From a virus (lineage: Duplodnaviria; Caudoviricetes), in the IMG/VR virus record IMGVR_UViG_3300020477_000120, positions 1 to 25,003 of that record: a stretch of DNA of 25,003 nucleotides, one strand, 5' to 3'. Position 1 is the stretch's first letter; the number at the start of each line of letters is the position of its first letter. Made by a program: the position numbers and the translations under genes. Under the pieces are notes generated by a model. That model was given only the letters and a program-made list of their open reading frames with translations, was not told the origin of the DNA and did not search any database. Positions 1-25,003 of the stretch are shown piece by piece.

Positions 1-410
1 CCTTCTTTTTTAACTTGTTCAATACCTGATGAAATCAGAGTTTTCTTTTTTTCAATTCCAGAAGAAACATCTTTCTTTACAGTCTCAATTGTGCTAGAGG
101 CACCTTTTTTAATTCTTCGTCCAAATTCATCAAACCCTTCTGAAGCCTTCTTTAAAATAGGCGGTGGTTTAGCAACTACTGCTTTAACTGTTTCTGTGGC
201 TTGTTCCGCACCACCTGTAACTGCCTTTTCTACTGCCTGACCTGTTTTATCTAAATCTGAACCTGTATAACCAGTTTGTTTTGCAACTTTTTTTACAAGT
301 GGGTTATCACCTATAGAGCCACCGCCACCTCCGCCACCTCCGTAGCAGATGGTTTTAGATTTTGGAAATGATTCACAATCCCAAGGTCGAGATAAGTTTA
401 ATAAGTCCAT
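1..410 (-). CDS. Putative virion protein with a ~22-aa leader followed by CYGGGGGGG; 3' end truncated by the window
   Basis: Not in the ORF track. ATG at 410 directly follows the stop of 412..885 and the frame is open to the window edge (MDLLNLSRPWDCESFPKSKTICYGGGGGGGSIGDNPLVKKVAKQ...). Lys/Ala/Gly-rich, and located where T7-like phages carry gp6.7/gp7.3-like virion proteins. Confidence 0.75.
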   Translation of the reverse strand, partial: MDLLNLSRPWDCESFPKSKTICYGGGGGGGGSIGDNPLVKKVAKQTGYTGSDLDKTGQAVEKAVTGGAEQATETVKAVVAKPPPILKKASEGFDEFGRRIKKGASSTIETVKKDVSSGIEKKKTLISSGIEQVKKE

Positions 411-411
411 T

Positions 412-885
412 TTATTTTATTGGTAGATAGAAAAAATAACGAACTACTGTATCAGGCCAATCCTCTTTTACTCTCTTTTTAAAGTATTCCAGATCAGTAT
501 ACCCTGAGATTCCTTCGCAATCATTATCTTTGGCAAATTGTTTTAACACTTGTTCCCCTTCTTGATATGCTTGAAGCATAGCCATTGCATCTATGTCTCT
601 TAATCTAGTAAAAGAGAACCATAATAAAGATTGTCTACCAGTAAATTCACAAACCTGAACTTGTGTCAGTATAACATAATCAATATCATCACTCTCTGAT
701 ACCCAGAGTTGCATAGTCGCATTGAAGGGATTCGTTAGCTTTTTAAATATATTTTTAAGAGCATCCTTATGGTATCCGATAGTCTCATGAGAACCAGTAG
801 ATGAATTTAGAGCCAAGTGTACAGCAGGTTGGAATACACTATCCCACTTTTCTGCTATCTCTTTTTCTTTTACTATTCTAAACAA
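412..885 (-). CDS. Putative GNAT-fold acyltransferase-like protein
   Basis: 157 aa with a TTG start. A beta-rich core (YVILTQVQ...SLLWFSF) is followed by LKQFAKDNDCEGISGYT, resembling the helix-GC-strand pattern of phage GNAT-like proteins. The fold call is inference. Confidence 0.55.
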   Translation of the reverse strand: MFRIVKEKEIAEKWDSVFQPAVHLALNSSTGSHETIGYHKDALKNIFKKLTNPFNATMQLWVSESDDIDYVILTQVQVCEFTGRQSLLWFSFTRLRDIDAMAMLQAYQEGEQVLKQFAKDNDCEGISGYTDLEYFKKRVKEDWPDTVVRYFFYLPIK

Positions 886-1308
886 TTATTTATTTCTTAC
901 CGTAAGTGCCCTCTTACCACGCTGACTCTTCTTTGTCTTTGAGTCTCCCATGTCAGCTTTTTTCTTTGAACCACTGGTTTTACCAGTAGTCCCTGCTCGT
1001 TGACTGTAGTTAGCTTCACTGGTCATCGGTCCTGGTTCCTTTGAACCTTGGTCAAATGGGTTCCCACCAGTTAAAATTTTGCCTAAACCATGACCAATAA
1101 TACCTACTTGTTTTACGTTATGTGCTATACCTTGATTTATTGTCTCCATACCACGACCAAGTGCCCCACCTAATCCTTCTTCTTGACCAAGAACACTGTC
1201 TAGTTGTCTATAATTATGAGCCATTCCTTCACCAAAGTTTTGCATATCAACCCCTTTTACACTACGAGGTTTAAGTCTTTCTACAGCATCACTTGCACTA
1301 CCACCCAT
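886..1308 (-). CDS. Putative virion protein with MGGS N-terminus and basic C-terminus (gp6.7/7.3-like)
   Basis: 140 aa, starts MGGSAS with RBS AGGAG, Gly-rich, ends KKSQRGKRALTVRNK, reminiscent of the GKxxLxV tail of T7 gp6.7/7.3-type proteins. Confidence 0.65.
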   Translation of the reverse strand: MGGSASDAVERLKPRSVKGVDMQNFGEGMAHNYRQLDSVLGQEEGLGGALGRGMETINQGIAHNVKQVGIIGHGLGKILTGGNPFDQGSKEPGPMTSEANYSQRAGTTGKTSGSKKKADMGDSKTKKSQRGKRALTVRNK

Positions 1309-1309
1309 T

Positions 1310-1699
1310 TTAATCTCCTGTTGTATGATTTAGGAACAAACTCCAGTCACCTCCTTCTGTACCAGAAAATTTCATGAGCTTGTTTGATAACAATTTGTAA
1401 TAAGGCGACTCAGGTTCACACGGAAGCACATAACTTCCATAACCATTTTGGTTCATGAGTGTGTCAGCCGCTTGGAATATAGCTAGAGAATCTCTATGTC
1501 TTATTCTTTGTGTGTGCATCCACCAAAATACAACAGGAGCACCAATACTAAAAGCACCTGCAATATCTCCATTTTTATATACTACATGAGTAGGAAATAA
1601 TGGATGTCTACTACCGTCTTTACCACCTTCTTTCAACACTTTATTATAGAGGTCTTGCGTTTTAATTGCCTCTATGCGTATGTCTAAAAGGCTAGACAC
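1310..1699 (-). CDS. Putative GNAT-fold acyltransferase-like protein
   Basis: 129 aa. THVVYKNGDIAGAFSIG (beta-hairpin), VVFWWMH, a helix, then GYGSYVLPCEPESPY, matching the order of GNAT secondary-structure elements. Inference. Confidence 0.5.
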   Translation of the reverse strand: MSSLLDIRIEAIKTQDLYNKVLKEGGKDGSRHPLFPTHVVYKNGDIAGAFSIGAPVVFWWMHTQRIRHRDSLAIFQAADTLMNQNGYGSYVLPCEPESPYYKLLSNKLMKFSGTEGGDWSLFLNHTTGD

Positions 1700-1916
1700 G
1701 ATTTAGACCACCACCTTTGTAACTACTATGTCCACCTGACCTACCTTTACCTGTGTTACGTTTTCTATACTTACGTTTAGAACCTGTCATCTTCTCAGAG
1801 GGTTCAGCAGTAGCCATATCCAACTCTGCCTGTGCAATCTCTGGAGTATCCATAGGTGCAGGAGGGGGAGGGGGAGGTGGCATCTTCATCTCAGGCATAC
1901 TCGGAGATCCGCCCAT
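1692..1916 (-). CDS. Small Pro-rich putative virion protein with MGGS N-terminus (gp6.7-like)
   Basis: ORF track gives 1692..1928; the probable start is MGGSPSMPEMKMPPPPPPPAP at 1916 after GAGG. Basic tail ending GGGLNRV. Confidence 0.7.
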   Translation of the reverse strand: MGGSPSMPEMKMPPPPPPPAPMDTPEIAQAELDMATAEPSEKMTGSKRKYRKRNTGKGRSGGHSSYKGGGLNRV

Positions 1917-2061
1917 CTTCATCCTCATGTATTTGTTTTATTCTCTCAATCACACTACGCTGACCTTGAAGGAAAGCTAGTTGATTTGAGTTTAGGTCTG
2001 CCATTGGCAGTTTGTCAGGATAATACCTGTCCAATATTTCTATAAGTTCTCGTATAACCAT
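1891..2061 (-). CDS. Small conserved podophage protein (T7 gp6.5-like position and motif)
   Basis: Not in the ORF track (56 aa): MVIRELIEILDRYYPDKLPMADLNSNQLAFLQGQRSVIERIKQIHEDEDGRISEYA. The L-(F/Y)PD...GQRSVI pattern is typical of the first gene of the structural module in T7-like phages. Confidence 0.75.
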   Translation of the reverse strand: MVIRELIEILDRYYPDKLPMADLNSNQLAFLQGQRSVIERIKQIHEDEDGRISEYA

Positions 2062-2077
2062 AGTCCATAAATGTCAG

Positions 2078-4018
2078 TTATATGACTTCACATGCGTTTC
2101 CAGTGCAAGCTAATTCCTGACTGGATGTAGTGTAGTCCTCTTTTTCATAGTCACTAAGTTCACCCCATGTAACCATAGGAACCATACTTGTGAGTTCAAT
2201 AAATTTTTGTTCATCACACTCTTCGTAGGGTGCTTGTTGATAACTATGGTCACTATGTGGTAAAAAAGATATACCAGATATACTATCAAAATTATCGTAC
2301 ACCCATGCACCTACATCTACCCATTCATCTTCTTTTACTGAAATAGTAACCGAAGGTTTATGTTCACACCAATGTTCAGCATACATCTTCCATGTCTCAA
2401 GCTGAGTTATAGCATCTAACTCATCTCTCATCACGGATCTCTCAGGACTCTGCATTGGAAAAGAGAACACCATGTTAGACTTGTTTATCACATCCTCTTC
2501 GCACGGAAACCCTTTCTCTCGCATAAACTTACATAATGGATCTTTCTTATCCATTCTGATTCTACGTATGTAGTACCATGAGTGTCTAGCATGAATACCA
2601 GATGCTGAGTTACAGAGTTGACTTACAGTACCCGAAGGTTTGACACAAGTAATTGAAGAAGATGGGTTAATATTAAGTTTCTTAGCCCACTCCTGGTTTG
2701 TCTTAATAGCAACTGCTTTGAAATCCTCTAGCATCTTAGGTTCAGGAAATGCTGTCAACTCATTATCCATGATACCAGTTAGAGACACACCAAGCAACCT
2801 TTCTTCTTCACAATTCTTCTTCCATTCTGCACTGAGGTACTTGAAGTCAGTTAATGTAGACTGCATGGTACCTAGTATTGTTGCAAATTTAATCTTATCC
2901 TTTATATTTACTTGGGTATCTTTTTCCCTAATGACTACTTCTGAAAGGTTGCAGAATTGTCTGGAACGTAGAATGATTTCGGAACATGGATTGGTACCGA
3001 AGTCTTCTCTAGCATCCCTTCTATCTCCAAGTTTTTCTGTGTGAGTCTGAGAGTTTTTCGATGAGTAGATACCACGTTCTCCAGACTTCGACTCGTAAAG
3101 GGAAGTCCATTCATTAAGGAAGGTTCCCGTGTCAGGTTTGGAGTGATAGTTTGCTGAATTGTTTGCGAGTGCTCTGTGTGGGTGCTCGTCCCACCATCGC
3201 CCACTTTTCGCCTTCCGCATTTGTTCATCGCCAAGGTCACTGATACTAATAAGAGCAGACCTACGAACCCCACCAACGACCACAACCTCCGCCGCTTTGC
3301 ATACAATGTCATGGCACTCAATTGGTTTGAGTTTTCTTCCTCTTGCATATTCAAATGTACGTACTGTGAAATTAAATAGAGACTCTAGTGGCTCTGGTCC
3401 AGAGGCTCTGCCTCCAAATGTTTTCAACACAGACCCAGCAGGTCTCACTTTACTCGTGTCCCAATCAGGTATTACACCTGCATACAACAGAGCAATCAGA
3501 TCCTTGAATGCTTTTGCCCACCCAAGTTTACTATCTCTAACTGTAATCTTTGTGTCAGTCTTATGCAGCTTATCTGGTATCACAGGTAGTTTACTTGTGT
3601 ACTTTTCTTCTACACTAAAGCCTACACCAGTACCATTCATAAGAATGTACACAATCTCATCAAAGGATCGTGGAGAATCTATGTGAACATAGGAACAATT
3701 GTACCCTGCTACATTCTCTTTTTCTAACGCTGGACCTGCTGTCATAAGACACCTCATACTTGGCATAACATCGAGGTTCTTAACTGCATCCACGAGATCA
3801 CGTAGTGTCTGTGTAGATGTAAAGTCAATATCTAGTTTTTCACTGAAGAAGTTGAAGTATCTTGTTACTGTCTCTTCCCATGTCTCTCTTCTGTTCTTCT
3901 CATAGTCCCACCGAGAGTAGCGAGACAAATGGATAAGTTGTTGGTATTGCGTTGGTAGTGTCACGTATACATACTCATTGAATTTGGTTAATATATAATC
4001 ACGGAACTCAGGAGTCAC
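2078..4018 (-). CDS. nrdJ: Class II (adenosylcobalamin-dependent) ribonucleotide reductase
   Basis: 646 aa with SRYSRW..RRETWEE, YNCSY, GGVRRSA, TNPCSEI (thiyl Cys), CVKPSGT and a C-terminal CxxxxC (CTGNAC). No small-subunit gene is adjacent. Exact start uncertain. Confidence 0.93.
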   Translation of the reverse strand: MTPEFRDYILTKFNEYVYVTLPTQYQQLIHLSRYSRWDYEKNRRETWEETVTRYFNFFSEKLDIDFTSTQTLRDLVDAVKNLDVMPSMRCLMTAGPALEKENVAGYNCSYVHIDSPRSFDEIVYILMNGTGVGFSVEEKYTSKLPVIPDKLHKTDTKITVRDSKLGWAKAFKDLIALLYAGVIPDWDTSKVRPAGSVLKTFGGRASGPEPLESLFNFTVRTFEYARGRKLKPIECHDIVCKAAEVVVVGGVRRSALISISDLGDEQMRKAKSGRWWDEHPHRALANNSANYHSKPDTGTFLNEWTSLYESKSGERGIYSSKNSQTHTEKLGDRRDAREDFGTNPCSEIILRSRQFCNLSEVVIREKDTQVNIKDKIKFATILGTMQSTLTDFKYLSAEWKKNCEEERLLGVSLTGIMDNELTAFPEPKMLEDFKAVAIKTNQEWAKKLNINPSSSITCVKPSGTVSQLCNSASGIHARHSWYYIRRIRMDKKDPLCKFMREKGFPCEEDVINKSNMVFSFPMQSPERSVMRDELDAITQLETWKMYAEHWCEHKPSVTISVKEDEWVDVGAWVYDNFDSISGISFLPHSDHSYQQAPYEECDEQKFIELTSMVPMVTWGELSDYEKEDYTTSSQELACTGNACEVI

Positions 4019-4415
4019 GCTTTTCTTTTTCTCGTTCTATTAGACGATCTAAATAGAACTTAGCTTTTTCAAGATCCTTAACTCCTCCTTTCATGTCGTA
4101 GCGAGATACATATTTTATAATGTTCCCCTCTAAAAAGTCAAGTCCATTCTTTTGAATGTAGTCCAAAGGCTCTATGTTGTACCCTGCACAATAATGTTCA
4201 GGCTTCGTTATGTCATCGAACTGTTGGTTAGCGTAGTCCTTCAGATCTTTCACAAGTTCCTCAGTGTCTTTAGGTCTAACCTGATCCCAGCAATTATCTT
4301 CTACAATATCATTACCTAATGTATCCACATACCTCATTGGTGGGCCATACTGTCCAAAGATTCTTCTACCAGTCCTCTCATCTCTGTTCATCTGATCTCT
4401 ATTGTAGTCTGCCAT
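4008..4415 (-). CDS. DUF3310 protein (T7 gp1.7-like nucleotide kinase family)
   Basis: Contains ITKPEHY...IEPLDYI...FLEGNIIKYVSRY..KGGVKDLEKAKFYL. Start is probably MADYN (4415) or about 4445 rather than 4535. Confidence 0.85.
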   Translation of the reverse strand: MADYNRDQMNRDERTGRRIFGQYGPPMRYVDTLGNDIVEDNCWDQVRPKDTEELVKDLKDYANQQFDDITKPEHYCAGYNIEPLDYIQKNGLDFLEGNIIKYVSRYDMKGGVKDLEKAKFYLDRLIEREKEKRDS

Positions 4416-4419
4416 CTGT

Positions 4420-5199
4420 TCACGCTGTTTCAACGATTTCATCATAAGGATACCATAACTTTGGATAAATGTCAAGACCATCGTACTGGTCTTTGCGTAG
4501 AATGTATGCCATACGTGCTTGCAGTATAGCTTCATCTCTACTTAGTTTAGCTTTAATAAACGTATCAACAACAGCATCCCACATATCTATGTCTTCCTCT
4601 ATTGCTTTGTCAAGTATGCGTTTAGCCTTAACTTTACCTATCCCTGGACACCCTTTGTACCCATCAGTAGAGTCTCCACTAAGAGTTTGCATATAGAAGT
4701 TGTAGTCTGCAAGACCCTCGTCAATATAAAACATCTCTTTCTTCTCAAAGTCCCAATGGTAACCTGGAACTGTAAGAAGATCTTTGTCTATCGACACAAT
4801 GCAACAATGATCTGGAAACATTGTGTTCTTGACACCTAATAGATCATCAGCCTCTAGCCAATCAGACTCAAAGGCATCATACTTCTCTCTAACGTAATCT
4901 TTGGCATTGTTAAAACATAATGGTTTCCTAATTCCTGAACGGTGTTGTTTATATTCCTTAAAAATTTTTTTCCTAAAATTATTAGGACTTGAGAAGCAGA
5001 TGGATAGCTCATGTACACCTGAGTCTTTCCGTAAGTTAGAAAGCTCAGAGTCTATCATACCCTTCACTTCTCTAAAGTCAGCATGGAGTGTCCAAAAGTC
5101 ATCACCCCAATGTATTTCATTCTCAGCCGCTGATGTATTCTTGTATATCAGAATATCACCATCAATAAGCAACTGCTCAATCTTTGGTTTCGCTTTCAC
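4420..5199 (-). CDS. 5'-3' exonuclease (T7 gp6-like)
   Basis: Motifs LLIDGD, NFRK..YK..R, LEADD, SIDKD and [14 protein letters not shown]. Confidence 0.95.
4447..4475 (-). promoter_or_regulatory. Sigma70-type promoter at the 3' end of the exonuclease gene, upstream of DUF3310/nrdJ
   Basis: TTGACA-N17-TATCCT with an extended -10 TG. Confidence 0.55.
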
Positions 5200-5243
5200 T
5201 ACTAAAACCTTTTGTATTCAACGCAGACTCAAACCCAAAGTCA

Positions 5244-7025
5244 TTAGTGAGTTTCAGCCCAGTTGTTCCCAATTTTATATTCTGCGTCAAGTTTGATTCG
5301 CAGTTCATAGACATCCCTGGCAATTCCAATTGCTTGAACCGCTTTTTCTCCGATTGTTTGCTCATGTCCCTCTTTAGCTAGAACTTGTATTTCATCATGT
5401 ACAAATGCAACTTGTTGATAGTCAGTCCCCTCTTGAAGACCTGCTTCTTTCAACAGTTTGTGGAACTCAACAACCCAACGCTTGCAGATGATAGCACCTG
5501 CTGATTGACATAGCGTATTGATTGCTGAATGTGCTGAACGAACTGGTATCCAACGTCCATCAAGACCTTTGATATACCCAAGTTCCTCAACACGTGCATT
5601 CAAGTCCTCTTTGAGTCTCTTGAACGCAGGTAACTTTCTAAAGAATCTATCCCTGAGTTTAGCACCTTCTTTCGGTCCCTTACCCACAATCTCACCGAGT
5701 CGCTGTACACCTGCCCCATAAAGTATAGCATATAAAAATGTTTTCGCAAGTTCTCGACTAGGTAGCCCCAAGGCTTTCTGATTGTCAGAATGTATGTCTC
5801 CCTTGAGAACAGTATTACCGAATAAGCCGTTGTCATACCTAGCAAGGTAATGAGCAACAACCCTAGCTTCAAGACCTGAGACATCACATCCCACAAGTTT
5901 ATAACCATCTGGAGCATAGAAGAGTTGTCTACATTCTTTCCCAAAGGGTGAGTGGATATTCGGTACTTGACCCAAGTTAGGGTGCGAGTGAGAGCAACGA
6001 GAGGCGATTGTGCCCATAGTATGGACCGTCCCATGTAGCTTGCCCTGTTTCTCCATGTGTAACCAGCCATTCTGTCCTTCTGATAGTTGACCAATCATTT
6101 TATTAGTACGGAACGCCTCTGCCATCATCTTAGCTTCAGGGTATGGCAGAGATTCTAAGATCGATTCATCAATCTTCGCTTCACCAGATGGTGTAAATTC
6201 CTTTGGTTCCCAACCGTGAATGTCCTTCAGTCTTTTGGCTATATGTTGTCTTGAATTAGGATTGAACTCAACAGTCCTAAGTTTCTGAACTTCTTTACCT
6301 TTTACATAACCTAGACGTTTGTTATTCACACGTGGAGTAAAGGGAGGACCATCAGGTACAGTCCACGTTCCGAACTTGTTCTTTAGTCGCTTATGAAGTA
6401 GAACACGATGTTCGCACAAGATAGCATAAAACCTAGCGGCTTTTAAGGAGTCAAATGGAAAGCCATTTTCCTTCTGTTTTTCACATATACGATAAATATC
6501 GTGTTCTAATTCAATGGACGAACTAGAGAAGTTACGTTTGCATAATAATTCGTACAATTTGTAGTTCAATTCAACATCACGTGCACAGTAGTTGAGCATG
6601 TCAACACTAAAGTTGTTGAATATCTGTTCACCTTCACCAAATTTACCCTTCTGGAATGCTAGTCTCTCACCCCATGACTCTAGTGAGTGTCTACCATATA
6701 GATTAGGCATGATTCTACGTTCATTGAAGTCACGTTCCTTCATGTCAGGGTACATAAGCCTTGACATAATCAATGTGTCCTCAATCTTAACCTCTGGTCT
6801 AGGTGACCACTTGAATACCTTGTCTAAAGCAGGTATATCAAATGATATAATGTTGTGCCCAATGAGTTTGTCATACTCAGACAACTTAGCAATACCATCT
6901 GGTACATGATCAGGATCATACTTGTACAAGTCTTGTTTCTCAAGATCATAGATGACAATACAATGTACCTTGGTTAGCTTTTCGTTTAACCCATTAGTCT
7001 CTATGTCAAACACGCATGAAGACAT
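5244..7025 (-). CDS. polA: Family A DNA polymerase with 3'-5' exonuclease (T7 gp5-like)
   Basis: FDIETNG (ExoI), GHNIISFD (ExoII), YCARDV (ExoIII), DVSGLE (motif A), RELAKTFLYAILYG (motif B), VHDE (motif C). Confidence 0.97.
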   Translation of the reverse strand: MSSCVFDIETNGLNEKLTKVHCIVIYDLEKQDLYKYDPDHVPDGIAKLSEYDKLIGHNIISFDIPALDKVFKWSPRPEVKIEDTLIMSRLMYPDMKERDFNERRIMPNLYGRHSLESWGERLAFQKGKFGEGEQIFNNFSVDMLNYCARDVELNYKLYELLCKRNFSSSSIELEHDIYRICEKQKENGFPFDSLKAARFYAILCEHRVLLHKRLKNKFGTWTVPDGPPFTPRVNNKRLGYVKGKEVQKLRTVEFNPNSRQHIAKRLKDIHGWEPKEFTPSGEAKIDESILESLPYPEAKMMAEAFRTNKMIGQLSEGQNGWLHMEKQGKLHGTVHTMGTIASRCSHSHPNLGQVPNIHSPFGKECRQLFYAPDGYKLVGCDVSGLEARVVAHYLARYDNGLFGNTVLKGDIHSDNQKALGLPSRELAKTFLYAILYGAGVQRLGEIVGKGPKEGAKLRDRFFRKLPAFKRLKEDLNARVEELGYIKGLDGRWIPVRSAHSAINTLCQSAGAIICKRWVVEFHKLLKEAGLQEGTDYQQVAFVHDEIQVLAKEGHEQTIGEKAVQAIGIARDVYELRIKLDAEYKIGNNWAETH

Positions 7026-8686
7026 TAGAAATCCTTTTTCATCTCATCGATTGGGAAAGGTATAGTATCCTCGTCTTCATCAAAGTCAACATGTTGATCC
7101 ATTTCATGTAATCTACCTGTGTCTTTGTTGTAGTCAAGAAAACATGCCTCTCCAGTTTCACCAGTCCATCGGTTCTTCAATATACGAACAGTAGTTCGGT
7201 CTGGTAGTTCACCCTGTTGGTCTCTCTCTGCACCAATAACGATGTCAGATAGTTGACCTATAGCCGCAGATCCACGTAGTTGTGCCATAGATGTACGTGC
7301 ACCATCTTCGTGGCCTTTGTTGCCCTGTGGTCTCTTCAGATGTGATACCAATATCATACCACAATTAACCTCTTCTGTCAAGCCCCGTAGTTTTGTCATC
7401 ATGTTATCAATGGCTCTACGTTCATCACCACCTTCCATACCTGACACTACGATAGATATATGATCAAGAAAAATGTAATCGCAACCACATCCACGGACCA
7501 TATACCTGATCTTGTTCAGCAGATTGTCTGATTCAAGAGAACCCCAATGGTCATACAAATAAACTCTACCTGTGTTCAGAGTAGCATCAAATGCTTCTTT
7601 GAAGTCATCTTTGTCAACCTCGATATTACCAAGGTGCAAAGGTTGGTTCAGGTAGATTCCCATGAACCCAAGAGCAGTACGTTTGTTGTTCTCCTCAAGA
7701 GCAATGTAACCAATAGTCTCACCTTGGTTCAGTATGTGATTGGCAAACTCACGACATAACTGTGACTTACCAATACCTGAACCTGCGGTTACAGTTACAA
7801 TCTCACCCTTTCGTATACCAAGAGTCTTCTCATTAAGACCGTTGTATGGGTAAGATACAGAAGACATAGAGTCCTCTGCATTCACAATGTCCCATAGCTC
7901 AGTCCCACATATAATACCATCAGGTCTGAAGACTGTGGCTTGCCAAATGCAACTAACGAGTTCCTGTACACGATCCTGTACAAGCATATCATTTGCATCC
8001 TTCAATGGCAACTTGGCAATCTTAGCTTTACCTGGAGGTAACAACTGGGCACATTCCAGTGCAGCTTTCTGTCCTGCTTCGTCACTATCGAACATGAATA
8101 CAACTTCTTCATATCCAGATAGAAGCTCAAGAGACTTACGAATACTATTGACTGCACCACCTGCACCAGTAGGTACAGAGTAGACAGGCCATTGGTTACC
8201 CTGAGTCTGAGAAACAGACAGTGCATCTATCTCACCCTCTGTGATGATAGCTTTCTTCCCTTTTCCAGACCATAGGTGTTCACCATAAAGACCCACTTGT
8301 TTCAAGTCTCCACGAACTGTGAAGTCTTTGTTCCTGAAACGGATCTTCTGTGCAACTCTTGTACCATTCTGGTCACGATAGTTTGCAATCTGCACCTTCT
8401 GACCACCCATCTCACCAACACGATAGTCCCACTTCTGACATGTTTCTTCTGTGAGACCACGAGCAGGTAAAGGGGTCACCTCACCTTCAATTAAATCCAA
8501 AAACTTTACCTCATTTTGTTGTTGATAAAATGTATTACCATCAGAGTCACCAGACTCACGATAGTGACAACCAAAGCAATATCCATGTCCATCAGAAAAC
8601 CTCGCTAAGTTATCTCTTGACCCACAAGAGGGACAAGGTTCATGTCTTATAAAAGTGTTATCTCTTTCCATCGATTCATTGACCAC
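7025..8686 (-). CDS. Primase-helicase (T7 gp4-like)
   Basis: Zn ribbon CPSC...CFGC, TOPRIM EGEIDALS / FDSDEAG, Walker A AGSGIGKS, DHIS and LRGSAAIGQLSD. Confidence 0.97.
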   Translation of the reverse strand: MVNESMERDNTFIRHEPCPSCGSRDNLARFSDGHGYCFGCHYRESGDSDGNTFYQQQNEVKFLDLIEGEVTPLPARGLTEETCQKWDYRVGEMGGQKVQIANYRDQNGTRVAQKIRFRNKDFTVRGDLKQVGLYGEHLWSGKGKKAIITEGEIDALSVSQTQGNQWPVYSVPTGAGGAVNSIRKSLELLSGYEEVVFMFDSDEAGQKAALECAQLLPPGKAKIAKLPLKDANDMLVQDRVQELVSCIWQATVFRPDGIICGTELWDIVNAEDSMSSVSYPYNGLNEKTLGIRKGEIVTVTAGSGIGKSQLCREFANHILNQGETIGYIALEENNKRTALGFMGIYLNQPLHLGNIEVDKDDFKEAFDATLNTGRVYLYDHWGSLESDNLLNKIRYMVRGCGCDYIFLDHISIVVSGMEGGDERRAIDNMMTKLRGLTEEVNCGMILVSHLKRPQGNKGHEDGARTSMAQLRGSAAIGQLSDIVIGAERDQQGELPDRTTVRILKNRWTGETGEACFLDYNKDTGRLHEMDQHVDFDEDEDTIPFPIDEMKKDF

Positions 8687-9008
8687 CTCTTAGGTTAGCT
8701 AATTCATCCTCTGTCAGAGTACGACCACCTTCCTGTGGTTCGTGACCTTCATGCCAATCAGGTTGAAAGATAATCTCCGCACCTTCTACCTCATCGTCAT
8801 CATACTTCTCCGTCAGATGATCTCCTATTATATACATACACTCAGCAATAGCAAGACCAACTGCTTTACCTACGTTGGGTGGTAGGTTCTCATCTAGCAC
8901 GCCCATCACTTGCTCAAAGGCAGTTTGTAGGTCATTAGAGAACACATTTTCCCACCTCTTGTCTTCTAGGTTTATAACCTTATCCGTTCCTGTACCCTGT
9001 TTTTCCAT
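8676..9008 (-). CDS. Acidic hypothetical protein
   Basis: ORF track gives 8676..9083; the likely start is MEKQG (9008) after GGAGAG. Overlaps the primase start. Confidence 0.65.
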   Translation of the reverse strand: MEKQGTGTDKVINLEDKRWENVFSNDLQTAFEQVMGVLDENLPPNVGKAVGLAIAECMYIIGDHLTEKYDDDEVEGAEIIFQPDWHEGHEPQEGGRTLTEDELANLRGGQ

Positions 9009-9438
9009 ATAGTATCTCTCCGTTTTGCGCCCACCACTTCTTAACAGAGAAGCCTGGACAATTAGATCCAACCAACTCACCATGCCCTATTACTTTAGCA
9101 CTTCTAAACATAAATGTCAAGGTATTGGTCAGACTGAATAGTGCCTCCCATTGGAAAGCAGTGAAATATGGGTCAGGGTTACCATTCTCATCTACACCTC
9201 CGACCAAACAAATGCTAACGGACTTACCATTGTATCCTTTACAATGTGCTCCCACTTCATGTGGGTTACGTCCTGTCTCGATGGTACCATCTTTTTTAAT
9301 CAAGTAGTGATACCCTATTTTTAACCAGCCACGTTTCCTGTGCCAGTCATCCACAAGTTTAATATCCACATGATCCATTGCAGGTGGGGTACCTGTGGAA
9401 TGAATGACTATGAAATCAGTTGTCTTTCGTCTTGACAC
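8980..9438 (-). CDS. N-acetylmuramoyl-L-alanine amidase (T7 gp3.5 lysozyme-like)
   Basis: Zn-amidase motifs IVIHST, IGYHY, GAHCKGYN..SICLVGG and GH......CP. Likely GTG start at 9438 after AGGA. Confidence 0.93.
   Translation of the reverse strand: MSRRKTTDFIVIHSTGTPPAMDHVDIKLVDDWHRKRGWLKIGYHYLIKKDGTIETGRNPHEVGAHCKGYNGKSVSICLVGGVDENGNPDPYFTAFQWEALFSLTNTLTFMFRSAKVIGHGELVGSNCPGFSVKKWWAQNGEILYGKTGYRNG
9092..9120 (-). promoter_or_regulatory. Sigma70-type promoter inside the amidase gene, upstream of primase-helicase
   Basis: TTGACA-N17-TAAAGT with an extended -10 TG. Confidence 0.5.
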
Positions 9439-9637
9439 CTGTGTTCCTTTTTGTTGTAGGTGGATCAATAAGTTCTAAGAACTCTTTAGTTGCATCCTGT
9501 CTATTAATAACAAAGGTAAACGTAGATCCTGCATTATAGACAATGCTGTATGTAATAGGATCATTTCCCTTTTGCTCTACGTGTGCGATGTTGTCTGGGT
9601 TTATCCACACGTTTTCTGTTGCTTTTATTAGTGCCAT
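9416..9637 (-). CDS. Small hypothetical protein
   Basis: 73 aa (MALIKATENVWINPDNIAHVE...) with ATG after GGA; fills the gap between the endonuclease and amidase genes. Confidence 0.65.
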   Translation of the reverse strand: MALIKATENVWINPDNIAHVEQKGNDPITYSIVYNAGSTFTFVINRQDATKEFLELIDPPTTKRNTGVKTKDN

Positions 9638-10055
9638 GTTCTATCCATTCCTGTGGTATAACACGTTCTGCATACTCAAAGCCATACTTTTGGCACCACT
9701 GATAGTTTGTGAACTTACTATTCTCAACACGTTTGTTGATGTCAGTAAAGACAAACCTTATGTCTAACTCAGGGTGCTGTTTCTTGATTGCTCGGTGCTT
9801 TCTAGCATCCTTTTGTAACAATCGGCCTTTGGTCTCAATGATGATCCCATTAGGCAGGATGAAGTCAGGTGTGTACCTGCACTCCAACACATACCTAATG
9901 ATCTCACTCTCGTACTGAAAAGGTACCTTGCGTTGCTCAAGGTTGTTGGCAACGCTTAACTCAAACTTAGACCTGTAACCTTGTAGGGTTTCAGAAGTCT
10001 CCGTTGTCCTGATCGGGAAAGATTTCTTCCTCTTGTGGTTTTGTGCTTTCGACAT
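9561..10055 (-). CDS. Endonuclease I / Holliday junction resolvase (T7 gp3-like)
   Basis: Motifs YRSKFE, YTPDFILPNGIIIETKG and QHPELDIRFVF. Confidence 0.95.
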   Translation of the reverse strand: MSKAQNHKRKKSFPIRTTETSETLQGYRSKFELSVANNLEQRKVPFQYESEIIRYVLECRYTPDFILPNGIIIETKGRLLQKDARKHRAIKKQHPELDIRFVFTDINKRVENSKFTNYQWCQKYGFEYAERVIPQEWIEHGTNKSNRKRVDKPRQHRTRRAKGK

Positions 10056-10608
10056 TCACCTTCACCTCGTATCCGTCCTCTACGTTAAACATATCTGCAC
10101 CACCAGAGTCACCATGATACTCGATGAGAGAGAGAACCTGTACTCCACGTAACCTGAGTTGTACACCTAAAGATGCACCATGTTGATAAGGTGCCAACTC
10201 GTATGCAACCTTACCCTCACTACCATTACCAATCTTAATCTCAGATGGTAAAGGTTTCTTATCAGGACCAACAACCATTGGTCTCTGTGTAAAAGCCTGA
10301 CCAGTACGTGAGTTAATACCAGATGCTTTCATTTTGAAATGAAACTGGATACCTGCCTCCATACCATCGTCATCCAATACTGACTTGTATGGCATGAACT
10401 CTTGGTACTGCTTCTGGCCTTTGGTCTTATTGACCTCTGACTTCCAATTGTTGTGGGTTGTGTCCACAAGATGCTTCATCTGTTCAGCATCCTCTCCAGA
10501 CAACTGGAGCTTGATGTGGAACTGACCTTCAGCTTTGAAGGTTGTGTCTGGGGTACCCACGTGTGCCCAGTGAAATTGACCTTTTGGTGTTACGTTATAT
10601 TTTGCCAT
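9991..10608 (-). CDS. ssDNA-binding protein (T7 gp2.5-like)
   Basis: TPKG...PDT.F, FKMKA, IGNGS.GK, GVQLRL.GVQV and an acidic tail ending in Phe (QDNGDF); RBS AGGAG. Confidence 0.93.
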   Translation of the reverse strand: MAKYNVTPKGQFHWAHVGTPDTTFKAEGQFHIKLQLSGEDAEQMKHLVDTTHNNWKSEVNKTKGQKQYQEFMPYKSVLDDDGMEAGIQFHFKMKASGINSRTGQAFTQRPMVVGPDKKPLPSEIKIGNGSEGKVAYELAPYQHGASLGVQLRLRGVQVLSLIEYHGDSGGADMFNVEDGYEVKVNVESTKPQEEEIFPDQDNGDF

Positions 10609-10616
10609 AATATCTC

Positions 10617-13052
10617 CTATGAGAAAAAGTATTTAGATTGTAGCACACCATTTATATCAAGTGACCCTTGTGCTGGTGGATCACCTATGTTCGGTATAAC
10701 ATTATACACGTTATCGTGCAAAATGTCAAGTACACTCTCTGACGAGTACATCTTATGAAACGACTCTCGTATAGCTTCAGCCATACGTGGTGTATGATTA
10801 GCATGTACACCATACGAGTCATGAACAACAGCGAAATCACTGATGCCTTCTAGTATACACTGATTGATGGTCAATGTCAAGGCAGAAGCATCCATACTGT
10901 GGACAAAATTAGGACTCAACCCATTGGTTGCCCTTCGTTTATCGATACGATCTGTCTCTTCTAACACTGACGGTTTTATCAATACATTATCAATGTGGGT
11001 TGTCACCCTACGTCCCTTCATACTTTTGTAGACCTGATTGACTACAAAGTTCGTAGGTGTTTCCCATGTTATGGGTAGGTTACGAATAGACATTTCTCTG
11101 CCTATGTCTCGCAACCATGCCATAGCATCACGTGCGGCAACAACAACTTCGCCAATTGCATCCCATACATGTTGGGATAGGTACAAAGAAGCCTCGTAGA
11201 CTTGCTCATTAAAAGGATTGTGAGCACCTGCAAGTATGCGGTCGTGCATAGCCTCTTCCACATATTCACGGCACGAGTATCGTGTACCTCCGTATGGCAC
11301 AACCATGACTGGACGTTTGGTTATCTTCCGATCAATCCCGAAGTCAAGCCAAGCCTGTGCATAAGGTACCCCTATTATAGCATCTTCGTTCACCTTTGTC
11401 AAGACCACATCTGCTACCATCTGGTAGATGTCCTGTGGGACATCCTCTGGTGTCAGGTTTGTGGCTTTACCACCCACAGGGTCACGGAGCATAGCAGAAA
11501 AATGCTGTAATCCATTATTCGACCCATCCAAACAAATTGGTATTTGTGACATGTAGCCGAGACCCTCAACAACAAACTCAGCCCACTCGTTACACCACGC
11601 AAGAAAGGACCAAGGTTCGTCTGCTTTTGTCCACCATCTATAGTCAAGAGGTGACTTAGCCGACTCGCAAATCTCTTTCGTATGAGTGTGGACCCATTCG
11701 ACTCTTTCATTATAAGACACCTTATCATAACCAAAACAGTTGGCACCATGAACTGCAAAGTACATCTCTTGGTCATCTGTTTTGATAGGTAGTTTCTTAG
11801 CAAAATAGAGTAAAGACTTTGCATAGTCTGGACCCTGTGGTGTAAGAAACGAGTTTACTGTGTATTTGCGACCACGGAAGTCACACTGGTACACAAAATA
11901 AAGTGCAGGATACTTAGCAAACCTCTCTGCCATTTGCAATGTACGTGCCAACTGTATTCTCTTTGAGGTCATCTTGGCATTCAGATCATAAACGACAGTA
12001 GCCTTCTTTTTCCATTTGATAAACTTATCAAGTTCTTCCTCTGTCATAGTAGCTTTAGTCCCTTTGACTGGACTAGGTAGAACTTTGTAGTCCTCTCGTG
12101 GAGGTAAGTTGGCCCAGGATTCACCAGTATCCCAACATTCCTGGATTGTTTTTAACAGTCTTTCATTAACTTTCCATTGTGTCCTTTGTAAAGCGTTGAT
12201 AGCACCATATTCCAATGGCATACGATGGTTCATCATTTCCTCAAGATACTCTCTATTACGAGTCTTGATCATAGGAAATGGGTTCAACTTGTCACTGTGG
12301 TACCCTCCGTTGTACGGATTACTCCAGTCTTTCGGTGGTATCACACATGGGTAGAAGTACGGATGTACTGTCTCCCCCTCTTTGTTAAGCTGATCAATCC
12401 AATGTATTGTAGCATCATTAGCTTGCAAATACAAGATACGTTGCTTACGCTTGAACTGAACTGTCTTAACTTCCATGAGACCAGTATTTTGAATCAGTAT
12501 GTCAATCAACTTGGTACCCAAGTGCAACTTTTCACGTTTTGACCAAGGTTCATGATCCAACATTTCAACCTTGGACATCTGACGGATCAGATTGTACCTA
12601 CGATACACACGATTGGTTGTCTTACTGTTCACACGTTTCTTTAACAATCGAAACATGGTACTGGTATCACCAGAGTTTTGCCAAAGGTCAAACTTAAATT
12701 GATCCTCCAGTCCATTAGCCAATTTCATGGCAACTCTGGTAAATGGACTACGAGTAGACACACCATCAATAGTGTATTTAAGTGTAAGATACGCACACAC
12801 CTCTGGGTCAAGCAGCATCAGAGTCTGCACTGAGGTCTGGTGTTTTCCTGGCTTGCCACTCAAGGCTTCATCAAGAAAAGCATTGATCCCATCACAAACG
12901 ACATCCAACGCCTCTTTCATCAGAGTCACACCATATAGGGTGGTAGACTCACGGCTTTTATTCTTTGCATCACGAATGTTCTTGTGGTACCTTTCAATAC
13001 CAAGTGCATTCATGTCATGTTCTATCTGTTCCTGCTCAAGTTTTAGATTCAA
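10617..13052 (-). CDS. Single-subunit DNA-directed RNA polymerase (T7 gp1-like)
   Basis: 811 aa with DFRGRKY, DGSNNGLQH, RKITKRPVMVVPYG, PNFVHSMDAS and VHDSY. Confidence 0.98.
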   Translation of the reverse strand: MNLKLEQEQIEHDMNALGIERYHKNIRDAKNKSRESTTLYGVTLMKEALDVVCDGINAFLDEALSGKPGKHQTSVQTLMLLDPEVCAYLTLKYTIDGVSTRSPFTRVAMKLANGLEDQFKFDLWQNSGDTSTMFRLLKKRVNSKTTNRVYRRYNLIRQMSKVEMLDHEPWSKREKLHLGTKLIDILIQNTGLMEVKTVQFKRKQRILYLQANDATIHWIDQLNKEGETVHPYFYPCVIPPKDWSNPYNGGYHSDKLNPFPMIKTRNREYLEEMMNHRMPLEYGAINALQRTQWKVNERLLKTIQECWDTGESWANLPPREDYKVLPSPVKGTKATMTEEELDKFIKWKKKATVVYDLNAKMTSKRIQLARTLQMAERFAKYPALYFVYQCDFRGRKYTVNSFLTPQGPDYAKSLLYFAKKLPIKTDDQEMYFAVHGANCFGYDKVSYNERVEWVHTHTKEICESAKSPLDYRWWTKADEPWSFLAWCNEWAEFVVEGLGYMSQIPICLDGSNNGLQHFSAMLRDPVGGKATNLTPEDVPQDIYQMVADVVLTKVNEDAIIGVPYAQAWLDFGIDRKITKRPVMVVPYGGTRYSCREYVEEAMHDRILAGAHNPFNEQVYEASLYLSQHVWDAIGEVVVAARDAMAWLRDIGREMSIRNLPITWETPTNFVVNQVYKSMKGRRVTTHIDNVLIKPSVLEETDRIDKRRATNGLSPNFVHSMDASALTLTINQCILEGISDFAVVHDSYGVHANHTPRMAEAIRESFHKMYSSESVLDILHDNVYNVIPNIGDPPAQGSLDINGVLQSKYFFS
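10701..10729 (-). promoter_or_regulatory. Perfect-consensus sigma70 promoter within the 3' end of the RNAP gene, upstream of SSB
   Basis: TTGACA-N17-TATAAT (TTGACATTTTGCACGATAACGTGTATAAT). Confidence 0.75.
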
Positions 13053-13327
13053 TTAAGTTTAGATTTATCTACCTTGGAGTCAACCATGACTTCTAGGTTG
13101 TTTTCTATCAAAGCCATTCCCATGTGTATGAAGTTAAGACCTGCTTCAATCCTTTCACTTTCTGAAAGACTGGCATCACGCAATGCAGTATCCACCATCA
13201 TAATGGTCTTACCTAAAATATTTTGAGCTTCACGATCTAAAGTAAGGATCTCATTCTCTGTGAGTCCCATCTTATCACGTAAGTCATCTCTTGTCAAGTC
13301 TGGCATCTGGTTCAGGTTCATCATCAT
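13049..13327 (-). CDS. Hypothetical helical protein immediately upstream of RNAP
   Basis: ORF track gives 13049..13363; the probable start is 13327 (after GAGG) or slightly downstream. Its stop overlaps the RNAP TTG start. Confidence 0.65.
   Translation of the reverse strand: MMMNLNQMPDLTRDDLRDKMGLTENEILTLDREAQNILGKTIMMVDTALRDASLSESERIEAGLNFIHMGMALIENNLEVMVDSKVDKSKLN
13269..13297 (-). promoter_or_regulatory. Sigma70-type promoter upstream of RNAP
   Basis: TTGACA-N17-TAAGAT with an extended -10 TG. Confidence 0.55.
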
Positions 13328-13442
13328 CTTCGTCCTCTGTGCATACATTGCGGTCATACACAAGACCCTTGTGTTTTGGGTTACGTGTGTACTTGGTTCT
13401 AACCCTGTGGGTCTGCGACCCTCTGTTCTTTATACCTTTCAT
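13284..13442 (-). CDS. Small basic/acidic bipartite peptide with an ArfA-like KYxRxxKHK motif
   Basis: Not in the ORF track (52 aa): MKGIKNRGSQTHRVRTKYTRNPKHKGLVYDRNVCTEDEDDDEPEPDARLDKR, with RBS GAGG upstream of the ATG. Confidence 0.55.
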   Translation of the reverse strand: MKGIKNRGSQTHRVRTKYTRNPKHKGLVYDRNVCTEDEDDDEPEPDARLDKR

Positions 13443-13617
13443 GGTTTAACCTCTTGAGATATAGTTCATGTTTAAGAATTAACGTGTCAACCTTAGATTG
13501 AATCACACGTTGACTCCATGTCAACTCATGAAGTTTAAAAGAAGCATGTATGCTAAATGTAAGCCATAGTATAGCACATACTGTAACAAATGTCAAGACC
13601 ACCTTTGTAATGTCCAT
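13399..13617 (-). CDS. Small putative membrane protein
   Basis: ATG lies 4 nt after the tRNA-Trp CCA; one hydrophobic segment (VVLTFVTVCAILWLTF). No clear RBS, and it contains a promoter. Confidence 0.4.
   Translation of the reverse strand: MDITKVVLTFVTVCAILWLTFSIHASFKLHELTWSQRVIQSKVDTLILKHELYLKRLNHERYKEQRVADPQG
13568..13596 (-). promoter_or_regulatory. Sigma70 promoter downstream of tRNA-Trp
   Basis: TTGACA-N17-TATACT with an extended -10 TG. Confidence 0.7.
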
Positions 13618-13620
13618 GTT

Positions 13621-13694
13621 TGGCACCTCATATAAGAATCGAACTCATGTCTACTGGTTTGGAATCAGTCATGTTACCACTACACCAATGAGGT
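13621..13694 (-). tRNA. trnW: tRNA-Trp (CCA)
   Basis: ACCTCAT TG GTGT AGTGGTA ACAT G ACTGA TTCCAAA CCAGT AGAC ATGAG TTCGATT CTTAT ATGAGGT G CCA: a full cloverleaf with G73 and encoded CCA, 74 nt. Confidence 0.93.
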
Positions 13695-13697
13695 GTG

Positions 13698-13872
13698 TAT
13701 AGTACACCATGCAGTCAAGTCCTGGGTTTGCAATCACCCTGTACGCACCTGCACATAATCAACCTACCTGCTGAATAGGTAGCCAACCCTACTGTCCAAG
13801 AAGATAGCGAACTTCTTTAGACATCAGCAACCAAGTCCACCATAGTCCCTCAGTCGAGTTAGGTGTACTATA
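13698..13872 (-). ncRNA. Unknown structured RNA 'A' (~175 nt) between the tRNAs
   Basis: Perfect 11-bp closing stem TATAGTACACC/GGTGTACTATA; internal hairpins (TGTCT.AAGAAG/CTTCTTGGACA, CTACCT/AGGTAG, GGGT/ACCC) whose G-U pairs favour the - strand; no long ORF; ends 3 nt before tRNA-Trp. Confidence 0.6.
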
Positions 13873-13878
13873 TTCTAG

Positions 13879-13959
13879 TGGAGACAGGAACCTCATAATC
13901 TAACGATTTAAGGAATTCGTAGCTATTGAGTGTTTACAATAGTATCTAGCCTGTCTCCA
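13879..13959 (-). ncRNA. Unknown structured RNA 'B' (~81 nt) directly after tRNA-Tyr
   Basis: Perfect 10-bp closing stem TGGAGACAGG/CCTGTCTCCA enclosing the hairpins CTATTG/CAATAG and ACGA/TCGT. Confidence 0.6.
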
Positions 13960-13963
13960 TGTT

Positions 13964-14049
13964 TGGTGGGTGAGGTAGGATTTTAACCTACAAGTGTGTG
14001 CACACGCCTGATTTACAGTCAGGTTCCTTTTACATTTGGATACTCACCC
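13964..14049 (-). tRNA. trnY: tRNA-Tyr (GTA), class II long variable arm
   Basis: GGGTGAG TA TCC AAATGTAAAA GGA A CCTGA CTGTAAA TCAGG CGTGTGCACACACTT GTAGG TTAAAAT CCTAC CTCACCC A CCA; A73 and encoded CCA, 86 nt. Confidence 0.9.
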
Positions 14050-14055
14050 GTGTTC

Positions 14056-14202
14056 TTACTCTTCCAGATCTTCAAAAAACACACCACTCTGGAAGTGTTC
14101 AAAAAAATCTTCAGCCACTATTTCTTCTTCATCCTCAGATTCGTACACAGCTTCATAAACTGCATCTAAGAATGACCAAAGAGGATCATTACGCTCAGTC
14201 AT
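14056..14202 (-). CDS. Very acidic 48-aa peptide (DNA-mimic candidate)
   Basis: Not in the ORF track. ATGA overlap with the upstream gene; MTERNDPLWSFLDAVYEAVYESEDEEEIVAEDFFEHFQSGVFFEDLEE; stop lies 6 nt before tRNA-Tyr. Confidence 0.7.
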   Translation of the reverse strand: MTERNDPLWSFLDAVYEAVYESEDEEEIVAEDFFEHFQSGVFFEDLEE

Positions 14203-14423
14203 TCGGTGACAATCTCCACTTCTGTAACGGTACTCGTGACATACGCTTTCTCTGCATGTGTCTCGTGTACAATACGAAACTCAGCACCTGTAGTGTCCAT
14301 AACCATCTTACGTATGGCATTTATCAGATGAACTTCATTCATAGACTCTATGTCAATGAATTTGTTCTTTGATTTACTCAGGTACTCAATACGTGGTTTC
14401 GGTTGTTTCTTTAAGTTTACCAT
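14199..14423 (-). CDS. Small phage hypothetical protein
   Basis: 74 aa with RBS GGAG and the pattern YLSKSKNKFIDIESMNEVHLINAIRK. Confidence 0.75.
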   Translation of the reverse strand: MVNLKKQPKPRIEYLSKSKNKFIDIESMNEVHLINAIRKMVMDTTGAEFRIVHETHAEKAYVTSTVTEVEIVTE

Positions 14424-14442
14424 ATCAAATCTCCATTGTCAA
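14414..14442 (-). promoter_or_regulatory. Sigma70-type promoter upstream of the tRNA/ncRNA cluster
   Basis: TTGACA-N17-TAAACT with an extended -10 TG. Confidence 0.6.
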
Positions 14443-14649
14443 GTCATCAAAATCACATTCAATCCAAACATGTGCACCACATGATAAAGGTTTTTCAGGT
14501 GAGTACACAACCTTTGAAGGACCATTAATCTCTACTTCGTAGCAATAATGGTTTGCCTTGTATGTTTTTACTGTCAGAGGTGGATGTTTACGATCCTCTT
14601 TTTTATTTGCACGTATTACGTGTTGGTTTACGTGGATTTGTGCTTTCAT
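14425..14649 (-). CDS. Conserved small phage hypothetical protein
   Basis: IHVNQHVIRAN...PPLTVKT...EVEINGPSKVVYSPEKPLSCGAHVWIE, a pattern I recognise from aquatic phages; start MKAQ at 14649. Confidence 0.8.
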   Translation of the reverse strand: MKAQIHVNQHVIRANKKEDRKHPPLTVKTYKANHYCYEVEINGPSKVVYSPEKPLSCGAHVWIECDFDDLTMEI

Positions 14650-14650
14650 C

Positions 14651-14845
14651 CTACGGCTCCACAACAAAGATTACTTCTGCAATAGCAGAGTCAAAGAAAC
14701 TATACTCGTCATTGAGTATAGATGATATTACATTGTCCAAGGTATTGCTGTCAATACCATCAAAGTGTAAAGATGCAACTTCATCTCTACCACCATCAGG
14801 ACCATCAAAATCCTGGATACTTACTTTAACATTATGACAGTACAT
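14651..14845 (-). CDS. Small acidic hypothetical protein
   Basis: ORF track gives 14651..14887; the likely start is MYCHN at 14845 after CAGGAG, because the upstream part is a stem-loop. Confidence 0.7.
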   Translation of the reverse strand: MYCHNVKVSIQDFDGPDGGRDEVASLHFDGIDSNTLDNVISSILNDEYSFFDSAIAEVIFVVEP

Positions 14846-14863
14846 ATATACTCCTGAATGAAT

Positions 14864-14922
14864 GGGGCACCTTGACATGCAACGCACGGAGCATAATGCG
14901 TTTGTCCTGCATGTAGTGCCCC
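14864..14922 (-). other. Intergenic interrupted stem-loop (possible RNase III site)
   Basis: Nested inverted repeats GGGGCAC/GTGCCCC, ACATGCA/TGCATGT and AACGCA/TGCGTT. Confidence 0.6.
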
Positions 14923-14926
14923 GTGG

Positions 14927-15169
14927 TTACCTTATTTGCTCTGCATGAAACACTATTTCATGGACATAAACATCACCCATATCATAACTTCCATAAGTAT
15001 ATGGACTCTGAACAGCACAGAACCATCTAGCATGTGGGTTTTCAGCCTCTTTGCTAGGTTTCTGGTACTTTTTAAGTATCTTCCATGTCCATGATCCATC
15101 ATAGGATCTCCATACTTCGTATGGGTTATCTATGGGTCTCGTTTTTCCACACAGGTTTTTTTCGGTCAT
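14927..15169 (-). CDS. Conserved Trp/Tyr-rich phage hypothetical protein
   Basis: 80 aa with RBS AGGAG; NPYEVW...WTWKILKKYQ...ARWFCAVQSPYTYGSYDMGDVY. Confidence 0.85.
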   Translation of the reverse strand: MTEKNLCGKTRPIDNPYEVWRSYDGSWTWKILKKYQKPSKEAENPHARWFCAVQSPYTYGSYDMGDVYVHEIVFHAEQIR

Positions 15170-15229
15170 TGTATGCTCCTAATAGTTTACGTACCAAGTG
15201 AGCCAACCTTTGTGCTCACGTTTTACTAT

Positions 15230-15258
15230 ATTATAGCATGTCTCACTGCAAGTGTCAA
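15230..15258 (-). promoter_or_regulatory. Early sigma70 promoter (perfect consensus)
   Basis: TTGACA-N17-TATAAT with an extended -10 TG. Confidence 0.85.
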
Positions 15259-15268
15259 CAGTACCTTT

Positions 15269-15320
15269 GCGAGTGTTAAAGAACCTTGAGACATCAAAGG
15301 TTTTACCTTTGAACACTCGC
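15269..15320 (-). other. Intergenic interrupted stem-loop (possible RNase III site)
   Basis: Nested inverted repeats GCGAGTGTT/AACACTCGC, AAAG/CTTT and AACCTT/AAGGTT. Confidence 0.6.
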
Positions 15321-15336
15321 TTGCAATAAGTGCATA

Positions 15337-15969
15337 TCATACCAGACACTCCTGATGAAGTGCAGACACATCAGCACCACCTGTGAAATAGCAATCCTGC
15401 TTTTCACCTATAAGGTTACACCAGTTGATCCACATGTTGACAGAACCACCTGCCTCATCCACTATGTCAAGGTATTGGTATACCTTGCGTGATTTTGTGT
15501 CCTCATTGTTACCTGAGGTTTGCAGGAATGCAGGTGTACCTTTGGACGCATCAAGCTCTGGCATGTAACGCTTGATGTTATGAACGTCCATACAACCTGC
15601 CTTGCCAGTAAGTAGCTGAACTACAAAGGCAGACTTAGGTATACCTAACCCTGGTACCTCTAAGAACAACATGATAAGATCATGATCAGCATCAGCCTTC
15701 TTGGCTTTGATGATGGACATAGCCCTAGCATATAGGTCATCACGATGCTTACGTACATAGGTAAGCCCTGTACGTTTGTTGCCCCAGATCCAAGATGACT
15801 TGAGACCTCTTTTTCTCCATTCACGCATGAACTTAGGCAAGAGAAAAGTCTGGACTCTAATACTAGCGAATACAAACGCTATAAGTTGCTCCATGTGCTT
15901 TGCACTGGTTTGACCAAAGGTACGTGTGTACCCATTATGCTGTAAATAATGTTTTCTAGTTGCTTCCAT
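15337..15969 (-). CDS. HhH-GPD superfamily DNA glycosylase-like protein
   Basis: 210 aa with the helix-hairpin-helix LFLEVPGLGIPKSAFVVQLL followed by GCMDVHN, placing Lys and Asp at OGG/EndoIII-type catalytic positions; RBS AGGAG. Confidence 0.65.
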   Translation of the reverse strand: MEATRKHYLQHNGYTRTFGQTSAKHMEQLIAFVFASIRVQTFLLPKFMREWRKRGLKSSWIWGNKRTGLTYVRKHRDDLYARAMSIIKAKKADADHDLIMLFLEVPGLGIPKSAFVVQLLTGKAGCMDVHNIKRYMPELDASKGTPAFLQTSGNNEDTKSRKVYQYLDIVDEAGGSVNMWINWCNLIGEKQDCYFTGGADVSALHQECLV

Positions 15970-16001
15970 AAGGATGCTCCTGTATGATTGCGATTGACTA
16001 A

Positions 16002-16030
16002 AGTATAGCAGGACTTGATGGACTTGTCAA
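16002..16030 (-). promoter_or_regulatory. Early sigma70 promoter
   Basis: TTGACA-N17-TATACT with an extended -10 TG. Confidence 0.85.
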
Positions 16031-16047
16031 GCCCTGCATGGTTCCTG

Positions 16048-16341
16048 CTATCCGAAGATACGTGCAAGGTATCCGAACAAATCTTTCATCTTCCTTCCAG
16101 GAAGGTTAGACTCCTTCACAAACTGACGCATGACCTTCATCTGGTGCATGAATTCAGGCCGAGGTTGACCTAAGTCCCACAGTATGATATCTTCACCTGT
16201 GGACTTGATCCGACCAAGGAATACACCTTTGCGTACAACCTTGTCACCATAACCTTCACGTATCCACTGCCCAGGATGAAAATTCTGACCTGCGGTTACG
16301 TTTTGGCCTTGCAGACCTTCGATTGCGTTTAAATACATCAT
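16048..16341 (-). CDS. Early phage hypothetical protein
   Basis: 97 aa containing FHPGQWI...KGVFLG. Confidence 0.75.
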   Translation of the reverse strand: MMYLNAIEGLQGQNVTAGQNFHPGQWIREGYGDKVVRKGVFLGRIKSTGEDIILWDLGQPRPEFMHQMKVMRQFVKESNLPGRKMKDLFGYLARIFG

Positions 16342-16380
16342 ATTGACCTTTTATTTGTCAATGATACATGGTTTTAGTTT

Positions 16381-16418
16381 AACACTACGCCAGCCACCAT
16401 GCAGACTAGCGTAGTGTT
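16381..16418 (-). other. 15-bp leader stem-loop
   Basis: AACACTACGCTAGTC/GGCTGGCGTAGTGTT, fully paired on the - strand with two G-U pairs. Confidence 0.65.
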
Positions 16419-16431
16419 TGTGATGCCATAT

Positions 16432-16460
16432 ATTATAGCATCTTAAAATCGGTTTGTCAA
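16432..16460 (-). promoter_or_regulatory. Early sigma70 promoter (perfect consensus)
   Basis: TTGACA-N17-TATAAT with an extended -10 TG; overlaps the end of the upstream gene. Confidence 0.85.
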
Positions 16461-16703
16461 GTCATCAGGGTCCATACCAACCTCACCCCCATGCTTGGCT
16501 ATAACACTGTTTACAACAGTGCGAGGAACAAAAGTATACACAGTACGTGTAGGTCTGTCACGATCCTCTGCGTACTCCATAATCAAGTCCTCTTTTTCCG
16601 AAGGAAACCCAATCTCTACGGAATTCTCATCACAATATGCCAAAGGCATATAATCTTGATCGATGACGGACATGTGAAATCCGTCTTCACAATATACCCA
16701 CAT
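16443..16703 (-). CDS. Conserved phage hypothetical protein
   Basis: 86 aa with RBS AGGAG; CEDGFHMSV...EIGFPS...YAED...TVY..VP..VV..VIAKHGG. Confidence 0.85.
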   Translation of the reverse strand: MWVYCEDGFHMSVIDQDYMPLAYCDENSVEIGFPSEKEDLIMEYAEDRDRPTRTVYTFVPRTVVNSVIAKHGGEVGMDPDDLTNRF

Positions 16704-16909
16704 TATCTCATGCTCCTAAATGAAGTGTCAAGGTTTTTCTTTGTATTTTCAATACAAGTTTTAAGCTTATTGATTTTATCCTTTACCAAGGATAACTCTT
16801 TTTTATCGCCAGTGAGTGCTACGTTATTCCGTACATGGTTGTACTTGTCCAGTTGTACCATGTGTCGGGCTAATGCAGCTTTTGTTCTGACTCGCTTATT
16901 TTCATTCAT
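16703..16909 (-). CDS. Small basic coiled-coil hypothetical protein
   Basis: 68 aa with RBS AGGAG; TAATG coupling to the next gene. Confidence 0.7.
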   Translation of the reverse strand: MNENKRVRTKAALARHMVQLDKYNHVRNNVALTGDKKELSLVKDKINKLKTCIENTKKNLDTSFRSMR

Positions 16910-16937
16910 AATAACATGCTCCTATTTTGAATGTCAA
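16908..16937 (-). promoter_or_regulatory. Probable early sigma70 promoter
   Basis: TTGACA-N18-TATTAT with an extended -10 TG; the -10 overlaps the start codon of 16703..16909. Confidence 0.5.
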
Positions 16938-16938
16938 G

Positions 16939-17205
16939 TTAAAAAGGACACGTAGTGTCATCAGGTTCGTCAAGATCCCATAATGGATCACAACACATAC
17001 CAGTCATCAAGAACTCTCGCTCGGACGCATTCAAGGTCGGGAAAGCATCTTGAATCAATGCACCACTATTATAGTCCATTAGATTCTGTTTGTCAACTAC
17101 CATCTCATGGTACTTCCCTGAAGTACACGTACCACTGAGGCATACAGAGTCATCTGTGATCATGTGGATGTGTACGTTGGGACCATGTAAGTATTTTTGA
17201 AACAT
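16939..17205 (-). CDS. Conserved phage hypothetical protein
   Basis: Start MFQKY (17205) after CAGGAG; contains GALIQDAFPTLNASEREFLMTG. Confidence 0.8.
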   Translation of the reverse strand: MFQKYLHGPNVHIHMITDDSVCLSGTCTSGKYHEMVVDKQNLMDYNSGALIQDAFPTLNASEREFLMTGMCCDPLWDLDEPDDTTCPF

Positions 17206-17231
17206 GTTAGCTCCTGTGTTCGTTTGCCTAT

Positions 17232-17260
17232 ATAATAGCACATCATTTGCTGATTGTCAA
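17232..17260 (-). promoter_or_regulatory. Early sigma70 promoter
   Basis: TTGACA-N17-TATTAT with an extended -10 TG. Confidence 0.8.
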
Positions 17261-17422
17261 GTCCACCAGATCACGTATCATACGTTGGTTACGTGTGATG
17301 CAAAACAAATCAATGTTGTTCTCACTTGCCAACGTAATACCACTCACTATGTGACCTTTCATGAACAAATTAAAAGATGGTTGAAGATCATCACCTTTAT
17401 CCCATGATTTTAAACACCGCAT
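17243..17422 (-). CDS. Small early hypothetical protein
   Basis: Not in the ORF track (59 aa): MRCLKSWDKGDDLQPSFNLFMKGHIVSGITLASENNIDLFCITRNQRMIRDLVDLTISK, with RBS ATAGGAG and its own promoter. Confidence 0.75.
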   Translation of the reverse strand: MRCLKSWDKGDDLQPSFNLFMKGHIVSGITLASENNIDLFCITRNQRMIRDLVDLTISK

Positions 17423-17448
17423 GATTGCTCCTATGTGTGTTTGTCTAC

Positions 17449-17478
17449 ATTATAGCATGTGTCTTGATCGTTTGTCAA
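17449..17478 (-). promoter_or_regulatory. Early sigma70 promoter
   Basis: TTGACA-N18-TATAAT with an extended -10 TG. Confidence 0.8.
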
Positions 17479-17550
17479 GTCACTGGTTTACTTGTGTAAC
17501 ACAAGTACCTATGGATCACTCAAGATCGCTTGTGTACCTGTGTTACTTTC

Positions 17551-17579
17551 AGTATACCATGTGATTATACAATTGTCAA
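17551..17579 (-). promoter_or_regulatory. Early sigma70 promoter
   Basis: TTGACA-N17-TATACT with an extended -10 TG. Confidence 0.8.
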
Positions 17580-17581
17580 GA

Positions 17582-17758
17582 CTACCTTGCCCATGACCAT
17601 TTAGCAATTGTAAATTGCTCACGTTTCCTGAAGGCACCTGTGGACCTACGTTTAGGCCCGTCTGGACATACGTCTATACGCTTTGGCCCGTCTGTGCTCA
17701 CTGGCACAAGACGATCAGGATTGATACCTTGGGCCAATAGTTTCTCTCGCTGTGTCAT
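17582..17758 (-). CDS. Small basic protein, probable first early gene
   Basis: Start MTQREK (17758) after ATAGGAG; 58 aa with an internal DGPKR duplication. Confidence 0.7.
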   Translation of the reverse strand: MTQREKLLAQGINPDRLVPVSTDGPKRIDVCPDGPKRRSTGAFRKREQFTIAKWSWAR

Positions 17759-17851
17759 ACATGCTCCTATGTTTGTGTGTTTGCGTTTGTGTAACGTGCA
17801 CTCAAGCATCTGATCTGTCTGATTGCTGTGCCGTTGCTCACGTTGGCTTCA

Positions 17852-17879
17852 AGTATACAGGTTGAAACGCAAAAGTCAA
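17852..17879 (-). promoter_or_regulatory. Probable first early promoter
   Basis: TTGACT-N16-TATACT. Confidence 0.5.
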
Positions 17880-18346
17880 ATCGAGGGTCTCTCTGGCACC
17901 GAAGGTGCTGTGCGTACACGAGGGCAGCCGTGATCACGTTGCTAACACACGCAACGACCTTGGTCGTCACACGGCAACACACGTTACGTTGGTCACCTTG
18001 GTTTAACTACGTTAAAAAAACAGATGCAATTGGATATATAGCTAATCAAACCAATGAATACCTATATACCCAATCAATCCTCGTGTGTACACAGGTATGC
18101 AAGCGTCATACCAGCGTTTACCTGCGTATACATAGGCATGACTCGTGCATGGGCACACACGTACACACAGGAATGCAAAAGTCGTGCCACAAGTTCACGT
18201 GGGACACCCCCGATGGGGGACATTTCCATTCCCATCGATTGCTAACCATCTCATATTTTTTTACCAAATTATGACTAACAGGACATTAGATACATACATT
18301 AGTATACCATAGTCCACTTTAGTAGTACCACTACACTATATACTAA
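17880..18346. other. Non-coding genome-end / probable direct terminal repeat region
   Basis: Lies between terL and the first early promoter, as at the T7 concatemer junction. No - strand ORF with an RBS; contains the CCCCC-GAT-GGGGG palindrome (18207-18219) and AATTTGGTAAAAAAATATGAG on the - strand (about 18250-18270). Confidence 0.65.
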
Positions 18347-20020
18347 CTATATACTAAACCATCTAGGTTGTACTTCAGTAAACTTATTTACACTCATGGC
18401 ATTCTGCATGAATATCTCAAGTTCCTTATCTAGTAAATAATCTTTCCTTGTCTTCATCTCACGATCTACATCAGCAGACATTTGTTCTACCCAGTATGCT
18501 ACTGCCATAGACAACACATCCAGTCTGTCGTCATGTACTAAAGCCCCACGTTCTTTAGTTACCCTAGTCATCTGGTAAGCTAACATGTACTTAGGTTGCT
18601 TTTCTGGTGGGTAGTGTTGTACTGAACTATAGTCTTTCTCAAGTGCTTTCCTGTCGATCACTAGCTTATGCTGATTCATCACAGGTTCTAAGACATCAAT
18701 AATCCTTTTCTCTTTCTGGATGTTGTGTCTGACTTCTTCTATCGTCACAGGGTGAACCTTAGTCAACACAGGTTTAAGCAACTCAGTAAACATACCATCA
18801 CCGAAGTTAGACTCCACAAGTACATAGTTTACCTTATGCTGCCTTGCAATCATGCTTATGGTCTTCAGTACACGTTCTCCATAACCACCCTCTATGCCCC
18901 CAAAGTCTACAACATAAAGATAACCATTCAGCATCTTAACTACAGCGTATGCTGTTTCGTCTTGCCCACGACCACTAGGGTCAATTGCTAACAGTGACCC
19001 TGTGTAATCAATGTAATCTCCAACAGTATCCAAGGGCTTATAATAAAAGTCACCAGGAAGCCCGACATTAGGAATGTCAACAATCTTATCCTTGTCTCTT
19101 CCCCAAATAATCTTCTCTGGTCCCTTTTCACTATCTACATCCATTACAATCAAATCCTCAAGTTTAAGTGGGTATCTATTGGCATCACTTAAACTCGTAT
19201 CTAACATAAACTGTAGGCTGAACCCTGATCTACCATAGGACAACTCACGTTCCAATAAATCATGGTCATTAAAACGTCTAGGGTCAGTAGGTTGTCCTGT
19301 GATGGTAGGATCAGTGTCCACCTGTCTAACTAGCGTATCCGCCAGTCTACCATTGTACTTAATAGTATCCTTTGGGTATCTAGCGGGCCATATTTTAACT
19401 TTGTATCCACGTTCAGGTAATACTTCATACAAACTCATTTCAGTCTGTGGTGTACCTAAATACACAACACGACCATCAGGTTTTAAGACAGCATCAAATT
19501 CTTTGACAGCCTCAGAGATCTTGTCTCTCATAGTTTGTGTCATGGAGTTATTAGGTATCTCTATGTCATCTGCAATAATCAAGTCTGCTCGACTACCAGC
19601 CAACTGACCAGTGATACCAGCAGACTTCACAGAGGGACTGTGAGATGCTTTGGCAGGACCAACGTCAAAACTAATCTTAGATTGACGCTGGTTGTCTCTA
19701 GGAATGAGATGTTGAAGAAGCGGCATCTCCTGAATAAGCCGCATGGTAAAGGTGCTGAAGTCATCTGCTCTTATCTTACTTGCAGATACCACCAGTATTT
19801 TAACTTCAGGGTTGAGATATAATTGGTGACATGCGTAAGCAGAGGTAATGTAAGATTTCCCTGCACCACGAAATGCCTCTATGACAATACGTTTTTCATC
19901 TGACTGTAGATATTCAGCCATATCATACTGTACTGGAGTAGGCTCTGGAAGGTTTAAATGGGACCACACGACAAAAAGAAAGTTACGGAAGTCTCTCAGG
20001 TCATCTACTATCGTTTCCAT
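18347..20020 (-). CDS. terL: Terminase large subunit (T7 gp19-like)
   Basis: EAFRGAGKS (Walker A), IIADDIE (Walker B), IDPSGRGQDE, ESNFGDGM and HDDRLD. Confidence 0.97.
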   Translation of the reverse strand: METIVDDLRDFRNFLFVVWSHLNLPEPTPVQYDMAEYLQSDEKRIVIEAFRGAGKSYITSAYACHQLYLNPEVKILVVSASKIRADDFSTFTMRLIQEMPLLQHLIPRDNQRQSKISFDVGPAKASHSPSVKSAGITGQLAGSRADLIIADDIEIPNNSMTQTMRDKISEAVKEFDAVLKPDGRVVYLGTPQTEMSLYEVLPERGYKVKIWPARYPKDTIKYNGRLADTLVRQVDTDPTITGQPTDPRRFNDHDLLERELSYGRSGFSLQFMLDTSLSDANRYPLKLEDLIVMDVDSEKGPEKIIWGRDKDKIVDIPNVGLPGDFYYKPLDTVGDYIDYTGSLLAIDPSGRGQDETAYAVVKMLNGYLYVVDFGGIEGGYGERVLKTISMIARQHKVNYVLVESNFGDGMFTELLKPVLTKVHPVTIEEVRHNIQKEKRIIDVLEPVMNQHKLVIDRKALEKDYSSVQHYPPEKQPKYMLAYQMTRVTKERGALVHDDRLDVLSMAVAYWVEQMSADVDREMKTRKDYLLDKELEIFMQNAMSVNKFTEVQPRWFSI

Positions 20021-20045
20021 TCGTCTACGTCCGTTGTATGATTAA

Positions 20046-20375
20046 TTATATACTTAATTCTTTTTTATTAAACCCAAGTTCACCAGCACATATATCAGCT
20101 AACCTGTTATATTCATCTTGCATGGGTTTACCTGATTTCTTTTGTATCTCAGCGTAGGTATATAGTTCTCTAGTTTTATCTAATATACAATCACACATCA
20201 TACCATTAATTTGTGGTGACTGAGGATTTGTCATATTAGCCCCTTGGTAACATCCCATCCACAGTATTCTAATCTGCTGTGTAGTGAATGAACCCTTGGT
20301 TTTAATACCCCAAGTAGCACTAGGTAATAATAATGCTATTACGAGGGCTATATGAATTATTATATAGCGTATCAT
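20046..20375 (-). CDS. Small secreted/periplasmic four-Cys protein
   Basis: Signal peptide MIRYIIIHIALVIALLLPSATWG; Cys pattern C..CxC..C; RBS AGGAG. Confidence 0.75.
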   Translation of the reverse strand: MIRYIIIHIALVIALLLPSATWGIKTKGSFTTQQIRILWMGCYQGANMTNPQSPQINGMMCDCILDKTRELYTYAEIQKKSGKPMQDEYNRLADICAGELGFNKKELSI

Positions 20376-20428
20376 AGTTACTCCTTTTAGGAGGTTTGTT
20401 TGGTTTAGGTTTATTATTATATTCCATA

Positions 20429-20887
20429 TTAATATCTTGATATGAATCTAGCTATTGGTTGAATAAAAGGTAGCAGTGTAACTGCCATTAATGCGTTGAC
20501 ACCTGTGTGCACAAGTGCGATATGTTTTGTTGTACCTGTGGGTATCCCATCGGATACCATGAGTCCTGCAAGCCAGATGGTACCTGTGGTACCTATGTTA
20601 GCACCTAGTACAGCAGCTATAGCAGAGGGTAGTGGTAGAGCACCACTGGCTACCAAACCTACGATAGCAGTAGTGCTAAGTGAACTAGATTGCCACAGCA
20701 ATGTACACACAATACCACCAAAGAACATCCAGTAGGGGTTACCCATGAAATACTGTAGGTGCTCAATGTTGCCCATAGCTTTCATACCACCAGCAAACAT
20801 CTTTAGACCAATGTAAAAGACAACCAACCCTACCAGAGTAATAATTATGGGGTTACCAAACTCAATTGATTTCACGTAATTGTTCAC
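20429..20887 (-). CDS. Na+/Pi cotransporter family protein (NptA/SLC34 type), single repeat
   Basis: Signatures TLLWQSSS and LGANIGTT, plus ALVH...N; 152 aa and hydrophobic. Confidence 0.9.
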   Translation of the reverse strand: MNNYVKSIEFGNPIIITLVGLVVFYIGLKMFAGGMKAMGNIEHLQYFMGNPYWMFFGGIVCTLLWQSSSLSTTAIVGLVASGALPLPSAIAAVLGANIGTTGTIWLAGLMVSDGIPTGTTKHIALVHTGVNALMAVTLLPFIQPIARFISRY

Positions 20888-21086
20888 GAGAAGGAAAAGG
20901 CATACTATTGACTAAATTGCCAAGAGGAGACCCTTCGGTTGCTAGTCCTTCTATATTATTATCCTTGAGGAACTTTATGGAGTTCGCTATGTCAGCAGGG
21001 AGTGCTTCACCACTTCTAATCCTGCGAAGTAGCTCAAGTGCTACCGAACCATGCAGTTCCTCTAGTATCTCTTTTTTAGCTTTCAT
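20862..21086 (-). CDS. terS: Terminase small subunit (T7 gp18-like)
   Basis: LEELH..VA.ELL.RIRSGEA.PADI..SIKFLKDNNI motif, upstream of terL. Confidence 0.88.
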   Translation of the reverse strand: MKAKKEILEELHGSVALELLRRIRSGEALPADIANSIKFLKDNNIEGLATEGSPLGNLVNSMPFPSREQLREIN

Positions 21087-21382
21087 TTATTTTTGACTTT
21101 TAACTCTTCTAACCTTGGTCTCATTTTTGCCCAAAACTCTTTCCAACCTCGGTCATTTCTAGTGGGGTCGTTTTTAATATCTTTTTTACTATGAGGCTTA
21201 CTTGTCCAGTTAGCAGGGTTTTTACCTCCTGGTTTTTGACTTGGGTTATCTTTGAAAAACTTATTCATTATTTTGTAACCAGTTTTCCTAGACATCCCTC
21301 TAGGTCCACCAGCAAAACCAAATCCGTCAATTATGTCACCTGTGTTTGTCTTAGGTGTCTTCTTGTAGTTTTTAGTAGCCAT
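21083..21382 (-). CDS. Basic hypothetical protein
   Basis: 99 aa, Lys-rich, translationally coupled on both sides. Confidence 0.7.
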   Translation of the reverse strand: MATKNYKKTPKTNTGDIIDGFGFAGGPRGMSRKTGYKIMNKFFKDNPSQKPGGKNPANWTSKPHSKKDIKNDPTRNDRGWKEFWAKMRPRLEELKVKNK

Positions 21383-21840
21383 TAGGTAAGTCCCTCTTGA
21401 TACACAGTTTTTCCATCGTTCTTAACTGCTCTTAACACACGTTTCCTATTTTCTTCTTTGTTATAGGACACATGGACCCAACCAGAAGCAGGGTCTTGAG
21501 GTGTGTAAAACTCAAGTATCAACTGGTCGAACTCAAGGTTATCCCGAATCCACTCAGCTAACTCCATGTTACTGATAGCAGGACACTCGATGTCTGCCGC
21601 CATGCCTTGCACATGCTGTGAGTTATCTCCGCTACCAATCTTTCGGTTAAGCTCAAGTACACGTAGCCCTGAGTTGACATCAACACGACCATGAGCATCT
21701 CGTACCTTTTGTAGTACGCAATTGGTGAGTACAGCTAGGTTAATGAGTTGCTCTTGGTCTGGAGTATTATTAATGTTATGTCTAACTGCTGTGGTAGACT
21801 TGGTAAGCTCTTTGAGACTAAAGTTTTTACTTAACTTCAT
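21382..21840 (-). CDS. Peptidase M15-family endolysin
   Basis: MKLSKNFSLKEL, SGLR..ELN..IG....SQH..G.AADI and WVHVS (Zn ligands H, D, H). Confidence 0.92.
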   Translation of the reverse strand: MKLSKNFSLKELTKSTTAVRHNINNTPDQEQLINLAVLTNCVLQKVRDAHGRVDVNSGLRVLELNRKIGSGDNSQHVQGMAADIECPAISNMELAEWIRDNLEFDQLILEFYTPQDPASGWVHVSYNKEENRKRVLRAVKNDGKTVYQEGLT

Positions 21841-22025
21841 CCAATAAATTCCTTAAATGTCTTAAACTGGTTATCAGGCATCATATCTACAACATCATCT
21901 AACATCTTCTTCTGGTCTTCATCCAGGTTTCTTTCAATTGCTTCAGCAACATGTTCTTTAGCTAACGATTGTGCTTGATCCAATACCAATGACTGGACTA
22001 CATTAAGGAGTAACGCTGGTAGCAT
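21837..22025 (-). CDS. Small hypothetical lysis-region protein
   Basis: Likely start MLPALLL at 22025; ATGA overlap with the endolysin gene. Confidence 0.65.
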   Translation of the reverse strand: MLPALLLNVVQSLVLDQAQSLAKEHVAEAIERNLDEDQKKMLDDVVDMMPDNQFKTFKEFIG

Positions 22026-22341
22026 CTTTTTCTTCTTTCGGTTTAGTTGGTGGTTCTGGGTTGTGTTCTGGCTCATCGTGTGCTACTTCAAACCAATGCT
22101 TTCCCAACATACCTATAATGGGTAGAAAGGCACCAAAAGCCAAGTTAATAAGGTCTTTACTAGACTGAGCTAGTTCGTCAGGCTTGTTTACCATAGTAAA
22201 GACAAGCCAACCAAAAAGACCAAAGGCAAGTAACGATATAAGAAACCTTGCCCAAAATCTAAGTTTCATAAGTTGTATATGTGGGTCATCCTTGGGTTTC
22301 CCACCATTCTTTACAGTTGTTTTTTCTGTTACTGTTTCCAT
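22003..22341 (-). CDS. Two-TM membrane protein, holin candidate
   Basis: Two hydrophobic helices (FWARFLISLLAFGLFGWLVFTMV and LINLAFGAFLPIIGML) with charged termini; upstream of the endolysin. Confidence 0.65.
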   Translation of the reverse strand: METVTEKTTVKNGGKPKDDPHIQLMKLRFWARFLISLLAFGLFGWLVFTMVNKPDELAQSSKDLINLAFGAFLPIIGMLGKHWFEVAHDEPEHNPEPPTKPKEEKDATSVTP

Positions 22342-22343
22342 TG

Positions 22344-22604
22344 TTACATTGCATCAGGACCAAACATAAATACTTCAGGATCTGGTTTGGTTGTGGTTTT
22401 AATTTTATTGTTTGGATGAGGAATAAATTCATCCTTTGGTATCTTAGGTTTCCAAAGCATTATACTAGCGTACACTTTATTACCTTTATACATTGAAATA
22501 TCATGATCCCAAATATCGAGATCAAGGTGTTGAATAGTACCCCCTCCATCATCCTCGTGTTTCCAACCGAAGTGGAATGGAGAATCAACTTTTAAGATAC
22601 TCAC
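22344..22604 (-). CDS. Hypothetical protein
   Basis: 86 aa; GTGA overlap with the upstream gene. Confidence 0.6.
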   Translation of the reverse strand: MSILKVDSPFHFGWKHEDDGGGTIQHLDLDIWDHDISMYKGNKVYASIMLWKPKIPKDEFIPHPNNKIKTTTKPDPEVFMFGPDAM

Positions 22605-22924
22605 TTACCTTTTGTTATTTCTTTAATTGCTTGAGTATTTGACTCTAATGCTAGTTTAATCTGAAGAATAGCATCTGAGGATTTCTCGATCATATCCAAG
22701 AGTCTACCATCGTGTTCTTCGTCTTTCTTCCAGAACTCTTCACGTTCTTTTTTCGCTAGTTCACTTTGGTACCTAATGAACCAGAATGCAGCTATGATGA
22801 CACAGGCAGGGATGCCTAAGTCCATCACCATTTGATATAAGTCAGGCATAGCCTCCGTTGTGTTGATTGTTGTACTAGGATAGTTATAATATTGATCCGC
22901 TGGGTTTGGATGATGTCCGCTCAT
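22601..22924 (-). CDS. Single-TM plus coiled-coil protein (BhlA/UviB-like holin candidate)
   Basis: LGIPACVIIAAFWFI followed by a charged coiled coil; RBS GAGGA. Confidence 0.65.
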   Translation of the reverse strand: MSGHHPNPADQYYNYPSTTINTTEAMPDLYQMVMDLGIPACVIIAAFWFIRYQSELAKKEREEFWKKDEEHDGRLLDMIEKSSDAILQIKLALESNTQAIKEITKGK

Positions 22925-22931
22925 TTATTCC

Positions 22932-25003
22932 TCATGCAAAGGCCATGTAAATAATTGTTTCATTATTCCCATTAATTTCCCCATTATTTGTGTTTATGCT
23001 AACACCTTTATCGCTTCCGCTAGTATACCAAGTGATTGCATTAGAATTTCCTGAACCAAAATATGTTGTGTTATTACCATCGTCATCATCAGTTGTGTTA
23101 GCAAATAAAGGAGGTTGCATACTGTGACCCGTGTTATTGGAAGCCCCAGCATCAGTAGCTCTATTGGATCGGTAAAAATCGTACATATGCCAATTACCAC
23201 TATTATCAGCACGTTTTAGAATTATTAATTTAGGATGCCAACCAAGAACTAAATTGTATGCACTACCGTTTCCTGTAAATGATCCAAACGCACTCACGCC
23301 TGACACGGCTTTCCATGCGTACATGATGTAATTTCTGCCGTTCCTTCCTGTTTGTGGTGTATCCCCAAGAGTAACTGCGTGTTGCGTGTGACCTTGGTAG
23401 TTATCTGGCCCCCACATAATATCAGCACCTTCGGAACCATTATCATTTAAGTTTAAAAATCCTGTGGTGGTGCTTGATAGGTTTTTATGCCAAACCGCCC
23501 AATCTGTTGCGTTATCAAGATCCTTTATTAAGATCCAATCTGGGGTTCCTACTAAACCATGGCATAAATAAAATGGTGACGATGGTGAGGTTAATGCTGT
23601 ATTAACATAATATTTAGTTATTGAAAATTTACCTTCACTATTAACACTCTGTTTTACATTAGTAATGCGTGTGTGGTAATTATTAGCCCCCTCAGTATCA
23701 CTTGAAACTAAAGAAACTTCAGTTGAACTATTGTCCACTCTTCTTTTCCCATCCCCACTAGGCGCACCTCCAGCCTTCCATCCCCAAGCTATTATACCTT
23801 TCCCGTCCTCGTTAACCCTGTTCTGGCTACTACAAGTGTAACCATCCGAATCAAACGATCTGATTGTTGTTGGGTTTGCTGAAGCGTCTTCTCCATTATT
23901 TGCATTTGAAGCAAGTTGTTTCCCTGTTCCTCTGACTGTGTCATACAATCCATGCCAATCAGCATTGTTTTCACGATTCTTACTCCATATTAAGTCTGGA
24001 GCAAAACCATACCCTGTGATTGAACGAGTCGAAGTCCCATTTCCTTCATACCTTCGTGCATTAAACAGAACAGGCTCACCTCCTGCTTTCTGTGTAATAC
24101 TTACAGCACCTACGCCATTACTTTCGTTTACTTCTGTGATCCGTTTGTCATCAGTATTTGCTTTAGCTTGTATCCGAATATTTGAAGTAGTGGTGTCAGA
24201 AGTAACAGAGTCTGTGAGTGTCCCTGTGATATGAGCAGTCATCGCAGATACAGAAGCTCCATTAGGATCGGTAGCACCAGAAGTACCACCATCGGTCAGC
24301 GTTAGTCCTAATCCTGAAAGCAGACTAGATGTTTCACTGAAAGCAACGTCTGCGGTTGTGGTAACAGGATTCTCACCATTGCTGTCATAGGTGACATTGG
24401 TTGCAGACCCAGTAATAGTAATCGTTCCTACGGATGGGTTTTGGGGGAAGTAGGCTCCGTAGATTTTGGTGGGGAGTGTGTATGCGTTAGTTGTGCTTTC
24501 TGAACTACTGTATAAAGTAACACCTTTCTGAAACCTAACACCATCAATATACCCTTTAAACTCAGAACCACTTGAGTAAGAATGTTTACCAATAAAATAA
24601 TTAGAAGTTAAACCATTAGATTCGTTGTCAGTAGCCTTTACTTGATATTTACCATTAATGTATATCCTATGAACGCCACTTGTGTCTCTTGTTAGTGCGA
24701 TGTGGCTCCATTGATTAAGAGGAATAGATGTATTTGTCCCACTACTGGTTGAAATGTTTATTGATGCACTCCCACTATTGGTATATAGAGTCAACCCATT
24801 AGTACCATAGTAAAACAGTAATGTTCTATTAGATGAACCAGTTCCTTGCATATAGAGTGCGTGACCATTACTAGTATCCCCCTCGGTTGGATAAATCCAC
24901 ATATCTATGGAATAAGCCTGGCTCGCCACACCATAATTTAACTCTGCGTTATACGGAATTTCTAAGTAATCCCCATCACCATCAAAATAAACCCCAGCAC
25001 TTC
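22932..25003 (-). CDS. Tail fibre / receptor-binding protein with a LamG (ConA-like) domain; 5' end truncated by the window
   Basis: The frame is open to the window edge (SAGVYFDGDGDYLEIP...). LamG motifs WIYP, NQWSHIALTR, IYING, FKGYIDGVR; C-terminal module YEGNG..RSITGYGFAPDLIW.KNR ... IYMAFA typical of aquatic phage fibres. Confidence 0.85.
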   Translation of the reverse strand, partial: SAGVYFDGDGDYLEIPYNAELNYGVASQAYSIDMWIYPTEGDTSNGHALYMQGTGSSNRTLLFYYGTNGLTLYTNSGSASINISTSSGTNTSIPLNQWSHIALTRDTSGVHRIYINGKYQVKATDNESNGLTSNYFIGKHSYSSGSEFKGYIDGVRFQKGVTLYSSSESTTNAYTLPTKIYGAYFPQNPSVGTITITGSATNVTYDSNGENPVTTTADVAFSETSSLLSGLGLTLTDGGTSGATDPNGASVSAMTAHITGTLTDSVTSDTTTSNIRIQAKANTDDKRITEVNESNGVGAVSITQKAGGEPVLFNARRYEGNGTSTRSITGYGFAPDLIWSKNRENNADWHGLYDTVRGTGKQLASNANNGEDASANPTTIRSFDSDGYTCSSQNRVNEDGKGIIAWGWKAGGAPSGDGKRRVDNSSTEVSLVSSDTEGANNYHTRITNVKQSVNSEGKFSITKYYVNTALTSPSSPFYLCHGLVGTPDWILIKDLDNATDWAVWHKNLSSTTTGFLNLNDNGSEGADIMWGPDNYQGHTQHAVTLGDTPQTGRNGRNYIMYAWKAVSGVSAFGSFTGNGSAYNLVLGWHPKLIILKRADNSGNWHMYDFYRSNRATDAGASNNTGHSMQPPLFANTTDDDDGNNTTYFGSGNSNAITWYTSGSDKGVSINTNNGEINGNNETIIYMAFA

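What the first reader, a model, noticed from the sequence alone, without database searches (positions are those of the whole stretch)
13621..14049. tRNA-punctuated cassette: tRNA-Tyr, RNA B, RNA A, tRNA-Trp
Seen: the 269 nt between the two tRNAs are almost fully tiled by two self-closed domains (10-bp and 11-bp perfect terminal stems) separated by spacers of only 4, 6 and 3 nt. There is no substantial ORF, and a sigma70 promoter lies upstream (14414-14442). Known: RNase P and 3'-processing nucleases cut at tRNA boundaries, phage tRNA regions harbour orphan structured RNAs, and tRNAs are uncommon in T7-like phages. Inference: host tRNA maturation liberates two discrete small RNAs early in infection, a possibly undescribed phage RNA system (defence decoys, ribozyme or translation modulators). 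I do not recognise either RNA as tmRNA, SRP, 6S, RNase P or a known ribozyme.
Basis: partly seen in the sequence, partly recalled or inferred. Interest (0 to 1): 0.85.

Follow-up and report, generated by a model that had tools for sequence, protein, structure and literature searches.

The report
Swappable phage RNA with G-quadruplex signature
Between two tRNA genes of an uncultured T7-like phage lies a 175-base non-coding RNA whose fold is conserved by compensating changes in related phages and which is gained and lost among near-identical phages; it is likely cut out by the host's tRNA-processing enzymes, is predicted to carry a G-quadruplex and a self-pairing tip, and likely acts as a decoy against host defences, while the neighbouring 80-base RNA had no relative in the searches run here.

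Summary
Relatives show a modular cassette: of 19 other records with this tRNA-Trp, 11 carry RNA A, 1 a 45-nt mini form, 6 an empty site, 1 is cut short; 0 carry RNA B; other orphan modules occur. RNA A is a real structured RNA: 14 distinct full-length variants, 9 of 48 pairs with compensatory change, 0/500 shuffles, including a loop-loop pseudoknot. New features: its least conserved, unpaired strand keeps exactly four GG tracts in 10 of 11 distinct versions (2.5 expected), and the mini form keeps only the closing stem plus four tracts; the arm tip is a palindrome in two unrelated sequences. One lineage has three tracts, and full-length folding does not pick a quadruplex. Processing, expression and function are untested. 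Same kind as T4 rnaC/D and T5 stable RNAs, with no detectable homology. The scan's earlier notes held no look-alike.

The parts
13964..14049 (-). tRNA-Tyr(GTA), CCA encoded
   Evidence: ARAGORN; Rfam 57.4 bits
13876..13959 (-). RNA B: closed three-way-junction domain, 10-bp terminal stem (13959-13950/13888-13879), tRNA-like AU leader and ACUA 3' end; no relative found
   Evidence: z -4.63; no homologue
13698..13872 (-). RNA A: 175-nt conserved structured RNA (P1 closing stem; P2-G-tract-P3 side arm capped by two kissing hairpins; P6 arm)
   Evidence: 14 distinct full-length variants; covariation; independent fold of divergent L032
13852..13860 (-). RNA A helix P2, 5' strand (pairs with 13764-13757)
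   Evidence: 95.7% of cells paired; one-base deletion on both strands in 5 variants, on one strand in L102; not predicted by RNAalifold
13831..13849 (-). Unpaired G-tract segment with four GG runs (13849-47, 13841-40, 13838-37, 13832-31): predicted two-tier G-quadruplex
13770..13828 (-). P3/P4/P5 three-way junction with loop-loop pairing GCUA (13808-13805) to UGGC (13785-13782)
   Evidence: helix 6: 100% paired, C-G to U-A in 3 of 13
13728..13735 (-). Apical loop of P6, GAUUGCAA, ending in the palindrome UUGCAA; predicted dimerisation tip
   Evidence: invariant in 13 of 13; L032 has a different palindromic loop
13621..13694 (-). tRNA-Trp(CCA), CCA encoded
14414..14442 (-). sigma70-type promoter-like site nearest upstream of the cassette
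   Evidence: 10/12 + TG; recurs in L007 and L099; function not shown
15230..15258 (-). perfect-consensus sigma70 promoter-like site further upstream in the early region
   Evidence: 12/12 + TG
13568..13596 (-). sigma70 promoter-like site just after tRNA-Trp, facing the RNA polymerase gene
   Evidence: 11/12 + TG
10617..13052 (-). T7-type RNA polymerase gene: places the cassette in the early region of a T7-like phage
   Evidence: PHROG 414 E 3e-252; best cultured relative 40% identical

Best explanation
The stretch is one state of a swappable tRNA cassette in the early region of a T7-like phage, and RNA A is a conserved 175-nt folded non-coding RNA that is likely made by the host polymerase early in infection, likely released as a stable RNA by the enzymes that mature the flanking tRNAs, and likely works in trans as a decoy that ties up a host RNA-binding defence factor through a predicted two-tier G-quadruplex held between two helices and a predicted self-dimerising palindromic tip. 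Shown: the fold (P1 closing stem; P6 arm; side arm P2, G-tract strand, P3, two hairpins paired loop to loop), the modular gain and loss, the four GG tracts, the palindromic loops, the shared tRNA-type leader. Inferred: transcription from the sigma70 sites; RNase P cutting at the base of P1 and before tRNA-Trp (with RNase E or exonuclease trimming), or RNase III in the stand-alone lineage; quadruplex and dimer formation; the decoy role. RNA B is likely a second, unrelated stable-RNA module of the same cassette.
For: Fold: on a plain MAFFT alignment of 13 variants (A3), 48 named pairs are 94.8% paired, 9 pairs change on both sides, 0 of 500 shuffles reach this, slid controls fall to 35-48%; RNAalifold finds P1, P3, P4, P5, P6 unaided; divergent L032 (41.7 bits, E 3e-8) folds alone into the same P1-P6 layout with a wholly different P6 sequence. 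Trans, not cis: the module downstream of RNA A is tRNA-Trp, tRNA-Gly, tRNA-His, another orphan RNA, or two different ORFs. Accessory: L001, L002, L005 (polymerase 98% identical) lack it, L003 (98%) has it. Processing signal: the leader (G/A)AAUAU before RNA A is the same as before tRNA-Cys in L100/L120 and close to that before tRNA-Tyr in L099; RNase P is known to cut non-tRNA phage RNAs (PMC11143913, passages). G-tracts: the segment is the least conserved part (43% mean identity against 82% elsewhere), has 13 C in 209 letters, yet has exactly four GG runs in 10 of 11 distinct segments with loops of 1-7 nt; with the outer tracts fixed and the middle shuffled 2.5 of 11 are expected; 1.1% of 24-mers in the window have four; the 45-nt mini form is P1 plus four tracts and folds as a quadruplex at -27.5 against -15.7 kcal/mol. 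Tip: UUGCAA in 13 variants, AGAUCU (within CAGAUCUG) at the same loop end in L032; palindromic hexamers are 0.8% of the window. Defence context: phage tRNA-Tyr counters retron-Eco7 (PMC11555353, abstract).
Against: No transcript, end or level was seen: four RNA-library runs gave contigs only; one covered 59 nt of RNA A's 3' end joined to tRNA-Trp and none covered RNA B. L112/L161 have only three GG runs in the segment; a fourth would have to come from a bulged tract or the opposite strand. ViennaRNA with quadruplexes allowed picks none in 14 of 14 full-length variants. The 11 segments share ancestry, so 10 of 11 is not 11 independent trials. The palindrome swap rests on one divergent sequence, UUGCAA self-pairs weakly (-4.5 kcal/mol), and the loop also matches the anticodon loop region of this clade's tRNA-Cys. 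The loop-loop pairing has one compensatory site and is doubtful in L032. RNAalifold does not predict P2. No host, target or partner protein is known; the decoy role is by analogy only. RNA B has no comparative support.
Confidence: 0.45

Rival explanations
1. RNA A is a small-molecule sponge: the G-tract pocket between P2 and P3 binds a guanine nucleotide signal or a planar ligand (a natural counterpart of selected quadruplex aptamers), rather than a protein.
For: The tracts sit between two helices next to an invariant GAGG/AG(G/U)UA internal loop; the three-tract lineage (L112/L161) would leave a vacancy that a guanine ligand could fill; mini form = stem-closed quadruplex. The likeness to Mango/Spinach and GTP aptamers is recalled, from no call.
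Against: Loop sequences and lengths vary freely (1-7 nt), unlike a precise ligand pocket; no expression platform; no binding data.
Confidence: 0.15
2. RNA A is a tRNA or anticodon-loop mimic that soaks up tRNA-cleaving nucleases or modifying enzymes alongside the real tRNAs; the GG runs are incidental.
For: Apical loop region matches the anticodon arm of this clade's tRNA-Cys over 12 nt (seen); a T-loop-like UUCG hairpin pairs with a second hairpin, recalling the tRNA elbow; cassette mates are tRNAs with known anti-defence roles (PMC11555353, abstract).
Against: The loop is 8 nt in a register supported by U-A/U-G variation (pair 147-156), not a 7-nt anticodon loop; L032 replaces it with an unrelated palindrome; the T-loop consensus is not kept (CUAG.. 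in L161, UUCA.. in L032); ARAGORN and Rfam see no tRNA; the mini form lacks all these parts.
Confidence: 0.13
3. The modules act in cis as processing or stability elements that protect the early transcript or pace tRNA maturation; no free RNA function.
For: In L112/L161 RNA A has a long extended closing stem and sits directly before a ribosome-binding site and ORF with no tRNA nearby; closed stems and a quadruplex would block nucleases.
Against: Six records mature the same two tRNAs with a 2-nt spacer; a pseudoknotted multi-helix fold under covariation is more than a stabiliser needs; downstream neighbours differ.
Confidence: 0.14
4. The G-rich strand is a Shine-Dalgarno decoy or antisense seed that modulates translation.
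For: GAGG is invariant and GGAGG/GGUGG recur.
Against: Pairing to an anti-Shine-Dalgarno motif is no better than shuffles in 10 of 10 segments (P 0.06-0.71); longest antisense match in the phage's own DNA is 7-11 nt in 4 of 4 loci; GGA or UGG repeats are not conserved.
Confidence: 0.06
5. RNA A is a self-cleaving ribozyme or a selfish inverted-repeat insertion.
For: Sits next to tRNA ends, has terminal inverted repeats and a loop-loop contact; CUGAUG resembles the start of a hammerhead core.
Against: No Rfam ribozyme match at E up to 5 or 2; the hammerhead-like bases are in covarying Watson-Crick helices (helices 3-4); no target-site duplication at filled against empty sites; always in the transcribed orientation with a tRNA-type leader.
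Confidence: 0.07

Closest known systems
T4 rnaC/rnaD (species 1 and 2) and T5 RNA I, III, IV, 2H, rna1-3, X
   Same: Closed-stem multi-helix non-coding RNAs of 73-172 nt packed between phage tRNA genes with few-base spacers, annotated 'stable RNA with unknown functions' (PMC9697503 passages). RNA B's three-way junction resembles T5 RNA III, IV and rna3 in outline.
   Different: No sequence or model match (nhmmer; model R1 best 11.2 bits); no CCA end or T-arm; T7-like early region instead of large lytic phages; four-GG strand, loop-loop pseudoknot and palindromic tip; present or absent among 98%-identical phages.
Self-assembling orphan RNAs GOLLD, ROOL, OLE, ARRPOF, manA, EGFOA
   Same: Ornate folds that oligomerise through kissing loops or palindromic pairing (PMC12990946 passages; 10.64898/2026.07.01.735769 abstract, for RNAs under 200 nt); tRNA and phage association of GOLLD/ROOL/manA is recalled.
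   Different: No Rfam match; different size and topology; oligomerisation of RNA A is only predicted.
Bacterial Y RNAs (YrlA) with Ro60
   Same: Long closing stem plus a T-loop-like hairpin and a second hairpin that may contact it (YrlA layout recalled).
   Different: No Rfam match; T-loop consensus not kept; no TROVE/Ro60 gene in 3 of 3 records searched, one complete.
In-vitro selected quadruplex aptamers (Mango, Spinach/Broccoli, Corn; recalled, no call)
   Same: Two-tier GG tracts closed by a stem (mini form) or set between two helices (full form); dimerisation.
   Different: These are artificial; here the motif is natural and its quadruplex is untested.
Theta (HDV-like) ribozymes at phage tRNA 3' ends (recalled, no call)
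   Same: Structured RNA directly after a phage tRNA.
   Different: Both RNAs are closed by a terminal stem, not a nested double pseudoknot starting at the cut; no Rfam HDV-like match.

Membership tests
T4/T5-type tRNA-cluster stable RNAs (kind) | Non-coding, closed-stem RNA between tRNA genes with short spacers | tested here: met
T4/T5-type tRNA-cluster stable RNAs (kind) | Accumulates as a discrete stable RNA after host processing | not testable with these tools
   one search gave contigs only, which cannot show ends or level
T4 rnaC/rnaD or any of 8 T5 stable RNAs (family) | Sequence or structure homology | tested here: not met
   0 of 10 reference RNAs matched on the sense strand; R1 best 11.2 bits
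Any Rfam 15 family (tmRNA, SRP, 6S, RNase P, ribozymes, GOLLD, ROOL, manA, EGFOA, YrlA) | Covariance-model match | tested here: not met
   only tRNAs reach significance in the window and in 10 related loci
Y RNA (YrlA) | Ro60/TROVE gene nearby | tested here: not met
   0 of 3 records, controls ring; host genome unknown
Y RNA (YrlA) | Conserved tRNA T-loop | tested here: not met
   loop varies UUCGCUA/CUCGCUAA/CUAGCUAA/UUCGUUG
Two-tier RNA G-quadruplex | Four GG tracts in an unpaired strand, kept while loops vary | tested here: met
   10 of 11 distinct segments; L112/L161 segment has three
Two-tier RNA G-quadruplex | Predicted thermodynamic stability | tested here: inconclusive
   chosen for the mini form, for 0 of 14 full-length variants
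Two-tier RNA G-quadruplex | K+-dependent tetrad formation | not testable with these tools
   needs probing, CD or NMR
Palindromic kissing-loop dimer RNA | Self-complementary hexamer in an apical loop kept through sequence change | tested here: inconclusive
   two different palindromes at the same place, but only one divergent case
Hammerhead / HDV-like ribozyme | Catalytic core nucleotides in the right topology | tested here: not met
MITE-like insertion | Target-site duplication at filled against empty site | tested here: not met

The most novel reading that the evidence does not exclude
RNA A is a natural, evolutionarily conserved G-quadruplex aptamer: a tRNA-processed phage RNA whose scaffold presents a two-tier quadruplex (reducible to a 45-nt stem-plus-quadruplex) and dimerises through a palindromic tip, used as a plug-in anti-defence sponge in a cassette of interchangeable tRNAs and orphan RNAs (B, C, D, E).
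Probability: 0.33. Interest if true: 0.9.

Novelty: new variant of a known kind. Interest (0 to 1): 0.7.

Why it matters
The job of the orphan stable RNAs in phage tRNA clusters (T4 rnaC/D, T5 RNAs) has stayed open for decades. Here natural filled and empty alleles exist in phages with 98% identical polymerases, with a natural minimal deletion form, so the question becomes directly testable. A quadruplex kept by selection in a phage non-coding RNA would be very surprising: none turned up in the paper searches run here, and such folds are best known from selected aptamers and mRNAs. The cassette also offers at least four further unclassified RNA modules.

Tried and rejected
Rfam on the window stretch and on 10 related loci: tRNAs only. 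BLAST of the cassette, of the spacer and of L019's RNA A+C against cultured phages: tRNA or chance matches only. RNA B relatives: none among loci then held, 0 of 20 closing-stem pattern loci, 0 of 120 inner-hairpin pattern loci (that scan stopped after 21 of 64 parts, so it is incomplete). RNA A in prokaryote genomes: 0 of 39 pattern loci pass the model (best 16.7 bits, by eye unrelated). Further viral RNA A: 10 of 11 loci were chance; 64 of 70 loci fail the model; one search gave no new variant (4 of 58 were records already held). RNA A in more distant relatives: only L032 besides the window among 65 sources, many cut short upstream; 0 of 5 whole records (no positive control). Polymerase of the stand-alone lineage: absent from the short contigs, so its distance is unknown. 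RNA-library contigs: 24 runs listed with small shares, 4 laid; they hold the two tRNAs and the empty Tyr-Trp allele and say nothing on expression; parts without cover are no finding. Anti-Shine-Dalgarno pairing, antisense targets, CsrA-type GGA repeats, T-box-type UGG repeats, hammerhead core, target-site duplication, Ro60 link, T4/T5 homology: rejected as above. Host: not identified (best cultured polymerase 40%). Fremin et al. 2023 (PMC10690425): no motif or contig hit in supplement files 3-6, but the two alignment archives and three large files could not be read, so RNA A may be among its unnamed candidates.

Full report
Setting. The window is part of a T7-like phage with all genes on the minus strand: terminase, then the left-end early genes, then a T7-type RNA polymerase at 13052-10617. 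The nearest cultured polymerase is 40% identical, so the host is unknown. The cassette lies about 570 nt upstream of the polymerase gene among small unannotated ORFs and several sigma70-like sites.

Observation. The quoted promoter is real as a pattern and recurs in two relatives but is separated from the cassette by coding sequence, and promoter-like sites are not in excess over shuffles in this region.

Relatives show a modular cassette. Searches with the polymerase and with the tRNA-Trp 5' end gave 19 distinct other records with this tRNA-Trp (21 loci; L090 and L094 dropped as duplicates of L019 and L007). Full RNA A is in 11, a 45-nt mini form in 1 (L007), an empty 2-nt site in 6, and 1 is cut short. 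RNA B is in none. Phages with 98% identical polymerase differ in having RNA A (L003) or not (L001, L002, L005). The slot also holds tRNA-Ala, -Cys, -Gly, -His, -Asp and three other orphan domains, here called C (L019, z -3.2), D (L100, z -5.6) and E (L100, L120, z -1.2). A structured pattern scan added L120, L112, L161 and the divergent L032 (6 of 70 loci pass the model). In L112/L161 RNA A stands alone near the left end of a related early region, with a longer closing stem, no tRNA, and different ORFs behind it. So A and B are not a fixed pair, and RNA A is tied to no downstream gene.

Structure of RNA A. Thirteen distinct close variants (mean pairwise identity 78%, lowest 65%) were aligned by MAFFT without structure. 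The model has P1 (closing), a side arm P2, an unpaired G-rich strand opposite a 5-nt strand, P3, and a three-way junction whose hairpins P4 and P5 pair loop to loop, then P6 stacked on P1. Of 613 cells 94.8% pair; 9 of 48 pairs change on both sides; 0 of 500 shuffles match this and slid registers give 35-48% (the tool warns that related sequences can beat shuffles, and 2 of the 9 pairs come from the shifted P1 of L112/L161). RNAalifold finds P1, P3, P4, P5, P6 but not P2 or the pseudoknot. P2 loses one base on both strands in 5 variants and on one strand only in L102. The loop-loop helix is paired in 13 of 13, with C-G to U-A in 3, and is doubtful in L032. The best independent check is L032, which was not in the model: it scores 41.7 bits and folds by itself into P1, P2, P3, P4, P5 and a P6 of unrelated sequence, leaving the G-rich strand open. 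The window's own minimum-energy fold pairs that strand differently and is likely wrong there.

The G-rich strand. It is the most variable part (43% against 82%) and nearly free of C, yet 10 of 11 distinct versions, the mini form included, have exactly four GG runs and none has five; loop lengths range from 1 to 7. Holding the two conserved outer tracts and shuffling the middle gives 2.5 of 11; the versions are related, so this overstates significance. The mini form keeps only P1 and four tracts with 1-nt loops and is predicted to fold as a quadruplex; its interior is not a simple deletion of any full variant seen. Against: L112/L161 have three runs, and no full-length variant is predicted to form a quadruplex by nearest-neighbour energies, so the scaffold would have to stabilise it. 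Other readings of the G runs (anti-Shine-Dalgarno pairing, antisense seed, GGA or UGG repeats) failed.

The tip of P6. The loop ends in the palindrome UUGCAA in 13 of 13 close variants and in a different palindrome in L032; orphan module D has the same UUGCAA in a loop. Palindromic kissing is a common way for natural RNAs to dimerise (PMC12990946, passages). The alternative is an anticodon-loop mimic of this clade's tRNA-Cys; register and L032 argue against it.

Processing and expression. RNA A is preceded by the same AU-rich leader as tRNA-Cys and tRNA-Tyr in sister cassettes, and RNA B has a tRNA-like leader, a G-started stem and an ACUA end. RNase P cuts non-tRNA phage RNAs (PMC11143913, passages). 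Release is therefore plausible but inferred; tRNA cuts alone would free B and A as one piece. Public RNA runs were available only as contigs; 4 of 24 were laid and show the tRNAs, the empty allele, 59 nt of RNA A joined to tRNA-Trp and one further module variant, but cannot show ends or level.

RNA B. A well-folded three-way junction, but with no relative in any search, one of them incomplete. Its status rests on folding, clean module borders and the fact that this slot holds other orphan RNAs. I put its being a functional RNA at about 0.6, against about 0.92 for RNA A.

Mechanism. Early sigma70 transcription, tRNA-type release, accessory presence beside tRNAs of a kind known to counter tRNA-destroying defences (PMC11555353, abstract), and lack of catalytic, coding or cis signatures point to a trans-acting decoy (0.45). 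Ligand sponge, tRNA mimic and cis-stabiliser are the main rivals.

Comparison and novelty. It works like the T4 rnaC/rnaD and T5 stable RNAs, still of unknown function (PMC9697503, passages), but is homologous to none and to no Rfam family. Nine paper searches showed no description of this motif or of a conserved quadruplex in a phage non-coding RNA; the library lacks most subscription papers, and the alignment archives of PMC10690425 (passages and 4 of its supplement files seen) could not be read. Also seen: 10.64898/2026.07.01.735769 (abstract and outline), PMC13191261 (passages), PMC6974567 (search listing: quadruplexes in bacterial transcripts). Aptamer, YrlA and theta-ribozyme layouts are recalled. 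Verdict: a real, new RNA family of a known kind with an unusual predicted feature; interest 0.7.

Noticed in passing
L019:576-768 (+); a variant end in run X1: Orphan module C, about 190 nt, closed stem, between RNA A and tRNA-Trp; z -3.2, no Rfam match. The X1 variant's last 30 letters share a 12-letter stretch with T4 rnaC, but L019's module C shows no match to rnaC.
   Followed up: partly
L100 (oriented) 758-842 and 917-1025; L120; L092 start: Orphan modules D (about 78 nt, z -5.6, loop containing the same GAUUGCAA as RNA A) and E (about 100 nt, z -1.2, in L100 and L120, 3' end in L092).
   Followed up: partly
L071:2959-3090 (+): In a phage with a 51% identical polymerase: the same tRNA-Tyr as the window, a different tRNA-Trp, then a small three-way-junction domain and a long hairpin; suggests tRNA-Tyr moves between distant phages.
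   Followed up: partly
L037, L039, L041, L043, L047, L057, L062, L067, L068, about 400-600 nt before the polymerase gene: A conserved non-coding element in the 69-71% polymerase group: a TTGAC-type promoter-like start followed by a hairpin and a U-rich end; possibly another small RNA.
   Followed up: no
window 13621-13694; L100 and L120 tRNA-Cys: tRNA-Trp and the clade's tRNA-Cys have near-identical anticodon arms with an A-C mismatch at the last stem pair, differing mainly in the anticodon.
   Followed up: no
window 15337-15969 (-): 210-aa early ORF with a helix-hairpin-helix-like motif (LLFLEVPGLG-type stretch; DNA-glycosylase likeness recalled); no PHROG match.
   Followed up: partly
L001:1355-1831 (+) and many relatives: 158-aa gene (phrog_624, DNA binding) that replaces other early genes just upstream of the cassette and carries a strong sigma70-like site inside its coding sequence.
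   Followed up: partly
window 14056-14202 (-): 48-aa very acidic ORF directly before tRNA-Tyr; relatives have different acidic ORFs at this place (possible DNA-mimic type proteins, inference).
   Followed up: no
window about 17800-18350: Long low-coding stretch rich in TGTG/CACA repeats between terminase and early genes, likely the genome's terminal repeat region; similar repeats precede RNA A in L161.
   Followed up: no
window 2078-4018 (-): 646-aa ribonucleotide reductase-like gene (class II likeness recalled from motifs; not searched).
   Followed up: no

Follow-up and report, generated by a model that had tools for sequence, protein, structure and literature searches.

The tRNAs that lie beside phage stable RNAs are now known to defeat tRNA-cutting defences. 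The stable RNAs themselves, which include T4 rnaC/rnaD (species 1 and 2) and T5 RNA I, III, IV, RNA1-3, RNA2H, and RNAX, are folded non-coding molecules of 70–720 nt, annotated inside tRNA clusters at a spacing of a few bases from the neighbouring tRNA genes. Their role is given as unknown (PMC3014915); PMC12685909 is a further source on these RNAs. Several other systems are relevant. ROOL and GOLLD RNAs adjoin phage tRNA islands and multimerize via kissing loops, some of which are palindromic (10.1101/2024.12.08.627333); theta (minimal HDV-like) ribozymes often start ≤5 nt from the 3' end of a phage tRNA (PMC10879173); and a tRNA-Tyr from the tRNA-rich region of T5 rescues phage from retron-Eco7 (PMC11555353).

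Here, we describe RNA A, a predicted 175-nt non-coding RNA gene in the early region of an uncultured marine T7-like phage. The window, meaning the whole 25,003-nt stretch of DNA that was analysed, has PHROG matches to RNA polymerase, ssDNA-binding protein, endonuclease, amidase, primase/helicase, DNA polymerase, exonuclease, and terminase, with a polymerase only 36–40% alike to those of the nearest named phages. A close relative (G001) has a complete genome of 45,075 bases with terminal repeats, and the 20 runs that contain the region are labelled marine, aquatic, or estuarine. The T7-type RNA polymerase gene (10617..13052, − strand) places a tRNA array in the early region. Along the − strand, this array consists of tRNA-Tyr(GUA) (13964..14049), a separate 85-nt three-way-junction cassette termed RNA B (13876..13960), RNA A (13698..13872), and tRNA-Trp(CCA) (13621..13694), with both tRNAs identified by ARAGORN and Rfam. 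No ORF of ≥60 aa overlaps RNA A, and none of the 11 phage early proteins has a Pfam match.

As a non-coding folded RNA gene within a few bases of tRNA genes, RNA A is of the T4/T5 kind, and by analogy a role akin to that of T4 rnaC/rnaD and T5 RNA I-IV is our best reading. Unlike those RNAs, it is carried by a ~45 kb T7-like phage and trades places with a tRNA gene. Searches with the covariance models of Rfam 15 (including GOLLD, ROOL, tmRNA, RNase P, SRP, 6S, Y RNA, riboswitches, and ribozymes) yielded no match to RNA A; at E ≤ 1 the window returned two tRNAs and one chance match elsewhere, and six homologous loci at E ≤ 5 returned nothing over RNA A. Kinship with T5 RNAIV was considered and rejected: the RNA A model scored RNAIV at 11.3 bits (E 0.036), but the reciprocal test failed (the RNAIV model gave 9.9 bits, E 1.2, on the best RNA A copy), and the hairpin letters common to both are variable in RNAIV relatives. 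None of the other T4/T5 stable RNAs exceeded hairpin noise with the RNA A model. Like RNA A, GOLLD and ROOL are phage-borne, near tRNA islands, of unknown function, and furnished with loops able to kiss; many GOLLD RNAs exceed 800 nt, however, and RNA A is far smaller and lacks a match to their Rfam models. We found no description of RNA A in the literature searched, and the searched portions of a catalogue of 10,006 viral candidate RNAs (PMC10690425) contain no mention matching it. We regard RNA A as a new family within a class of RNAs that is already known but still lacks an explanation.

RNA A is not a tRNA by any measure we applied: ARAGORN and Rfam are negative, a T-loop is found in none of the eight distinct copies, and there is neither a cloverleaf nor a CCA end. 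A Cys-like loop is present, closed as 8 nt by a U-A or U-G pair (four copies each), but its register is wrong for a Cys anticodon mimic, a candidate we rejected. Separately, 12 letters of the anticodon loop of the tRNA-Cys at locus L015 (450-523, −) recur, in a different register, in the hairpin that ends RNA A arm P7. Some resemblance to the group I intron P4 (P/Q) was also observed, with UGCUG...UCAGCAG pairing in the same order (P-like in six of eight copies, Q-like in all eight). In contrast to a group I intron, RNA A has no P7 of that type and no P6 after Q, and it is not inserted in a gene.

Pattern and protein scans recovered 13 RNA A loci beyond the window, which together with the window collapse to eight distinct sequences, 64–99% alike. 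Further scans returned little else. Blastn searches of the region and the most divergent RNA A copy against 50,697 phage records, and of RNA A against plasmids, gave tRNA or chance matches only. All six matches to a P7 hairpin pattern were chance; two relaxed gap patterns found 31 and 11 stretches, four of each being already-known RNA A copies, and nothing further. Nine of 38 stretches from a metagenome scan are true RNA A, neither of two stretches from a genome scan matches the RNA A model, and the covariance model found no new members in 51 and 16 sources, including 23 more distant phage loci. The range of the family as found here is narrow, comprising eight distinct copies in uncultured phages.

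Across the eight copies, a nested model of 45 base pairs is largely maintained: 96.3% of 355 cells pair. This figure is to be read knowing that the copies scored are those on which the model was built, and that relatedness alone can beat the shuffle control. Sliding the partner by 1–3 columns lowers pairing to 34–46%. Seven of the 45 pairs change on both sides, three of them in outer P1 and from only two near-identical sequences (L014/L016); none falls in P2, P4, or P6. Covariation is thin, and the support for the predicted fold is moderate. Invariant positions number 99 of 175 (58 of the 90 paired and 41 of the 85 unpaired under the nested model), and the invariant unpaired bases would fit tertiary contacts or a binding surface. 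The preliminary description had proposed a functional structured RNA, and the retained pairings and invariant model-unpaired positions support this; RNA A is very probably a real structured RNA gene. Between two clades, RNA A is 79% alike over 146 nt and three protein genes are 64–69% alike, a higher RNA identity that may stem from recent transfer rather than selection.

The predicted fold (all coordinates on the − strand) begins with P1, an 11-bp stem whose 5' strand (13862..13872) pairs with 13708-13698. P1 would stack on a long arm, P7, and close a three-way junction with P2 and P7. Its inner four pairs are invariant, its outer part differs in clade 2, and its 3' strand (13698..13708) ends 3 nt ahead of tRNA-Trp. 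The second branch comprises UAA and the P2 5' strand (13852..13861), which pair with 13764-13756 in a segment made up of invariant GGUA, P2 3' strand, and UUA (13756..13768); in L014/L016, one base shorter on either side, P2 is preserved by this matched loss. Atop P2, invariant GAGG (13848..13851) and invariant GGUA (13768-13765) could form a bulged-G (loop E-like) motif, with GAG plus GGUA fitting its core. This branch is predicted to continue into P4, made of UGCUGA (13824..13829) and invariant UCAGCA (13769..13774), which would close the junction of hairpins P5 and P6. P5 (13793..13823) has two compensatory pairs and the loop UUCGCUAU at 13811-13804. P6 (GGGU/ACCY, 13777..13789) has a 3' side that doubles as the 5' strand of an alternative hairpin discussed below. 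The P7 arm (13709..13754) consists of a covarying base helix with a C-G/U-A swap, an irregular middle, and a terminal hairpin with a G-C/A-U swap beneath its invariant loop GAUUGCAA (13735-13728). The variable G/U-rich linker (13830..13847) has no common helix. A two-tier G-quadruplex in the linker was tried as a candidate and is weak. A terminator-like match at 13782-13764 was also set aside, having a poor U tail. By eye, we noted a candidate loop-loop contact between P5 and P7 with two G-C pairs and a U-U mismatch.

These results bear out only part of the preliminary description. Every helix it named can be drawn, including the closing stem (13872-13862/13708-13698), the long hairpin (13823-13793), and the hairpin GGGU-GAUUGCAA-ACCC (13739-13724), all on the − strand. 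Absent from it are two helices, P2 (13857-13852/13764-13759) and P7 (from 13754/13709), and the tRNA genes on either side. The 9-nt near-direct repeats that it reported in the two arms are attributable to chance: 140 of 200 shuffles contain such a repeat, and only one of the eight sequences has both of its copies. A micro-ORF, MVDLVADV, which starts in the linker, is likewise a chance feature confined to one copy of eight.

The preliminary description also drew a hairpin, CUACCU/AGGUAG, whose loop pairs with GCUGA to form a pseudoknot. CUACC/GGUAG never varies, but the sixth pair is broken in two of eight copies, and the hairpin cannot form together with GGGU/ACCY or with the final pair of P2, its two competitors. 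The complementarity of GCUGA (13828-13824) and UCAGC (13774-13770) is present and kept in all eight copies; a C-G pair becomes U-G once, and nowhere do both sides change. Within one sequence this match is not special: because a 5-nt complement to the UCAGC loop occurs in 863 of 2,000 shuffles, it becomes meaningful only with homologues. The pseudoknotted fold is compatible with the alignment. In the nested fold, which is also the RNAalifold consensus, UGCUGA/UCAGCA is instead the ordinary helix P4 that closes P5 and P6. Base 13777 (U or C) pairs with G13789 in all eight copies and with A13769 in six, base 13852 is U or C opposite G13764, and the leftover GAG and GGUA fit a bulged-G core; for these reasons we favour the nested fold. 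Constrained folding does not separate the two, as modelled: the CUACC/GGUAG hairpin lies 0.5 to 9.5 kcal/mol below the nested model even before pseudoknot pairs are added, and both constrained folds lie above the unconstrained minimum energy. Overall, the interior of RNA A probably adopts the nested fold, with the pseudoknot less likely and a switch between the two improbable.

The folding energy of RNA A (MFE -66.9 kcal/mol, z -4.32) was reached by none of 200 shuffles, and homologues retain the pairings. Among the eight copies, z ranges from -1.1 to -4.4. Much of this energy signal comes from the closing stem, because z shrinks to between +0.1 and -3.2 without it; cores lacking the stem reach z < -2 in two of eight copies.

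The main new result on RNA A is its behaviour as a cassette: relatives of the phage have acquired it, dropped it, or put a tRNA gene in its place. We chose seven relatives by polymerase similarity, five of which span the array; L004 and L006 start inside it and are not counted. Among the five, L003 has RNA A, L007 has a 39-nt stub, and L001, L002, and L005 lack it, with tRNA-Tyr joined to tRNA-Trp by a 2-nt spacing. RNA A varies in presence among near-identical phages (polymerases 96–98% alike), and two DNA runs contain both the joined and the RNA A-bearing forms. The L007 stub retains the 11-bp closing stem with the interior gone, and its sequence is what a deletion from one ATGGTG hexamer (13843) to another (13710) would leave. 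In clade 2, whose terminase gene is 67% alike to that of the window, a single site, flanked in each case by the same pair of early genes, is occupied by RNA A (L105, L106), by tRNA-Tyr (L103), or by nothing (L104); because L105 and L106 belonged to the query, no frequency can be read from their share. These two clade-2 copies have no tRNA nearby. The use of one site by RNA A and a tRNA may reflect a recombination hotspot rather than a shared job. Across 26 loci, array members are individually present or absent, but their sequence along the array stays the same (Ala, Tyr, Cys, RNA B or C, A, D, E, Gly, His, Asp, Trp). The downstream neighbour of RNA A varies among tRNA-Trp, tRNA-Gly, RNA D, RNA E, and two different ORFs.

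One reading of this mobility is that RNA A is selfish or nearly neutral and that recombination between the tRNA genes on either side has spread it. Four of the five close relatives are without RNA A or have only a stub, and its halves look shuffled between copies, as would be expected of such a module. Pair-keeping changes and invariant unpaired bases argue against near-neutrality, as do the lack of an adjoining mobility gene and the occurrence in two clades in different contexts, and we consider this the least probable of the readings examined here.

The stub bears on another reading, in which the closing stem is an RNase III-type stalk that would mark the early transcript for processing or punctuate it, with the interior as a passenger. 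The T7 early transcript has RNase III sites. L007 keeps the stem with the interior gone, the clade-2 stem is longer and of different sequence, and much of the RNA A z-score is due to the stem, all of which is consistent with a stalk. The invariant part of RNA A, however, is the interior and not the stem. The tRNA-Tyr and tRNA-Trp genes lie 2 nt apart in three relatives, so no stalk is needed there; a pattern scan for such stalks gave 16 hits (two RNA A, one stub, and 13 unrelated) and no other cargo; and the stub is explicable by the hexamer deletion. A pure processing signal is thus quite improbable.

Other folded modules occur in the same array. RNA B has a 10-bp closing stem ending in CUA and two hairpins (window 13876-13960, −; z -4.7); it is confined to the window among the 26 loci compared and is also found in one DNA run. 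RNA C (L015 342-449, −) is a folded module of ~108 nt between tRNA-Cys and RNA A, without an Rfam match. RNA D (L085 1288-1426, −) is a multibranch module of ~139 nt with a G-C closing stem, and its 3' end appears as a loose end beside tRNA-Trp in RNA run X15. RNA E (L085 1199-1284, −; L066 1347-1432, −) is a tRNA-like module of 86 nt that has a Trp-type anticodon-like loop but no T arm, and whose long closing stem ends in CUA. An atypical second tRNA-Trp(CCA) is present in L066 (1275-1346, −) and L085 (1054-1125, −), missed by ARAGORN and scored at 23.9 bits in Rfam. Clade-2 phages have stem-loop modules upstream of the RNA A/tRNA-Tyr site (L105 4760-4925; L103 3590-3676; L104 7034-7138), one of which is confined to L105/L106.

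The position of RNA A next to tRNAs also raises the possibility of a new self-cleaving pseudoknot ribozyme that would remove the 3' trailer from the tRNA upstream of it, a role proposed for theta ribozymes. RNA A starts 3 nt past the tRNA-Tyr CCA in L066, L085, and L097, and more than 5 nt from any tRNA 3' end in the other copies (the window, L003, L015, L105, and L106). A pseudoknot fold is compatible with the alignment, and the core is highly invariant. On the other hand, L003, L105, and L106 have no upstream tRNA at all, and neighbouring tRNAs occur without RNA A. The conserved core is distant from both ends, which are locked together in P1, whereas in theta ribozymes the 5' end is not paired with the 3' end in this way. 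A descriptor of the HDV-like nested double pseudoknot with a catalytic C in J4/2, home-made and lacking a positive control, matched none of the eight copies. Using consensus motifs (hammerhead CUGANGA and GAAA, twister UAA..GC, and the group I and RNase P motifs), we found GAAA in none of the eight copies, CUGANGA in two, the twister pattern in none, the group I R and S elements in none, and RNase P CR I plus CR V forming P4 in none. The earlier suggestion of a ribozyme-like RNA thus finds no backing in Rfam, in the core motifs of known classes, or in the distribution of neighbouring tRNAs, and we regard it as very unlikely.

Expression of RNA A likely relies on the host. The nearest upstream candidate promoter for the array is a sigma-70-type element with an extended -10 (14414..14442, −), a 10/12 consensus match 570 bases upstream of RNA A. 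Consensus matches of 11–12/12 number ten on the − strand within 13000–18400. RNA A is likely transcribed by the host polymerase along with the tRNAs and then likely cut from the early transcript as a stable RNA by host tRNA-processing nucleases, with RNase P cleavage at the next tRNA expected to create its 3' end. Three of four RNA runs contain the Tyr-Trp joined form lacking RNA A, and one has a single contig over 13621-13754 that continues past tRNA-Trp. This contig may represent precursor or DNA, as assembled contigs show neither ends nor level. As a separate observation, the ten near-perfect sigma-70 matches in window 13200-17600 (−) amount to nearly one per early gene, unlike a single early promoter cluster.

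What RNA A does may be approached from its distribution. Its ends are locked together, its interior is conserved, its downstream neighbour changes freely, and tRNAs do without it, so we read it as a stand-alone RNA acting in trans rather than a cis-regulator or tRNA-trimming ribozyme. Its patchy presence in near-identical phages, its early position, and its exchange with tRNA-Tyr suggest accessory cargo aimed at particular host strains. Given in addition that tRNA-Tyr is the antidote to retron-Eco7 in T5 (PMC11555353), these features point toward counter-defence: that system has a similar accessory array, and tRNA-Tyr is the neighbour of RNA A or its substitute. RNA A differs in not being a tRNA and, lacking a T-loop and CCA end, would not be a plain tRNA decoy. 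Our tentative preference is therefore that RNA A is a conserved early-array cassette, likely host-transcribed and nuclease-released, which most likely would act in trans as counter-defence cargo, either binding a host factor or serving as a decoy for it. Attempts to identify the host, binding partner, or defence system yielded none, which weighs against this preference. A protein scaffold, as the preliminary description suggested, is possible and close to the same reading.

The host factor might also have nothing to do with defence. RNA A could tilt expression toward the phage by sponging or regulating a host protein that binds RNA generally (CsrA type, ProQ, ribosomal protein, or RNA polymerase). 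All eight copies have one or two GGA motifs in the unstructured linker, and the early position and many invariant unpaired bases would suit such a role. Yet the GGA motifs lie outside hairpin loops in a linker that is G-rich, where the four-GG pattern reaches shuffle p values of just 0.04–0.10 in six copies and fails in two; RNA A does not match 6S, Csr/Rsm, or other Rfam families; and the patchy presence better fits a strain-specific target. We judge a general sponge to be quite unlikely.

The terminal loop of P7 raises the further prospect of an RNA-only oligomer, a small counterpart of ROOL/GOLLD in which at least two copies kiss via a self-complementary loop. GAUUGCAA contains the 6-nt palindrome UUGCAA, such a palindrome being present in 4.6% of random 8-mers, and the loop is invariant in all eight copies; ROOL and GOLLD (10.1101/2024.12.08.627333) set a precedent near phage tRNA islands. 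The evidence against is that no palindrome-to-palindrome change, and hence no covariation, is seen among the eight copies, that UUGCAA provides two G-C pairs only, that no Rfam model matches, and that the same letters occur in the clade's tRNA-Cys anticodon loop, so that other origins are possible. As an explanation in itself, oligomerization is unlikely, but it is compatible with the counter-defence cargo reading and does not exclude it. A bolder proposal combines the two: the array would be a plug-in set of RNA-only counter-defence genes, made up of tRNAs and of folded RNAs that no catalogue lists, five or more in number (A to E), exchanged one for one, with RNA A as a tertiary-folded, possibly kissing-dimer decoy of a host immune nuclease or sensor. 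We consider this possible but speculative. If true, it would supply a function for the long-unexplained stable RNAs of phage tRNA clusters, together with a natural presence/absence panel. As a new compact family, exchanged with tRNA-Tyr at one site and variable among near-identical phages, RNA A has a size that suits structure probing, structure determination, and tests against defence systems in a laboratory strain.

Some minor observations were made on the surrounding sequences. T5 RNAIV (L147 6839-6941, −) folds into a cloverleaf with a four-way junction; its anticodon-like loop of 7 nt does not vary, and 11 of its 46 pairs covary in seven T5-like phages. The phage tRNA-Trp (window 13650-13670, −) and tRNA-Cys (L015 450-523, −) have an A-C mismatch at the anticodon-loop base. 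In one clade-2 phage, a tyrosine integrase (L103 8168-9154) precedes the RNA polymerase, where the window has none. Among the late genes, the window encodes a short Na+/phosphate cotransporter-family protein (PF02690; 20429-20887, −) with thousands of relatives.
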